Shown: positions 1-64,000 of the stretch, piece after piece
Position numbering within the stretch: position 1 is the stretch's first letter
How the letters are laid out: each line of letters begins with the position of its first letter
Origin: Salinivirgaceae bacterium
GTDB lineage: Bacteria; Bacteroidota; Bacteroidia; Bacteroidales; SZUA-534
Assembly: GCA_024405635.1 (NCBI GenBank)
Contig: JAKSOL010000005.1
Span: 32,001-96,000 of the forward strand
Direction of reading: 5' to 3'
Length of the DNA stretch: 64,000 bases
The notes under the pieces: model-generated
The model's input: only the letters and a program-made list of their open reading frames with translations
What the model was told of the DNA's origin: nothing
Databases searched by the model: none
Program-made: the position numbers and the translations under genes

Positions 1-782
1 CTTACAATTTGATGCAAGAATACGAGCGTGCCATTGAAGCATACGACTATGCCATTGCAATTGACCCTAGTTTGTCTGAAGCAATATTTAACAAAGGCAA
101 TGCACTTTGCGCTCTTGAGCATTATACCGAAGCCATTGAGTGTTACACCGAGCACTTAACTGCTAATCCACAAAACCCAATTGCAAAGTGCTACATAGGC
201 GACTGCTACCTGAAAATGGAAGAAATAGACACCGCTGAAAAATATTTTCTTGAGGCAAACCAAATACAACCAACCGCCGAAGCCTATGTTGGATTAGCAA
301 GCATCAGCATATACCGGGGACAAGACCAAGAAGCTTTAGAATATAGCCAAATGGCTCTTGAAATTGCACCCGAAATGGAATCGGCAGTGTTTGTTAACGC
401 TCAAGCAATGTCGCTAACTGGCGATTTTGAAGCGGCAATAAGAACCTACAAGCAGCTGCTTAACAACAAAAAAGACGACATAAAAACCCACTTACTTTAC
501 ATTTTTGCGCTGCTAATTGCCGAACAATTTGACAACGCTTTTGAGGCAGCCAACAATGCTCTTGAAATGTTTCCTGAGCATGCTCAACTGCAATACATTA
601 TCTCGGCTTTGTTATATAAACGAGGCGAAATAGAAAAAAGTTTTGAGCTGTTTGAAACCGCCTACTCGCAAGCTCCCGAATTTGATAATGTGTACTTTGA
701 AATTGTACCCAGCAATAAAAAACTTGCCGAAATAAAAGAGATAAGAAAACGTTTAAAGCCAAAAGGCCGACGAAAAAAATAG
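1..782 (+). CDS. Tetratricopeptide-repeat protein (5'-truncated by window edge)
   Basis: Repeated TPR-like helices (AIFNKGNALCALEHYTEAIECY, AKCYIGDCYLKM, AYVGLASI). The frame is open back to position 3, so the true start is probably upstream. Confidence 0.85.
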   Translation, partial: YNLMQEYERAIEAYDYAIAIDPSLSEAIFNKGNALCALEHYTEAIECYTEHLTANPQNPIAKCYIGDCYLKMEEIDTAEKYFLEANQIQPTAEAYVGLASISIYRGQDQEALEYSQMALEIAPEMESAVFVNAQAMSLTGDFEAAIRTYKQLLNNKKDDIKTHLLYIFALLIAEQFDNAFEAANNALEMFPEHAQLQYIISALLYKRGEIEKSFELFETAYSQAPEFDNVYFEIVPSNKKLAEIKEIRKRLKPKGRRKK

Positions 783-786
783 GCAA

Positions 787-1695
787 ATGAAAAACTACAT
801 TACACTTTTTTTAAAAGGCATGGCCATGGGCGCCTCCGATGTTGTTCCTGGAGTTTCAGGTGGAACAATAGCTTTTATATCAGGAATTTACGAGCGCCTT
901 ATTAACGCCATTAAAAGCATAAATGTAACCAACTTAAAATTGCTCTTCACTGGCAAATTTGGTCAGTTTTGGCGCAATGTTGACTGCAACTTTTTGCTAT
1001 GCATCGTGTTAGGCATTGCATTTAGTTTTTTAACCCTAGCCAAAATAATAACCCACCTACTCGAAACTCAACCCATTTTCATTTGGGCATTTTTCTTTGG
1101 GTTAGTAATAGCATCAACCTTATTTGTTGGTCGCGATGTAAAATGGAATATTAAAACCATTGCCACATTTGCAGCAATGGCAATTCTTTCATTCTTCATC
1201 ACATCGCCACAAAACCAACCAATGATGCAAAACGATGCTTTGTGGTACATCTTTTTATGCGGAGCTATTGCCATTTGCGCAATGATTTTGCCAGGAATTT
1301 CAGGCAGTTTTATATTGGTACTTCTTGGCCAATATCAGTTTATGTTGCAAGCCATTTCAACACTTAACATTGTTGTACTTGTAACATTTATGTGCGGTGC
1401 CATTATAGGCATAGTAAGTTTTGCAAACATATTGTCGTGGCTGTTTGCCCACTTTAAACAAATAACATTGGCTGCGCTTGTAGGTTTTATGTTTGGCTCG
1501 CTTAACAAAATATGGCCATGGAAAAATACACTACAAACCTACACCGACTCGCACGGCACAATAAAACCACTTATACAAGAAAACATTTTGCCAACAATTG
1601 ACGCAAATTTTGCAACTGCACTATGCCTAACAATTGCTGGCTTTGCAATCATATTCACCATTGAGTTTGTCTCAAAAAAAATGCACAAAAAATGA
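787..1695 (+). CDS. DUF368-family membrane protein (undecaprenyl-phosphate translocase family)
   Basis: Two DUF368 signature motifs, DVVPGVSGGTIA and AMILPGISGS; multiple TM segments. Confidence 0.9.
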   Translation: MKNYITLFLKGMAMGASDVVPGVSGGTIAFISGIYERLINAIKSINVTNLKLLFTGKFGQFWRNVDCNFLLCIVLGIAFSFLTLAKIITHLLETQPIFIWAFFFGLVIASTLFVGRDVKWNIKTIATFAAMAILSFFITSPQNQPMMQNDALWYIFLCGAIAICAMILPGISGSFILVLLGQYQFMLQAISTLNIVVLVTFMCGAIIGIVSFANILSWLFAHFKQITLAALVGFMFGSLNKIWPWKNTLQTYTDSHGTIKPLIQENILPTIDANFATALCLTIAGFAIIFTIEFVSKKMHKK

Positions 1696-2432
1696 AAAAC
1701 TATGGTTTAGTAGGCTTTCCTTTAGCCCAATCGTTTTCGCAGAAATACTTCACCAAAAAATTTGCCGATGAGCAAATTGATGCACAATACCTTAATTTTT
1801 CAATTGACGACATTGAAAAATTTAAAACCGAAGTGCTCACCACTCCCGATTTGTGTGGTATAAACGTAACCATTCCATACAAACAAAAAGTTATGCCAAT
1901 GCTTGATGGACTAGACGAAACCGCTGCAAAAGTTGGAGCTGTTAACGTTGTTAAAATAAACCGCACCGGCAACAAACTAACTCTAATTGGCTACAACTCA
2001 GATGTGGTTGGCTTTGAAAACTCACTAAAACCACTACTCAAACCTTGCCACACTCATGCACTTATTCTTGGCACTGGCGGGGCATCAAAAGCAGTACGCT
2101 ACGTGCTTGAAAAACTAGGCATTGAATTCAAATTCGTATCGCGCACCGCAAGTGCCGACACCTTATCGTACGAGCAACTCACTCCCGAAATAATGGCAAG
2201 CCATAAACTTATTGTGAACTGCACACCACTCGGAATGTATCCAAAAATTGAAGGTTGTCCCAATATCAACTACACACAAGTTGGCCCAGACCATCTTTTT
2301 TACGATTTGGTTTACAACCCCGAGGTAACCGTATTTTTGCAACGAGCTTTAGACCATGGCGCTCAAATCAAAAACGGGTACGACATGTTAGTTGGGCAAG
2401 CCATTCGCGCTTGGGAAATATGGAATAGTTAA
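1692..2432 (+). CDS. aroE: Shikimate dehydrogenase
   Basis: Motifs SFSQ, NVTIPYK, GAVN, GYNSD, GTGGAS, NCTPLGM, DLVYNP, GYDMLVGQA; ATGA overlap with the upstream gene. Confidence 0.95.
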   Translation: MKNYGLVGFPLAQSFSQKYFTKKFADEQIDAQYLNFSIDDIEKFKTEVLTTPDLCGINVTIPYKQKVMPMLDGLDETAAKVGAVNVVKINRTGNKLTLIGYNSDVVGFENSLKPLLKPCHTHALILGTGGASKAVRYVLEKLGIEFKFVSRTASADTLSYEQLTPEIMASHKLIVNCTPLGMYPKIEGCPNINYTQVGPDHLFYDLVYNPEVTVFLQRALDHGAQIKNGYDMLVGQAIRAWEIWNS

Positions 2433-2495
2433 TACAATTCTGATTATCAATAAAATAGCAGCCACACAAATCATTTTTAATCAGCAAAAAACAAG

Positions 2496-2530
2496 AAAAC
2501 GAGTCAAGAAAACCTTGGCTCGTTTTTTTT
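2496..2530 (+). terminator. Intrinsic terminator after aroE
   Basis: Stem AAAACGAGTCAAG / CTTGGCTCGTTTT followed by a T run. Confidence 0.8.
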
Positions 2531-2644
2531 GTGCAAAACACCAAGCAATAAGTTTTCAACAAAAATTAACACACTAACAAAAATCGACTCTATATTCTAT
2601 CTTTAACTAATTTATATGAACACAAATATTCAAAACATAATAAA

Positions 2645-3553
2645 ATGAAAAACAGAAGTTTAGTAGCCATCAGCGATTATTCAAAAGACGACTACTTGGA
2701 AATTATGGAACTTGCTGCGCAGTTTGAAAAAAATCCAGTGCAGAAAATTTTAGATGGAAAAGTTGTTGCAACCTTGTTTTTCGAGCCATCAACTCGCACA
2801 CGTTTGAGTTTTGAGAGCGCAGTAAACCGTTTAGGCGGCAAAGTATTAGGCTTTTCCGACACCTCACAAACTAGCGTATCAAAAGGCGAAACACTAAAAG
2901 ACACCATAAAAATGGTAAGCTGCTATGCCGACTTAATTGTTATGAGACACCCACTTGAAGGCGCGGCTCGCTACGCATCTGAAATATCAAAAGTGCCAAT
3001 TATCAATGCCGGCGACGGAGCAAACCAACACCCTACCCAATGTTTACTTGATCTTTATTCAATAAAAAAGACACAAGGGACACTCGACAATTTGAAAATA
3101 ACAATGGTTGGCGACTTAAAATACGGACGCACCGTTCACTCGCTACTAATGGCCATGTCGTACTTCAATCCATCGTTTAGTTTTATTGCTCCCGAAGAAT
3201 TGCGACTACCAGACGAATACAAGCAATTTCTTAAACAACGCAACATTAAGTTTGAAGAACATACCGAAATGGCACCAAACATTAACGATGCCGACATTAT
3301 TTACATGACCCGCGTACAACGCGAACGTTTTGCCGACCCTCTTGAATACGAGAAAGTTAAAAACGTTTACGTACTACGAAACAGCATGCTCGACAACACT
3401 AAACCTAACGTAAAAATTTTGCATCCGCTACCTCGTGTAAACGAAATTAGCACCGATGTTGACGACAACCCAAAGGCCTACTACTTTGAGCAAGCACAAA
3501 ATGCGGTTTACACCCGTCAAGCCATTATTTGTAAAACTCTACAACTGTTGTAA
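2645..3553 (+). CDS. pyrB: Aspartate carbamoyltransferase catalytic subunit
   Basis: Motifs [32 protein letters not shown]. Confidence 0.98.
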
Positions 3554-3555
3554 TT

Positions 3556-4020
3556 ATGGAAAACGAAAAAGTACTTAGCGTTTCGGCTATCGAAAACGGA
3601 ACAGTTATTGACCATATTCCAGCCCAAAGCCTTTTCAAAGTTATTTCGCTACTTAACCTTGATAAATTGGCCGACAATCAAGTAACCTTTGGCTACAACC
3701 TAAAAAGCAAGCAACTTGGAATGAAAGCCATTATTAAAGTGTCTGAAAAGTTTTTTGAAGATATTGAACTTGACAAAATAGCACTTGTAGCTCCAAACGC
3801 AAAACTCAACATAATAAAAAACTACAACGTGGTTGAAAAACGCTTGGTTAAAGTTCCCGAAAAAGTTATTGGCATTGCCCATTGCATGAATCCAAAATGC
3901 ATAACAAACCACGAAAAAATACCAACCAAATTTACAACATCAACCACAGGCGGCAACATTGTACTACGCTGCTGCTACTGCGACAAGTGCACCGATATTG
4001 AGCACGCCGAAATATTTTAA
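3556..4020 (+). CDS. pyrI: Aspartate carbamoyltransferase regulatory subunit
   Basis: Motif VSAIENGTVIDHI; Zn ligands CMNPKC and CCYCD; directly follows pyrB. Confidence 0.97.
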   Translation: MENEKVLSVSAIENGTVIDHIPAQSLFKVISLLNLDKLADNQVTFGYNLKSKQLGMKAIIKVSEKFFEDIELDKIALVAPNAKLNIIKNYNVVEKRLVKVPEKVIGIAHCMNPKCITNHEKIPTKFTTSTTGGNIVLRCCYCDKCTDIEHAEIF

Positions 4021-4030
4021 CCCATTGACT

Positions 4031-5341
4031 ATGAGTTCAAACAAATTCCAAATTACTGGCGGAACCAAACTCAGCGGAACCATAGTGCCTCAAGGTGCCA
4101 AAAACGAGGCTCTGCAAGTACTTTGCGCTGTGCTACTTACCGACGAAGAAGTTATTATAGATAACATTCCTAGCATTCGCGACGTCAATACTCTTATTGA
4201 CATTATTAGCGAAATGGGGGTTACCGTAACCAAACTTGCCAGCCACAAATACTCATTCAAAGCCGACCACATTCAAGCCGAATACCTACACTCGCGCGAG
4301 TTTGTTGACAAAACAGCACGTATTCGCGGCTCGGTTATGTTAGTGGGACCTATGCTAGCTCGTCTCGGTCGCGCCTACATTCCAAAACCAGGTGGCGACA
4401 AAATTGGACGCCGAAGACTCGACACCCACTTTATTGGCTTGCAAAACTTGGGCGCCGAGTTCAACTACGACCCCGATGGTAAATTCTATACCGTTGAAGG
4501 ACAAAACCTTAAAGGCACATACATGTTGCTCGACGAGGCCTCGGTAACAGGAACAGCAAACATTATTTTGGCTGCCGTAATGGCCAAAGGCACAACCACA
4601 ATTTACAACGCCGCTTGCGAACCTTACATTCAGCAACTTTGCAAAATGCTGAACAAAATGGGGGCAAAAATTAGCGGCATTGGCTCAAACCTACTCACCA
4701 TCGACGGAGTGGACAAATTGCACGGATGCCAACACCAAATTCTGCCCGACATGATTGAAATTGGTAGCTTTATTGGTTTGGCTGCCATGACTGGATCTGA
4801 AATACGAATAAAAGACGTGTCGTATCCTAACCTTGGCATCATTCCTCGCGCCTTTCAACGCTTGGGCGTACAAATGACACTTGAAGGCGACGACCTTATT
4901 ATCCCTGCACAAGACCACTACACCATCGATAGTTTTATCGACGGCTCAATACTCACTATTGATGACGCACCTTGGCCAGGACTAACCCCCGACCTAATCA
5001 GCGTGATGCTAGTTACCGCATCGCAAGCAAAAGGTAGCGTGCTAATTCATCAAAAAATGTTTGAAAGCCGATTGTTCTTTGTTGATAAACTTATCGACAT
5101 GGGCGCTCAAATTATTCTTTGCGACCCTCACCGCGCCACCGTCATCGGTCTTGACAAACAACACCAATTACGAGGCATTAACATGACTAGCCCCGATATT
5201 CGAGCTGGAATGGCATTGCTTATTGCCGCAATTTCAGCAAAAGGAACATCGGTTATTGATAACATTGACCAAATAGACCGCGGATACGAAAAAATTGACG
5301 AGCGACTCAACAAACTTGGAGCAAATATTATTCGACTATAA
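4031..5341 (+). CDS. murA: UDP-N-acetylglucosamine 1-carboxyvinyltransferase
   Basis: Motifs GAKN, PGGDKIGRR, SVTGTAN, DIRAG, IDRGYE. Start placed at ATG 4031 rather than 3959, which would overlap pyrI. Confidence 0.97.
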   Translation: MSSNKFQITGGTKLSGTIVPQGAKNEALQVLCAVLLTDEEVIIDNIPSIRDVNTLIDIISEMGVTVTKLASHKYSFKADHIQAEYLHSREFVDKTARIRGSVMLVGPMLARLGRAYIPKPGGDKIGRRRLDTHFIGLQNLGAEFNYDPDGKFYTVEGQNLKGTYMLLDEASVTGTANIILAAVMAKGTTTIYNAACEPYIQQLCKMLNKMGAKISGIGSNLLTIDGVDKLHGCQHQILPDMIEIGSFIGLAAMTGSEIRIKDVSYPNLGIIPRAFQRLGVQMTLEGDDLIIPAQDHYTIDSFIDGSILTIDDAPWPGLTPDLISVMLVTASQAKGSVLIHQKMFESRLFFVDKLIDMGAQIILCDPHRATVIGLDKQHQLRGINMTSPDIRAGMALLIAAISAKGTSVIDNIDQIDRGYEKIDERLNKLGANIIRL

Positions 5342-5352
5342 AAAATACAATT

Positions 5353-6375
5353 TTGGAACATATATCAACATTTGCGCAACAAGCAAAAAGCCTAATATCC
5401 AACGCTAACAATATTATTATTTTGGCTCACAAAAATCCCGATGGCGATGCTATTGGTTCTGGATTAGGCATGTACCACCATATTAAAACTATGGGTAAAG
5501 AGGCTATTTTTATTTTGCCCGACCAACTACCCAAAAACTTACTATGGATGCCTGGTTGCGACAAAATTTTAGTACACAAAAGTCCAGAAAAAGAGCAAGC
5601 TGAACAAGCTATTACCAAGGCTGACCTAATTATTATGTGCGACTTTAACAACTTAAGCCGATTGGGTGGCGCAGCTCAATTAGTAGAACAATCAACCGCA
5701 AAAAAAATACTAATTGACCATCACCTTGAACCTAGTGTAGTTTGCGACATTAAATACAGCCGACCTGAGGCTAGTAGCACTTGCGAAATGGTTTACCAAG
5801 TTGTGTCAACCATGCGCGGAACCCCCACCATCGATTCTACCATTGCAACATGCCTTTACACTGGCATAGTTACCGACACTGGCGGTTTTAGCTACAGTTC
5901 GTCGAACCGTCTGACTTTTGACGTAGCTGCAAACCTAATCGAATCGGGCATTGACAAAGATTATATTCTTGACAATCTTAACTACCACTTTTCAGAGCAA
6001 AGGCTGCGACTACTTGGATATTGTTTAAACAACAAGCTAACCGTAATTCCAGAATATCATACAGCATACATTTGGCTCACCCAAAAAGAGTTACGCAAAT
6101 TCAACTACCAAATGGGCGATACCGAAGGCATTGTAAACTACCCACTAACTATTGACGGCATTGAATTTTCGGCAATCTTTACCGAAAAAGAAAAAATAAC
6201 CAAATGTTCGTTCAGATCTCGAGGCTCATTTCCTGCAAGCAAAGTTGCTGGCGACCATTTTAACGGAGGCGGACACTTAAACGCAGCGGGAGGAGAATCG
6301 CCTCTTTCAATAAGCGAAACCATTAAAAAATTTGTATCGATACTACCACAGTACGAACAATACATTGAAAAATGA
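5353..6375 (+). CDS. nrnA: DHH/DHHA1 phosphoesterase (NrnA-like oligoribonuclease/PAP phosphatase)
   Basis: Motifs HKNPDGDA, IDHH, DTGGF, SFRS, GGGHLNAAG; TTG start. Confidence 0.85.
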   Translation: MEHISTFAQQAKSLISNANNIIILAHKNPDGDAIGSGLGMYHHIKTMGKEAIFILPDQLPKNLLWMPGCDKILVHKSPEKEQAEQAITKADLIIMCDFNNLSRLGGAAQLVEQSTAKKILIDHHLEPSVVCDIKYSRPEASSTCEMVYQVVSTMRGTPTIDSTIATCLYTGIVTDTGGFSYSSSNRLTFDVAANLIESGIDKDYILDNLNYHFSEQRLRLLGYCLNNKLTVIPEYHTAYIWLTQKELRKFNYQMGDTEGIVNYPLTIDGIEFSAIFTEKEKITKCSFRSRGSFPASKVAGDHFNGGGHLNAAGGESPLSISETIKKFVSILPQYEQYIEK

Positions 6376-6881
6376 GAATCATCGGCACCATATTGCTTTG
6401 TGTAGTTTTTGCAGCTTGCAGTTCAAACTCAACAAAACGTCAACCAGTAACCGACGAAATGTTGGTTAACATAAACCGAACATTGGTTGACATGGACCAA
6501 GAACGAATTGAAAGTTATGCCGAACGCCACAATTGGGACATGAAAGTATCGCCCACAGGAATGTGGTACCAAATTTACGAGCATGGCAATGGCGACTCTG
6601 TACGCGTTGGCAAAGTGGTAACACTTAACTACAAACTATCGCTACTTAACGGCAAAGAATGCTACTCGTCCGATAGTTTAGGTAGCAAAGTATTCAGAGT
6701 AGGACAAGGCGGTGTTGAAACCGGACTTGAAGAAGCTGTGCTACTAATGCGCGTTGGCGACAAAGCCCGACTAATTATGCCCGCATTTATGGCACACGGG
6801 CTCATTGGCGATGGCAATAAAATTCCAGCTCGAGCCACCATTGTTTACGAAACCGAAATAATCTCACAATCCGACAACTAA
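6372..6881 (+). CDS. FKBP-type peptidyl-prolyl isomerase lipoprotein (GldI-like)
   Basis: Lipobox FAAC; FKBP motifs GLEEAVLLMRVGDKARLIMP and IPARATIVYE. Confidence 0.85.
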   Translation: MRIIGTILLCVVFAACSSNSTKRQPVTDEMLVNINRTLVDMDQERIESYAERHNWDMKVSPTGMWYQIYEHGNGDSVRVGKVVTLNYKLSLLNGKECYSSDSLGSKVFRVGQGGVETGLEEAVLLMRVGDKARLIMPAFMAHGLIGDGNKIPARATIVYETEIISQSDN

Positions 6882-6892
6882 CACGCGACCTT

Positions 6893-7816
6893 ATGAACCG
6901 AAAGTCGATAAACATAACATTTGCAGCATTAACCATTGTAGCAATACTTTGTTGCTCATGCTCAAGCAAATACGAAGGCTACTCACACAAAAACGGCTTA
7001 TACTACAAGCTAATTACAATTGGCGACAGCATTAGTACAGCAAAAGTTGGAAACTATGTAACAACCCACCTACGCTACTCTACCATTGCCGATTCCGCAT
7101 TCTTTGTTGGCAACCGAACTTTCCAACTCACCGAACCTGAATTCAATGGCTCAATTGACGAATGTTTTCTTATGATGTCAAGCGGCGATAGCTCTTCGTT
7201 CATTATTGACGCATACAAATTTTTCACCATCACGCTACAAAGCCCACTACCAAGTTTCCTTGCGCAAGGCGACATGATGAAAGTAGATATAAAAATGACT
7301 GACATACGCACCGAAGAGCAATATCGCCGCGACAAAGAAGAATTTTTGAAATGGATTGAAGACTTTGGCGAGTACGAAAAACTTGTTTTACAAAACTTTA
7401 TCGAACGAAAAAAAATAGATATAGAACCAACGCCATCGGGGCTTTATTACATTCAACTAACACAAGGTACCGGCAAAGCTGTTGAACTAGGCGATTTGGT
7501 AACCATCAACTACGAAGGCCGATTCTTAAACGGAAAATTCTTTGACTCAACAATAAAACTCAACCAACCATTTGAATTTGTTTATGGCACCGAGATGCAA
7601 GTAATAGCTGGACTTGACGAAGCTATTGGCCGCATGCGTGAAGGCGAACGCGCACTTGTTATACTGCCTTCAGAATTAGCTTGGGGCGACAAAGGTTCAT
7701 CAACTGGAATAGTGCCACCGTTCACCTCAGTTATTTATGAGATTGAGTTAATTAGCGCCGTTGCTCCTGGTTCAGAAACCACATCAGAAATAGTTGAATC
7801 CGACACAATAGATTAA
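6893..7816 (+). CDS. FKBP-type peptidyl-prolyl isomerase lipoprotein with tandem FKBP domains
   Basis: Signal peptide ending in Cys; degenerate N-terminal FKBP; canonical C-terminal FKBP (YEGRFLNGKFFDS, VIAGLDEAI, PPFTSVIYEIEL). Confidence 0.85.
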   Translation: MNRKSINITFAALTIVAILCCSCSSKYEGYSHKNGLYYKLITIGDSISTAKVGNYVTTHLRYSTIADSAFFVGNRTFQLTEPEFNGSIDECFLMMSSGDSSSFIIDAYKFFTITLQSPLPSFLAQGDMMKVDIKMTDIRTEEQYRRDKEEFLKWIEDFGEYEKLVLQNFIERKKIDIEPTPSGLYYIQLTQGTGKAVELGDLVTINYEGRFLNGKFFDSTIKLNQPFEFVYGTEMQVIAGLDEAIGRMREGERALVILPSELAWGDKGSSTGIVPPFTSVIYEIELISAVAPGSETTSEIVESDTID

Positions 7817-7820
7817 TTGC

Positions 7821-8705
7821 ATGTCGGCAAACAATTGGATATCGGGCAAATACAGCGTTGCCATTTGGACATGGGCGCTATTCTCGCTCATAGGTTTTGC
7901 CATGTGGGCCATTCGCGACATACGCTACTTTGCACTATTTGAGTGCATTGGCACAAGCGAACTAATTGCCCGATCGATAGTAATAAAACATCCAAGCACC
8001 CGCCAATTGGTGCGCCGACTTATACAGGTTTTTGTTGGCGGAATGCTGCTAATTATGGTCAGTTTGATTTTTTGTGTCAACTTTCAGTTTATCGAGATTT
8101 TTTTTGATTACCAAGCAGCTGTTGTAACTGGCGCTTTTATACAACTTGTAATTGCAAGGCTAATCATTCCATTTATATTCGGCAATGCGTTTTGTTCCCG
8201 AGCATGTTGGGATGGTGCTGTTTTTGAAGCCATTAACGGATTAGCTCACTGCAGCAAACCAACACCACGCAAACCTTGGTTAGCATGGAGTTACCTTTTG
8301 TTGCTAATTATAATATCAATAGTAATTGTACACATAGCAACCAACCCAGCCACTGACGATGCTTTGCGCCGCAAATGGATAATAGGAGAAAATTTATTTA
8401 TCTGGGCAGTTGGTTTTGCCTTATCATTTGTACTAGGAAGCAGAGCATACTGCCGCATGCTTTGTCCGTTTTTAACCATTTCAAGCCAACTATACCGATT
8501 TTCGTTTTTAAAAATAACACCCATCAAATCAGCCGACTGCATAAACTGCAACAAATGCAACAAAACATGCCCAATGCTAATTGATGTGCACAAATCGGTT
8601 GTTAAGAAAAGTAAAATTGACAACAACACTTGCATTTTATGCGAACGATGCGTTAGTGCTTGCCCTAAAGGCGTGCTCGATGTAACCTACAAGCATGCCG
8701 AATAA
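7821..8705 (+). CDS. Membrane polyferredoxin, 4Fe-4S binding (NapH/CcoG-like)
   Basis: TM segments; FCSRACW and YCRMLCP; two CxxCxxCxxxCP motifs (CINCNKCNKTCP, CILCERCVSACP). Confidence 0.85.
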   Translation: MSANNWISGKYSVAIWTWALFSLIGFAMWAIRDIRYFALFECIGTSELIARSIVIKHPSTRQLVRRLIQVFVGGMLLIMVSLIFCVNFQFIEIFFDYQAAVVTGAFIQLVIARLIIPFIFGNAFCSRACWDGAVFEAINGLAHCSKPTPRKPWLAWSYLLLLIIISIVIVHIATNPATDDALRRKWIIGENLFIWAVGFALSFVLGSRAYCRMLCPFLTISSQLYRFSFLKITPIKSADCINCNKCNKTCPMLIDVHKSVVKKSKIDNNTCILCERCVSACPKGVLDVTYKHAE

Positions 8706-8714
8706 GAAAGGTAT

Positions 8715-9230
8715 TTAAAACAACTCTCGAATCTCGTCCTTAAGACAAGCCAATGCCTTTACAGTTGGATCTTTTCCCTCTGTCATCATTGTCTCAAGAA
8801 TAAGTTTGCTTAAATGAATTGAAGGCTGATTTGGCTTTACCAATAATGCAACCCTATTAATAAGCAACACACAGCCATCTTTTGCCATGCGCACTTGCTC
8901 CCAAGCATTGTCGCTTATGTATAGTTGTTGCGTAAGGTTATGGTCAAACTCGCTGCGAATAGTTTTAAGCATCAGCAATTGAAAATCGCTACACGACATG
9001 CCTTCTTGCTGGCAACGCATAACCAAAGCATTAGGTTGAATACGCTCAAGCAATAACACCATACGCTCGTAGGCTTGCAAACGTAACGGAGCAATAATTT
9101 TCTGATTATCGCGAACCGCCTCTGACTTTAACTTCAAACGTTCGTTTACTAAAAACTTATGCATCACCAAATATGTTGCCAAAAAGGTAAACAACGCGGG
9201 TAATGTATATTTTAGGACTTCTTCAACCAT
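8715..9230 (-). CDS. Conserved Bacteroidota hypothetical protein with N-terminal TM anchor
   Basis: PLRLQAYERMVLLLERI and IRSEFDHNLTQQLYIS look like conserved blocks. ATG at 9230 lies just downstream of a -7 promoter box. Confidence 0.75.
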   Translation of the reverse strand: MVEEVLKYTLPALFTFLATYLVMHKFLVNERLKLKSEAVRDNQKIIAPLRLQAYERMVLLLERIQPNALVMRCQQEGMSCSDFQLLMLKTIRSEFDHNLTQQLYISDNAWEQVRMAKDGCVLLINRVALLVKPNQPSIHLSKLILETMMTEGKDPTVKALACLKDEIRELF

Positions 9231-9253
9231 AAAGCACAAAATTTAATAGAATG

Positions 9254-9286
9254 CAAATGTAAGCAAAGAGATGTTTGTTTAACAAA
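9254..9286 (-). promoter_or_regulatory. Bacteroidota housekeeping promoter for 8715..9230
   Basis: TACATTTG (-7) at 9254-9261 and TTTG (-33) at 9283-9286 on the minus strand, 21-bp spacer; abuts the siaC terminator. Confidence 0.7.
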
Positions 9287-9323
9287 AACGGCTGCAACCG
9301 ACAATATCGATTGCAGCCGTTTT
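9285..9323 (-). terminator. Intrinsic terminator after siaC-like gene
   Basis: Stem AAAACGGCTGCAA / TTGCAGCCGTTTT. Confidence 0.85.
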
Positions 9324-9344
9324 ATGATTATGATGCTCGTGCAA

Positions 9345-9716
9345 TTAAATTTGAACCATTTGGAATGGAACTTTGATGATAGATTGGTAATCTTCACCAG
9401 CTTCCAACATATCCTCATCGTCCTCCTCGTAGTGCCAAAGAACTAATACATCGTTGTTGCTTTTATAAATAGCCTCAAGTTTTTTGAACACATCAAGAAT
9501 ACATTTTGAACTACTAGTATTGAAATACTCAAGTTTCATATTCACTTCAGTCAAAGCTGCAGGTGATGAAAAATATGCCTCCAACCAATCAATAATTGGT
9601 TTGTAGAACTCAACCGAATTCTCTGGAATAGAACGTCCTTTTAGTTCCAATTTACCATTTGGATCCAAAGTAACCGATGGAGTTTTTGCTGAACCTTCAA
9701 TAATTAATGATTCCAT
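9345..9716 (-). CDS. siaC: SiaC-family (DUF1987) phospho-switch protein
   Basis: Motifs TPSV, GRSIPEN, LEYFNTSSSK (phospho-acceptor Thr motif) and WHYEEDDEDMLEAGEDY. Confidence 0.9.
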   Translation of the reverse strand: MESLIIEGSAKTPSVTLDPNGKLELKGRSIPENSVEFYKPIIDWLEAYFSSPAALTEVNMKLEYFNTSSSKCILDVFKKLEAIYKSNNDVLVLWHYEEDDEDMLEAGEDYQSIIKVPFQMVQI

Positions 9717-9736
9717 ATTAGTTTTTTTTAAGATTA

Positions 9737-10273
9737 TTATTCTGTTATTAGTATATCCGTTGAAAATAGTGTCATATTATCTGGCACTTGAATAAACTCA
9801 CATTTTAGTTTGTTGCTCGATTTGCGGGCCATATCTATCAATCCTAAGCCACCTCCACCTTTTTCAGAAAAGGTTTGGTTGCTCAAAACATCTTTGTAAA
9901 AAGCACGTAAACCATCTTTGTCTAACGAGTTTATTTTTTCTATATGTTTTTCAAGAAACAAGGTTTGCTTTTGTGTAGCATAGTTACACATTTTAATATG
10001 GTAACTATTTCCGTCGCTCACCATAGCGCATACTCCTATTCTAATTTCTTTGCCATTACGAAATATTGGAGAAGCATGGAAGAACAAATTTTGCAAACAT
10101 TCAACCATAATGTTGTAGGCTTTTTTCTTGATTCCTTGCGACAGATCTTTGGTTTGAGCCTCAACACGAACCATAGAATCCTCAACTATTCCATCGCCTA
10201 TTTCGCCACGGAATGCAAAGATTACTCCATCTTTTACGTGTTCGTTATACCAATCGTCTATCTCTAAAGCCAT
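9737..10273 (-). CDS. siaB: SiaB-family (DUF6272) GHKL-type protein kinase
   Basis: N-box-like VECLQNLFFH and SEKGGGGLGLIDMARKS; directly upstream of the siaC-like gene. Confidence 0.85.
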   Translation of the reverse strand: MALEIDDWYNEHVKDGVIFAFRGEIGDGIVEDSMVRVEAQTKDLSQGIKKKAYNIMVECLQNLFFHASPIFRNGKEIRIGVCAMVSDGNSYHIKMCNYATQKQTLFLEKHIEKINSLDKDGLRAFYKDVLSNQTFSEKGGGGLGLIDMARKSSNKLKCEFIQVPDNMTLFSTDILITE

Positions 10274-10293
10274 TTATCACAAATGTTAGCACA

Positions 10294-10301
10294 CAAATAT
10301 A
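10294..10301 (-). promoter_or_regulatory. -7 promoter box for siaBC
   Basis: TATATTTG on the minus strand, about 20 bp upstream of the ATG. Confidence 0.65.
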
Positions 10302-10387
10302 TTAAATTTATAATACATCGTCTTTTTCAAACTGCGTTTAGCGTCAAACAACTTTTTATTTTTATCAACAAAGCAAAACCATACCTA

Positions 10388-11896
10388 TTAATAATGCTCC
10401 ATCAAATTTTTATTTGTGACTTGAGCGCCGCGCACATAATCGCCCGAAACATTTTGTCGTTCAACATTATACAGCATCGACTCTACAAGATTTGCATCAT
10501 ATTGCGTTGGTGCTATTGCAAAATCTGGCAAATTGTACGATTTTAGTTCTTGGTCGTAATAATCGCGTGGGTTTTGTTGTGGAAGAAGAAAAGCCTTGCC
10601 TGCATTTCCTTGTTCATCGATATGGGCTAAATAAGGCAGCGAAAAATATCCGTCATCGCGACGAGAGGTGAATACTATCCACCGAGAGTTTGATGACCAA
10701 TTGTGGTACGATTCGGTATTAGTTGAGTTTGCTAGTACAAGAGGATGTGTCTCTTTGGTTTGCAAATTGTATATCCACAAATCAGCCTCAGGGTGCCAAA
10801 TCGCAAACTGCCCATAATTAGCCAATGTATAAAGTATAAACTTGCCGTCGTACGATGGTTTTGCCCATGCGATTGATTTACCCTGAGAGCGTGCATCAAT
10901 CAAAGTATCAACAGTTTGACCAAATTCGCCTGTTTCAGCATCAAAAGCAATTGAGCATAGAACATATTTTACTTTGTCGTAATTGATTTCAAAAGTATCG
11001 CAAGGGGCAGCGGTATTGAAATACATTGTTTTGCCATTGGGCGAAAAGGTTGGAGACGACTCAAAGTATTTGGTTTGCAAAAGCGGAGACGAAAGCAGTT
11101 TGTTTGTTTCGATATCAAGCACTACAACATCTGACTCTAAATCGAACACTTCAATTTTCTGATTATCAGCAATAAAATACACTTGCCGTGTTGCATTTTG
11201 GCTATATCCAACATATCGTCCGCTGGGGTGCCAATACGAATATACGCAAGGTAAAGCATCGGCCTTGGGTTTCAAATTATACGCTTTGTAGTCGTTTCCT
11301 CTACGAATAATTGTTGCACCATGAGCGCCTCGAAAGTGTGTGCTTGAATAGCGAGTGTCGCATTGTTTCGATGTATGACAATTCATGCACCCTCCTACTA
11401 ATTGCTTATCGGAATATATGGTTGACACTTCAAAATTTGACAAGTTGCGCTCAACAACCTCCATTGGACTAAAATATCCATATCCTGGAGCAATAAGCCT
11501 ATAGTGCAAAGCATAATCGATGCTATCGGCACTTATGTAAATAGGAAATTTTTTGAATGTTTGCCAATTTCCCTCTTTCAAAGCACTAACACTCACCAAT
11601 ATACTATCGCCCACATTTTCAGCAAGAAGTGTGTGCCATTTTGCCTCATTTATGTCGATGCATTGCGCTCCTGAACAAGTTAATTGCAATTTTTTTCCAC
11701 TAAAAGTTGCGCTAATAGCCTCAACTGTTGAATCTTGTAATTGAAAGTTCAGCGGTGCAATTGTTGATGGAACAGTTACAAAAGTGTAGTCGGGATATAT
11801 TGTCGGAAATTGGTCAACTTGTTGTGCATTTTTTACCTCAAAACTGCTGCAAGCCACAAACAAAAACGCCAAAAGAACAAACTGCAAGTATTTCAT
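10388..11896 (-). CDS. TolB/PD40 beta-propeller lipoprotein with a CxxCH motif
   Basis: Lipobox FVAC; PD40-like repeats (YWHPSGRY, PTFSPNGK, PSYDGKF, NWSSNSRWIVFTSRR); CMNCH. Confidence 0.8.
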   Translation of the reverse strand: MKYLQFVLLAFLFVACSSFEVKNAQQVDQFPTIYPDYTFVTVPSTIAPLNFQLQDSTVEAISATFSGKKLQLTCSGAQCIDINEAKWHTLLAENVGDSILVSVSALKEGNWQTFKKFPIYISADSIDYALHYRLIAPGYGYFSPMEVVERNLSNFEVSTIYSDKQLVGGCMNCHTSKQCDTRYSSTHFRGAHGATIIRRGNDYKAYNLKPKADALPCVYSYWHPSGRYVGYSQNATRQVYFIADNQKIEVFDLESDVVVLDIETNKLLSSPLLQTKYFESSPTFSPNGKTMYFNTAAPCDTFEINYDKVKYVLCSIAFDAETGEFGQTVDTLIDARSQGKSIAWAKPSYDGKFILYTLANYGQFAIWHPEADLWIYNLQTKETHPLVLANSTNTESYHNWSSNSRWIVFTSRRDDGYFSLPYLAHIDEQGNAGKAFLLPQQNPRDYYDQELKSYNLPDFAIAPTQYDANLVESMLYNVERQNVSGDYVRGAQVTNKNLMEHY

Positions 11897-11902
11897 TATC
11901 AA

Positions 11903-13660
11903 CTAATTTCTTGAAGATGTAAACATATAATACCAAACAGTGTTAGCATATCCATTTTCAAGTACTTGTGCTGCTGTATGCTGATTTTTTTGGTATGTAT
12001 TCATAAAAAACTTAAACCTATTTAAGTTTATTTGCGACACTGTATATGGCATCGAATTAAAATTTGGATGCGACATTGACCAAGCCAACAACAATGCCTC
12101 TTGATAAACCTGCGGCAATTCGGAAGCCTGTTTTGCGTAGTTGACAAAAGCTGGAATGAATTCGTTCAAATTTTTGTCGAACAAAAAATGCGTTAACAAA
12201 TAGTCCCACGCCATGCGATTTTGCGGATTGTGCAAAACCAATTCAACTATTGTATTGCTATACTGCTCATCTGATACAAAGTTTTTGTCTAGTTTATAGC
12301 TTTTAATTCTTCCGTACTCGCTATTGCTGTCAAAATTGGTTTGCTGATTGCAATATGCAAGCCGCTCGGTTGCCCATTTTTTGTAAAAAAGTGTATGTTG
12401 CAAATGACGCAGATATTTAGCTGCCGATTTCCAATCGCCATTTATCATATCAATCTCAGCTATGCGCATTGTGTAGCGAGAACTTAAATATCCGTTTGGA
12501 ATTGCATCTTGCGACTCGCAATAATGATGACGAGATAGATGCGTAAGTCCAAGATAGTAAAACACTTCGCCTGCTGCAATAGACATTGTATGGTGACGCA
12601 TAAAGGGGACATAAAGGCTTGGCGAACCTTGCGGATCAAAGTTGAAAGCCCTTGCTGATAGTTGATTGGTTTGCGCAAGAGCCAAGTTAAGGTAATTTTG
12701 ACCTATAAACCAAACAGGTAACCGTTTATCGGCCAATGCAACAATCTGCGACCATTTTTTTTGTCGGCAAAGGCAATCGTATTCCAATAATTGTTCGCGG
12801 TCTTTGTCATAACTAATTGTTACAGAAGCTGTTCCCCCAAGCAAAACCGCAACCAATATCACAACCGATATTATTTTTTCTTTTTTTGTATCGATAGGAA
12901 TAAACCTTACCAAAACAAATGTTGCAATTATCACAAACACTGTTACATATAGCATTGTGGGGAATTCGGTTGGAATACGCATATAATATATGCCTTTTAG
13001 GAACAAACCGATGCTATGCGAACCTAGCATGCGCGAAATGCCAACTGCCGAAACCCATACAATTAAAGCAATGCAAGACCACAATAAGGCCGATGACATT
13101 TTAATTCTTTTCGAAGAATAACAAACTGCAACACAGCCAAATAAAACGACAAACATTGCTGCAGTACCTGCCAAATAGTAATCAACCAAACCTACAACTA
13201 TTGCGCTAATTGTAAGCAATTGCAAATTATTGATATTAAGCACTATGCGCAAACCAATAAGCCCCATAACCAACGCTACTAACGTTGTTGGCATAGTTTC
13301 GTAATAATCTAAAACGCAATAAGCAGCAACCGATGGCACAAAACTAGCAAGGAAACCGCTATTGGTATTAGAAATTGTTTTGATAACGCAATGAGCAAGA
13401 CTCTGCACCAAAACGACCAACATAGCCACAATTGCTGCGCCTAACCATTGTATTACAAAGAATTGCGTTAGAAATTGTGACACATAATCGGCAAAACCAC
13501 CAACATTGAAGGCTGTGTTGCAAAAGAACTTTGGTGTAAACAAAAAGAGCTGCAACTGCTCATGATAATTAAGTTGGCCCCAATGAAGAAAACGCCATAA
13601 CAGGCATACAACTACAAACCAAGCAACCGTTATAGTTCTTTGCAACAATTTATTCTTCAT
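11903..13660 (-). CDS. DUF6057-family multi-pass membrane protein with C-terminal helical domain
   Basis: YHEQLQLFLFT, GGFADYVSQFLTQFF, NLALAQ, PQNRMAWDYL, typical of the family usually paired with the TolB-like lipoprotein; ATG 13660. Confidence 0.75.
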   Translation of the reverse strand: MKNKLLQRTITVAWFVVVCLLWRFLHWGQLNYHEQLQLFLFTPKFFCNTAFNVGGFADYVSQFLTQFFVIQWLGAAIVAMLVVLVQSLAHCVIKTISNTNSGFLASFVPSVAAYCVLDYYETMPTTLVALVMGLIGLRIVLNINNLQLLTISAIVVGLVDYYLAGTAAMFVVLFGCVAVCYSSKRIKMSSALLWSCIALIVWVSAVGISRMLGSHSIGLFLKGIYYMRIPTEFPTMLYVTVFVIIATFVLVRFIPIDTKKEKIISVVILVAVLLGGTASVTISYDKDREQLLEYDCLCRQKKWSQIVALADKRLPVWFIGQNYLNLALAQTNQLSARAFNFDPQGSPSLYVPFMRHHTMSIAAGEVFYYLGLTHLSRHHYCESQDAIPNGYLSSRYTMRIAEIDMINGDWKSAAKYLRHLQHTLFYKKWATERLAYCNQQTNFDSNSEYGRIKSYKLDKNFVSDEQYSNTIVELVLHNPQNRMAWDYLLTHFLFDKNLNEFIPAFVNYAKQASELPQVYQEALLLAWSMSHPNFNSMPYTVSQINLNRFKFFMNTYQKNQHTAAQVLENGYANTVWYYMFTSSRN

Positions 13661-13670
13661 ACCAAAACAA

Positions 13671-14492
13671 TTAACGGTCATCGCGCATTAACCACATTGG
13701 GTCATTCATGTGTGTAGCAGGATCTAAATCTTGCATTTGACCAATGTTGCGTTCAAGCTCATTTATTTCCTTGTTTTGCTGCTCGTTCAGCTCCTCGCAA
13801 ACGCCATGTTTATATGTGTAAAGGCGATCAAAACCGCCACTAGTTTTATAAATCTGCCACGAGCCCTCCATTAAATCGTTAACATACTTGCCTTTTTTGT
13901 GTAACACACCCGACTCGTAATACATTTTTCCCTCGCCGTGCAACTTGCCATCAACATAAGGCACCTCAAACTGAACTTGCCCGTTGATGTAATAACGTCG
14001 CCAAATGCCGTTTTTTACACCATGAACCCAATCAATCTCCTCAAACTTTTTGCGTTCTGAAGTAAATTGAGTAGATCTGCCATGTAATAAGCCATCTTGA
14101 TAGTTTTCTTGTAAATAATAAACTCCTGTTGCTGCGTAATAATTCCAAGTACTATCTTTTTTGTGATTCAAATAACGACCTTTAGCGCTTACTCGGCCAT
14201 TGCGATGGTAGAATGTAACATCGGCATCTTTTCCTTCGTTTTTATAAAACAGGTGAGCATACAAATCGCCATTACGAGTGTATCGCTTAAAATCGCCAAC
14301 CGGTTTATTATCAACAAAATAAGCCTCATATTCAACAACACCGTTGGTATATTTTTTTACCCAATGGCCTTGTTTAAGTCCGTTGATATCAATGTAGTTG
14401 AGCAAAGTATCGCCCTCTTGTCCAACGTTTTGCGCCTTAGCTCCAAAGGCAAATGACACCACAGCTACAAGCGCTAAAAATGTATGTTTCAT
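13671..14492 (-). CDS. Exported MORN-variant repeat protein (YwqK-like family)
   Basis: Signal peptide MKHTFLALVAVVSFAFGAKA; repeats such as GHWVKKYTNG, YVDGKLHGEGKMYYESG. Confidence 0.85.
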   Translation of the reverse strand: MKHTFLALVAVVSFAFGAKAQNVGQEGDTLLNYIDINGLKQGHWVKKYTNGVVEYEAYFVDNKPVGDFKRYTRNGDLYAHLFYKNEGKDADVTFYHRNGRVSAKGRYLNHKKDSTWNYYAATGVYYLQENYQDGLLHGRSTQFTSERKKFEEIDWVHGVKNGIWRRYYINGQVQFEVPYVDGKLHGEGKMYYESGVLHKKGKYVNDLMEGSWQIYKTSGGFDRLYTYKHGVCEELNEQQNKEINELERNIGQMQDLDPATHMNDPMWLMRDDR

Positions 14493-14612
14493 AATGGAAA
14501 TGCGGTTTTTAATTGGGGTAAAAATAATTAAAGAACCGATAGTTGGAGAAAAATCACTGGGCATTATTTAATACCCATTTTGCTTTGCCTAAAAAAACGG
14601 CATTCAATTCTT

Positions 14613-15188
14613 CTAAACAAACGTTTTGATTATCAGTTTAATATCACCAATCAAGGTGTGATTTTCATAATAATCAAGATTTATCTTAACCTTATCGGGA
14701 TAAATAACTTCATTATTGTATTCTATTGGATTACTGACCTTTGCAAGCAATTGTTCCTCGTTTTTGTATTTGATTGATGCAGGACCAGTTATACCCGGCC
14801 TCAGTTCCAAAATTTTTCTGCTATCACCTTCAAGTTTATCAGCATAACCAGGCACATCAGGACGTGGACCAACAAAACTCATATCTCCAATAAGAACATT
14901 CCAAAGTTCCAACAATTCGTCAAGTTTGTATTTACGCAAAAACTCTCCTATTGGAGTTATTCTTGATTCGCCTTTAACCGATATTGTAGAACCTTGATGT
15001 CCGGTTTTCATTGTTCGGAACTTGTATATAGTAAATGGCTTAGCAAAACGGCCAATACGCACTTGCTTATAAACAACCGGTTCTGATACCGATGTTACTT
15101 TTATTGCTACGGCAATAATTATCAACACGGGCCACAAAAAAAGCAAGCCTACAAGCGACATTGTTCTATCAAAAATCCATTTTGCCAT
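14613..15188 (-). CDS. Monotopic phosphoglycosyl transferase (bacterial sugar transferase, PglC/WcaJ C-terminal type)
   Basis: Motifs KWIFDR, YKFRTM, RITPIGEFLRKYKLDE, GDMSFVGPRP, RPGITG. Confidence 0.92.
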   Translation of the reverse strand: MAKWIFDRTMSLVGLLFLWPVLIIIAVAIKVTSVSEPVVYKQVRIGRFAKPFTIYKFRTMKTGHQGSTISVKGESRITPIGEFLRKYKLDELLELWNVLIGDMSFVGPRPDVPGYADKLEGDSRKILELRPGITGPASIKYKNEEQLLAKVSNPIEYNNEVIYPDKVKINLDYYENHTLIGDIKLIIKTFV

Positions 15189-15381
15189 TTATTGCACTAT
15201 TATATAAAAGAAATACCATGTTAGTCCATTAACTTAATGATTTCCACTCGGTGCAAAAGAAAACAAAAAGCATCGTACCACAATAATCACTTAATAAAAA
15301 GAGTCATTAAAAGCTTACGATTAATCGTCGATGCGACACTCAATGACAAAAAAAGTTTTGATTTGTGAAAATTATTTTGCT

Positions 15382-17238
15382 TTATGCCTCAATCGAATTT
15401 GTTTTAAATGCTTCCAAATCAGAAGTTTTTCTTTGTTCCACAAAAGGCAAGAACGACAGGAACACGAACAACGGGAAACTGAAATGGCTACTGCCACTGA
15501 ACATGCAGAAGAACATGCAGCAAAGGTACATAATGAAAAATATGCCCAAATCGGACCTTTTCTTCCAATATAGCCACAAACTCATCGCCAGGAACCATAT
15601 GTAAACAACACCACCAATAATGCCCGAATACAAGAATGCCGAAATAATTGGATTATGAGGGAAATCGTATCGTTTTGGATTATTGTAGAATTTTTCGCCA
15701 TACCATTCCAAATAGTCAAAACCATGACCGAATATTTTTTGTTTCCAGTTGTATTTGGTTTGCCAAAGTTCCCAAGCATATGACCAACGGTCGGTGCGGG
15801 GTGCAATAAAATTATTTTTGGAACTTGCAGATTTTTTGAATGTTAATTCATCAATGAACATTGGCAATCCTATAGTATCATTACATTCCATCTTGATATC
15901 TTTTATATCTACTATGGTTTGAGGTTGTAAAGAATTTAAAAAACATATGGCATTACTTTGATTTTCAGCAAATTCATGAGATGTAAAGTAAGAGTACCAT
16001 CCAGACTGATCAAGTGTGACCGTTGCTGGAGTATTCCTAATAAATTTTCCATCTTCCTCTATTTCCCACCCCACACTAAATGGAAGTCCGCCACCCTTGA
16101 TTATTCTATATTTGAAAGAAATACTATATGTTAGATTTTTATGATAATATATTGGTCTACCAATGTAATATAGTTGCCAAAAACCATTTCCGCTATTTCT
16201 ATTAATCCTAATAAATCTAGAATTTACAGAGTCTGTAATGACATTCATGCTTATGTCATCATTATTTGATTGTATACTACTCCAATATTTCAAATCATCA
16301 TAGAAATCAGAATTATAAAACAAATTATTGCAATCGTGAATCTCGTTTTCCCAATCAACTTTCCCATATGTCAATTTGTTTTGAAATGTAGGCAATGATG
16401 TTTCTGGGCTAAAGAATGTATACACTTTATAGTATTTCCAAAACAAAGGAGAACTTGTATTTAAAGACGACCTATTAACATTGTAATGATGTAATGCAAT
16501 AGCAGTGGCAATCACAATGCAAGCAATGGTTGATAGTACCATATATTTGTACATCTTAATGATCTTTTTCTTTTCAAATGCTATTAATAACAAATAATAT
16601 ATAATCATTATTCCGTACAATATATATCCTCGTCTAGATGCGCTGAACAATATATTTATTGACGATATAACTGTATTTATTACAAATATTCTCTCCGAAA
16701 TCTTTTGAATAGAAAGAAGATAGATTGATATTGGGATTGTCAGCAAAAAATATAGCGAGTAAAAATTATTGTCCAATGTCAAAGGAAAAGAATCCGATTC
16801 GAACAGAAATTTTGGATATGGAATATCAACACCGACAAGTGTCAAAATTGATCTAGTTATAGCAATCACACCAGCTATATCTACAAACAACATAATCTGT
16901 TTAAAAAAAACAGCACCATGTTTATGTGGTTCAAATAAAAACAGGAGAAAAATCGTAACAAAAAGATTGATAAATTCCTTTATAAGCAAGGGCCGTTTTG
17001 AAAAATTGCAACAAAAAATCACGACAACCAATATCGCAGAGATAAACGATAGAAATTGATTACGTGTTACATGCCATTTAATTTGGGCTGTTTTGTTATA
17101 GCATATATATATTAATGGTAATACAGATGCAAAGAAAAAATACTTGTACCCAAGGAAAATCGTTCGCACAAAAAACAACACTACAATCAGTGTTATAATG
17201 TATGATCCATTATTGTCTATAAATTTCTTGACCCTCAT
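15382..17238 (-). CDS. O-antigen ligase (WaaL/Wzy_C)-like membrane protein with inserted CBM-like domain
   Basis: N-terminal TMs; SRRG; RTDRWSYAWE, GHG and PHN motifs; ~170-aa soluble insert beginning NNLFYNSDF. Confidence 0.75.
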   Translation of the reverse strand: MRVKKFIDNNGSYIITLIVVLFFVRTIFLGYKYFFFASVLPLIYICYNKTAQIKWHVTRNQFLSFISAILVVVIFCCNFSKRPLLIKEFINLFVTIFLLFLFEPHKHGAVFFKQIMLFVDIAGVIAITRSILTLVGVDIPYPKFLFESDSFPLTLDNNFYSLYFLLTIPISIYLLSIQKISERIFVINTVISSINILFSASRRGYILYGIMIIYYLLLIAFEKKKIIKMYKYMVLSTIACIVIATAIALHHYNVNRSSLNTSSPLFWKYYKVYTFFSPETSLPTFQNKLTYGKVDWENEIHDCNNLFYNSDFYDDLKYWSSIQSNNDDISMNVITDSVNSRFIRINRNSGNGFWQLYYIGRPIYYHKNLTYSISFKYRIIKGGGLPFSVGWEIEEDGKFIRNTPATVTLDQSGWYSYFTSHEFAENQSNAICFLNSLQPQTIVDIKDIKMECNDTIGLPMFIDELTFKKSASSKNNFIAPRTDRWSYAWELWQTKYNWKQKIFGHGFDYLEWYGEKFYNNPKRYDFPHNPIISAFLYSGIIGGVVYIWFLAMSLWLYWKKRSDLGIFFIMYLCCMFFCMFSGSSHFSFPLFVFLSFLPFVEQRKTSDLEAFKTNSIEA

Positions 17239-17271
17239 TTAACCATAATAATATGAATTCTGATTGCATAG

Positions 17272-18297
17272 TTATTTGTTGTTATACACGTGCTCGTAAA
17301 ACGATATAGTATTGCTTATCGTTTTATCCCATGAAAACCGTTTTACATTTTCCAAAGCATCATGTTGCAACTCTTTATAGAATGTTTTTTCTTGTAACTG
17401 TTTTATTCTAGTTATGGATTCTTCAACATTTGTTGGATCAATGTAGATACATTTTCCTCCGCTTATCTCTGGGATTGATGATTTTTCTTGACAAATCACG
17501 GGACACCCACATGCTTGCGATTCAATTACAGGGAAGCCAAACCCTTCATACGAACTAGGATAAAATAGAGCAAATGATTTATTGTATAGTTCAGCCAATT
17601 CTAAATTACTAATGAATGACAATTTACAATATCTATTTGGTATGTGTTCGTTTAACATTTTTATTTCATCTTTAGTCAAATCTCCTCCACCAACAATAAC
17701 CAAAAATAAATCTTTCAAGCCATTTATCAGTTGAACTGAAAGGTTAAACCCTTTATATGCCGCCCTAGATCCAACAAAAATCACATTGTTGTTTCTTTGG
17801 CTATCAGTAAAATTAAATGTTGATTTGTCGTAACCATGGTAAATAACCGTACTCTTCCCGTTATAATTAGGATACATTTTTCTAAAATCAGACAAAGTGT
17901 TCTGCGATATGCATATAACACCATCAGAATGTAAAATGGCATTCTTTTTTTGCCACTTGTGCAAATTTGAAAGTAAATCTTTTCTAAACAATTCATATGT
18001 AAAATCATGAATTGTTGTCACGTTTATTGCATTATTGTTTTTGCAGTAACGATAATAACTTGAATGGAACACAAATGGTTCAGGTTCTTCAACTCGAACA
18101 TTTTGATATCTTTCAATTAATACATTCCTGTCTTTGTGTATACTATTATTCCGGGAATGATAAAATATATTTTCGCTGCAGTTTCTATACAGAAATCTAT
18201 TATTTACAGAAATATAATTCTCTAAATAATTCCAATAGGCAGATATGCCACCACTTTTTTGAAGGGAATATATAATATCATCGTATATGATTTTCAT
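17272..18297 (-). CDS. Glycosyltransferase family 4
   Basis: Motifs GGISAY, TIHD, YPSSYEGFGFPVIESQACG. Confidence 0.92.
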   Translation of the reverse strand: MKIIYDDIIYSLQKSGGISAYWNYLENYISVNNRFLYRNCSENIFYHSRNNSIHKDRNVLIERYQNVRVEEPEPFVFHSSYYRYCKNNNAINVTTIHDFTYELFRKDLLSNLHKWQKKNAILHSDGVICISQNTLSDFRKMYPNYNGKSTVIYHGYDKSTFNFTDSQRNNNVIFVGSRAAYKGFNLSVQLINGLKDLFLVIVGGGDLTKDEIKMLNEHIPNRYCKLSFISNLELAELYNKSFALFYPSSYEGFGFPVIESQACGCPVICQEKSSIPEISGGKCIYIDPTNVEESITRIKQLQEKTFYKELQHDALENVKRFSWDKTISNTISFYEHVYNNK

Positions 18298-18308
18298 AAA
18301 AAGAAATT

Positions 18309-19715
18309 TTATTTGTTGATATTTGAATCTCCGCGTTTCGCAGGAATTAGTATTTTACCAAATTTTCCAAAAACCAACATTCCAAATAGCAAGGCATAAG
18401 ATAACCTACTTATTGCGTAAAAGTAATCACTGCGAACTATATACACAGAGAACCCAATCATTCCCAAAAATAATATTTTATGATAAATGGAGCTTTTGTT
18501 AACGTTTGACGAAATATAGGATATGAAAAAACCAAATAAATACATAAAAAATATTGTTCCCCAAAAACCTAAAGCCAAATATGTAGAGGCTATAATATTT
18601 GTTCCAACGCCAAAAGTTGGATTTTCTCCCATTGCTAAATAAGAAAAAAAACGGGCTGAACTTGTTTCCCAGATGGGGATATTCAAAGCATCAACTACAG
18701 CCCCCTGCAAAAAAGGAACAATACTTAATAAAGAACCAAACAATGTAAATGGAATTGTTCCTGAAGACTGAACATAGTCGTATCCAGTGTACAATGTATA
18801 ATTTGTTATTATTAAATCCATTCCCATATCTAGCATGTTGAACGAGAACTTGAAAATACCATTTGATCTCGCCACCAATATTAGCCTCATGCAACATAGG
18901 CCACATAGAATTAGTAATAATATCTGTTTTAGATTAATGCCTTTATTCAACATTGCATAACCGGCAAAAACCATAAGTGCAATTTGAATAGCAAATGTTC
19001 TTGACCCAGATATCACTCCAGATGCAATTTCAAGAGCTAATGCAATCCATAATAGCAAATTGTGTTGCCACCATTTTTTTATAATTCCCTTCAATAATAA
19101 ATTGTGGAATTCAATAGCAATAGCCACTATTATTATGCTATTAGCGAGTATGCCAAAGTATGCAAATGTTCCACTTTGCATCCAAGGGTTTGTCCCATAA
19201 TATTGAATTTTACTTGTCGCAATTATGACTAAATGAATTAAGGAGTATATGAATGATATTACAGTTGGCAATATATTTGCTATGTATTGTGATTTATTGA
19301 CGTTAAGAGAAATGCTGTTATTGCCTTTACATAGGTGCCCCATTATGAAAAAGTTATACCCAATAAGTGCTAATAATGTTGATTTAGTGATAACATCTTC
19401 ATTAAACCCTAGAGAAAACATGAAGTATTGATGTTTATTTATTGGATAAATAAATATAGGGTATAGGAAATAGACAAAAGTGAATGTGACAGTGAAAAGA
19501 AACTCAAAGGAAAAATAATTGTTGTTTTTCCTATATGCAAAGAAATTAATGGCAGTAATGATAAAAAGTATAAATGCAGCAACAACTATTGGGTACGAAT
19601 AATAGTTTGGGGATAATGCATATAATAGTAGACTTGCAAAAAAACTAATAAGGATTAATATCAAGTTTGTTTTGCTTGATATATAATATTTTTTAGTTGC
19701 AGAAATCTTACTCAT
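18309..19715 (-). CDS. wzy: O-antigen polymerase (Wzy)
   Basis: About 11-12 hydrophobic segments; GSR and GVGTNIIA motifs; located among GTs; ATG 19715 overlaps the upstream stop (ATGA). Confidence 0.75.
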   Translation of the reverse strand: MSKISATKKYYISSKTNLILILISFFASLLLYALSPNYYSYPIVVAAFILFIITAINFFAYRKNNNYFSFEFLFTVTFTFVYFLYPIFIYPINKHQYFMFSLGFNEDVITKSTLLALIGYNFFIMGHLCKGNNSISLNVNKSQYIANILPTVISFIYSLIHLVIIATSKIQYYGTNPWMQSGTFAYFGILANSIIIVAIAIEFHNLLLKGIIKKWWQHNLLLWIALALEIASGVISGSRTFAIQIALMVFAGYAMLNKGINLKQILLLILCGLCCMRLILVARSNGIFKFSFNMLDMGMDLIITNYTLYTGYDYVQSSGTIPFTLFGSLLSIVPFLQGAVVDALNIPIWETSSARFFSYLAMGENPTFGVGTNIIASTYLALGFWGTIFFMYLFGFFISYISSNVNKSSIYHKILFLGMIGFSVYIVRSDYFYAISRLSYALLFGMLVFGKFGKILIPAKRGDSNINK

Positions 19716-20791
19716 AAAGACTCTATTAAAGAGTTCCACAATAAAAATATATTTTGTGGATGATACTTTTGTGCATTACTATATGCTTCCGTACCAAAAG
19801 ATTTCAATTTGTTAGGTGATTTGGCTAATTCTATCACTTTGTTAGCAAATCCGTCTATATCGTTAGGCGCTATAATAAACCCATCTTTTTCATTCTCAAT
19901 AACGTCTGCAGGTCCCTCCGGGCAATTAAAGCTTACGATTGGGAGTCCACAAGCCTTCGCTTCAAGCAGAACCATTGGCAGACCTTCTCTTTTTGATGTC
20001 AGTACCAACAGGCTTGAATTCAATAGTTCTTTTTTGATGTCGTTTGTTACAGGATTTATCGTAACAAAATCACTAACATCATATTCCTTCATAAGTGACA
20101 AGAGATTACCATGTTCTTCACCCTCTCCAAAGATGTCTATATGCCAATCAGGAATTGACGACTTTAGTTCTTTGGCGATTTTTACAAGCATATCGTATCC
20201 TTTTAGTTTGACTAGCCGACCAACAGCTATGATACGTTTGTTGCTCAGTAAAGATGGTGTATCGCAGGTGAATGACAGGGAATTAGGAATGATTGCTAAT
20301 TTGTCCTTCTTTATGATTCCATAGTAGTGTTTTGCATCGCTTGGTGTTAGTACAACGACTTTGTCTAGTAAAGGATATACCAATCTTCGAATAATTCTGC
20401 TGTATATAGGACATGCCGCGAAATTGGAATGTTCACAAGCTATTTTTTTTGCATTATGGCCATAGAATAGAGATAAACAATTGTGGGAGTGGGCGGTACT
20501 TATTGTGATGTCTATATTGTTTAATTTGACAAATCTCCTCATTGAGAATATTAGCTTAATGTAGCTAAACGTTCTCAAGAATAGATTTGCCTTCTCTATT
20601 CCAAGGTGTTTAATCTTTATTTCGGGATTTAGTTCATAGTAGCATTTGCCTTCATCGTGCGAGTTTATGCTAACTATTGAAACCTTATAGTTGCCGTATT
20701 CTGTTAATAGATTTGCCAGATTGGCGACAGCTCTTTCTGTGCCAGATGGCGATGTTATGTCAAATAATATTATGGCAATGTTCTTATTCAT
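19712..20791 (-). CDS. Glycosyltransferase family 4
   Basis: Motifs GTER, VGRL..LKG, SKREGLPMVLLEAKACG. Confidence 0.92.
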   Translation of the reverse strand: MNKNIAIILFDITSPSGTERAVANLANLLTEYGNYKVSIVSINSHDEGKCYYELNPEIKIKHLGIEKANLFLRTFSYIKLIFSMRRFVKLNNIDITISTAHSHNCLSLFYGHNAKKIACEHSNFAACPIYSRIIRRLVYPLLDKVVVLTPSDAKHYYGIIKKDKLAIIPNSLSFTCDTPSLLSNKRIIAVGRLVKLKGYDMLVKIAKELKSSIPDWHIDIFGEGEEHGNLLSLMKEYDVSDFVTINPVTNDIKKELLNSSLLVLTSKREGLPMVLLEAKACGLPIVSFNCPEGPADVIENEKDGFIIAPNDIDGFANKVIELAKSPNKLKSFGTEAYSNAQKYHPQNIFLLWNSLIESL

Positions 20792-21698
20792 GTTTTAGAT
20801 ATATTGTCAAAAAATCATTAATATATGTTCTAAAATGCAAGTAGCATTTTAGATGCAAAAACAATTTGCAAAAGACTAAAAAATTTTTTGTTTCAAAAAA
20901 TCGAATTCTTGCATTCAGCCATTTCCGAATGTCGCTTATCGTCTTTACTTTTCTTGGATTGTCAACGCTGGGATTTTCGCTTAGGAATTTTTCAAACATG
21001 TCGCATATTGTCAGGTTGAAATAAGGAATCTTCTTGAATTTTGCGATATACTCATTGCTTGAATTGTTTTCGTGAATCCTATGTTTTATTAGAGGCGCAT
21101 CAATGGTGTAGAATGAATCAGTCAACAGCGAAAAAATGTAAATAAATGCGTCATGTGCTATGTCTTCAATGTAGTATGGCTTTATAGAATCAAAAAAAGT
21201 TTTTCTGAAACAGAATGTACAGCCCAAATACTGAATATATAATGTTTTATGGTCAAAGAAATGCCTTTTTAATTTGATACTTTTCAATGGATTGAAATTT
21301 GAAGTCAAATTACCTTTTTCTAATGTAAAATTAGAAGCCAATAGGTTAATGCTTGAATCATTAAAATAAGGCAACATGGTTTCAATCTTTTTGGTATCCC
21401 AAATGTCATCTTGGTCACAAGGGAAAATCAAATCGGCGTCACAATTGTCAATAAGGTCGTAGAAACTTTTTTTCCAACCTTTATTTTTCTCATTTTGCGT
21501 CAGTCGCCAATTGGATAATTCATATTGCTTGATGTAATCGCTAATTATTTCATATGTTTTGTCAGTTGAACAATCATCAGTAATAATGACTTCATCTGGT
21601 GAAACGGTTTGGCATCTGATAGAGTCGAGTTGTTGAATGATGTATTTTTCTCCATTATATGAAGATAACACGACCGCTGACCTATTTCTTTCTCTCAT
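20784..21698 (-). CDS. Glycosyltransferase family 2 (RgpB/rhamnosyltransferase-like)
   Basis: Motifs SYNGEKYI, DDCSTD, CDQDDIW, HD, HRIH. Confidence 0.9.
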   Translation of the reverse strand: MRERNRSAVVLSSYNGEKYIIQQLDSIRCQTVSPDEVIITDDCSTDKTYEIISDYIKQYELSNWRLTQNEKNKGWKKSFYDLIDNCDADLIFPCDQDDIWDTKKIETMLPYFNDSSINLLASNFTLEKGNLTSNFNPLKSIKLKRHFFDHKTLYIQYLGCTFCFRKTFFDSIKPYYIEDIAHDAFIYIFSLLTDSFYTIDAPLIKHRIHENNSSNEYIAKFKKIPYFNLTICDMFEKFLSENPSVDNPRKVKTISDIRKWLNARIRFFETKNFLVFCKLFLHLKCYLHFRTYINDFLTIYLKHE

Positions 21699-22309
21699 TT
21701 CTTGTGCTTGTTGAGGAGTTCTTTTAATGTGTTTTCGGTTAATTGGCTATAAATTAAGTCTATGTCTTCTTTTTTTAGATTGTCGAATAATTCACATATA
21801 TTAATAGATAATAATTTCTCGATTAAAGGTTCTGAAAATCTTTTTTTTATGACTTTAGCAGGGTTGCCTACGGCAATTGAATAAGGAGGAATGTCTTTTG
21901 TCACAACTGAACCTGCACCAATGACAGCACCTTGCCCGATTGTTATTCCAGAACAGATGATTACATTTATCCCCACCCAAACATCATCACCGAGTATGAT
22001 ATCACCTTTTGACAAGGCTTCGTTCCCCATATTGAATTTTAGGCATTTGAATGGGTATGTCGTTATGGTATTTAAATAGTGTCCTCCACCTAATAGGAAA
22101 TGAGTGCCAGCTAAGGAACAATAATTGCCAATGATGAGATTGTTTCTTGAAACACTATTGTCTTCGACATATAGGGTGCCATAAGAATTCTTGCCAACAT
22201 GTATTTTTGTTATGTCGCAAAAATAGTGTATTGACGTTTGGTTGTGCTTGTTTTGCTTCCGATATTTTCTCCTGAATAGGAGCAGTCGTATTATTTCTAT
22301 GATGCTCAT
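21695..22309 (-). CDS. Hexapeptide-repeat O-acetyltransferase (CatB/Vat-like family)
   Basis: [38 protein letters not shown]. Confidence 0.88.
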   Translation of the reverse strand: MSIIEIIRLLLFRRKYRKQNKHNQTSIHYFCDITKIHVGKNSYGTLYVEDNSVSRNNLIIGNYCSLAGTHFLLGGGHYLNTITTYPFKCLKFNMGNEALSKGDIILGDDVWVGINVIICSGITIGQGAVIGAGSVVTKDIPPYSIAVGNPAKVIKKRFSEPLIEKLLSINICELFDNLKKEDIDLIYSQLTENTLKELLNKHKK

Positions 22310-22371
22310 GTGTCTAATGTATGGTGCGCCTATTAATAAATTGCATGAGAGAAATATTTGTTATGCACAAT

Positions 22372-23847
22372 TTAGATTATGCGTAGCAATTTTTTCCCTA
22401 TTAGAATCGCATATTTGAGAATATGTTTTTTGAATATTAGCAGTAATTTAAAATCTCTTTGCAGAAGTGTGTGATAATATGTGTACAAGTTGCTATTATA
22501 TCTACTTATATATGTTTGTGCAAATTTATTTATGTCAATGTGATATTTAGTGACTGGTAATTTGTTGGTTGGATTATCTAAATAATAGAGTAGAAGTTCG
22601 TTGAAATAACTTTCAGACATTATTGCGTTTGCTATTTTTTTTGATTGATCGAATAAAAGGTCTGGATGTTCTATATAGTTGTCTACTTCGGCATTTAATT
22701 CGTCAATATTTTTAAATTGCAGATTAATATTGAAATGTTCATTCATTAATTCATATATATCATTGCATGGGTCGTGTTCATCATTTAATGTCATTGGTAG
22801 TTTCCCTGCCACGCAAGCATATTGAGTCATTAATCCACCAATTAATGGGTATGTGTTAATGTATAGATAGCAATGTTTGAACACTTCGAAAATGTCTTTC
22901 CTTTCATTCCTGAAAAAGAATCTATTTTGGTATTTGTTCTTAATGATAAAGTTATTTATGTCACAAGAGTCTCCATTGCCCAAAAAGAGAAAGATTGTAT
23001 CTTCGTGTTTGTCTAATATGTGTTTTGCAATTTCGAAAAATTTGTTGCTCCCAGATATTTTGTATGTCGATCCTCCTGAAAATATGATTTTTTTCCCCTG
23101 ATAAGGGAAATCAAATCCAGAGAAAGGAATGTTCTTGTTGATTATCGGATAATAAGGTAGTTTAAGTAGCCTTGATTCTTCGATCTCTCTATAATCTCGT
23201 GAAATATTAAAACCATAATCTCTGAATTCAAAAAAGAAGTCAAAAAAGGTTTTTCCGATCCAAAATGCATGATCGGTGATGTTTATCAAAAACTTTTTAC
23301 AAGGATCTTTGAATGGAATTTGGCACATAAGTCCACAAACATCCCATGGCGCAGTATGTGAAATTATTATTGACGGAGAAAATTGGTTAATGGTTTCATA
23401 TAGAAATTGCGTAGTGTCAATGTCGTTTAATTTAGGAACCATTACCTTCTTAATGTTGTTGCTGTTGAGTTTTGTGATTATTTCTTTTGAACAGTCATTA
23501 AAATTGCCGATGAATAGGATTTCATGGTTTGAATTGGCTAGGGCATTTAAATATTGCTCAGTCAATCCGCGGTTGTCTAATACAAAATAGTCGTAAAAAA
23601 CGACGCGGTTATTTTTGCCTATGCATGATGACGGTGCTCCTTTTTCGCATATTATTTCCCGTCCAATTGTATGTAGCGCTTCTTCTAAATAGTTGTCATA
23701 ATAAATCAAATTTGTTGAGTACATTAATTGTGCGGCTCTACGAATAAGGGTGCATGCATCGCTAAACTTTTTTTTGTTAATGTAAGTCGAAATGCAAATT
23801 TTCAACTTGTTATAGTCGTCTATAATTTGTTTTTCTGTTACTTCCAT
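22372..23847 (-). CDS. Putative GT-B glycosyltransferase of uncertain family
   Basis: Two Rossmann-like halves; NITDHAFW and YINTYPLIGG blocks; located between wzx and the acetyltransferase. Confidence 0.5.
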   Translation of the reverse strand: MEVTEKQIIDDYNKLKICISTYINKKKFSDACTLIRRAAQLMYSTNLIYYDNYLEEALHTIGREIICEKGAPSSCIGKNNRVVFYDYFVLDNRGLTEQYLNALANSNHEILFIGNFNDCSKEIITKLNSNNIKKVMVPKLNDIDTTQFLYETINQFSPSIIISHTAPWDVCGLMCQIPFKDPCKKFLINITDHAFWIGKTFFDFFFEFRDYGFNISRDYREIEESRLLKLPYYPIINKNIPFSGFDFPYQGKKIIFSGGSTYKISGSNKFFEIAKHILDKHEDTIFLFLGNGDSCDINNFIIKNKYQNRFFFRNERKDIFEVFKHCYLYINTYPLIGGLMTQYACVAGKLPMTLNDEHDPCNDIYELMNEHFNINLQFKNIDELNAEVDNYIEHPDLLFDQSKKIANAIMSESYFNELLLYYLDNPTNKLPVTKYHIDINKFAQTYISRYNSNLYTYYHTLLQRDFKLLLIFKKHILKYAILIGKKLLRII

Positions 23848-25301
23848 TTTGGATTATCTGTGTTTCGAGTTTTTGACATTAGGACTTTCATGAAGTATAT
23901 AATCTCGCTGTCCTTTAAAAGAGATAGTACGCCACAATAAACAAGCATTCCTATTATTATTCCTATTATCAATTGTGCTAAATATGATTCAAATAAACAT
24001 GATATTACAAGGACAATTATGCCCATTATTGCTGAAGCTAGTATATATTTCCAAATACAAATAATTTGGTGTATTGGCCCAAATCCATATAATTTCCCTG
24101 GCATATATGAATTAATAATATAGTAAACAATTGCCGTGACAGCCTTTCCTATTGCAACTGCCTTTATGCTTATTGGAAAAGTTACCATCATGGTTATTGC
24201 TATAATAGGCACTTTTAAAAAGTCTATTTTCATAAATAAATCAGACCGCCCAATCGCGTTTAATAAGTTTAGGTTAAGTGAACTTAATGGAATAAACACG
24301 TAACTTAACGCTAACCAAAATAGCAGATTTGAAGCAGGAAGCCATTTGTCGCCTAATAGTACAAGTATAATTTGGTCAGACAACATTGCTAATCCTACCA
24401 TTGCAGGGAACACCACTAAAGCCGAAAGTTTTATCAATCGACTGAACGTTTGAATAAGTTCATCCCTTTTGTCTTGCAAGGTTGCCATCATTGGGAAAGT
24501 AGCATTATTTAGAACGGAATTTAATGTTCCAGCTGTCAGTTCCGGAAATTGTTGTGCTCTAGTATAATATCCCAAACTTGTTGAATTGTATGCCTTTCCT
24601 ATTACAAGATTGTATATGTTGGTTACTATTGTTGACAAAAGTCCGCAAGCAAGTAGTTTTGATCCAAATCCAAATAGTTTTTTGAAACTTTCTTTGTAAA
24701 ACCCAGTTTTGGGAATCCACTTTCCCTTGACCCAAAAACAGACTACTGACACAAACGACTTAATTAATGCCTGAAACACCAGCGCCCATACTCCAAATCC
24801 ATTATATGCCATAAAAACAGCAATGCCACCAGACAATATTGTAGCAATGGCATTTATTAGTGCTATACTTTTAAAATCAACCTCTATTTGAAATTTAGCA
24901 TTATGAACTACAATTAAAGAATTAAGTATAATCTGCAAAAAGAATACCCTTTGCAATGAGACTAATTCAGGAGTTTCATAAAAATTAGCAATGGCTGGTG
25001 CCGCAAAAAACAATACTAAATAAAGCAGAATGCTAATGAAAATATTAAAAATAAGAACTGTAGAAAAATCCTTCTCGGTTCTATTCTGCCGTTGTATCAA
25101 TGCTCGTGAAAATCCACTTTCGACAAACACATTAGACAGCGCCAAGAAAACTAAAATCATTCCAATGGCACCATAGTCATGGGGAGAAAGCAAGCGAGCA
25201 AGGATAATATTTAGGACAAAAGAGAGACCTTGGACTGCAACTTTTTCAAAAGCATTCCACAAAATACCAATCTTTGTTTTTTGCTTGATATCTCGGTACA
25301 T
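23838..25301 (-). CDS. wzx: Polysaccharide flippase (Wzx, WzxC-like)
   Basis: ILARLLSPHDYG, GFSRALIQ, GVWALV, LGYYTRA, LLGDKW. Confidence 0.92.
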   Translation of the reverse strand: MYRDIKQKTKIGILWNAFEKVAVQGLSFVLNIILARLLSPHDYGAIGMILVFLALSNVFVESGFSRALIQRQNRTEKDFSTVLIFNIFISILLYLVLFFAAPAIANFYETPELVSLQRVFFLQIILNSLIVVHNAKFQIEVDFKSIALINAIATILSGGIAVFMAYNGFGVWALVFQALIKSFVSVVCFWVKGKWIPKTGFYKESFKKLFGFGSKLLACGLLSTIVTNIYNLVIGKAYNSTSLGYYTRAQQFPELTAGTLNSVLNNATFPMMATLQDKRDELIQTFSRLIKLSALVVFPAMVGLAMLSDQIILVLLGDKWLPASNLLFWLALSYVFIPLSSLNLNLLNAIGRSDLFMKIDFLKVPIIAITMMVTFPISIKAVAIGKAVTAIVYYIINSYMPGKLYGFGPIHQIICIWKYILASAIMGIIVLVISCLFESYLAQLIIGIIIGMLVYCGVLSLLKDSEIIYFMKVLMSKTRNTDNPKWK

Positions 25302-25336
25302 TAGTAAAAATACACAATTAATTTTTTATTCTAATG

Positions 25337-25765
25337 TTACCTTTTTAATTCATCTTTTATCTGACTTGTAGAAATCCCTTTCGTATACGGAAGATATTCG
25401 ATGGAAACCCCTAGTTCAGCAAAATCTTTTTCTGTTTTATTATAACGCTCAGTACCTTTCCAATCATCGCCAGAAAACAAAACATCAAAATGGAACATAT
25501 TTAATGCAAGCATTTTGTCATTAGTCGTATCTATATCAACCAGATAAGCGGCATCTACAACTTCAATCGCATTTAGTATTCTTTGACGCTCTTGCTCTGA
25601 AAAGACAGGCTCCTTATGCTTAATGTTACGAACATAATTATCATCACATATACCTACAATTAAAATGTCACACATGCTCTTGCATCGCTCCAAAAGGTTC
25701 AAATGTCCTATATGGAACAAATCAAAAACACCACATGTATAACCTATCTTGTATTTTTTATGCAT
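25337..25765 (-). CDS. Glycerol-3-phosphate cytidylyltransferase-like (TagD family)
   Basis: GVFDLFHIGH, GDDWKG, YTKGISTS. Confidence 0.88.
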   Translation of the reverse strand: MHKKYKIGYTCGVFDLFHIGHLNLLERCKSMCDILIVGICDDNYVRNIKHKEPVFSEQERQRILNAIEVVDAAYLVDIDTTNDKMLALNMFHFDVLFSGDDWKGTERYNKTEKDFAELGVSIEYLPYTKGISTSQIKDELKR

Positions 25766-25783
25766 GGTATAAACCTCCTATTT

Positions 25784-27094
25784 TTAATATTCAAATTTAG
25801 ATAAAAGATTATTTAGTATAAAATTTGACACGTTTGGATAATTAATCATAATATTATCTTGAATCTCGGAAGAAATATTTGATGGCTTTTGACTTTTTTC
25901 CAAACTTTTTAAAAAGGCAATTATATCATTACGATTATACGCGAGTGTATGGTAATCTAAGGCTTTGTTCCCCAATATATCCAATTGTTTTCTAACATGT
26001 TTTCCTTTAACAACATAACAACAAGGTTTCCCTGTGTAAAGCCACTCTACCATATAAGAACCGCAATCATGTACAATAGCATCGCACTCACAAAATAAAC
26101 GAAAGTAATCTCCGCCTACCGAATATTCAATGCCCGATTTTTCTATGTTTAATAGATAATTGTCAACTTGCTTTTGTGTCCATGTTTTAGTGTTTAAAAT
26201 ATTGGTAAACAATAAAGGATGAGGACGAAAAACAAAATCCATTTTAGGGAATAAAGAGGGTAGTTCAAGTATCAAATTATAATACTCTAAGAAGTTAGAT
26301 AAATCCAAAGTTTGGTTTATTCCTTGAATTGTGTGATGAGGACTGATTAAAACTTTTAATCTATCTCGTTTTTCATTTGCCTGCTCATTATATAACGAAT
26401 CCATCTTTGCATAACCAGCCAATACTGTATTTTTGCCATGAGCCAGTTGGTATTTTTTTACTTGTTCTAGAGTATAGGTTGTATCAACATAGTATTTGAA
26501 AAATAAACTCATTTCCATGTTGCTTTCGACGTTTGTATAGTGCCATTTGGATATGGTATAACCATAATTAATATATATGGGCAACACGTTTTTAGTTGAT
26601 AAATACTGTACCCCATGAACTTCATTAACCATACTATCATACGGATTGGCAAGATAAATTATATCAAAAGAATCTGAATAATCTAAAAACTCACCTGTTT
26701 CTTCGTGCCATCCATCTAATACGACGTCTTTCCCATATTTATTTATAAAGAAAGCTTTTGTTTTATTATATTGGTCAACTAAATGTTCTACACCACGGCA
26801 TGTATCGGGAATAACAACAATTTTGCACTCATATTTATCTTTTTGAGACAACATCAAATCCATTAAACCATACGCCCCGAATGTTGAATCAAAAACCACA
26901 TAAGATGCAAATCTTAAGGGACGATCTCCGCTGGTCCTTATTCTTTCGGCAACGTCATGATAATGTCTATAAGTGTCATTTATGAGTTGACGGTGTTTTA
27001 AGGCATTATATTTACGATACATGAAAAACCGGAACGAATAATATTTGTCCAAAACAAATTTTGGACATAGTTTTTTTATAAATGATTGTAACAT
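25784..27094 (-). CDS. CDP-glycerol:glycerophosphotransferase-family protein (TagF-like)
   Basis: GYAKMD, SPHH, FRPHP, DCGSY motifs; adjacent to the TagD-like gene. Confidence 0.7.
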   Translation of the reverse strand: MLQSFIKKLCPKFVLDKYYSFRFFMYRKYNALKHRQLINDTYRHYHDVAERIRTSGDRPLRFASYVVFDSTFGAYGLMDLMLSQKDKYECKIVVIPDTCRGVEHLVDQYNKTKAFFINKYGKDVVLDGWHEETGEFLDYSDSFDIIYLANPYDSMVNEVHGVQYLSTKNVLPIYINYGYTISKWHYTNVESNMEMSLFFKYYVDTTYTLEQVKKYQLAHGKNTVLAGYAKMDSLYNEQANEKRDRLKVLISPHHTIQGINQTLDLSNFLEYYNLILELPSLFPKMDFVFRPHPLLFTNILNTKTWTQKQVDNYLLNIEKSGIEYSVGGDYFRLFCECDAIVHDCGSYMVEWLYTGKPCCYVVKGKHVRKQLDILGNKALDYHTLAYNRNDIIAFLKSLEKSQKPSNISSEIQDNIMINYPNVSNFILNNLLSKFEY

Positions 27095-27096
27095 CT

Positions 27097-28197
27097 TTAA
27101 TACTGATTTATAACTCTTACAACCTCTTTTGCTTCCTCCATGGTTAAAACAGGGCTAATAGGCAAACTTAGCTCCTGATTGTGGATTTTTTCTGTTATGG
27201 GTAACGAAATACAATCCCATTCATTATAGCACTCTTGCTTATGAGGAGGAATAGGATAATGAATTAGAGTTTGAATTTCATTCTCTTTTAAATATTGTTG
27301 AAGACTATCCCGTTGCTCACAAAAAACAGGGAACAAATGATAGACATTATTTACGTCGTTCAAACGCTCTGGCAGAGTAATTTTAGGATTGCTAATATTT
27401 TCGTAATAATACTTTGCTATCTGCTGGCGGTTGTGATTGTCATTATCTAAATATTTGAGTTTTATGTCCAAAACCGCTGCCTGAATTTCATCTAGGCGGC
27501 TATTACGACCAGAATACTTGAAAACATATTTCTTTTGAGAACCATAATTTGCCAATGCACGAATACATTCAGCAAGTTCTTGGTTGTCTGTAGTTACAGC
27601 ACCAGCATCACCCAATGCACCTAAATTTTTACCAGGGTAGAAACTATGTCCAGATGCATCTCCTAAAGAACCTGTTCGTTTATCTCCAAATTTGCAACCA
27701 TGAGCCTGAGCGTTATCTTCAATTAATTTGAGATTATGTTTTTTACAAATTTCGCCTATTCTCTCTGTGTAAGCGCAACGGCCATAAAGGTGAACTATCA
27801 TTATCGCCTTGGTTCTAGGTGTGATTCGTTCTTCAATTTTCGAATCGTCAATCTCCAATGTTTCAAAACGAGGTTCGACCAAGATTGGCTTCAAATTATT
27901 TTCTGTAATAGCCAATATTGAGGCAATATAAGTATTCGCAGGAACAATAATTTCATCACCGTCATGAAAATATCCCAACTCCTTATATGCTCTAACAATC
28001 CAAATCAATGCATCCAGCCCATTTGCACAGCCTATTGCATGTTTTGTCCCGATATATTTTGCATAGTCGGCTTCAAATTTTTTATTTTCCTCGCCTTGAA
28101 GATACCACCCACTATCAATAACACGGCTGACAGCGCTGTGTATTTCTGAAGAATATTTGCCTGTAACGTCTTTTAAACTTAGAAACGGTATTTGCAT
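27097..28197 (-). CDS. fdtB: dTDP-3-amino-3,6-dideoxyhexose aminotransferase (DegT/DnrJ family, FdtB/QdtB-like)
   Basis: [54 protein letters not shown]; clustered with fdtA/fdtC-like genes. Confidence 0.85.
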
Positions 28198-28200
28198 TTT

Positions 28201-29253
28201 TTATAATTTGATTAATGTCGGTAATTTTTGAAATATATTGGTCCTACGTTTATCCCAAGTACGATTTATAAGAATGTCTATCAGTATGGAAAACAAAAAC
28301 ATTGAAATGACTGCAATTGCAGTGTATAAGGCTGTTGTGTATATGTTGCTTGTTAAATGGTCGGCAGTAATACAATACTTTTTCCATAAGTATATCGCGA
28401 ACCCAGATGTATGAATACAAAATACAGCAAAAACAGATTTAGCCATATAATTAATAATACTGCTTTTGAAAGAAATTTTGTTGAATAAAAGGAATAGGCA
28501 AACGGCCGATGCAACGGTGAAAAATGAACAATAATTTAATAATGACGGTACTCTTTCGCAGAATAAGGCAATGGTTAAGATTGATACCAAATATGCGGGT
28601 ATAAGTTTTGAGACTTTTATTTGTACATTTTCTTTTTTTAATACCATTCCAATTGTAAGGCAATATATGAATTGAACCACATTGTATCCACCGAAATCAC
28701 CATGTATTGTAATTGCGTTTATTGATGACAAATCGGCACCGAATAAATCATGCATAATGTCAGTAATTGTTGGGTATACAATAAAAATGCTTGTGATAAT
28801 AAAAGAAAAAACAAGACATTGCTTGTGGCTCAACTTTTCTATTGCCAGATTTATATATGGAGACAATATGTATGATATAATGTAATATATGGCGAAATAA
28901 TTGTATGGAATAAATATTAATATAATACTTTGAATGGAAAAAGGCTGATTTTGTATGAAATGTGTTACCAAAAAATCCAATAGCCTGTATATGTATACAA
29001 TGAATAATAATTCTGCGACTTTGCTAAGTTTTACCTTTTTGGTTCCATATAAAAAGAATCCGGATATTATCATAAAACAATTAACAGCACATATACTTAT
29101 GCTTTCAAGAAAAAGTAGCAATGTGTAGCTTGAGTCTTGGGCATACCCCAAAGCATTACCCATTATTCTATTGTTGTAGTGCAATAGAATTACCATTAAT
29201 ATCAATATTATTCTTAACAATTCGGCGCCAGATTCTCTGTTGTTCACATTCAT
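28201..29253 (-). CDS. Acyltransferase-3 family membrane O-acyltransferase
   Basis: RESGAELLRI..VILLH, AVNCFMIISGFF, SVFAVFCIH; about 10 TMs. Confidence 0.85.
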   Translation of the reverse strand: MNVNNRESGAELLRIILILMVILLHYNNRIMGNALGYAQDSSYTLLLFLESISICAVNCFMIISGFFLYGTKKVKLSKVAELLFIVYIYRLLDFLVTHFIQNQPFSIQSIILIFIPYNYFAIYYIISYILSPYINLAIEKLSHKQCLVFSFIITSIFIVYPTITDIMHDLFGADLSSINAITIHGDFGGYNVVQFIYCLTIGMVLKKENVQIKVSKLIPAYLVSILTIALFCERVPSLLNYCSFFTVASAVCLFLLFNKISFKSSIINYMAKSVFAVFCIHTSGFAIYLWKKYCITADHLTSNIYTTALYTAIAVISMFLFSILIDILINRTWDKRRTNIFQKLPTLIKL

Positions 29254-29254
29254 T

Positions 29255-29707
29255 TCAAATCTTTCTTAAAAATTTTGCTGGATTTCCAATCCAAACTTCA
29301 CCATCTGGAACATTTTTTGTCACAACACTTCCTGCGCCAATCATTGCATTTTCGCCTATAGTAATTCCTGCAAGTATAGTTGAGTTGGCGCCTATGCTTG
29401 CTCCTTTTTTTATTGTTGTTTTTGATAAATACCAATTGGGATTTTTTGATCTGGGGAATAAGTCATTAGTAAAAGTTACATTAGGACCAACGAAAACATT
29501 ATCTTCAATAGTTACTCCATCCCAAATTTGCACGCCAGACTTTATAGTGACATTATTGCCAATGATTACATCATTTTCTATGAGAACATTGGCGCAAATG
29601 TTGCAATTGTCACCTATAATGGCATTAGGGAAAATTACACAAAACTGCCATACGTTTGAGTCCTTCCCAATATTTTTTGATTTACAATCTGATAGTTCGT
29701 GAATCAT
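29255..29707 (-). CDS. N-acetyltransferase, WxcM/QdtC-type hexapeptide
   Basis: [36 protein letters not shown]. Confidence 0.88.
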
Positions 29708-29710
29708 GAT

Positions 29711-30109
29711 TTACTTCTTCAAACTAGCCAAAAAATCATCATAGTTGCGTATGTATTCTTTTTCATCGTAGTATTTACTCGCAAGAACTACTAATTTACA
29801 TCCATAGCTAAAATCATGCATTTCTCGCCACATTCCTGGGCCTATATACAATCCTACATCAGGTCTATTCAGAAGGATAGTTTCTCTATTGACTCCATCA
29901 TCTAAAACAAACCGACAAGCACCATCCATGGCAATAATGACTTGTTCCAAATCTTTGTGCGCATGATACCCTCGACTCTCGTTAGGCAAGGTGTCAAACA
30001 TGTAATACACACGTTTTATCTCAAACGGAATGTCCTTTAAATTCTCTATGGCGACTAGCTTTCCGCGTTTGTCTCCATGTACTGGCATGTCTATTAATTT
30101 GTAATTCAT
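29711..30109 (-). CDS. fdtA: dTDP-4-keto-6-deoxyglucose 3,4-ketoisomerase (FdtA/QdtA cupin)
   Basis: GDKRGKL, PFEIKRVYY, RGYHAH, WREMHDFS, YIRNYDDF. Confidence 0.9.
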   Translation of the reverse strand: MNYKLIDMPVHGDKRGKLVAIENLKDIPFEIKRVYYMFDTLPNESRGYHAHKDLEQVIIAMDGACRFVLDDGVNRETILLNRPDVGLYIGPGMWREMHDFSYGCKLVVLASKYYDEKEYIRNYDDFLASLKK

Positions 30110-30137
30110 GGCAGAAACTTCAGAATTTCTTTTCTCG

Positions 30138-30145
30138 CAAAAGTA
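30138..30145 (-). promoter_or_regulatory. -7 promoter box driving the leftward glycan operon
   Basis: TACTTTTG on the minus strand, 28 bp upstream of the fdtA ATG. Confidence 0.7.
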
Positions 30146-30218
30146 TAAATAGTTCGTAAATGTTCACATTATACTATATGTGATAAGTTTATTATGTTTT
30201 TTTTGGAATGTCTTAGTT

Positions 30219-30226
30219 TATATTTG
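30219..30226 (+). promoter_or_regulatory. -7 promoter box driving the rightward glycan operon
   Basis: TATATTTG, 17 bp upstream of ATG 30244. Confidence 0.7.
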
Positions 30227-30243
30227 TGAGGTAATATTTTTTT

Positions 30244-30993
30244 ATGAAGATATCTTTAATTACAGCAACATTTAATAGCGCCAAAACAGTTCGAGATACA
30301 TTCGAAAGTGTCTTACATCAAACATATTCTGACTATGAATATTTAGTGATAGACGGAGCGTCTAATGATTCTACCATTGAAATAATTAAGGAATATGAGC
30401 CAAAGTTCAAAGGCAAAATGAAGTGGATTAGTGAGCCAGACAAAGGCATCTATGACGCAATGAACAAAGGATTCAAAATGGCAACAGGAGATGTGTTGGC
30501 TCTTATTAATTCTGATGATTTGTTTTCAAGGGCCGATTCATTGCAAGTGGTTGTCAATACGTTCGAGAATCATAAGGAAACAGATTGCGTGTATGCAGAC
30601 TTATATTATGTATCGCAGTCGGATACAAATAAGATTGTCAGAGTGTGGAGAACGGGGACGCAAAAGCCTTTTAGAAAAGGATGGTTGCCTGCTCACCCTA
30701 CATTCTACGTGAAGAGATCGGTGTATGAAAACTATGGTTATTTCAATTTGAACTATCCGCTAGCTGCAGATTTTGAATTGATGCTTCGTTTCGTTGAACG
30801 ATATGATATAAAGCTTATATATTTGCCAAAGCATATCGTGAAGATGCGCCTTGGTGGTGCAACGAGCAAAAATCTCAAAAACATATACCAACAAAATAAA
30901 GAATGCTATAGGGCATTTAAGGAGAATGGGTTAAAAGTAAGTCCTTTTTACATTGTATATAGAATGCTTCCTAAAATAAAACAATTTTTTTAG
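30244..30993 (+). CDS. Glycosyltransferase family 2 (WcaE/WfgS-like)
   Basis: DGASND, SEPDKGIYDAMNKG, INSDD, PAHP, AADFELMLR, MRLGG. Confidence 0.92.
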   Translation: MKISLITATFNSAKTVRDTFESVLHQTYSDYEYLVIDGASNDSTIEIIKEYEPKFKGKMKWISEPDKGIYDAMNKGFKMATGDVLALINSDDLFSRADSLQVVVNTFENHKETDCVYADLYYVSQSDTNKIVRVWRTGTQKPFRKGWLPAHPTFYVKRSVYENYGYFNLNYPLAADFELMLRFVERYDIKLIYLPKHIVKMRLGGATSKNLKNIYQQNKECYRAFKENGLKVSPFYIVYRMLPKIKQFF

Positions 30994-30995
30994 GT

Positions 30996-31889
30996 ATGAA
31001 AAAACTATTATTTACAGGCGGAACAGGATTTCTTGGTGCGAATGTTCGCCCGATATTGGACAAATTGTATGAAGTCACGACATGCGGTATAACAAACAAT
31101 GATGACATAAAGGCCAATTTGGCAAAAGAAATACCTGTTTTTGAAAAACAATACGATATTGTACTTCATGCCTGTGGAAAGGCTCATATAGTACCTAAAA
31201 CTGAGGCAGAGAAACAAGCGTTTTTTGATGTTAATTACCAAGGCACGGTAAATTTGTGTAAGGCCTTGGAGGGAAACTTACCATCAGCAATTGTCTTTAT
31301 TAGCACCGTAGCAGTTTATGGATGTGAAAAAGGAGACCTTATTACGGAGGAACATCCATTAAATGGAGAATCGCCTTATGCTAAAAGCAAAATAATGGCA
31401 GAACAGTATCTTACTGAATGGTGTTCAAAAAACAACGTAAAACTTGGCATATTGCGGCCATCGTTATTAGCTGGCCATAATGCCCCTGGTAATCTTGGAG
31501 CAATGGTAAAAGGAATACAAAAAGGCTTTTATTTAAACATTGCTGGCGGCAAGGTAAAAAAGAGTATTTTAATGGCAGAAGATATTGCAAATCTCTTGCC
31601 TTTAATAATTGAAAAAGGAGGCGTGTATAATGTTTGCGACTCGTACCAACCAACATTTGGACAGTTGGCAGAATCGGTTGCCAAGCAATTGAACAAACAT
31701 AAGCCAATATCAATACCATATTGGATGGCATGGTGTATGGCAAAAGTTGGCGATTTACTAGGAAATAAAGCTCCTATAAATAGCTATAAACTGTCTAAAA
31801 TGACAGATTCTCTTACTTTTTCTAACGAAAAGGCAATAAAAACGTTAGGTTGGGAGCCTTTGGATGTTTTAAGTAATTATAGAATATGA
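30996..31889 (+). CDS. NAD-dependent nucleotide-sugar epimerase/reductase (extended SDR)
   Basis: TGGTGFLG, ISTVAVYG, YAKSK catalytic motif. Confidence 0.9.
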   Translation: MKKLLFTGGTGFLGANVRPILDKLYEVTTCGITNNDDIKANLAKEIPVFEKQYDIVLHACGKAHIVPKTEAEKQAFFDVNYQGTVNLCKALEGNLPSAIVFISTVAVYGCEKGDLITEEHPLNGESPYAKSKIMAEQYLTEWCSKNNVKLGILRPSLLAGHNAPGNLGAMVKGIQKGFYLNIAGGKVKKSILMAEDIANLLPLIIEKGGVYNVCDSYQPTFGQLAESVAKQLNKHKPISIPYWMAWCMAKVGDLLGNKAPINSYKLSKMTDSLTFSNEKAIKTLGWEPLDVLSNYRI

Positions 31890-32851
31890 CATACATTCTT
31901 CTTATAGTAACATTGCTTGCCCTCGAACTTATCTATTTCCGCATAGCCGATAAGTTCAACATAATAGACAAGCCAAACATGCGCAGTTCTCATACTCGAA
32001 TAACGCTTCGCGGAGGAGGTATTATCTACTTGCTTGGCATATGGCTTTATGCCACATTTTATAGAATACCCCATATTCCATTTTTAGTGGGTATGACTGC
32101 AATATCATTGATAAGTTTTGTTGACGACGTTCATTCTGTGCCAAACAAATACCGATTGCTTGTGCAATTCGCCTCAATGATGTTGATGTTTTGTGATTTT
32201 GGAATATTGACTATTGAAAATTGGTGGGTTATTATTATTGCACTAATCCTATGTGTTGGCATAATAAACGCCTATAATTTTATGGATGGCATCAATGGCA
32301 TTACAGGAGGTTACTCACTGGTAGTGCTGACAATGTTGCTATATGTAAATCATACAATTTCGTTTATTGACAACGAATTGCTGTTAATTGCAATAATGAG
32401 TGATTTGGTATTTTGCTTTTTCAACTTTAGAACTAAGGCCAAATGCTTTGCAGGCGACGTAGGTTCTGTAGGAATAGCTTTTATCATTTTGTTTTGTCTT
32501 GGAAAACTAATCTTAACCACATCAGACATTACTTATTTAATGTTTCTTTCTGTTTACGGTATCGATGCTGCTTTGACAATAATTCATCGAATTTTGTTGC
32601 ACGAAAATCTTGGACAAGCACACAGAAAACACGCTTATCAGTTGATGGCAAACGAATTGCATATACCTCATGTTGCTGTGTCAGCAATATACATGTTGTT
32701 GCAAATAATTATATCGGTAGGATTGATAGTAGTAGCTAACAAATGGGCATTTTCGGGAGTAGTATTAGTAGCATTAGCTTTGGGGTACATCCTTTTTAAA
32801 AAGAAATACTACCATTTGCATGTTGAGTATTTAAAAAGCAAGGAGGCGTAA
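31886..32851 (+). CDS. Polytopic UndP HexNAc-1-phosphate transferase (WecA/MraY-like)
   Basis: IIDKPNMRSSH, RGGG, FVDD, NAYNFMDGING, FAGDVGS, HRKHAYQ. Confidence 0.92.
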   Translation: MTYILLIVTLLALELIYFRIADKFNIIDKPNMRSSHTRITLRGGGIIYLLGIWLYATFYRIPHIPFLVGMTAISLISFVDDVHSVPNKYRLLVQFASMMLMFCDFGILTIENWWVIIIALILCVGIINAYNFMDGINGITGGYSLVVLTMLLYVNHTISFIDNELLLIAIMSDLVFCFFNFRTKAKCFAGDVGSVGIAFIILFCLGKLILTTSDITYLMFLSVYGIDAALTIIHRILLHENLGQAHRKHAYQLMANELHIPHVAVSAIYMLLQIIISVGLIVVANKWAFSGVVLVALALGYILFKKKYYHLHVEYLKSKEA

Positions 32852-32853
32852 AA

Positions 32854-34395
32854 ATGTTAATAGATAAAAAATTATTGGATGAAGTTTCAAGTATAGCTAG
32901 TACTAACGAGAGATTACGAAAGAATTTTAATCTCCACGATTCGTTAGATGCGCCCTCGCAACGACTATTGAACGCATTGGAGCCTGGCACTATCATTCCC
33001 ATTCATCGGCACGAGAATACAAGTGAAACTTATGTCATTTTGCGTGGTAAAATAAGATTGACATTATATAATGATTCTGGAATAGAGACAGAATCGCATG
33101 TTTTATGCACTGAAAATGGCAACTATGGATTTAATATTTTAAGAGGTCAATGGCATTCGCTTGAAGTATTGGAGCATGGTTCAGTAATATTTGAGGTAAA
33201 AGATGGTCCATATACGCCATTGTCTGCCGACAATGTATTATCTTCTTTTGAGACAAAGAAACACATTATCCACCTATGTCTAGCCCACATGAGTGGCGAT
33301 GAGCAGAAATACATACAGCAGGCTTTTTCAGACAATTGGGTAGCTCCATTGGGGCCTAATGTCGATTTGTTTGAATCGATGCTTGAAACGTGGTATGGCA
33401 ACAATACTCATATTGCAGCATTGGCATCTGGCACGTCGGCAGTACATTTGGGATTGCTGCAATTGGGTGTGCAGCCTGGTGATGAAGTTATTTGCCAAAG
33501 TTTCACTTTCTGTGCCTCAGCCAATCCCATTACTTATTGCGGAGCTAAGCCAATTTTTGTTGATTCAGAGCCCGAAACGTGGAATATGTCGCCCGAATTG
33601 TTGGAGGAAGCAATAAAAGACCGAATTGAAAAAACTGGCCGTAAACCTAAAGCAATTATCCCTGTCCATTTGTATGGCATGCCAGCCAAGATGGATGAAA
33701 TTCAGTCTGTTGCCCAAAAATATGACATTGCTATAATGGAAGATGCTGCCGAAGCACAAGGTTCGCAATACAAAGGCAAACTTTGTGGCACATTTGGCGA
33801 GTTTGGCGCAATGAGTTTCAACGGAAACAAGATGATTTCCACTTCTGGTGGAGGTGCGTTAATCTGCAAAAGCGCAGAGGCAAAAGCAAAAACCATTTTC
33901 TATGCCACTCAAGCTCGTGAGCCACATGCCTATTATGAGCATAAAGAAATAGGCTACAACTATAGGTTAAGCAATATTTGTGCAGGCGTGGGTTGCGGAC
34001 AGATGTCAGTTTTGGACGCTCACATTGCTCATCACCGTCATGTGCACAATATGTATGTCGATTTGTTGGCAGATGTAAATGGTATCAAAGTTCATTCTAA
34101 TCCAAACGACAAGTACAATTCAAATTATTGGCTTACCACAATTTTAGTGGATTCAGCAAAATTCGGAATAGATAGTTCAGATTTGAATCTTAAGTTAAAC
34201 TCTTTAGGTATCGAATCCCGTCCACTATGGAAACCAATGCATCTTCAGCCTATATATAAAAATGCACCTGCGTATGTAAACGGTGTGAGCGAGAATTTAT
34301 TTAAACAAGGATTGTGCTTACCGTCAGGACCTTGCGTTACAGACAATGACGTGAAGTATATTGTTAGAATAATTAAAGAATCTATAATTAGATAG
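32854..34395 (+). CDS. Fusion: WbuC-family cupin + DegT/DnrJ (PglE/EpsN-like) sugar aminotransferase
   Basis: Residues ~1-130: RLRKNFNLH, QRLLNALEPGT, IHRH, WHSL, FEVKDGPY. Remainder: LCLAHMSG, SGTSAVHLGL, EDAAEA, SFNGNKMISTSGGG, GYNYRLSN, RPLWKPMH. Confidence 0.88.
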   Translation: MLIDKKLLDEVSSIASTNERLRKNFNLHDSLDAPSQRLLNALEPGTIIPIHRHENTSETYVILRGKIRLTLYNDSGIETESHVLCTENGNYGFNILRGQWHSLEVLEHGSVIFEVKDGPYTPLSADNVLSSFETKKHIIHLCLAHMSGDEQKYIQQAFSDNWVAPLGPNVDLFESMLETWYGNNTHIAALASGTSAVHLGLLQLGVQPGDEVICQSFTFCASANPITYCGAKPIFVDSEPETWNMSPELLEEAIKDRIEKTGRKPKAIIPVHLYGMPAKMDEIQSVAQKYDIAIMEDAAEAQGSQYKGKLCGTFGEFGAMSFNGNKMISTSGGGALICKSAEAKAKTIFYATQAREPHAYYEHKEIGYNYRLSNICAGVGCGQMSVLDAHIAHHRHVHNMYVDLLADVNGIKVHSNPNDKYNSNYWLTTILVDSAKFGIDSSDLNLKLNSLGIESRPLWKPMHLQPIYKNAPAYVNGVSENLFKQGLCLPSGPCVTDNDVKYIVRIIKESIIR

Positions 34396-34410
34396 CCCAT
34401 CTATTAAAAA

Positions 34411-34465
34411 CATTTATTGAAAGATGAATAACACTCTTTCAAAGAGTTATTCATTCTCAATAATG
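34411..34465 (+). terminator. Long imperfect AT-rich inverted repeat after the rightward glycan operon
   Basis: CATTTATTGAAAGATGAATAACACTCTTT pairs imperfectly with AAAGAGTTATTCATTCTCAATAATG. Confidence 0.5.
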
Positions 34466-34518
34466 TTAGACTCAAATTATTGTTCTTTATTTATATACAC
34501 TTCGACTCTCCCACCCAA

Positions 34519-34561
34519 CAAAAAACAAACCTCCGGCTCAACATTGTCAAGACGGAGGTTT
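34519..34561 (-). terminator. Intrinsic terminator, diverged copy of the carB terminator
   Basis: Stem AAACCTCCG / CGGAGGTTT with a T-rich tail on the minus strand; aligns with 37760-37801. Confidence 0.75.
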
Positions 34562-34586
34562 ACTGCTTTATTCTGAATTTGATTAT

Positions 34587-34681
34587 CTAATACTCGACCC
34601 AACAACTTATGGTTAGTTTGCCCATTGACTCATACTGAAGAAAGTAATTAAGGCGCTTGCCAAATTGTACAATGTTATTAG
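34587..34681 (-). pseudogene. Decayed duplicate of the carB 3' end
   Basis: Reads ...MGKLTISCWVEY* versus CarB ...MDEIAISSWDEY*; colinear DNA similarity with 37827-37922, including small indels. Confidence 0.8.
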
Positions 34682-34741
34682 TTGCATATACAATTAATCG
34701 TTTGTTGAAACATAACAGCAACTTTGTATTCCACACTCTTT

Positions 34742-35752
34742 TCATTGTTTTTTGAGCATTCTCATTCCCCACTCGTAAACCTTGTCAATATTGGGACAAA
34801 ACAATTCTTTTTCGTGTGACAAATCGTGGATTATTTTCAAGCCGAATGGAAAGTCCTCCGTAAAATAACGGCTATCAAAGTCTGGTACATAACCACAATC
34901 GGATTCTTTCATTGGTGACGCGATTCCTTGAAATGCTTTTATAGACCTTATTTTTTTTGTCAACGAATCGGCATCTTTACTTTCGTAATAATTTAATATT
35001 GTAGGTATTGCTCCTTCACGTACTCCAAGTTTATCAAGCAAATGTTGAAATTCGCCATCCATTGCAATTAGCAATTCTGATGAATCAACCGTCCAATCTG
35101 AATAAAATTGAGGCACATTTTCATACGCATAGCCTTCTTTATAATCGTTAAACATTGAATATAAACGACTTGTGTGAAGCAATGGATTGCTATTGGTAAG
35201 GCTTACCTCGTAATGACTCTCAAGCAAACCGACTGGGCATTTGAACAACGACTCTATCAATGCTCTTATCTCTTCCTTCTTGTTGGTTTGCTCCACTGCA
35301 ATAGCCAGCGAGGCTTTGTATCCTAACAAATCGGCCGAATGTCCATACTCTGTTATACGGCTAATGAATGGCACTCGTTGGAACCCAAACAAAGGTTGTG
35401 TGCTTGGCAATAATTCAAAAGCCCGAAAAAAGAATCCTGTGCTTGATACTATTGTTCCTACTATTGTATTTTTTTCTAAATATGGTCGTATTTTTTGGAG
35501 TTCTTCGGCAATTGAATAACCTGGTAAACATATTAAAACAACATCTGCGCCACAAATTGCTTTAGCTGGGTCTGCCGTTATTTCATTCAATTTACCTTTA
35601 TATTGTTTGCCATTAGGGTCATTCACTTCTATATCAGTTGACCACAAGTGTGGCTTGCGTGTAAACATTCGAATAGTAATATCCTCACGCGAGGCAAGAA
35701 CTCCTGCACAAACATGCCCCAAGTGCCCTCCACCGCATATTGTAATAACCAT
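34742..35752 (-). CDS. NAD/NADP octopine/nopaline (opine) dehydrogenase family protein
   Basis: Rossmann ICGGGHLGH; NSNPLLH; FYSDW; SRYFTEDFPFGL. Confidence 0.85.
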   Translation of the reverse strand: MVITICGGGHLGHVCAGVLASREDITIRMFTRKPHLWSTDIEVNDPNGKQYKGKLNEITADPAKAICGADVVLICLPGYSIAEELQKIRPYLEKNTIVGTIVSSTGFFFRAFELLPSTQPLFGFQRVPFISRITEYGHSADLLGYKASLAIAVEQTNKKEEIRALIESLFKCPVGLLESHYEVSLTNSNPLLHTSRLYSMFNDYKEGYAYENVPQFYSDWTVDSSELLIAMDGEFQHLLDKLGVREGAIPTILNYYESKDADSLTKKIRSIKAFQGIASPMKESDCGYVPDFDSRYFTEDFPFGLKIIHDLSHEKELFCPNIDKVYEWGMRMLKKQ

Positions 35753-35754
35753 AT

Positions 35755-37569
35755 CTACAACAACATTAAAGCATCAACCAAGGCATCGTTATCTTTTGTA
35801 TTTCGCACAGCAATACGAATCATATTTTTACCCTTAAGGCCATTTTTTGTATCGCAGTCCTTAATAAGGATATTGAACTTATTGAGTAAAATTTCAGTAA
35901 GTTCATGCGAAGTGTATTTTGCTTTATCAACCTCGCACATCAAGAAATTGGCTTGACTTGGTATTACTCGCAGATAAGGTACTGATTTCAATTTTTCGAC
36001 AAAACGTGCACGTTCTACGATAAATTTTTCACAGGCTTTTCGGTAGTCTTTTTCGTATTTGTTAAATATCTGCATATAAAACTCGGCAAACGAGTTTATG
36101 TTCCAAATAGCAACATCTTTTTTTATGTAATTGACTAATTCTGTGTTGCTTGTCGCTAATATTCCCAAACGCAAACCTGGCACTCCGTAACTTTTGCTGA
36201 TGCTTTTAACCACCACCATATTTGGATGTGATGCTAAAATATCGTTGGTTAACATTGTGTTGCTTTCCCAATTGTCGCTAAAGTCAACAAAACTTTCGTC
36301 AAGAATCAATGTTATGTTTTGTTTTTTACACCATTGGGCAAGGTTGAGCACATCGGCAACAGGAATGAAATTACCAGACGGATTATCTGGGTTAATCAAC
36401 AGCAATTGTTCTATTTTTTTGTCAGCATAATACTGCATCAAATCGTTTGCAGTATAACTATAGTTGGCATTTTGCGGAACAAACTGAACTATATCTTCAG
36501 TTTTTTTGCGATGCGGATATTCTTCAAAAGTTGGATATACTACGCCTATTTTACCAGACTCACGTTCCATCAAACTTTTGATGAGTTCGGCAGCACCATT
36601 ACCTGCTACTACATATTCTTGTTTAATGTTGAAATATTTGCCAGCTAACAAACTATTTACAAACATTCCCGAAGGATACTCAGTAAGTAGTCGGCCAAAG
36701 TTTGCTTGAAGTTCGTTGCGCATTTTTTGCGGTGGGAAATATGGATTTACCAGATAGCAGAAATCCAACATGTTTTCGAAACGCCAATAGCCTCCATAGC
36801 GTTTCATATACTTGCTCAGTTTGTCTTTTTCTTCAGCAAATATTGTTTCGGCAATATCTTTATCTTGAACATCATCAATTTCGTACCAAGGAAGATTCCC
36901 AACTGGTTTTGCTTTAAGTTCGGCATTGTTTATAAGTGTAATAACCCGCAAAACTTGTTCATAGTATTCATTGTTGCCCAAGGCCTTAACATAAGCATCG
37001 AGGAATGGCACGTAGCTGTTTGTTGCAAATTCTTTTGAGAATTTGTAAATGTTTACTGTTTTGTAATAATGGTCGGTATCTTCGTACTTAAATGCTTGTT
37101 TAGGCACAAAGTTCACAATGTTGTGGTCTTGATCGATGCACACCATTGTTCCATCCATCCAAGTTTCGTATTTGGCAACCAGTGCAAGATTTGGGAATGA
37201 ATCGTCGAGTATTAGCCTAAACATTTTGCTATCAACTATCAAGTCTGATTCAAGAAGAATGGTATCGTCTTCCATCATTTTTTCCTTTACCAGCCCCAAT
37301 GAGTATATGTTATTGGTTTTGTCGTAAATAGGGTTGTTAGCCCACTCAATTTTTAATTTATCATCAAAGCGATGGCCAACATAATCTATCACGTTTTGGC
37401 CTTTGTACCCAACCACTATAATCACTCTGCTTAAATTTAATTCGGCAAGTTGATTAAGCATACGGTCAATCAAGCGTACTCCGTTAACTGGAAGCATGCA
37501 TTTGGTGTTGTCTTTGGTATATTCGCCTAGTCGGCGTCCCATACCTGCAGCTAATATTATTGCTTGCAT
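35755..37569 (-). CDS. Fusion: LicC-like nucleotidyltransferase + class I/II PLP enzyme (CobD/HisC fold)
   Basis: N-terminal ILAAGMGRRL..TKC, TNNIYSL, ESD, WYEIDD; C-terminal INPDNPSG, LDESFVDF, KSISKSYGVPGLRLG, IRIAV. Confidence 0.88.
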   Translation of the reverse strand: MQAIILAAGMGRRLGEYTKDNTKCMLPVNGVRLIDRMLNQLAELNLSRVIIVVGYKGQNVIDYVGHRFDDKLKIEWANNPIYDKTNNIYSLGLVKEKMMEDDTILLESDLIVDSKMFRLILDDSFPNLALVAKYETWMDGTMVCIDQDHNIVNFVPKQAFKYEDTDHYYKTVNIYKFSKEFATNSYVPFLDAYVKALGNNEYYEQVLRVITLINNAELKAKPVGNLPWYEIDDVQDKDIAETIFAEEKDKLSKYMKRYGGYWRFENMLDFCYLVNPYFPPQKMRNELQANFGRLLTEYPSGMFVNSLLAGKYFNIKQEYVVAGNGAAELIKSLMERESGKIGVVYPTFEEYPHRKKTEDIVQFVPQNANYSYTANDLMQYYADKKIEQLLLINPDNPSGNFIPVADVLNLAQWCKKQNITLILDESFVDFSDNWESNTMLTNDILASHPNMVVVKSISKSYGVPGLRLGILATSNTELVNYIKKDVAIWNINSFAEFYMQIFNKYEKDYRKACEKFIVERARFVEKLKSVPYLRVIPSQANFLMCEVDKAKYTSHELTEILLNKFNILIKDCDTKNGLKGKNMIRIAVRNTKDNDALVDALMLL

Positions 37570-37759
37570 ATATTATATTATTAATCTCAAGAATGAATGT
37601 ATCAAAAACTTCAAGCCACCAAATTACTGCATTTTATTTTTATGCTTTACAAATCCACTAACTAAAGTATCTTGCTGTATTTGTTTTCCATTGTCAACAA
37701 TTATAATCTACATTGAGGTTATTAAATAGCAATGGTTGTGCGTTTTAAAACATATAAAA

Positions 37760-37801
37760 CAAACAAAAAACCACCGGCTCAGCACTAGCAAGGCGGTGGT
37801 T
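37760..37801 (-). terminator. carAB intrinsic terminator
   Basis: Stem AAACCACCG / CGGTGGTTT with a T-rich tail on the minus strand. Confidence 0.8.
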
Positions 37802-37826
37802 TGTTATTTCAATATGGAGTTAAATT

Positions 37827-40800
37827 CTAGTACTCGTCCCAGCTACTAATGGCAATTTCGTCCATTGGTACGCTGCAGAATGCAGTTATAAAAGCACTTG
37901 CCAATCGTGCATTGGTTATTAGCGGAATGTTGAAATCGACTGCGGCACGGCGAATTTTGTATCCGTTGTCAAGTTCGCGTTTGGTTAGGTTCTTTGGAAT
38001 GTTTATAACCAAATCCAATTTCTTATCGTGCAAGTAATCCATAATGTTTGGCTCTTTTGCCTCGTCGGGCCAATGGAGTTGAATGGTTTCTACTCCGTTT
38101 GCGTTTAAGAAATCGAATGTGCCGCCAGTTGTGTAAACTGTATAACCTTTTTTAAGTAATTTTTTGGTTGCCTCTAGTAACTCAACTTTTGATCGAGCTG
38201 GACCTGACGATATAAGAACATTTTGCTTTGGAATTCGATTTCCTACCGATAGCATACTTTTTAGTATTGCCTCGTAATAGTTCTCGCCCAAGCAACCAAC
38301 CTCGCCAGTTGAACTCATGTCAACACCAAGAACAGGGTCGGCTTTAAGCAAACGTGCAAATGAGAATTGAGAGGCTTTAACTCCCACATAATCAAGGTCG
38401 AAAATATCTTTATGCAAAGGCTCAACATGCTCGCCCAACATGATGCGCGTTGCCATTTCAATAAGGTTGTATTTCAACACTTTTGACACAAATGGGAACG
38501 AACGCGATGCTCGCAAATTACATTCAATTACACGCACTGCATTGTCTTTTGCAAGGAACTGAATGTTAAATGGTCCCGAAATACAAAGTTCTTTGGCTAT
38601 TGTGCGAGCAATTTTTTTGATGCGGCGAATGGTTTCTACATACAATTTTTGTGCAGGGAATACTACCGTAGCATCACCTGAGTGAACTCCTGCATACTCC
38701 ACGTGTTCGCTTATTGCATAGGCTTTCAATTCTCCGTTTTGCGCTACGGCATCTATCTCAATCTCCTTTGTTTGTTGCATAAACTCAGTTACTACAACTG
38801 GGTGATCTTTTGACACTTCGGCCGCCAATTCAAGGAAATGGCCAAGTTCTTCTTTGTTCGACACCACATTCATTGCGGCACCCGATAGCACATACGATGG
38901 ACGAATAAGCACAGGGAAACCAACCTCCTCAACAAACGAGTAAATGTCATCCAAACTGGTAAGCTCTTTCCAACGAGGCTGGTCAATACCTTGCTCGTCG
39001 CACATTGTTGAGAATTTTTGGCGGTCTTCAGCGCGGTCAATTTGACTTGCTGATGTACCCAAAATTGGCACATGTTGTTTATGCAAGCGCAATGCAAGGT
39101 TGTTTGGAATTTGACCGCCTGCTGATACAATAACACCTTTGGGCAATTCAAATTCAACAATATCAAGCACACGTTCAAAACTCAACTCATCAAAGTAAAG
39201 TCTATCGCAAGTGTCATAGTCAGTTGATACTGTTTCGGGGTTATAGTTTATCATAACCGAGCGGTAGCCACATTTTTTAATTGTGTTGATAGCGCTAACA
39301 CAGCACCAGTCAAACTCAACACTTGAACCAATGCGATAAGCTCCCGAGCCCAACACAATTACTGAGCGTCCATCGTCTTCAAAATTGATGTCGTTTTCGG
39401 TGGCATTGTATGTAACATACAAATAGTTGGTTTTTGCAGGATACTCACCAGCCAATGTGTCGATTTGCTTAACAACTGGCAAAATACCATGACGTTTACG
39501 GAACGAACGAACGGCAAGCAACTTTTCGTCGGCCGACATTTTTTTGTCCTTTATTGTATAGCGACCAATTTGGAAATCGGAAAAGCCCATTTGCTTTGCC
39601 TTGCGGAACATTGAAGGAGTAACACCTTCAACCGTTGTGTAACGGTCAAGAGCATCCTTCATGTCGTGAATATTTTTCAATCGACTCAAAAACCATTTGT
39701 CAATCTTGGTCATGTCGTGAATTTTATCCACTGTATAGCCCTTATCAAAAGCTGCTGCAATGGCAAAAATACGTTTATCGGTTGGGTTTAGCAGTTCTCC
39801 GTCAATATCTTTAACCTCTTTTAAGTTACCAACAAAGCCGTGCATTCCTTGACCAATCATGCGCAAACCTTTTTGAATAACCTCCTCAAAGGTGCGGCCA
39901 ATGGCCATAATCTCTCCCACCGACTTCATCGACGAGCCAATTACTTTTGACACTCCATCGAATTTGTTCAAGTCCCAACGTGGGATTTTACAAACTATAT
40001 AGTCCAAAGCTGGCTCAAAGCAAGCCGAAGTAACTTTGGTAACCGAGTTCTTTATTTCGTGTAAGCCATAGCCCAAACCAAGTTTAGCAGCCACAAAAGC
40101 TAGAGGATAACCAGTAGCCTTTGATGCCAATGCCGACGAACGGCTCAAACGTGCGTTAACCTCAATAACTCTGTAGTCTTCCGAATTTGGATCTAATGCA
40201 TATTGAACGTTGCACTCGCCCACAATGCCTACGTGACGAATAATATCGATGGCTATTTTACGAAGTTTGTGATACTCACTATTGCTCAATGTTTGACTTG
40301 GAGCCACAACAATCGACTCGCCAGTGTGAATGCCAAGAGGGTCAAAGTTCTCCATGTTACAAACTGTGATGCAGTTATCGTATTTATCACGAACAACCTC
40401 ATATTCAACCTCTTTCCAACCCTTTAGCGATTCTTCGACCAAAATTTGTGGCGAATAAGCAAATGCACTTGATGCCAATTTTTCAAGTTCCTCTTGGTTT
40501 GAGCAAAAGCCCGAACCTAAACCTCCCAAGGTGTAGGCGGCACGAATAATAAGAGGGAAACCGAGTTCAGCAGCAGCGGCATGAGCCTCTTGCATGTTGT
40601 TTGCGGCAATGCTACGTGGAGTTTTAACATTAATCTCATGCAACTGATTGGCAAATAGTTCGCGGTCTTCGGTGTTTATAATAGCCTGAACTGGAGTACC
40701 GAGCACTTGCACATCGTATTTTTCAAGCACACCGCTTTTATACAAAGCAACACCGCAGTTCAATGCAGTTTGTCCACCAAACGATAGCAAAATACCATCG

Positions 40801-41039
40801 GGGCGCTCTTTTTCAATAACCTTTTCAACAAACTCTGGAGTTACAGGCAAAAAGTAAATTTTGTCGGCAACGCCCTCCGATGTTTGCACAGTAGCAATGT
40901 TAGGGTTGATAAGTACGCTGTATTTGCCCTCCTCGCGAATGGCCTTCAACGCTTGTGAACCAGAATAATCGAACTCGCCAGCCTCACCAATTTTAAGTGC
41001 GCCCGAGCCCAATAGTAATATCTTGTTTATCTCTTTCAT
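37827..41039 (-). CDS. carB: Carbamoyl-phosphate synthase large subunit
   Basis: GEFDYSGSQA, GIHTGES, EVNARLSRSSALASKATGYP, GSSVEFDWC, GVHSGD; C-terminal MGS domain; 1070 aa. Confidence 0.98.
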   Translation of the reverse strand: MKEINKILLLGSGALKIGEAGEFDYSGSQALKAIREEGKYSVLINPNIATVQTSEGVADKIYFLPVTPEFVEKVIEKERPDGILLSFGGQTALNCGVALYKSGVLEKYDVQVLGTPVQAIINTEDRELFANQLHEINVKTPRSIAANNMQEAHAAAAELGFPLIIRAAYTLGGLGSGFCSNQEELEKLASSAFAYSPQILVEESLKGWKEVEYEVVRDKYDNCITVCNMENFDPLGIHTGESIVVAPSQTLSNSEYHKLRKIAIDIIRHVGIVGECNVQYALDPNSEDYRVIEVNARLSRSSALASKATGYPLAFVAAKLGLGYGLHEIKNSVTKVTSACFEPALDYIVCKIPRWDLNKFDGVSKVIGSSMKSVGEIMAIGRTFEEVIQKGLRMIGQGMHGFVGNLKEVKDIDGELLNPTDKRIFAIAAAFDKGYTVDKIHDMTKIDKWFLSRLKNIHDMKDALDRYTTVEGVTPSMFRKAKQMGFSDFQIGRYTIKDKKMSADEKLLAVRSFRKRHGILPVVKQIDTLAGEYPAKTNYLYVTYNATENDINFEDDGRSVIVLGSGAYRIGSSVEFDWCCVSAINTIKKCGYRSVMINYNPETVSTDYDTCDRLYFDELSFERVLDIVEFELPKGVIVSAGGQIPNNLALRLHKQHVPILGTSASQIDRAEDRQKFSTMCDEQGIDQPRWKELTSLDDIYSFVEEVGFPVLIRPSYVLSGAAMNVVSNKEELGHFLELAAEVSKDHPVVVTEFMQQTKEIEIDAVAQNGELKAYAISEHVEYAGVHSGDATVVFPAQKLYVETIRRIKKIARTIAKELCISGPFNIQFLAKDNAVRVIECNLRASRSFPFVSKVLKYNLIEMATRIMLGEHVEPLHKDIFDLDYVGVKASQFSFARLLKADPVLGVDMSSTGEVGCLGENYYEAILKSMLSVGNRIPKQNVLISSGPARSKVELLEATKKLLKKGYTVYTTGGTFDFLNANGVETIQLHWPDEAKEPNIMDYLHDKKLDLVINIPKNLTKRELDNGYKIRRAAVDFNIPLITNARLASAFITAFCSVPMDEIAISSWDEY

Positions 41040-41063
41040 CTTTTTGATTTTCTGTTTGATGCG

Positions 41064-42143
41064 TTATTTACTCTTTGCCATATTCTCTACAAACAAATCG
41101 AACAACCATTCGGTATCAACTGGGCCGCTGCATGCCTCTGGATGGAACTGAGCCGAGAAAAATGGTTTGCTCTTATGACGAATGCCCTCGTTTGTACCAT
41201 CGTTCACATTCACAAAGAATGGTTCCCAATCGGTTGGCAAAGTTTTGTCATCGATAGCAAAACCATGGTTTTGTGATGTAATGTAGCATCGATTTGAACC
41301 TGGTGTAATTACAGGTTGATTGTGCGAGCGGTGTCCAAATTTCAATTTATAAGTTTCAGCACCAGCTGCACGGGCCATCAATTGGTTGCCCAAACAGATA
41401 CCCATAATAGGTTTGTTTCCTGCAAGTATCTTTTTAATATTTTGCACTGTAACGTCGCACACGGCAGGGTCGCCAGGACCGTTTGAAAGGAAAAAGCCAT
41501 CGCACTCCTCGTTAGCAAAATCGTAGTTCCAAGGCACACGCACCACTGTAACATCGCGGCGCAACAAGCAACGAATAATATTGTATTTAACTCCGCAATC
41601 GACCAACACAACTTTGTACTTGCCGTTGCCATAAGTTTTGACTTCGGAAGTAGAAACCTGAGCTACAAGGTTGTCTTTGTTTGGATCGTAAAAATCAACC
41701 TCTTCGTTTGCAAATTCTATTTTGCCGAGCATTGATCCACAATCGCGCAGTTTTTTTGTCAAAGCACGGGTATCAATACCAAAAAGCCCCGGCACCTGTT
41801 GTTCTTTTAACCAATCGCCGAGACTTTTTTCTGAATTCCAATGGCTTGGATCAAATGAATAATCCGAAATAACCAAGCCTGAACAGTGAATTTTATCCGA
41901 CTCAAAAAAGGCAGGCAACCCGTCTTCTTCTTTTTGGCGAGGAACACCATAATTACCAATCATTGGGTAGGTTGGTACCAAAATCTGGCCTTTATACGAT
42001 GGGTCAGTCAAACTTTCGGGATAACCCATCATGGCTGTATAAAAAACAACTTCCCCCGAAATAGATTTCTCATATCCGAAAGAAGTTCCTTCAAAAACAG
42101 TTCCGTCTTGCAGAACCAGACGTGCTTTCTTAACGCTTTGCAT
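41064..42143 (-). CDS. carA: Carbamoyl-phosphate synthase small subunit
   Basis: TDPSYKGQI, SNGPGDP, GICLG, QNHG, QFHPEA. Confidence 0.98.
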   Translation of the reverse strand: MQSVKKARLVLQDGTVFEGTSFGYEKSISGEVVFYTAMMGYPESLTDPSYKGQILVPTYPMIGNYGVPRQKEEDGLPAFFESDKIHCSGLVISDYSFDPSHWNSEKSLGDWLKEQQVPGLFGIDTRALTKKLRDCGSMLGKIEFANEEVDFYDPNKDNLVAQVSTSEVKTYGNGKYKVVLVDCGVKYNIIRCLLRRDVTVVRVPWNYDFANEECDGFFLSNGPGDPAVCDVTVQNIKKILAGNKPIMGICLGNQLMARAAGAETYKLKFGHRSHNQPVITPGSNRCYITSQNHGFAIDDKTLPTDWEPFFVNVNDGTNEGIRHKSKPFFSAQFHPEACSGPVDTEWLFDLFVENMAKSK

Positions 42144-42166
42144 AATTATCTAACATATAAACTGCG

Positions 42167-42174
42167 CAAAATTA
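42167..42174 (-). promoter_or_regulatory. -7 promoter box for carAB
   Basis: TAATTTTG on the minus strand, 23 bp upstream of the ATG. Confidence 0.7.
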
Positions 42175-42323
42175 TAGGAGCAAGATGTTTGTTGCAAGCA
42201 CTATTTTCGCATTTAGTAAAATACGTATCGCAGTTAAAACCGACAACTTTATTGATTAAACATTGAGCCAAAAACTCACTTTTTACTGCGCAATGCAGAA
42301 AAACATTTCCACTTACCAACTAC

Positions 42324-42359
42324 AAAAAAAGCAGCCTGAAAAAAAATCAAGCTGCTTTT
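42324..42359 (-). terminator. rpmH intrinsic terminator
   Basis: Minus strand reads AAAAGCAGCTTGA..TCAGGCTGCTTTTTTT. Confidence 0.85.
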
Positions 42360-42381
42360 CTGTATCATCAATTTGATAAGA

Positions 42382-42540
42382 TTATGCTTTGTGAAGCTTT
42401 TCGTCAGAAACAGTAAGTTTCTTTCTGCCTTTTGCACGACGAGCTGCTAATACGCGGCGACCATTTTTGGTAGCCATTCTCTCACGGAAACCATGTTTGT
42501 TTCTACGTTTTCTTTGCGATGGTTGAAATGTTCTTTTCAT
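42382..42540 (-). CDS. rpmH: 50S ribosomal protein L34 (not in the ORF track; 52 aa)
   Basis: Hand translation: [52 protein letters not shown]. Confidence 0.98.
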
Positions 42541-42578
42541 CTTTTTATGTTTATGTTATTATTTTCCAAATCGGTGTG

Positions 42579-42609
42579 CAAAAGTATCTTTTTTTTTATT
42601 CAAAGCAAA
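42579..42609 (-). promoter_or_regulatory. rpmH promoter
   Basis: TACTTTTG (-7) at 42579-42586 and TTTG (-33) at 42606-42609; 19-bp spacer. Confidence 0.75.
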
Positions 42610-42706
42610 TGCTTTTTCTAAATAAAGATGTGTTTTTCTTTTCATTAGCCTGTCTATTGTTTATTACTGAATACCAATTATTTATTAAAGTCATTCAGTC
42701 AATAAC

Positions 42707-44143
42707 CTACTTTTTGCGATTAAACTCATCTTCAAGAACCTTGCGCAGTGTATCTACATCGATTCGTTTGGCAAGTATTTTTTTGTGGCGATCGAGCAAG
42801 TAAATTGATGGGGTTGAACTAATGTCGTAATAGTGACGGAAATACGACTGGTTGTACGGATCCCACACATTTATCCAATTTTCGAGGCCTTGGGCTTCAA
42901 TAAATTTGGTCCACTCTTCTTTATTTGTCTGAGTGTAAACTGCAAACACCTCAACTCCTTTGCTCCAATACTCGTCGGCCAACTCTTTCATTTTTGGGGT
43001 GGCTTTTTTACAATGTCCGCAGCTAGGTTCAAAAAAGAACATAATGGTGTATTCAGCATTAACCGACGACAAGGTTCGCTGCTCGTCGTCAACGGTATAA
43101 AGTTTTAATTCAACTGCCTGATTACCAACCGAATTGTAACGCAATTCCTCTACTCGTTTGCGCAGTTTTTCAAGCCATTCTGGGTCGGCCCAAGGTGTGC
43201 GACCATTAAGATAGTAGTAGTCGCCAAAAAACACCACCACTTTGTCCATTCCCATAATGTTGCTACTGTTGTATTTGTTAAAAATGGTTTGAAGCAAATA
43301 CTTAAACATTTCGGTATCGGTAATGCCATCTAAAAGAGCCCTACTCTCTTTAATAATAGTGTCGGGGGCTGGCAGAATCATTTTTTCGAAGTAGTAGTTC
43401 ACCTTTTGATGCAAAAAATTGGTACGAATAAGTCGAGCATCGTTAAGGTCGATGTTATCGAAATAATGCGCTTTATAATATTTGTATTGAAAAGCCGAAT
43501 CGAGCACATTTCCGTTTTCATCGCGTGGAAAATCTGGGATATCAATCTCACGGTTGATGCGCAACAGTGCAGCTAAAATTGATTTTGGATGCAAGTTGTC
43601 AACCTCAGCCCATCGAGTTTGTACTTGCTGATAAAGCAGGTTAAGGCTGTCTTTTGCGCGTTGTCTTTCGGCTGCATTGGTTGAATTGCGTGCGCGTTGG
43701 TTAAGTGGGATTGCTATTTCGTTTTGTCGCTGCATAAATTGCTGATAGTCGGCATAATATTCCAACTCTGGAGCATTGGTAATGCGCAAATAGCGAGTAA
43801 GGTCGGCTGCACTACCTGTAAATTTGGTTGTTAGCGAAAAAACTTGCTCTTGGTCAATTGGCAATTCAAAGATGCTATTGCCTGGTACTAACACAAAATA
43901 CATACCTCCATTAAGAGGTTCTTTTCCAGCAAACTCACCACGACCTTTTTTGTCGAGTTTTATTGTGTCTTTAACATACTGTTTGTCGCCATAATAGTAA
44001 CCAAGATAGATATTACTATCGGCTAAATTATCAATCTGCACTTTAATGCTATAATGAGTTGGCTCGGCTGTTTTTTGTGCCGATGCACTTGCGAATGCAA
44101 AAACCGATACTGCCGCAACTATAGATTTTAACAAAACATTCAT
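42707..44143 (-). CDS. Exported TlpA/thioredoxin-fold protein (DUF4369/DUF5106-type N-terminus)
   Basis: Signal peptide MNVLLKSIVAAVSVFAFASASA; C-terminal FFEPSCGHCKK and YDISSTPSIYLLD. Confidence 0.85.
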   Translation of the reverse strand: MNVLLKSIVAAVSVFAFASASAQKTAEPTHYSIKVQIDNLADSNIYLGYYYGDKQYVKDTIKLDKKGRGEFAGKEPLNGGMYFVLVPGNSIFELPIDQEQVFSLTTKFTGSAADLTRYLRITNAPELEYYADYQQFMQRQNEIAIPLNQRARNSTNAAERQRAKDSLNLLYQQVQTRWAEVDNLHPKSILAALLRINREIDIPDFPRDENGNVLDSAFQYKYYKAHYFDNIDLNDARLIRTNFLHQKVNYYFEKMILPAPDTIIKESRALLDGITDTEMFKYLLQTIFNKYNSSNIMGMDKVVVFFGDYYYLNGRTPWADPEWLEKLRKRVEELRYNSVGNQAVELKLYTVDDEQRTLSSVNAEYTIMFFFEPSCGHCKKATPKMKELADEYWSKGVEVFAVYTQTNKEEWTKFIEAQGLENWINVWDPYNQSYFRHYYDISSTPSIYLLDRHKKILAKRIDVDTLRKVLEDEFNRKK

Positions 44144-44270
44144 TGCTACTATTGTATATTTATGAATAACGTCACAAAACAAATAAAATTATACGAGTTG
44201 GCTATTGGCAAAGTCTGAAAGTTGAACTTATAATAGTTATTATTTATAGTAGCACCTATAAAATCCCCTT

Positions 44271-44278
44271 TATCTTTG
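44271..44278 (+). promoter_or_regulatory. -7 promoter box, nearly leaderless transcript
   Basis: TATCTTTG ends 6 bp before ATG 44285. Confidence 0.6.
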
Positions 44279-44284
44279 CACACA

Positions 44285-45634
44285 ATGAGAACGGTAAATC
44301 AATTGTCGGACATTTTAATAATTCCACTACTATTGTTGGTGGTGTTTGCCGTTGCACAAATAATAAAAAACCGTCGCATTGACGAGCAACCTCACTACAA
44401 GTATTTTACAGCAGGCCTGATGCTAAAAATTATGGCAGGTCTATTGTTTGCCGCTATTTATACTTTTCACTATGGCGAAACCGACACTCACTATTATTAT
44501 TGGGGAACAAAATGTTTGTCGCGCTTATTCAGCAAAGACTTTAATGGTTTTGTTCGCATTTTGTTAGGTGACCATACTCCCGAGGCTGCTTCGCTTTTTG
44601 ATAGTACAACAGGATGGCCAACCTATTGGCGCGATGTAAACTCTTTTGCCGTTTGCCGTTTCAACATATTATTCTACTGGCTTGGCTTTGGTTCGTTTTG
44701 GGGCAACACCATTGTAATGAATGTGTTTCTTTTTACTGGAATATGGAGGTTTTACAATGTTGTGCGAACCATTTTTCCGGGCAACGACCGTAACTTGGCC
44801 ATTGCAACTTTGTTTATTCCATCGGTAACCTTTTGGGGTTCGGGATTGCTGAAAGATGGTTGGTGCTTGGTTGCCACACTATTTATCTTCTGCGCCATTT
44901 ACAACTTATTTATTGTTCGCCGATTTAGTTTAATTCACATTGCATCGCTCATTATGTGGGCATACATTAGCATAAGCATACGACCATACTCGTTTTTTAC
45001 AGCCGTGGGAGCCTCGCTCATTTGGATATGTGCACAACAAATACGCAACATAAATAATGCTATTCTGCGCACAATTGGGTTCCCTATTATTGTAGCAATG
45101 TTTGCATTATCGGGCGTGTGGGCATTTTCGCAATTTGGCAGCATGTCGGGTAATAGCCGATACGAGAGCATTGATGCCATTATTGAAACCGCCATCGTGG
45201 TGCAAAACGACTTAAAACAAGAGTACTATGGTGGCAATAGTTTTGATATTGGCGAAATAACCCCAAGTCTTTTTGGAATAATAAGCAAAGCGCCCAAAGC
45301 CATTATGGCAGGTTTTTTTAGACCATACATTTGGGACGTGCGCAACGCTTTTATGCTTTTGTCGGGAATTGAAAGCCTTTTGCTTATGATTATTACCATA
45401 CAAATTATTTCACGTTTAGGCATAAAGCAAATATTCTCAACCATTTGGCGCACACCATTCCTTATCACAAGCATATCGTTTGCGTTGGTTTACGCATTTT
45501 TTGTGGGGCTAACCACAGCAAACTTTGGTGCATTGGTTCGATACCGAATGCCCGTGCTTATGTTTTTTGCCATTGTGTTAGCAGTACTTTGGCAACAATC
45601 GAATAACGAACAAGAAACAACACAACAAGAATAA
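44285..45634 (+). CDS. Multi-pass membrane protein, possible GT-C/polymerase-like
   Basis: About 11 TMs; loop motifs ETDTHYY, PSVTFWGSGLLKD, RPY, NFGALVRYR. Confidence 0.6.
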   Translation: MRTVNQLSDILIIPLLLLVVFAVAQIIKNRRIDEQPHYKYFTAGLMLKIMAGLLFAAIYTFHYGETDTHYYYWGTKCLSRLFSKDFNGFVRILLGDHTPEAASLFDSTTGWPTYWRDVNSFAVCRFNILFYWLGFGSFWGNTIVMNVFLFTGIWRFYNVVRTIFPGNDRNLAIATLFIPSVTFWGSGLLKDGWCLVATLFIFCAIYNLFIVRRFSLIHIASLIMWAYISISIRPYSFFTAVGASLIWICAQQIRNINNAILRTIGFPIIVAMFALSGVWAFSQFGSMSGNSRYESIDAIIETAIVVQNDLKQEYYGGNSFDIGEITPSLFGIISKAPKAIMAGFFRPYIWDVRNAFMLLSGIESLLLMIITIQIISRLGIKQIFSTIWRTPFLITSISFALVYAFFVGLTTANFGALVRYRMPVLMFFAIVLAVLWQQSNNEQETTQQE

Positions 45635-45637
45635 ACA

Positions 45638-47515
45638 ATGTCAACAAAATCGCGATTTGCAGCACTATTTGCCACAAACTTTTGTGGTGTAATGAACGAC
45701 AACTATTTGAAAATGTTGGTGGTTTTTGTAGCCACAGCGTGGGTTGCTCCTCAGTATCGCGACCTAATAATAACCCTAACTCCGGGCGCATTGGTTTTTC
45801 CTTACCTTATTTTCTCGCCTTTAGCTGGCAAACTGCCGCAAATGTGCAACAAGGTAACAGTGGTACGCTGGGCCAAAATTGCCGAAATACCAATAATGAT
45901 AGTTGCCATTGTTGGTTTTTGCTTACACAACATTTGGTTAGCTCTTACTAGTGTGCTACTTATGGGTTTGCAATCGGCATTGTTTTCGCCATCAAAATAT
46001 GGTTTAATAAAAGACATTGGCGGACCTGAAGGCATATCGCACGGAATGGGCGTAATGGAGGCCATTGCCTTTATGGGCATGCTATTAGGCACTGTTCTTG
46101 CCGCAACCATGGCCGACCATGCATCGCTGTTTGTTCAATGCACACTACTTATTGTACTTGCAGCATTTGGAATGCTTTTTTCCTTTGTACTTAAAGCCGA
46201 TGAAGAAAAAGAGGCCATTGACACTCCTATTGGCATTATTAGTTTTCTGCGGTCAACATCAAAACTGATTAGCAAATACCGCGGACTAAACGGTATTATT
46301 CATGTGCTTTCAATTTTTTGGTGGCTATCGGCAACCTTGCAAATGGTGGTGGTTATTTATTGTAGCAAACTATTGGGACTTGACTCAACTCAGCAAGGTA
46401 TTTTGCTTGCCATTGTTGCTGTTGGCATTTCGGTTGGTTGCGTAATTGGCGGTCAGCTTGACAAACACCATTTTATGCTTGGGCTTGTTCCTGCATTTGG
46501 TTTTGCTGTAGGAATAATGCTGTTAGCAATATTCTTTATCAACCTCAACACAGTATGGTTCACCATTTTAGTATTTTCAGTTGCTTTTACTTGCGGATTA
46601 TTCAAAATTCCACTTGATGCCGAAATACAAAAACAAGCCGACATTAGCGAGCTGAACATTGTACTAGCCTACTTTAACCAAATTTCGTTTATATACATTT
46701 TTGCAGCATCGGCAACCACAAGCATACTAAACATGTTTTTTGATGTTACTTATGTTTTCTTGTTTGCGGCATTGGTGATGTTTGCGGCTTCGTTCTACAT
46801 TTTGTTCAACTACCGACCAATGATGTGCAACTTTGCTCGCCGACTGATGCACTTGCACTACATCGTTACTATTACAGGCCGCAACAACCTTGAATGTAAC
46901 AATGGCGAAAACCTGTTCATTTTGCCAGCACACCGCGCAGTAATTGACCCTATGCTGCTTTTTACCGAATTTTTCGATGTTCGTATGCAACCTATGGTTG
47001 ACGAAGGTTATTTCAGCATACCACTAATTGGCCACGTGTTAGGCGAATTTGACTCAATTATGGTTCCAGACCTTATGCTGTCGCGCAACGGAGTGGAACA
47101 AGCAAAAACATTAACAAACATTGGGCGTGATGCTCTTGCCAATGGACGCAACTTGCTCATTTACCCATCGGGACATATAACTACCAATGGTAAAGAGACA
47201 ATAGGTTCGCGACGTTTGGCTCACGAGCTTTGTTCAGCATTACCACAAAACACCAAAGTTGTGACAATAAAAATTGCAGGATTATGGGGCAGCGAATGGA
47301 GTCGATTTGGACTTAACCACACGCCAAGCATTGTACGATTGCTATTCAAAAGCCTTGCGCTGATGATGTGCGGTGCAATATTCTTTATCAAAAAACGTAA
47401 CGTAAGCCTAATTGTTGACGACATAACAGAGCTGGCTCGTCAATGGGCACCACTTGGCAAAATGGAGTTTAATCGCAACCTTGAAGAGTGGCTAAACAAA
47501 GGTATTGAGGAGTAA
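45638..47515 (+). CDS. MFS (LplT-like) + PlsC-type acyltransferase fusion (Aas-like, no synthetase domain)
   Basis: NDNYLK and QSALFSPSKYG in the MFS part; HRAVID (HX4D) and IYPSG in the acyltransferase part. Confidence 0.85.
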   Translation: MSTKSRFAALFATNFCGVMNDNYLKMLVVFVATAWVAPQYRDLIITLTPGALVFPYLIFSPLAGKLPQMCNKVTVVRWAKIAEIPIMIVAIVGFCLHNIWLALTSVLLMGLQSALFSPSKYGLIKDIGGPEGISHGMGVMEAIAFMGMLLGTVLAATMADHASLFVQCTLLIVLAAFGMLFSFVLKADEEKEAIDTPIGIISFLRSTSKLISKYRGLNGIIHVLSIFWWLSATLQMVVVIYCSKLLGLDSTQQGILLAIVAVGISVGCVIGGQLDKHHFMLGLVPAFGFAVGIMLLAIFFINLNTVWFTILVFSVAFTCGLFKIPLDAEIQKQADISELNIVLAYFNQISFIYIFAASATTSILNMFFDVTYVFLFAALVMFAASFYILFNYRPMMCNFARRLMHLHYIVTITGRNNLECNNGENLFILPAHRAVIDPMLLFTEFFDVRMQPMVDEGYFSIPLIGHVLGEFDSIMVPDLMLSRNGVEQAKTLTNIGRDALANGRNLLIYPSGHITTNGKETIGSRRLAHELCSALPQNTKVVTIKIAGLWGSEWSRFGLNHTPSIVRLLFKSLALMMCGAIFFIKKRNVSLIVDDITELARQWAPLGKMEFNRNLEEWLNKGIEE

Positions 47516-47534
47516 CAAACAACATACTATAAAC

Positions 47535-47573
47535 AAATAGCCCCGATAAGGAGATTCTTTATCGGGGCTGTTT
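47535..47573. terminator. Bidirectional terminator between convergent genes
   Basis: AAATAGCCCCGATAAG / TTTATCGGGGCTGTTT. Confidence 0.85.
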
Positions 47574-47592
47574 ATGTTATTGATAATTGTTA

Positions 47593-48465
47593 CTATTTAG
47601 CTTGAGCAGCCAAACGGTTAATCAACATTGGGAATGCAGTTTCAAAATCGACGCCATAATTATTGTGTGGTTCATGAGAAAGAGTTTGCTTAATTGACTC
47701 AACCACAAAATCGCCAGCAAGGGCATACGAGTCGTGCAACGATAGGCCACGCATCATGGCGCCAGTAAGAACGCTGGCAAAAATATCGCCAGTGCCATGG
47801 AAACTTTGCGATTGTTTTTCGTGGAAATACCAATCAATTTCGCCAGTTGTTGAATCAAGCGATGCAATACCAATTTTTCCTACCACGTTGCTCAATCCAG
47901 GTTGCTCGGCATCAAAAACTACGCCTTTAAGCACAACTTTTTTTGCACCAAGAGCAGCAAGTTTGTGCAACACATCTTTAACATATTCAACATTGTAACC
48001 GCTTGCAACGTAAGGAGTTTGCAACATAAACGAAGCCTCAGTAAGGTTTGGTACAACAATATCGGCTTTTGAGCAAAGTTTTGCCATTTCAAGCGCAAAT
48101 TCTTGGGTAAAGCCAGGATAAAGGCTTCCATTGTCGGCCATACATGGGTCAATAACCTTAAGAGCACCTTCGGCACCAAATTTGTCAATAAACTCGCTCA
48201 TAAGGTTCAACTGTTCAAACGAGCCAAGGTAACCTGTGTAAATTGCATCGAATTTAATTCCCTCGTTAAGCCAATGTTCCCAAATTGGGCGAATTTGGTC
48301 GGTAAGGTCATCAAATGTAAAACCTTTGAACATGGTGTGAGTTGACAATACGGCGGTTGGGATTATTGCGGTTTCGACACCCATTGCCGAAATGATTGGC
48401 AATGCAACTGTAAGCGAGCATTTGCCTACGCACGATACATCTTGAATAGTTACAATTCGTTTCAT
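47593..48465 (-). CDS. pdxK: Pyridoxal/pyridoxamine kinase
   Basis: QDVSCVGKCSL, LSTHT, YTGYLGS, DPCMAD, PNLTEA, HGTGDIFAS. Confidence 0.9.
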   Translation of the reverse strand: MKRIVTIQDVSCVGKCSLTVALPIISAMGVETAIIPTAVLSTHTMFKGFTFDDLTDQIRPIWEHWLNEGIKFDAIYTGYLGSFEQLNLMSEFIDKFGAEGALKVIDPCMADNGSLYPGFTQEFALEMAKLCSKADIVVPNLTEASFMLQTPYVASGYNVEYVKDVLHKLAALGAKKVVLKGVVFDAEQPGLSNVVGKIGIASLDSTTGEIDWYFHEKQSQSFHGTGDIFASVLTGAMMRGLSLHDSYALAGDFVVESIKQTLSHEPHNNYGVDFETAFPMLINRLAAQAK

Positions 48466-48492
48466 TGTTGTTTATTGATTTTTTTTGATGCG

Positions 48493-48500
48493 CAAAATTA
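48493..48500 (-). promoter_or_regulatory. -7 promoter box for pdxK
   Basis: TAATTTTG on the minus strand, 27 bp upstream of the ATG. Confidence 0.65.
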
Positions 48501-48551
48501 CGCCTATGCCAATAGCCAACACTTCTATATTTCGCAACTATATTTACATAT

Positions 48552-49292
48552 TTAGGAACAAAGTTCCATTTCGTATTTAAGATCGGCGCGGTTGTACGAT
48601 GGCACAAAGCCTTGCACCTTTGAAAAGCCCATTGTTTGGTACAAATGATTTGCAGCATGCAAACTGCTGTTTGTTTCAAGCACTATTCGGCTGATGCCTT
48701 TATTTCGTGCATAATTGATAATTGAATTGATAAGTTTTTTGCCCAAACCTTGGTTTTGACAATTTGGGCTTACTGCCAATTTGGTAAGTTCATATTCGCC
48801 ATCGGCAGGACGAAACATAAGTGCCACGCAACCAACTACTTCGTTATTAATTTTAGCAACCAAAATATGTCCGCCCAAATCAATTATATGTTGCTGCGGA
48901 TTGGTTAAAACGTCAATATCGTGTTGTTCAACCACAAAGTATTTTTCAATCCACTGGCGATTAAGTCGTTCAAAGTCTGGTTGAAATTTAGGATTCCAGT
49001 CTTCAATAATAATTTCGTTCATTTTGTTTCCGCGTTTTTCAACAAAGCACCAAAGTTTATACATCAAAAAGCCCCACACCAAAAACAGAACAATGTGCAC
49101 CCAGCGCGGCACAATGGTTACATAGGTACTTGTGTCAAAACGCTCAACATTTGGAATATCGGCATAAAAATAAGCACCCGCACCAAAATCAAGTTCGTCA
49201 ATCAGCCCAAGCCGATTGGCCATTATATAAAAAGCAATAAGCAGAATCACAATACCAACAACGGTGGTTGCAATTCTGCTTATCGTTTTCAT
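48552..49292 (-). CDS. Two-TM small domain fused to a GNAT N-acetyltransferase
   Basis: N-terminal ~90 aa has two TMs and DFGAGAYFYADIP. From internal Met (ATG 49022): FERLNRQWIEKYF, ELTKLAV..QNQGLGKKL, LETN, AANHLYQTMGF. Confidence 0.8.
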   Translation of the reverse strand: MKTISRIATTVVGIVILLIAFYIMANRLGLIDELDFGAGAYFYADIPNVERFDTSTYVTIVPRWVHIVLFLVWGFLMYKLWCFVEKRGNKMNEIIIEDWNPKFQPDFERLNRQWIEKYFVVEQHDIDVLTNPQQHIIDLGGHILVAKINNEVVGCVALMFRPADGEYELTKLAVSPNCQNQGLGKKLINSIINYARNKGISRIVLETNSSLHAANHLYQTMGFSKVQGFVPSYNRADLKYEMELCS

Positions 49293-49306
49293 TTTAAGTA
49301 GATTTT

Positions 49307-50713
49307 TTAATCAAGCACAGGAACATTGAAGAATGTGCCCGAAAGCAAGAACCAAACAGCAAAGAAGGTTAGCGCAATGTTAAATACTTGACCAGCAATG
49401 TATAGCCAAAGTACTTTGCCGCCTTGCATTTGTTTAACAATTTGGCGGAAGTTTGTGTCAAGGCCAATGCTAGTGAACGCTAACACAAATGCCCAGTTTT
49501 TATATTGGTCAAGCACTTTGTTTATTTTGCCTACCTCAGCAGCGCAATCAACGCCAAACCATTGTTGTCCGTAGGTTACAAGCAACGATGCAATGATTGA
49601 TGCAACAAAGAAACCAATGATGAATTTTGGGAAACGATACCAAATTTCGGCAGCACCAACTTTGTTGCCTTCGTTTTTGTTTACATAAGTTGCAAAGAAC
49701 AAAGCCACAAAAAAGGCGATGAAACCAATAAGAATGTTTTGAATTGATTTAACCAACACTGCTGCAGTTTGAGCCTCGGCTCCTAATGCTGTACCAGCTA
49801 CCACAACGGCACCAGTACTATCAACAGTTCCTCCAATGAGCGAGCCTCCCATAATTGGCGACATGCCTACGGCTTTAATTATCATTGGTTCAAATACCAT
49901 CATTAGCACAGTAAAGATGATTGATATTGAAACGGCCAACGAAAGGTCGGTTTTTTTGGCTCCCGAAGCTGCTCCGGTTGCAATGGCTGCACTTGTACCG
50001 CAAACGCTAGTTGCTGCAGCTAAGGTAATTACCAATGGTTTGTTGCCTATTTTGAATACACGGGTGCCTAACCACCACATAAAAATGATTACCACTGGGG
50101 TTACAATCCAAGCGATACCCAAACCATAAAGGCCAAATTTGGCAATGTTTGAGAATAAAACTGAAAAGCCCATTATTACCAAACCGCTCTTAATGTAAAA
50201 TTCGGTTTTAATAGCTGGTTTTAACCAAGCAGGAACGCCAACTGTGTTTGAAATAAGCAAGCCTAAAATCAATGCCCAAAATGCCCATTCCAAATAACGG
50301 TTAAAGGTAAATTCAGCGCTTACCAAACGAACAATAAGACTCAACACAAATAGCACCACAAATGCTGGAATGTATTTTTTTACGCTCTCGCCTTGCAATT
50401 TTGCGCCAATGGTAAATAGCAAACCAAGTACTCCAAAAGTTACAAAAGTTTTTATCCAAAATTCGCCTCGAACAAATTGGTCGCTCAATGGCATTAGTTT
50501 TGCTTTTGCAATTTGGTCGGGAGTAAGGTTTTCCCACAATTGCCATTTGCTGAAATTTAGGGCTGAGAAATTAAACCAACCTGTAAAATGTGCCAAACAA
50601 GCTACTGCTATTACAATAAAGCCAATCCAGCATGCTAACCAATCTTCTTTTCGCCAAAGGTCTGAAATGTTGGACTTTCCAACAGTTACCACATCAGAAT
50701 TTTTTTCTGTCAT
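49307..50713 (-). CDS. YeiH / putative sulfate exporter family transporter
   Basis: EDWLACWIG, ALILGLLISN, SVCGTSAAIA, GGTVDSTGAV, FPKFIIGF, SIGLDT. Confidence 0.88.
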   Translation of the reverse strand: MTEKNSDVVTVGKSNISDLWRKEDWLACWIGFIVIAVACLAHFTGWFNFSALNFSKWQLWENLTPDQIAKAKLMPLSDQFVRGEFWIKTFVTFGVLGLLFTIGAKLQGESVKKYIPAFVVLFVLSLIVRLVSAEFTFNRYLEWAFWALILGLLISNTVGVPAWLKPAIKTEFYIKSGLVIMGFSVLFSNIAKFGLYGLGIAWIVTPVVIIFMWWLGTRVFKIGNKPLVITLAAATSVCGTSAAIATGAASGAKKTDLSLAVSISIIFTVLMMVFEPMIIKAVGMSPIMGGSLIGGTVDSTGAVVVAGTALGAEAQTAAVLVKSIQNILIGFIAFFVALFFATYVNKNEGNKVGAAEIWYRFPKFIIGFFVASIIASLLVTYGQQWFGVDCAAEVGKINKVLDQYKNWAFVLAFTSIGLDTNFRQIVKQMQGGKVLWLYIAGQVFNIALTFFAVWFLLSGTFFNVPVLD

Positions 50714-50800
50714 AATTTTAGTTTTTTTGCACTTGCCGATTTAATAGTGTAAAAGACTAACAATCAACAAATTAAGTTATTAAAATAATTATTTGCGTTG

Positions 50801-50808
50801 CAAATATA
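50801..50808 (-). promoter_or_regulatory. -7 promoter box for the YeiH-family gene
   Basis: TATATTTG(C) on the minus strand. Confidence 0.55.
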
Positions 50809-50938
50809 AATGTAAGCGCGAATACAACGTATCAAGTGACTCAAAATCAGCAAAAAATAGGTAAAAGTACTCCCCTACTTTATACTTGTTACTACCATTT
50901 CAAGCAATGGTTTGCTGTTTTGAAACGACATGTATCTC

Positions 50939-50976
50939 AAAAAAAAAGCGCCTTTGGTTGCAATACCAAAAGCGCT
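50939..50976 (-). terminator. Terminator after the hybrid kinase gene
   Basis: Minus strand reads AGCGCTTTTGGT..ACCAAAGGCGCT followed by a T run. Confidence 0.85.
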
Positions 50977-51025
50977 GAACAAAAGTTTTTTTCATTGCCG
51001 ACTATTCGGCATATTGTTTTGGCAA

Positions 51026-53353
51026 TCAATTAGTTGGTTGATTGATTTTAGATTCAATAAAGTTTAAAATATCAACCCCATTGAGCGGAACTCGCAAGAA
51101 ATCGGAAAAACCAGCATTTAATATATTTTGTACTTCTTCTTTTAAATCGAAGTGCGAGTATGTAACCATAGGAGGCAGGTTGCTCAATCCATTAAGTTGC
51201 TCAATTATTTCAATTGCGGTATCTGATTTTTGGTAAAAATCTACCATTACCAAATCGGCGTTTTCGTTGTTGGATAAGTAGTGTAAAAGTTCGTTTCCAT
51301 TTTTCAGCCACACGTAATTAATGTTGGTAAATCTTACCATTTTTTCAATGTGATGCGCATCAATATCATCAGCGGTAACATGAACAATTGTTCGGTTTTG
51401 CCATTGATAGTTTGAACATAATTGCTTCATGCGTTCAAGAATTGTGTCTGTGTAGTTGGTTGATATAGGGAAATTGATAAAGAACACCGAACCTTTATTA
51501 GGTTTTGACAAAACGTGAATTTTTCCACCGAGTTGTTCCACAATCATTTGGCTCAGTGTCAGGCCAAGACCGGCGCCTTCGCCAGCTTCAGTATAGTTAT
51601 GGCGCTCAACCTTACCAAATAGGGCAAATATAGTGTTGTGCATTTCGGCGGGAATACCAATTCCCGAATCTTGTACAAACAATTCAACTTTGTTCTCGCG
51701 TATGTCGCACAAACCTATTTTAACTACGCCTTTGGCGCTAAATTTTATAGCATTATCTATTAATTGGCGCAGAACTATGCGAAAGTTATAGGTGTCGGTT
51801 TCAACAATAATATCGTTAAAAATGGTAGGCAAATCGCAAACTAAATCAATTTGTCCCGATAGCACTTTTTCGTTGTTTTTATACAGTTTAATAACGCCCT
51901 CAACTTGTTGATATAGGTTACATTTTTCTTTTTTTAAGAAAAGTTGTTTTGTCTCAAGTTCCGATATTTTAATCACATTATCGATGGTGGACATAAACTG
52001 TGTACCACTACTAACAATCATATCGCAAAAATCCTCGCGTTCGCTTTGTGTAATATCGGGGTCGGCAAGCATGTTGCTATATCCAATAATGCTACGAATA
52101 GGGAGCAGCAAGTCGTTGTTCATATTGCGCAACAGGGTGGCTTTTAGCCGGTCGGCATCTTCGGCACGTGTACGTGCTTGGGTTAAGAAGAATTGGTTGC
52201 GTTGTTGTGTTATGTAGCACGACAAGATATTGGCCAAAACCATCATGTTTTCAATATCGAGACTCTTGACATTGTATGTCGAGTTGGTTTCAATTAACAA
52301 ATAGCCGTTGAATTGGGTTTCTTTGGTTGCGTCGTAAATTGGGAACGCATAGTGGTTCACCATTTTATTTGTTATGCCAAATAGTTTTCGTGTTTTTGGC
52401 ATCATTTTATAGTCGCGCGGCCCACTAATGTATGGATAGTTTGCAAAGATTTCGTCAAACTCGGGATTTTCAATGTGATTTATTATGCATTGTTCTTCGT
52501 CATATTTATTTATTTGGGGAGCTGCATATTGGTATTTTATAACGCTCTTGTCTTTTATTCTAACATAAACCACAAAACGTTTTAGATGCAATCCTTCGCA
52601 AAGAGAGATGGTGGCAGGAGTAAGGCTATCGTCGGTATAGCCCGATTGCGACACTATTGATACAATGGTATTAACTGCACGATTTATGGTTATTGTTTTC
52701 TGCAGTTGAGCTTTCATTTCGGCAATTTCGGTTATGTCCGAAATTTTTATAATGATGCGACCATCGGCACAACCTCTGATGCTGATGCGTAACATTCGGC
52801 CCAAGTTTTTTGCATCGAAAATGCGCATTTTGAGCAACGACTCGTCAACGATATTTGGCACCAGAATAAGAACATTGCTCTTAATATATTCAGAGAGTGT
52901 GTGGCCTATGCAGTTTTGATTTTCAACGTTTATCACATTAAAAACATTGCCGCTAGCGTAGTCAATTCGCCAACCTAAAATAGACATATCGTCGTCAGTG
53001 CGCGACAGCACAAGCAAGCATTGTCCGGTATTGATTTCAAATCCTTTAAAAATATCGACATTGCTTAATCGCAATAAAATTAAGCCTTCAGACTCTGGCA
53101 ACAACATTGAAGCGCAAGCATCAACTTGTTTTTCAATAGAATTGTTGCTCAAGGTTAAACTAAACGTTACGCTATTGTCGGTTGTTAGTTTTGAAAGATG
53201 AGAATTAAATTCTTGAAGCCCTGATTGGCTCAAATGTTGCTCAAATGTTGTTCCAACGACACTGCAACTAAAAAAATCGAAGGCCGATTTTGAGGCAGAA
53301 ATAATGCTGCCGTTTTTTAGGATTAACTCACACGAATCGCACGCGGTACCCAT
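51026..53353 (-). CDS. Soluble hybrid histidine-kinase-like protein (PAS/GAF-like, HisKA, HATPase, REC) with degenerate H-box
   Basis: HATPase boxes DNAIKF, DSGIGI, GAGLGL; HisKA helix NMNNDLLLP lacks His; REC-like C-terminus DLVMVD. Confidence 0.85.
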   Translation of the reverse strand: MGTACDSCELILKNGSIISASKSAFDFFSCSVVGTTFEQHLSQSGLQEFNSHLSKLTTDNSVTFSLTLSNNSIEKQVDACASMLLPESEGLILLRLSNVDIFKGFEINTGQCLLVLSRTDDDMSILGWRIDYASGNVFNVINVENQNCIGHTLSEYIKSNVLILVPNIVDESLLKMRIFDAKNLGRMLRISIRGCADGRIIIKISDITEIAEMKAQLQKTITINRAVNTIVSIVSQSGYTDDSLTPATISLCEGLHLKRFVVYVRIKDKSVIKYQYAAPQINKYDEEQCIINHIENPEFDEIFANYPYISGPRDYKMMPKTRKLFGITNKMVNHYAFPIYDATKETQFNGYLLIETNSTYNVKSLDIENMMVLANILSCYITQQRNQFFLTQARTRAEDADRLKATLLRNMNNDLLLPIRSIIGYSNMLADPDITQSEREDFCDMIVSSGTQFMSTIDNVIKISELETKQLFLKKEKCNLYQQVEGVIKLYKNNEKVLSGQIDLVCDLPTIFNDIIVETDTYNFRIVLRQLIDNAIKFSAKGVVKIGLCDIRENKVELFVQDSGIGIPAEMHNTIFALFGKVERHNYTEAGEGAGLGLTLSQMIVEQLGGKIHVLSKPNKGSVFFINFPISTNYTDTILERMKQLCSNYQWQNRTIVHVTADDIDAHHIEKMVRFTNINYVWLKNGNELLHYLSNNENADLVMVDFYQKSDTAIEIIEQLNGLSNLPPMVTYSHFDLKEEVQNILNAGFSDFLRVPLNGVDILNFIESKINQPTN

Positions 53354-53543
53354 AGTTTTTCAAAAATAGTTTGGTTTGCGGGCTTAAATTACAATTTTTA
53401 TTGATGTACAAGATCAGCAAGCATTCGCAAAAGAGGTTGCATTTTTGAGTTCGTATTTCTAAGTGTGACAAAATACATATTTGAAGTGTCTAATTGCATT
53501 AAGCAATTTGATTGATGACAATGTGTAATTATCAGTGGTTTAG

Positions 53544-53551
53544 TATTTTTG
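53544..53551 (+). promoter_or_regulatory. -7 promoter box for the DUF3078 gene
   Basis: TATTTTTG(C), 17 bp upstream of ATG 53569. Confidence 0.7.
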
Positions 53552-53568
53552 CAACCGAAAAAAAATTT

Positions 53569-54558
53569 ATGAAAAAGATGAAAAAGATTAATCGTTTTGT
53601 GGTAATGGCATTAGCAATGGCCGCTCCACTATTGGGAAATGCCCAAGTAACCGAACTTGAAGGCAAACTTCGTACACAAAATACCGACACTACTGAGGGT
53701 TGGAAAGTTGATGGAGTTTTTTCGCTTACAGCATCGCAAACATCGCTAACTAACTGGGCAGCTGGCGGCAACAACAGCGTTTCGGGCAATGCTTTGTTTA
53801 GCATTCATGCAAACTACATTAAAAGCAAAAACACTTGGGAAAACTCGCTTGACCTTGGTTATGGTATTATGAAACAAGGCGAGGAAGAAAACTTCCGCAA
53901 GACCGATGACCGCGTTGATTTCCTTTCAAAATATGGACGCGAGGCTATAAAGAACTTTTACTACTCGGCTATGTTGAACTTTAAAACCCAAATGTATGTA
54001 GGTAAACAATATGGCGACGACACAATAAAGATTTCGAACTTTTTGGCTCCTGCTTACGTTGTTGGCGCTATTGGTATGGATTACAAACCAAACAACCACT
54101 TCAGCGCATTTATTGCTCCTTTTACATCAAAAACCACCATTGTTAACGACCAATCGTTAGCCGACCGCGGTTTGTTTGGTGTTAAAGCTGCTGTTCGCGA
54201 CGAAGATGGCACAAAGATTAAAGACGGTGAAAAAATATTTAGCGAGTTTGGTGGTTACATTCGCCTTATCTACACTCGCAGCGACTTTGAGGCCGAATTC
54301 CTTAAAAACGTAACCTTTACCACTAAAGCCGACTTTTTCTCAAACTACTTAAATGAACCTCAAAACATTGACGTTAGCTGGGAAACTCAAATAACAATGA
54401 AGGTGAACAAATTCATAACCTTGTCGCTTAACACTCACTTAATGTACGACGACAACATTCACACCTTTAAAACCGATGCCGATGGCAACAAAGTTGAGCA
54501 CGGAGCTAAAGTGCAATTCAAAGAGATTGCTGGTGTTGGAATCCAATACAAATTCTAA
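53569..54558 (+). CDS. DUF3078-family outer-membrane beta-barrel protein
   Basis: Signal peptide; SQTSLTNWAAGG, RKTDD, FLAPAY, FSNYL..PQNIDVSWE; ends in YKF. Confidence 0.88.
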   Translation: MKKMKKINRFVVMALAMAAPLLGNAQVTELEGKLRTQNTDTTEGWKVDGVFSLTASQTSLTNWAAGGNNSVSGNALFSIHANYIKSKNTWENSLDLGYGIMKQGEEENFRKTDDRVDFLSKYGREAIKNFYYSAMLNFKTQMYVGKQYGDDTIKISNFLAPAYVVGAIGMDYKPNNHFSAFIAPFTSKTTIVNDQSLADRGLFGVKAAVRDEDGTKIKDGEKIFSEFGGYIRLIYTRSDFEAEFLKNVTFTTKADFFSNYLNEPQNIDVSWETQITMKVNKFITLSLNTHLMYDDNIHTFKTDADGNKVEHGAKVQFKEIAGVGIQYKF

Positions 54559-54589
54559 TTGGTTAGAATTTAATAATAGATTATTACTT

Positions 54590-54631
54590 AAAACAATCAC
54601 CGTTGAGCCATTCAGCGGTGATTGTTTTTTT
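54590..54631 (+). terminator. Terminator after the DUF3078 gene
   Basis: AAACAATCACCGTTGA / TCAGCGGTGATTGTTT plus a T run. Confidence 0.85.
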
Positions 54632-54816
54632 ATGGTTTATTGACTGATTGGCTGTTAGTCTTTGACCATTAGAGTTTGTTTAGAATCAATAACTTATAGC
54701 CCATTAATCTCTAATAATTAGCCATTAAAAGCATTACAAACTCGCTCTTTACAAGCGCTGGCAACTATTACTCTTGACCGTTTGCTAATCGACTAAAAGC
54801 CTTTAGTTATTAGCCA

Positions 54817-54862
54817 TAAAAAAGCCCCCCAAAAGTTTGTTCAACCTTTGAGGGGCTTTTTA
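54817..54862 (-). terminator. Terminator after the giant T9SS gene
   Basis: TAAAAAAGCCCCCCAAAAG / CTTTGAGGGGCTTTTTA. Confidence 0.8.
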
Positions 54863-54881
54863 TTTTTCGCCTACACCGTTG

Positions 54882-57800
54882 TTACAATTTCACAATCTTT
54901 TGATTCATAACAACATTGCTGCTTGTGTATTGCAAAATATACAGTCCACGAGGTAGATTGCTTATGTCGATTACGCTTGTTGAACCTACAACACTACCCA
55001 GTTTAACCACTTGCCCTGTTTGCGCAAAGATTGCATAATTTCCATCGGCAAGGGACTGGTTAACCTCAATGGTGAATTTGCCGTTTGTTGGGTTGGGCTC
55101 AATGGTCAAATGAGGTTCATCGTTTTGAGCCACAAACTTCACGCAAATGGTTTTACCGGCGTAAGTTGATTGGCCATCGAAATCAACTTGACGCAAGCGG
55201 TAGTACTGATAACCAAACTCTGGATTGTTATCGGTGAACGAGTAATTGATGCGGTTGTTTGATGTGTTTGCGCCATTCACCACGCCTATCAAGGTAAAGT
55301 TCTCGCCATCGGTTGATCGTTCAATTTCAAAACGATTGTTGTTCAATTCGCTCAAAGTGGTCCACGAAACCTCAACAGCATTGCCGTTTTGCTTTGCATC
55401 AAAGTTTACAAGGGTAATTGGCAACGGATTTACCAAACTTGACGAAGCCAAAGCTACAGGGCTATACGAGCTAAACGGAACGGTGCATGTTACTTTGCCG
55501 CCACTGCCATTGCTTGAAGCACTGCCGCCCATATCGTCCCATGATGAGGTTGAGCTATTGTAGTGAGCAACAACCATTGCGCTTGCGTCGTTTATTTGGC
55601 TGGTTGCGTTGTCGTCCCAATATAGACTGATGTAGCTGCTTACACTTGGCGACGAGTTGCAAACAACATCCCAATTATCGATTTGACTAACAGCTAACAA
55701 CGATTCGGCTTTATTTTCAATTTCTTCGCCATCGGGATCATCATTAAATGAGTATCCAACGGTAAACGACCCAACTGAAACTGGATTTACGCCAATCATG
55801 CCGCGGTGGCCATTGTTGCCAATTGGGAACACAAACTCGGTGCCTGCCGCAATATTGTTTTTACGAATTTGTCCGTTAACATAAGCATTAACGGCTGCGC
55901 TAGTTGCTGTGGCTGTGGCGTTTAGAGTAATTAAATTACCGTTTGTTTCAACCTCACCACTAACAAGCGCAAGTGCGCCATTTATGTTCAAATTGGTTTG
56001 CAGCGATGCTCCGTTTGCATTATCAATGGTCAAATTGTTTAGGTTAAAATCGCCGCTGCCGGACAATGTAATTGCAGCACTACCTTGCAATGTTAATGTG
56101 CTTGTTTCGCCGTTTATGGTGCCGTTGTTTTCAATGTTGCCATTAACGGTTAACGCATTGGCGCCAAGACTAAGAGATGCTCCGCTTGCTACGGCAAGGT
56201 TAAAAAACGATGCATCCGACTCAACATTACTTGCGCCATTGAACGATACGGTTGAAGCGTTGCTTGTAAATGTTGCTGCATCGTTGCATTTCCAATCGCC
56301 ATAAACATCAAGTTGGTTGTTGTTTTCAATAGTTAAACCGCCCGACTCTATTTTAACCGATTTAACCTCTGCTGCACTTTTAATAGTTGGTTGGTTGGTA
56401 ACATCGCGAATAATAGCATCGGTTGTGCGCGATGGAACTGCATTGCTAAACCAGTTGCCAGTTTTGCTCCAATCGTTGTCAATGGCACCGCTCCACACGT
56501 AACCTTCGAGCATAGTTTGTGCAAACTGATAATCGGTTGAGCAACCATTGTTGGCTGTAATGGTTACATAACCTTCAACATTGCTGCCAGTTGCTGTCAT
56601 TACTATGTTGCCAAGCGCAGTGCTAGCTACGTTTGTACCGCCATCGGTATAGTTTATGCTGTAATGAGTTGGCATCACTGCAGAATTAACAGTGAATGGC
56701 ACGTCGGTTGGTGCGCCCAAATACAAATCGGGCCAAGTAATGGTAACATTTGGCGACTCTTTAACCGTAAGCGTTTTGTAGCCGCTTGCTGGAATGCGCA
56801 TCTCGCAACCTTGGTTACTTGCAGTAATGTACAGATTAACATTGCCATAGCTGGTCATTTTTACCGTTGTAAAATCAATTGCTGCACCAGTTCCCGACAA
56901 GGTATTACCAACATTCACGTCGTCTTGGTTAAATAGTTTGTAGGTTGTATTTTGCTCAGAGCCCGTTATTGTAACCACGCCTTGATTTCCCTCGCAAACG
57001 GCATCTATATCGGCAATTGTTTGGCTAACTGGACTTGCATACACGTACACCGTTTTTTCTTTATTGCCCGACAGGCGCGAATCGCTCTCCACAACGTTTA
57101 TTGTGTGGCTACCAGCTGCATAGTTGCTCCAATTGATGGTTACAGAACTTGATGTACCAACCTGTGCGCCATCGACATACCATTTGTATGTATGGCCTGC
57201 AACTTGCGATGTTTGGTAAGCAATTACATCGGTTTGGCAAATGTTAACCTCGGCAGTAAACGAAGGTTGAGGGTTTGCAAACATTGTAATTTCGTGAGTT
57301 ACCGAAATAGCACAACCCGTTGATGCCGTTTCTGTAACCTTAAGAACATACAAAGTTCCATCCGCGCTGCCTGTTGTCGGATATTTTACCGTTACCGAGT
57401 TGTTGTTTGGAGTGGTTGTTTGCGGAGCAGTTCCCACCCAGCTCCACGAGTATGTGCTACCTGCGTGATTTTCAACCACGTAAGTTCTGACGTCGTTAAA
57501 TCCGGCAACATCAGAAGCATCAACAAAAACAGGCTCGTAAGCGGCAAGCACATCGATGGTACCTGCTGCTAGTTTTACAACACCGTCAGTCGAGGCATCT
57601 TTTACACTAACCAACTCAATGTTGTAAGTTCCAGCAACCCCACCCAATTGTGCACTGTTGCGAGTAATGGTATAGGTTGAAGCGTTGATGTTTGATTGAG
57701 TAAACTCGCTGCTACCAATTTTGTACTTTAAGGTGAATGGTGCGGTTCCGTACAACGCCACATCGATATTGGCAGTTTGTGTGCCGTCGTTGCATATTGT

Positions 57801-60800
57801 TTGAGTGGCAACGGTTGTTATTTCGGCAATAACGCCACTAAAACCAAAGGTGAAGTAATAGTTGTCGGCAGTTACTGCATTGTTTGTTGTAATGGTGCCC
57901 GAAGTTAGCGAGCCGCTGGCAGTTGCTTGGCACACGTTCCAAATTGAAGCGCCATCGAACTCAACCACATTAAGTCGTTGTTTAAGCAGTGTTAAGTTGG
58001 TAAACATTGGGCACGACTGACTGTCCCAACGCAAACCCACTTTGGCATTGCTTGCGGCATCGGGACGCTTAACAATCCAGTACTCGTTGTCGCTTATTTC
58101 GGTAAGTGTAGCGTCAATGTTGGCGCAAACGTTGGTTGGGTCTTCGTTTTTGTATTCGGCAGTCCAGTATTTTGCCGATGCGCCATTGTTGTTTACGTTG
58201 CTGAGTGTAATGTAACCCAAACGCGAGCCGTTGCCCACAGGGAATTTAAATGTTCCACTATTGCTGATGTTTTTGCGCAAAGGACCATCGACAAACGAAG
58301 TTGCGCTGCCGCCATTTACTGCCGATGCGCTTGTGTTTGATATGCTTATGAGCGAATTGCTGGCAGTGTAGAGCACTCCATTGGTTAAATAAAGAGTGTT
58401 GGCAACAATCAAGTTATTGTTTGATGTTCCATTGTTGGTTACGTCAACGCCAGCAGGGTTGTTTATCTGCAAATTATAGAATTGAGCATCGGTGCGCACA
58501 TCGATTAGTTGCAAATTGGTGCCAACAAAACGCACAATGCTTGTTCCGCAAATGTAGCCGGAGTTTGTAGTGTTAAGGTCGGTAAAGTTGCCGCCCACGT
58601 AAAAGTCGCGATTTGAAACCGAGTTGTCGATGTGGCAACCGTTTTCAATGGTTACATTACCTTTTGCATAGAACTGCGCAGTGGTAATGTTTTTGGTTCC
58701 GTTGCCTTTAAACACCACATTTTGGAACGGATTGTAGTAGTTGCCCGGTTTAGCAGGCAGTGTGGCGGTGTGTTCGCCATAAAACTCAATGGTGCTTGAT
58801 GCGTTGTTGTAAAATTCAGCATACTCGCCGGCAGGAACTTTAAACGAGTACATGCCGCTTCCGTTGTCAATTTCGCCCACGCTCAAAGTACCACCGCCGC
58901 GAACAATACCCAAGTTATGACCAACGGTGGTGCCCACATCAAGTTTACCGCCCTCGTCAATTGTTACGCTATATGCGCAATTTGGCGACGAACCATCCAT
59001 TGTTATGGTATGTCCGTTTTGAATTATCACCGGGTTGCCGCTTGGTGCGTATTGTGCTGATTGCCAGTTGCCACCTGCATCAACATATTGCCACGAATTT
59101 TTATCGTTCCAGTTGCCCGATGTTTTACTGTAATAAGTAGGCAATTGCGAGTAAGCAGGGAATCCGCAAGTAAAATCGCCATTCAAGTTATCGATGCCCG
59201 AAATGGTGAAGGTATTGGCATCGGCATCAATGCTTGTTTCGTCGGGATAGTGATGCCATTGCGATTCGGCAAAACGTTGACCAATCATAAGCGATTCGCT
59301 ACCGCCGTCGGTCAATAGGTTGTCGGTGTAGGTAAAATCGATGTTGGCCGAAATGTTGTCTAATCCGCTGGTTGTCACCATCCAGTAATAATTCAAGCAG
59401 TTGATTGGTTCGGTGGCTGGCGATATTGATGTGTGCCTATAGTTTATCGGTTTAATATTAACATAACCATTGTTGCTTGTTAGCGACGAGAATGTGTAGG
59501 TTACTGGTGTATAGTTGTCGGCAATGCCTATACAGAATTTAAAACTTCCGGTAAATCCGTTGTCGAAATACTTTATAACGCCCGCATCGCCAATGGCACC
59601 ATTTAGTACAATCATAGCCACGCTTGCATCGTTTATAGTAGCTGTTTTGGTTAAATACAATTGATAATCGTTGGCATACAAATTTTCGCTCAAAGTAAGT
59701 TCGCCGGTTATCTCAATAGCATTGGTCATTTCGGTATAGTTGCCAATTCTGACATTTCCGAACGATGCCACGCTGTTGCCGCTGCTTAACATTGATGCCG
59801 ACGACGACACAAATTGTGTTGAACCTGAACCTTCAAAAGCAAGGTATCCTCCCGCAGCTGAACTTATGTGTTTACCGTCGTTTACAACATTCGATTTGGC
59901 TACTATTTTGTTGCCCGCATCGTCAACTGTACCTCTATTAATGGTGAGTGTGTTTTCGGCGGTGATGGCAACATTGTCTAACTGAACTTTTGAAGGGTTA
60001 TCAAAAGTTAGTTTGTTGAACTTAAGTTTTGGAACTGTTGTTGAGCTTGCACCTATGCCAATAATTTTTTGCAAACCAGTTCCGTCAAATGTAGTGGTTT
60101 GGTTTCCGGTTGATGTGTAATAGTAGCCGTTGGCGTTGTAGGTTACAAAATCGCCAGCAATGTTTAGGTTGTTGCTGTTTACATAAACTTTTGAGTTTCG
60201 GTTTATAGTAAGCGAGCCATTCATGTCGATTGCACTGGTTACAAATTGCAAGGTTTGAGCTTTGCTCTCGGTACCAACCGTAACATTAAAAATTTCGGTT
60301 CCAGCATTCATGTAGTAGGTTTGGTCCGATGCGCACTCTGCATCGTTGCTACCAATTGCAATTGTACCACCTGTGGCGCTCGATGTTGCGCAACTTAGTT
60401 CAATGTCGGCAATGCTTGCGTCGTTTAGTCCGCCACCAAGTATGGTTATTTGACCGCCCGATATGTTAAAGTTACCGTTGTTGCACACCTCAAAAAGAGC
60501 GCGGTGGTTTGTTTGTCCGTTGTCGCGTTTGTTACCAAATATCTTAACCTCGCCACCACTTTGCTTGTATGTTAAATCGCCCAAAGCAACAGCATAGCTA
60601 CGACGAATTTGACCTAACACGTTCAACACGCCACCTCTAATATCAATGGTTGGGTGACCACTGCTATACTCAATGTCGGTTGCACCGGTGGCGGTTCCCA
60701 CTGTAAGTTCGCCGCCATAAACCTTTATTGTGCCATTAAGGTTTAATGTGAGATTGGTTGCGGTGCTATTGCACACATTTACTTTACCGCGGTTAACCCA

Positions 60801-63800
60801 CAGGCAAGCCGACGATTTAACTTCAAAGTTTGCGTTTTCGGTAATGTTCAAATCAACATCATCGGCATCAATTTGGAATGTTCCATTGCGCAAATCGAGA
60901 AAAGCTCCGTCTACTTGAGTTACTGCAATATTTTTCTGCAACGACAACACTGCTGTGGTATCGGTGCCTTTGTCGCAAATAAGATTATACAAACTTATTG
61001 TTCCTGTACCTTTTATTGTGTCGTTGCGAGTACCTGTAAAGGTTGTTACAACGCCGCCGCCTGTATTAAACGCAATTGCGCCATTGCAAACCATGTTGCC
61101 ATACAGGGTAAAGTTGTGTCTGCGGCTGTTTCCGTTACGCAAGTTTGCTCCTGCACTTACGTTTACATTACCCTCAACCACAACGTTTTGTGCACTATTT
61201 GCGTTGTTATACTCCAACGTACCAGTCGCAACATTTAAATCGCCTTTAATTGTTACGGTTCTTGTGCTTATCTGGTTGTTGAATTTGTTAGTAGCCGTAC
61301 CATTGTTTTGCGATGTTAAGTTGCCATAAACGGTAATATCTACATTGGGCAAAGTGGTTGAGCGATTGTTTGTTGCCGACAAAATCAGGTTGTTGTAGGT
61401 TGTAACACTGGCACTTGGGGTAATGTTGTTTGCTGATGCGTAATACTCAACTGTACCACCGCCAGCTCGCAAAAAAGTTCCAAAGTCGCCATTGGGGAAG
61501 TAGTTGTTGCTGCTTATTCGCAAAGTTCCATTACCACCAACAGCGCCATCGGGCAAGAAACCAAAGTTATGACCTTGGGTTGTTCCCAAATCGAGCATTG
61601 ACCCGTTTGCAATGTTCAAACTGCCGCAGTTTACATTGCCGCGACTAATTGTAATGGTGTGGTTGTGGGTTTGGTCGCCAATAAACACAACTGTGCGCGC
61701 TCCCGGAGTGCCTGCACCACCGGCCCCACCAACCTCAACGCTCGACCACGAATTTGCATCGGACCAATCGCCCGGAGTGCTTGAACTGTACAATTTTTCG
61801 GGAGCTCGCGTCATTACAGAAACCGAGCCTGCGGTAAAATCGCCATTAATCACTGGGCAACTTTCCCAACGGAAGTTGTTGTTGTTTTCGTCAACCAACG
61901 ATGTGTTGGTGTTTGGCACCCATTGGTCAACATAATAATATGCGGGAATGTAGCTTGATTCGGCTGTAGCATTATTCACAAAATCGTTTGAATTGTAGTA
62001 ATAGTAATGGTTTACCGATGTTACGCCCTCAAAACCAGCACTTGAGTTGCTCCAATAACATTTAAGTGCATTGTCGGTGTTGTTAAGCACATAGTGCAAA
62101 CTGTTTACAGGCCTACTGGTTACCGAACCGTATGCAGTTGGTTCAACATCAAACTGAATTTCGGCTGGCAAATAGTAGTTGCCAAATCCGTATGGGAAAA
62201 CAAACTTGTTGGTGTTGCTAAACATTTTTGTGATACCGCCATCGGATTGGTTGCCGTCAGTGGTTATCATTTTTCGGTTGCTGAATGCTTTTCCTGCCGA
62301 TTCGTTTGAATAAATATCGGCATCGGCATCGTTAAGATTTAGGTTGTAGCTGCCAATGTTGAGAATTGTATTGCTCAACAACCGCAAGCAGCCAGTTACT
62401 TCAACATTAGAAGCTAATGCAACCGAGCCTCCGCTTTTGTTTATATGAAGGTTGTTAAACGATCCGTTTCCGCTAATGGTTTGCACATTGCCACCATTTA
62501 ATATAATACTACCAGCGGTTGAGTTTGAATTGTAGTGTACTCCGTTGTTTTCAACATTGCCCGAAACGGTAAGAGTTTTTGCATTGTCGGCCAAAGTTGC
62601 ATTTTGTTCAATTGATAGTTGATTGCGAACTACAATGTTGCTTTGTAAACGTAGATATGCGCCATTGGCAACGGTTAAATTGTTAAGGTTGTTATTTATT
62701 GTGCCGTTGTTGCTAAATAACTGAACGTTGCCATTGCCGTTAAAAATTGTAGTGTTGTTGCCTGGTGTGTATGTGCAGCCGTTGTTTATAATAAAGTTTC
62801 CGCCCACATACACATTTTGGTTATTTGCGTTTAAACGGCCACCATTTTGCAAAGTTAAATTATTAAGCACCACAAGAGGCTGAATATCAACAGCCTCCGA
62901 GCCATATCCTTGTTCATACCTCACAATTTGGGTTCCTTCGGTTCCGCTTGTTCCCTCAATAACTAAATCCCAAAACGGAGCAGTACTATTAATGTTTGCA
63001 TTGTATGATTGTCCCCACCAATTTTCGGCAAACACTTTAACCGTACCACCAGTAATATTACAATTCGAAGGGTCGGCACCAATCACAATTGCTCTTCCTG
63101 AACCTTGAGCGTTTCCACTGGTTCCTCTGTGAACTTCTAGAGTTCCTCCGCTCATGTTGAAACTCATGCCCGAATAAGTCATTGAGAAAGTTGGGTGGGA
63201 GTTTTGTACGGCGTCGTTTCCTGTTACTTTCATTGTTCCGCCCGAAATGGTGAGCGAACCGCGGTGAGTACCGTCGGCCACTGATGTTCTGAAGATTGGT
63301 GTTTCAATGTAGCCATCTTGCAACTCAACAGCACCCGACCAACGCATAATAAAACCATGTTGGTTGGTTAAATACACCTTACTGTTTGAGTTTGTAACTT
63401 TAAGTTTACCATAAATGACTAACGAGTTAGCATATCCACCATTTTCTCGTTGGGTTGTTGTAACTGTAGCACCATCAACCCAAAGGCAGGCATTTGCGTC
63501 AATCACATAGTTAAAATCGCTGCTGGCATCTCTTTCCTCAACCATTGACGGCAAAATTATGTTTGCACCTAGTCTAAGTGTACCTTTCATAAGACCTAGT
63601 GCATAGTAATTGTTTACGCCATTGGTATAGTTGGTATAGTCCGATTTCATGCCTGTGTTGTAACCAAAAAGCTTAAAGTTATTGGTATTGCTAGCATCAA
63701 CATTCAAAATGTATGTTTGGTCAATACCTTTGTTTATCTCAATTCGGTAGAAACGAGTTTCGCCGTTCAGCACTACATTCTGGTCTTTTGTACCATCGAC

Positions 63801-64000
63801 AAAAGCCACATCTACACGGTCTTTTCTCCAGTTGAGGTAATCGGGGGCTGTTAGGTTGGTAAAATAGGCAGTACCATTATTGGTAAAGTTGCCATAAACC
63901 TCAAGCCTATGCGCCACTGGCACGTTTGTAATTGCATCTGCACCATTGGTGTGTTTAATTGTTTGTGTAGCTGCCACTTGACCGGTACCTGTACGAATTG
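54882..64000 (-). CDS. Giant repetitive surface protein with T9SS type A C-terminal sorting domain (5'-truncated by window edge)
   Basis: >3,030 aa, frame open to the window end; rich in N/G/T/S. LPITLVNFDA..SWTTLSE..FEIERS domain followed by CTD (IEPNPTNG..IDISNLPRGLYIL..QKIVKL). Confidence 0.9.
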   Translation of the reverse strand, partial: IRTGTGQVAATQTIKHTNGADAITNVPVAHRLEVYGNFTNNGTAYFTNLTAPDYLNWRKDRVDVAFVDGTKDQNVVLNGETRFYRIEINKGIDQTYILNVDASNTNNFKLFGYNTGMKSDYTNYTNGVNNYYALGLMKGTLRLGANIILPSMVEERDASSDFNYVIDANACLWVDGATVTTTQRENGGYANSLVIYGKLKVTNSNSKVYLTNQHGFIMRWSGAVELQDGYIETPIFRTSVADGTHRGSLTISGGTMKVTGNDAVQNSHPTFSMTYSGMSFNMSGGTLEVHRGTSGNAQGSGRAIVIGADPSNCNITGGTVKVFAENWWGQSYNANINSTAPFWDLVIEGTSGTEGTQIVRYEQGYGSEAVDIQPLVVLNNLTLQNGGRLNANNQNVYVGGNFIINNGCTYTPGNNTTIFNGNGNVQLFSNNGTINNNLNNLTVANGAYLRLQSNIVVRNQLSIEQNATLADNAKTLTVSGNVENNGVHYNSNSTAGSIILNGGNVQTISGNGSFNNLHINKSGGSVALASNVEVTGCLRLLSNTILNIGSYNLNLNDADADIYSNESAGKAFSNRKMITTDGNQSDGGITKMFSNTNKFVFPYGFGNYYLPAEIQFDVEPTAYGSVTSRPVNSLHYVLNNTDNALKCYWSNSSAGFEGVTSVNHYYYYNSNDFVNNATAESSYIPAYYYVDQWVPNTNTSLVDENNNNFRWESCPVINGDFTAGSVSVMTRAPEKLYSSSTPGDWSDANSWSSVEVGGAGGAGTPGARTVVFIGDQTHNHTITISRGNVNCGSLNIANGSMLDLGTTQGHNFGFLPDGAVGGNGTLRISSNNYFPNGDFGTFLRAGGGTVEYYASANNITPSASVTTYNNLILSATNNRSTTLPNVDITVYGNLTSQNNGTATNKFNNQISTRTVTIKGDLNVATGTLEYNNANSAQNVVVEGNVNVSAGANLRNGNSRRHNFTLYGNMVCNGAIAFNTGGGVVTTFTGTRNDTIKGTGTISLYNLICDKGTDTTAVLSLQKNIAVTQVDGAFLDLRNGTFQIDADDVDLNITENANFEVKSSACLWVNRGKVNVCNSTATNLTLNLNGTIKVYGGELTVGTATGATDIEYSSGHPTIDIRGGVLNVLGQIRRSYAVALGDLTYKQSGGEVKIFGNKRDNGQTNHRALFEVCNNGNFNISGGQITILGGGLNDASIADIELSCATSSATGGTIAIGSNDAECASDQTYYMNAGTEIFNVTVGTESKAQTLQFVTSAIDMNGSLTINRNSKVYVNSNNLNIAGDFVTYNANGYYYTSTGNQTTTFDGTGLQKIIGIGASSTTVPKLKFNKLTFDNPSKVQLDNVAITAENTLTINRGTVDDAGNKIVAKSNVVNDGKHISSAAGGYLAFEGSGSTQFVSSSASMLSSGNSVASFGNVRIGNYTEMTNAIEITGELTLSENLYANDYQLYLTKTATINDASVAMIVLNGAIGDAGVIKYFDNGFTGSFKFCIGIADNYTPVTYTFSSLTSNNGYVNIKPINYRHTSISPATEPINCLNYYWMVTTSGLDNISANIDFTYTDNLLTDGGSESLMIGQRFAESQWHHYPDETSIDADANTFTISGIDNLNGDFTCGFPAYSQLPTYYSKTSGNWNDKNSWQYVDAGGNWQSAQYAPSGNPVIIQNGHTITMDGSSPNCAYSVTIDEGGKLDVGTTVGHNLGIVRGGGTLSVGEIDNGSGMYSFKVPAGEYAEFYNNASSTIEFYGEHTATLPAKPGNYYNPFQNVVFKGNGTKNITTAQFYAKGNVTIENGCHIDNSVSNRDFYVGGNFTDLNTTNSGYICGTSIVRFVGTNLQLIDVRTDAQFYNLQINNPAGVDVTNNGTSNNNLIVANTLYLTNGVLYTASNSLISISNTSASAVNGGSATSFVDGPLRKNISNSGTFKFPVGNGSRLGYITLSNVNNNGASAKYWTAEYKNEDPTNVCANIDATLTEISDNEYWIVKRPDAASNAKVGLRWDSQSCPMFTNLTLLKQRLNVVEFDGASIWNVCQATASGSLTSGTITTNNAVTADNYYFTFGFSGVIAEITTVATQTICNDGTQTANIDVALYGTAPFTLKYKIGSSEFTQSNINASTYTITRNSAQLGGVAGTYNIELVSVKDASTDGVVKLAAGTIDVLAAYEPVFVDASDVAGFNDVRTYVVENHAGSTYSWSWVGTAPQTTTPNNNSVTVKYPTTGSADGTLYVLKVTETASTGCAISVTHEITMFANPQPSFTAEVNICQTDVIAYQTSQVAGHTYKWYVDGAQVGTSSSVTINWSNYAAGSHTINVVESDSRLSGNKEKTVYVYASPVSQTIADIDAVCEGNQGVVTITGSEQNTTYKLFNQDDVNVGNTLSGTGAAIDFTTVKMTSYGNVNLYITASNQGCEMRIPASGYKTLTVKESPNVTITWPDLYLGAPTDVPFTVNSAVMPTHYSINYTDGGTNVASTALGNIVMTATGSNVEGYVTITANNGCSTDYQFAQTMLEGYVWSGAIDNDWSKTGNWFSNAVPSRTTDAIIRDVTNQPTIKSAAEVKSVKIESGGLTIENNNQLDVYGDWKCNDAATFTSNASTVSFNGASNVESDASFFNLAVASGASLSLGANALTVNGNIENNGTINGETSTLTLQGSAAITLSGSGDFNLNNLTIDNANGASLQTNLNINGALALVSGEVETNGNLITLNATATATSAAVNAYVNGQIRKNNIAAGTEFVFPIGNNGHRGMIGVNPVSVGSFTVGYSFNDDPDGEEIENKAESLLAVSQIDNWDVVCNSSPSVSSYISLYWDDNATSQINDASAMVVAHYNSSTSSWDDMGGSASSNGSGGKVTCTVPFSSYSPVALASSSLVNPLPITLVNFDAKQNGNAVEVSWTTLSELNNNRFEIERSTDGENFTLIGVVNGANTSNNRINYSFTDNNPEFGYQYYRLRQVDFDGQSTYAGKTICVKFVAQNDEPHLTIEPNPTNGKFTIEVNQSLADGNYAIFAQTGQVVKLGSVVGSTSVIDISNLPRGLYILQYTSSNVVMNQKIVKL

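Follow-up and report, generated by a model that had tools for sequence, protein, structure and literature searches.

In the window, a 64,000-nucleotide stretch of the genome of a Salinivirgaceae bacterium, two genes are arranged in tandem (Table 1). P0001 encodes a nucleotidyltransferase fused to a PLP-dependent enzyme (NTP-PLP), and its stop codon is separated by two bases (35753-35754) from the ATG of P0002, which encodes a protein of the opine dehydrogenase (ODH) family. The open reading frames and Pfam matches thus bear out the preliminary description of this DNA, namely a LicC-like nucleotidyltransferase/PLP fusion followed 2 bp later by an ODH. Hairpins with U-runs flank the two genes: the upstream-boundary element has a folding energy of -17.8 kcal/mol (z -3.89) and the predicted terminator, located approximately 180 nt past the P0002 stop codon, of -19.3 kcal/mol (z -4.44), and in neither case did any of 200 shuffled sequences equal the fold. 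The adjoining glycan locus noted earlier is indeed present at approximately 13.6-34.4 kb and includes GT2/GT4, Wzx-type, Wzy-type, Bac_transf and DegT genes; it is, however, convergent with the pair, which is transcribed separately. P0001 and P0002 accordingly form a transcription unit of their own, bounded by terminators and apart from the glycan locus.

Table 1. Features of the two-gene unit and of the neighbouring glycan locus, in window coordinates.
Feature	Position	Strand	Extent	Basis	Location
P0001 (NTP-PLP fusion)	35755-37569	minus	604 aa	ORF list and translation	
P0001, nucleotidyltransferase domain	36820..37569	minus	residues 1 to ~250	Pfam and solved relatives	
P0001, PLP domain	35755..36792	minus	residues ~260-604 and stop codon	Pfam and PDB	
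P0002 (opine dehydrogenase, ODH)	34742-35752	minus	336 aa	ORF list and translation	
Upstream-boundary hairpin and U-run	37762..37806	minus		direct sequence reading and fold	3' of carB
Predicted terminator of the two-gene unit (hairpin and U-run)	34515..34562	minus		sequence reading and fold	
TagD-like cytidylyltransferase	25337-25765	minus		CTP_transf_like, E 9.9e-18	neighbouring glycan locus
TagF-like CDP-alcohol phosphotransferase	25784-27094	minus	436 aa	likeness to Glyphos_transf protein on contig C2	glycan locus

The pair is mobile as a unit in this genome. The closest relative locus (L001) shares 93.6% DNA identity with the window across positions 34750-37600, that is, both genes and about 30 bp upstream, and outside this interval matches it in a single 95-bp stretch only. 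The identical arrangement is found, with 15 differences, on a 4135-nt contig from an independent DNA sample, and short contigs in two metatranscriptome libraries match at 99% identity or higher, possibly reflecting DNA carry-over. The ODH family is patchy in its distribution: of 300 genomes sampled from the same order, four have a homologue with at least 49% identity.

The N-terminal domain of P0001 matches the Pfam families NTP_transf_3 (residues 3-91, E 1.7e-10) and NTP_transferase (E 9.5e-06). Among proteins of solved structure, LicC (1jyk, E 9.3e-12) and the AEP cytidylyltransferase PntC of Treponema denticola (6pd1, 1e-08) precede the next entry (1.5e-05) in a single-sequence ranking; with a family profile, 6pd1 (101.2 bits) and 1jyk (98.4) again lead, the next nucleotidyltransferase scoring 66.6. 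Both thus rank above sugar-1-phosphate nucleotidyltransferases. The signature of LicC/PntC-type enzymes, which the available text of PMC6697681 gives as GXG(T/S)RX4-8PK, corresponds in P0001 to G9-M-G-R-R...T-K23, with R in place of T/S and T in place of P. G9, G11, R13 and K23 agree with the signature, and each of them is conserved across at least 90% of 43 relatives. From these similarities, the domain is predicted to be a LicC/PntC-like CTP:amino-alcohol-phosphate cytidylyltransferase.

The C-terminal domain belongs to the fold-type I, class I/II PLP enzymes (Aminotran_1_2, residues 289-601, E 3.2e-31) and contains both motifs on which the preliminary description relied, DESFVDF (424-430) and GVPGLRLG (462-469). 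The assertion that it is closer to CobD than to HisC is true by score: the best NCBIfam match is CobD (TIGR01140, 183.9 bits, under the equivalog cut-off of 290.55), ahead of hisC (149.1 bits, likewise under its curated cut-off). In the single-sequence PDB ranking, 6oux, labelled 'threonine phosphate decarboxylase-like enzyme' (158 bits), and CobD of S. enterica (1lc5, 103.7) are ahead of the HisC entry 8bj1 (92.5). The family-profile ranking places 6oux (270.6 bits) before 3ftb (217.6), 1lc5 (184.3), 3fkd (163.9) and 8bj1 (159.1); 6oux, 1lc5 and 3fkd are labelled as threonine-phosphate decarboxylases or decarboxylase-like, 3ftb is labelled HisC, and 8bj1 is the next entry so labelled. Lys459, conserved in at least 90% of the 43 relatives, aligns with the Schiff-base lysine K216 of S. 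enterica CobD (1lc5). A separate hisC-like gene is present elsewhere in the genome (contig C34). Decarboxylation and transamination are inseparable by sequence alone; the domain is predicted to be a CobD-like phosphoserine decarboxylase yielding ethanolamine phosphate.

P0002 combines an N-terminal ApbA and NAD_Gly3P_dh_N region (residues 3-101), including the glycine-rich loop CGGGHLGH (residues 6-13) of a Rossmann NAD(P)-binding fold, with an Octopine_DH domain (PF02317, residues 178-332; 102.9 bits, cut-off 30), and aligns over its full length with octopine dehydrogenase of the scallop Pecten (3iqd/3c7a, E 2e-33). Residues H193, R295 and D300, invariant across 25 relatives, correspond to His212, Arg324 and Asp329 of the Pecten enzyme, which we take to be its catalytic residues. 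Gln118, a pyruvate-binding residue of octopine dehydrogenase, aligns with Ser104. The family also has four invariant basic residues, R126, K146, R196 and K267, the positions of R126 and R196 being visibly non-basic in octopine dehydrogenase; speculatively, these four could be candidates for binding a phosphorylated or CDP-linked amine. The predicted reaction of P0002 is the reductive coupling of a 2-keto acid with the amine of an amino-alcohol phosphate.

The association of these genes was examined in two samples of relatives. The first consists of 80 genome loci collected by ODH alignment and drawn from 381 relatives. An NTP-PLP fusion gene adjoins the ODH gene in 74 of these loci (in 70 it lies immediately upstream in the same orientation, in two it is upstream but at least 200 bp away, and in two it is convergent); the other six include one at a contig edge. 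LicD is found within 2.5 kb in 61 loci, 12 of which encode an ODH-LicD fusion protein (in L009, the LicD domain matches Pfam with E 1.9e-42), and a protein atlas contains a 597-aa cluster in which all 71 members combine Octopine_DH and LicD. Of the 19 loci in which LicD is lacking, three have a TagF-like gene inside the same 2.5 kb, and in four relatives (L052, L075, L150 and L153) such a gene directly follows ODH. The co-occurrence of ODH, NTP-PLP and licD that the preliminary description had suggested examining is therefore observed (74/80 for NTP-PLP, 61/80 for LicD), with several fusion combinations.

The second sample comprises 80 metagenome loci, drawn from 565 relatives, that were retrieved with the NTP-PLP homologue of P. 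distasonis. Here, ODH adjoins NTP-PLP in 35 loci, is fused to it in five (NTP-PLP-ODH; the triple fusion of L104 is supported by Pfam) and lies nearby in two. In 12 loci, an OCD/mu-crystallin gene directly follows NTP-PLP, in the place of ODH, and in five of these 12 it is convergent on the opposite strand; L155 carries both. The OCD/mu-crystallin family is unrelated to the ODH family, yet also contains opine dehydrogenases: those of sponges and an alpha-keto acid alkylaminating enzyme are assigned to it in the accessible text of PMC8446579. Two loci (L098 and L099) are 97.9% identical in DNA over LicD and NTP-PLP and then continue with OCD or ODH, respectively, and in a tree of NTP-PLP with 50 labelled rows, the label (ODH, OCD or none) switches at least 10 times. 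Neither gene is found in 16 of the 80 loci, so that the core pathway can do without ODH, which is an optional tailoring step added to a core of NTP-PLP and LicD that is more widespread. Other fusions join NTP-PLP to a methyltransferase (P0256 and P0258) or a TagF-like enzyme to the PLP domain (P0257), in keeping with the tailoring of a free amino group and with a CDP-alcohol donor. The PLP domain family has 484 cluster representatives at E 1e-30 or better, and Parabacteroides distasonis has a homologue at 76% identity. Frequently, the cassette is located next to metG, or accompanied only by LicD, rather than within glycan loci that contain amino-sugar genes. Members of the cassette family are found in abundant gut and rumen genera, and several carriers are cultured, among them Alloprevotella rava DSM 22548, Xylanibacter ruminicola KHT3, Xylanibacter rarus 109 and Prevotella sp. 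tf2-5.

The statement that the window lacks LicD proved correct in a whole-genome check: there is none on the contig of the window (C32), and the sole LicD gene of the genome is on contig C2, in a cluster with its own cytidylyltransferase, a CTP_transf_like-GFO fusion. Neither LicD nor a TagF-like gene lies within 7 kb of the pair. The TagF-like protein of the glycan locus has 28% identity (E 2e-31) to a Glyphos_transf protein on contig C2, scores 16.3 bits with PF04464 and has no Pfam match at E 0.001; it is a candidate for an alternative transferase acting on the product of the cassette. Altogether, the genome encodes three CDP-alcohol phosphotransferases (one LicD and two TagF-like), whereas each of the two glycan clusters examined (window and C2) has, besides P0001, one CDP-alcohol-type cytidylyltransferase, so that one transferase could serve the cassette. 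Candidates for this role are the LicD encoded on C2 and one of the TagF-like pair.

The reading that we consider reasonably probable, if not assured, is that the two genes are a self-contained cassette which makes, from central metabolites, a CDP-activated N-carboxyalkylated amino-alcohol phosphate destined for a cell-surface glycan. The CobD-like domain would decarboxylate O-phospho-L-serine to ethanolamine phosphate, and the LicC/PntC-like domain would convert the latter, with CTP, to CDP-ethanolamine; ODH would form an imine between the free amine and a 2-keto acid, in the simplest case pyruvate, and reduce it with NAD(P)H. The resulting N-(1-carboxyethyl)ethanolamine phosphate head group would be moved onto the glycan by a LicD-type or TagF-type phosphotransferase. 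What the sequences show directly is which domains are present, that their catalytic residues are conserved, that the genes are tightly linked and that relatives contain fusions of all four activities; the substrates, the order of cytidylylation and reductive alkylation, and the transferase used in this genome we infer. The logic of the pathway as proposed in the preliminary description is thus strongly supported by co-occurrence and fusions, and its zwitterionic character requires correction: with a phosphodiester, a secondary amine and a carboxylate, the predicted group would, by its charges, be net negative and no neutral zwitterion. Several observations tell against the cassette reading, namely the lack of a transferase beside the pair, the one LicD being on another contig in a cluster with its own cytidylyltransferase; a PLP domain below the CobD cut-off, with a hisC score of 149.1 and the HisC-labelled 3ftb second; the change of Gln118 to Ser104; the partly kept nucleotidyltransferase signature; the lack of a known Bacteroidales glycan with the predicted group; the 16 of 80 loci in the second sample with neither ODH nor OCD; and the six of 80 ODH loci without NTP-PLP.

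A fairly unlikely alternative retains the architecture and changes the amine, the PLP domain transaminating (for example, DHAP and glutamate to serinol phosphate) or decarboxylating phosphothreonine, with a serinol or aminopropanol phosphate head group. The CobD and HisC families are close, as the subthreshold scores of P0001 and the position of 3ftb indicate, and SMUL_1544, the protein of 6oux, accepts both Ser-P and Thr-P. Furthermore, Cj1437, encoded in the same capsule locus as Cj1436, makes serinol phosphate (PMC12409886). Three of the four top profile matches are, however, decarboxylases or decarboxylase-like, with 6oux ahead by more than 50 bits, and a threonine kinase was not seen among the conserved neighbours. 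The methyltransferase fusions, too, best fit the known methylation route from ethanolamine phosphate to choline phosphate.

It is improbable that ODH acts elsewhere, either alkylating the glycan at an amino sugar or at a substituent amino acid (giving groups of the alanopine or carboxyethyl-lysine type) or functioning as a plain carbonyl reductase. Carbonyl reductases do serve in other CDP-alcohol pathways, the six ODH loci without an adjacent NTP-PLP would agree with such a role, and amide-linked alanopine and N-epsilon-carboxyethyl-lysine are reported for Providencia O-antigens in the available part of PMC10609480. The covalent fusions of ODH to NTP-PLP (5 loci) and LicD (12 loci) nevertheless disfavour amino-sugar alkylation, as do the adjacency in 74 of 80 loci and the frequent location of the cassette by metG or with LicD alone, away from amino-sugar glycan loci; OCD/mu-crystallin, moreover, repeatedly substitutes for ODH at the same position, and the opine-forming His, Arg and Asp are conserved in P0002. 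Similarly low probability attaches to the pair being an orphan, acquired recently without a partner transferase and producing at most a soluble CDP-linked compound while the surface stays undecorated. The narrow block shared with L001, the absence of LicD and TagF-like genes within 7 kb and the patchiness of the family would be compatible with this, but both reading frames are intact, 2 bp apart and enclosed by terminators, the genome has three phosphotransferases of which one could serve the cassette, the same arrangement recurs in the independent DNA sample, and short metatranscriptome contigs match as well, subject to the possible carry-over.

Phosphocholine and phosphoethanolamine decorations influence how hosts and phages perceive bacterial surfaces, and are thought to need imported choline (the Lic pathway) or periplasmic transfer from phospholipid; opine-type N-carboxyalkyl phospho-amino-alcohol substituents have been known chemically for decades in Proteus. 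We know of no Bacteroidales glycan with an N-carboxyalkyl amino-alcohol phosphate group, a literature search found no such structure and no paper connecting opine dehydrogenases to LicD, and the genes for this decoration seem to be so far undescribed. If the cassette reading is true, it provides a cytoplasmic, precursor-independent path to CDP-amino-alcohols, the first genetic basis for the opine-type substituents and a clear instance of a pathway position at which imine-reducing enzymes of two unrelated families replace each other. A wider reading, which as a whole we hold to be possible rather than probable, is that of a modular toolkit for surface head groups, widespread in gut and rumen Bacteroidales and extending to Fibrobacter, with proteins that resemble ODH occurring in Bacillota and Pseudomonadota. 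The CobD-like/LicC-like fusion would make CDP-ethanolamine from phosphoserine without an imported precursor, and an interchangeable ODH, OCD/mu-crystallin imine reductase or methyltransferase would rewrite the amine before or after LicD-type or TagF-type transfer, yielding acidic head groups of the opine type or phosphocholine made de novo; the same genes would account for the carboxyethyl-ethanolamine phosphate of Proteus O-antigens. With interchangeable tailoring enzymes, opine chemistry would be a repeatedly used way of varying glycan charge and antigenicity, spread by horizontal shuffling. As the gut and rumen genera that carry the cassette are abundant, it may be relevant to immune recognition, phage receptors and serotype diversity.

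The cassette shares with the Lic pathway of Streptococcus pneumoniae and Haemophilus (LicA kinase, LicC and LicD; phosphocholine) a LicC-type cytidylyltransferase and the logic of placing a phospho-alcohol from a CDP-amino-alcohol on a glycan, and in relatives LicD adjoins or is fused to it. It differs in the added ODH, in the absence of LicD from the Salinivirgaceae locus and in the lack of a kinase and a transporter: neither a kinase nor a permease in the LicA/LicB role was detected among the scanned ORFs of the window or the conserved neighbours, and the fused CobD-like PLP domain, predicted to make the phospho-amine de novo, takes over their role in phospho-alcohol supply. Tde1415 (PntC-AEPT) of Treponema denticola (6PD1/6PD2) resembles P0001 in combining a LicC-like cytidylyltransferase with a PLP enzyme; according to the accessible text of PMC6697681, which also gives EDKXXXXXNS as the PEP mutase motif, this enzyme, in whose vicinity LicD-like genes are located, supplies 2-aminoethyl phosph(on)ate and is a class V AEP transaminase using phosphonate from PEP mutase, whereas that of P0001 is class I/II and CobD-like. 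The Salinivirgaceae genome, by a PF13714 and motif search, has no true PEP mutase: the only match above the family cut-off resembles PanB (ketopantoate hydroxymethyltransferase) and lacks the motif, and a second is below the cut-off.

Among proteins of solved structure, CobD, SMUL_1544 and Cj1436 are closest to the PLP domain and have the PLP lysine in common with it; SMUL_1544 has Ser-P decarboxylase activity. P0001 differs from them in its score below the CobD equivalog cut-off, its fusion to a nucleotidyltransferase and its location outside a cobamide context. Cj1436 is a Ser-P decarboxylase that makes ethanolamine phosphate for the capsule (PMC12409886), and 6oux is equated with SMUL_1544 by the identical molecule name in the available portion of PMC7755780. 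The animal counterparts of P0002 are octopine dehydrogenase of Pecten maximus, to which it has full-length homology including the catalytic His, Arg and Asp, and the alanopine, strombine and tauropine enzymes. Tauropine synthesis uses taurine, a 2-aminoethyl acid shaped like ethanolamine phosphate; a sponge tauropine dehydrogenase is cited in the part of PMC8446579 available. Unlike these animal enzymes, P0002 is bacterial, belongs to a family linked or fused to glycan-decoration enzymes and is predicted to act on a phosphorylated or CDP-linked amine. In the pneumococcal capsule locus, wchX-gtp1-gtp2-gtp3 likewise places a reductase, a cytidylyltransferase and a third enzyme by a phospho-alcohol transferase, and is described, in the accessible text of PMC1391919 and PMC5581491, as providing CDP-2-glycerol and its transferase; the product, glycerol-2-phosphate, has no amine, and the likeness to the cassette is by gene description only. 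The Proteus substituent invoked in the preliminary description is indeed listed, as N-[(R)-1-carboxyethyl]ethanolamine phosphate in the O-polysaccharide of Proteus mirabilis, in the available text of PMC9630907, and, in a likeness that is chemical only, is the exact head group predicted for the cassette if its substrates are ethanolamine phosphate and pyruvate.

The two tightly packed minus-strand genes that the preliminary description had placed in the window are both present there (Table); they encode a fusion of a LicC/PntC-like nucleotidyltransferase with a CobD-like PLP domain (P0001, here NTP-PLP) and an opine dehydrogenase (P0002, here ODH), and the motifs quoted in that description, DESFVDF and GVPGLRLG, are found at residues 424-430 and 462-469 of P0001. 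The Pfam matches of P0001 are NTP_transf_3 (E 1.7e-10), NTP_transferase (E 9.5e-06) and Aminotran_1_2 (E 3.2e-31). When its first 250 residues are compared with solved structures, pneumococcal LicC (1jyk, E 9.3e-12) and T. denticola PntC, an AEP cytidylyltransferase (6pd1, E 1e-08), come out closest, with sugar-1-phosphate nucleotidyltransferases ranking below them, from E 1.5e-05; a profile of 43 diverse family members again puts these two first (98.4 bits for LicC and 101.2 bits for PntC vs 66.6 bits for the next nucleotidyltransferase). Both LicC and PntC use CTP to activate 2-aminoethyl phosph(on)ates (PMC6697681).

For the PLP domain the top-scoring solved structure is 6oux, a "threonine phosphate decarboxylase-like enzyme" (158 bits with the single sequence, 270.6 bits with the profile). 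In the profile ranking it is followed by 3ftb (labelled HisC, 217.6 bits), S. enterica CobD (1lc5, 184.3 bits), 3fkd (a threonine-phosphate decarboxylase, 163.9 bits) and the next HisC-labelled structure (159.1 bits). The serine-phosphate decarboxylase of norcobamide synthesis in Sulfurospirillum is presumably SMUL_1544. The annotation of this protein carries the same name as 6oux (PMC7755780). A role of P0001 as the housekeeping HisC was rejected because the genome has a separate hisC-like gene, 28% identical, on contig C34. Lys459 of P0001 aligns in register with the PLP lysine K216 of CobD and, because the NCBIfam CobD model (183.9 bits) outscores hisC (149.1 bits) while both scores fall below the models' own cut-offs, the domain is best described as a CobD relative, not a certified member of that family. 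P0002 matches Octopine_DH with 102.9 bits (cut-off 30) and can be aligned over its entire length with the octopine dehydrogenase of Pecten (E 2e-33); its H193, R295 and D300, all invariant in 25 relatives, align with His212, Arg324 and Asp329, presumably the catalytic residues of the Pecten enzyme.

The co-occurrence of the two genes with licD, proposed as a test in the preliminary description, is borne out in a sample centred on ODH, in which an ODH alignment searched against one-genome-per-species contigs gave 381 relatives. The best 80 loci of these, to which all counts in this paragraph refer, come mostly from Prevotellaceae and other Bacteroidales of the rumen and gut, with two from Fibrobacter, and their cultured carriers include Alloprevotella rava DSM 22548, Xylanibacter ruminicola KHT3 (two copies), X. 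rarus 109 and Prevotella sp. tf2-5; an order-level survey sample spread evenly over families was little informative on Prevotellaceae, the home of most matches. The NTP-PLP gene adjoins ODH in 74 of the 80 loci: 70 have it immediately upstream and co-directional, two have it upstream across a gap of at least 200 bp and two have it convergent (L078 was reclassified by eye, its ORF start being over-extended); the remaining six, one of them at a contig edge, have none beside ODH. LicD lies within 2.5 kb in 61 loci, in 12 of which it forms a single polypeptide with ODH (in L009, Pfam gives LicD 1.9e-42 and Octopine_DH 1.1e-35), and, independently, a protein atlas contains a 597-aa cluster of 71 members that combines Octopine_DH and LicD. 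In three of the 19 loci that lack LicD, a gene for a TagF-like CDP-alcohol phosphotransferase lies no more than 2.5 kb away. The module adjoins the methionyl-tRNA synthetase gene, outside any glycan operon, in 33 loci. In L012 a nuclease gene is inserted between the two genes (Table).

A second sample was centred on NTP-PLP. Among named proteins, P0001 is most similar to one from Parabacteroides distasonis (76% identity), which occurs on hundreds of contigs; a search of metagenome contigs with this protein yielded 565 relatives, and 80 of the loci were retained. In these, ODH is directly downstream of NTP-PLP in 35, part of an NTP-PLP-ODH triple fusion in five (Pfam on L104), nearby in two and absent from 26 in which the sequence continues downstream for 1.2 kb or more; another 12 loci are too short downstream to judge. 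Because 16 of the 80 loci have neither ODH nor a protein of the ornithine-cyclodeaminase/mu-crystallin family (OCD), and LicD is detected in 19 of the 26 loci without ODH (10 of the 26 have OCD), the core of the system is NTP-PLP plus a transferase, with the reductase as an optional tailoring step. On a P. distasonis-like contig (L086), the gene order is LicD, GT4, NTP-PLP and TagF-like (Glyphos_transf 9.8e-51), with no reductase between.

The OCD gene directly follows NTP-PLP in 10 of the 26 loci without ODH and in two of the 12 that are too short to judge (Pfam E between 2e-15 and 1.4e-29), and in five of these 12 OCD loci it is convergent, on the opposite strand. Loci L098 and L099 are 97.9% identical in DNA over LicD and NTP-PLP and then continue with OCD and fused ODH, respectively; L100 and L104 differ by a clean swap of about 1.1 kb, after which homology returns. 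One imine-reducing enzyme seems to have been exchanged here for another, non-homologous one: the OCD family is unrelated to the ODH family. It nevertheless includes sponge opine (tauropine, strombine) dehydrogenases and an alpha-keto acid-alkylaminating enzyme (PMC8446579). Since two unrelated enzymes with the same known chemistry swap at one position, the exchange is the strongest argument that the tailoring step would be reductive N-alkylation of an amine. In a quick maximum-likelihood tree built from NTP-PLP proteins, with 50 labelled rows (25 ODH, 10 OCD, 15 neither; thinned by hand to 24 of 40 ODH-bearing and 25 of 26 "no ODH" loci), the label switches at least 10 times, and presence vs absence of any reductase at least four times. 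One locus (L155) has both enzymes, its OCD frame being split into two ORFs between NTP-PLP and ODH, possibly a decaying intermediate of a swap. Contigs of two other runs (X19 record 2, X6 record 10) match exactly to the P0001 stop (window 35757) and then continue with unlike sequence, so some strains would seem to have another gene after NTP-PLP.

Fusions extend the association. The PLP domain, searched against 1.84 billion representative proteins, gave 484 matches at E 1e-30 or better, the best 150 of which almost all belong to the fused family as judged by length, match position and the nine scanned with Pfam; most are about 600 aa long and match over approximately residues 255-600, the layout of the P0001 fusion. 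Two relatives, P0256 and P0258 (842 and 854 aa), are NTP-PLP fusions with a SAM-methyltransferase domain, and in a third, P0257 (873 aa), the PLP domain is preceded by a TagF-like domain. Stepwise N-methylation converts ethanolamine phosphate into choline phosphate; a methyltransferase on the NTP-PLP scaffold fits such a route, and proteins of this kind may synthesise phosphocholine de novo. The fusions with TagF-like and LicD domains both point to a CDP-alcohol as the donor.

From the domain families, catalytic residues, gene linkage and fusions we infer a pathway of four steps, along the lines proposed earlier. Phosphoserine, a central metabolite, would be decarboxylated to ethanolamine phosphate, a reaction with a precedent in Cj1436 (PMC12409886); ethanolamine phosphate would then be activated with CTP, ODH would join a 2-keto acid to the amine, and LicD or a TagF-like enzyme would transfer the phospho-alcohol. 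Given that nearly identical NTP-PLP genes pair with different downstream reductases, and close relatives with none, the cytidylyltransferase probably acts on the untailored amine and ODH probably on CDP-ethanolamine or on the already transferred group, both options being compatible with the ODH-LicD fusions. With pyruvate as the keto acid, the product would be N-(1-carboxyethyl)ethanolamine phosphate, a group that would be net negative and that is known from Proteus mirabilis (PMC9630907).

Coordinates of features in the window and in related loci
Feature	Position	Strand	Remarks
TagD-like cytidylyltransferase and adjoining 436-aa protein	25337-27094	minus	436-aa protein without Pfam match at E 0.001
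FdtA-like isomerase, hexapeptide acetyltransferase, Acyl_transf_3 membrane acyltransferase, DegT aminotransferase	27097-30109	minus
Fusion of WbuC-type cupin (DUF6016) and LegC/DegT-family aminotransferase, 513 aa	32854-34395	plus	last gene of plus-strand glycan operon, convergent with cassette
Hairpin and U-run after P0002	34515-34562		0/200 shuffles fold as well
P0002, 336 aa	34742-35752	minus	Octopine_DH family; start 2 bases past P0001 stop
P0001, 604 aa	35755-37569	minus	N-terminal nucleotidyltransferase, C-terminal class I/II PLP domain
Hairpin and U-run after carB	37762-37806		0/200 shuffles fold as well
Giant ORF, >3031 aa	54882-63998	minus	runs past window end
Second surface-polymer cluster, contig C2	L083:2211-10589		GT2, YfhO-like membrane protein, flippase, TagF-like, cytidylyltransferase-GFO/IDH/MocA fusion, only LicD
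Thiamine-pyrophosphate enzyme	L001:84-1250		start of the glycan operon around the cassette's closest relative, with second LicD
PD-(D/E)XK nuclease family gene	L012:9373-9744		between NTP-PLP gene and ODH
Cassette beside methionyl-tRNA synthetase	L079:5968-8142		example of 33 (L001-L080); conserved chromosomal site outside glycan operons
OCD in place of ODH	L098, L100, L102, L114, L116, L141, L154, L161, L164, L090, L107, L134
Example OCD gene	L100:3117-4082	minus	directly after NTP-PLP
Split OCD	L155:9814-11695		between NTP-PLP and ODH

The pair is single copy in the genome of the window and, because hairpins with U-runs bound it on both sides, it forms a separate transcription unit that converges on the glycan locus next to it; co-transcription with carAB was rejected on account of the terminator hairpin after carB. 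A generic scan for promoters and terminators gave no useful information: it found 11 promoter-like sites (13.6 expected) and missed both hairpins. The closest relative locus, L001, whose ODH protein is 99% identical, shares only positions 34750-37600 of the window (93.6% DNA identity) and one 95-bp match. In L001 the cassette is part of another glycan operon, where LicD precedes it by 4 bp; since only the pair is shared, in a different setting, the unit moves as a cassette, and its position beside the glycan locus of the window need not be functional. The thiamine-pyrophosphate enzyme of L001 is possibly a phosphonopyruvate decarboxylase, and L001 may encode the addition of two distinct head groups. 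In an independent DNA sample, the entire two-gene stretch lies on a single 4135-nt contig, with 15 differences. Short contigs at least 99% identical in both genes occur in two metatranscriptome libraries, each from another study; they span only short parts of this stretch and, with DNA carry-over possible, are no proof of transcription, just as the uncovered parts prove nothing.

The earlier statement that the window holds no LicD is right, the sole LicD of the genome being on contig C2; the genome also encodes two TagF-like proteins. On C2, LicD and the TagF-like gene lie with one cytidylyltransferase (a CTP_transf_like-GFO/IDH/MocA fusion), and the window has the TagD-like cytidylyltransferase and P0001 alongside one TagF-like gene. 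As activating and transferring enzymes thus total three each in the two clusters examined, we infer the C2 LicD to be the first candidate for the partner transferase of the pair. The 436-aa protein of the window, being 28% identical to the TagF-like protein of C2, is predicted to be a divergent CDP-alcohol phosphotransferase within the glycan locus, and the gene group that follows resembles the usual set for dTDP-3-acetamido-3,6-dideoxyhexose.

Several other readings bear on these assignments. The PLP domain could produce serinol phosphate by transamination, or could decarboxylate phosphothreonine; HisC-labelled and threonine-phosphate decarboxylase structures are among its profile matches and 6oux heads them, and we regard this reading as doubtful though worth keeping in mind. 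ODH might have amino sugars as its substrates or be a simple reductase; the ODH/OCD exchange and the fusions with NTP-PLP and LicD speak for the amine of the phospho-alcohol, and these two options seem improbable. It is likewise unlikely that the pair is an orphan cassette in this genome: its mobility and the location of LicD on another contig would suit that reading, and the matching enzyme totals suit a partnership with the C2 LicD. A further alternative would be homology to the pneumococcal CDP-2-glycerol genes (gtp1-3). An AEP (phosphonate) route was rejected for this genome: the sole above-cut-off PF13714 match (34.1 bits) lacks the EDKXXXXXNS motif and looks like PanB (ketopantoate hydroxymethyltransferase), and the second match (16.9 bits) is below the cut-off.

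Carboxyethyl-ethanolamine phosphate (R-Cet-EtnP) is carried by Proteus mirabilis O14 and further strains. In full-text literature searches, no paper turned up that deals with the genetics of this group, and none naming LicD together with opine or octopine dehydrogenase. A survey of Proteus O-antigen clusters (PMC5560731) mentions neither the substituent nor such genes in its main text; its supplements may include relevant gene tables. The system proposed here is a Lic-type CDP-alcohol decoration pathway in which the supply module and the tailoring step are new and the tailoring enzymes can replace one another.
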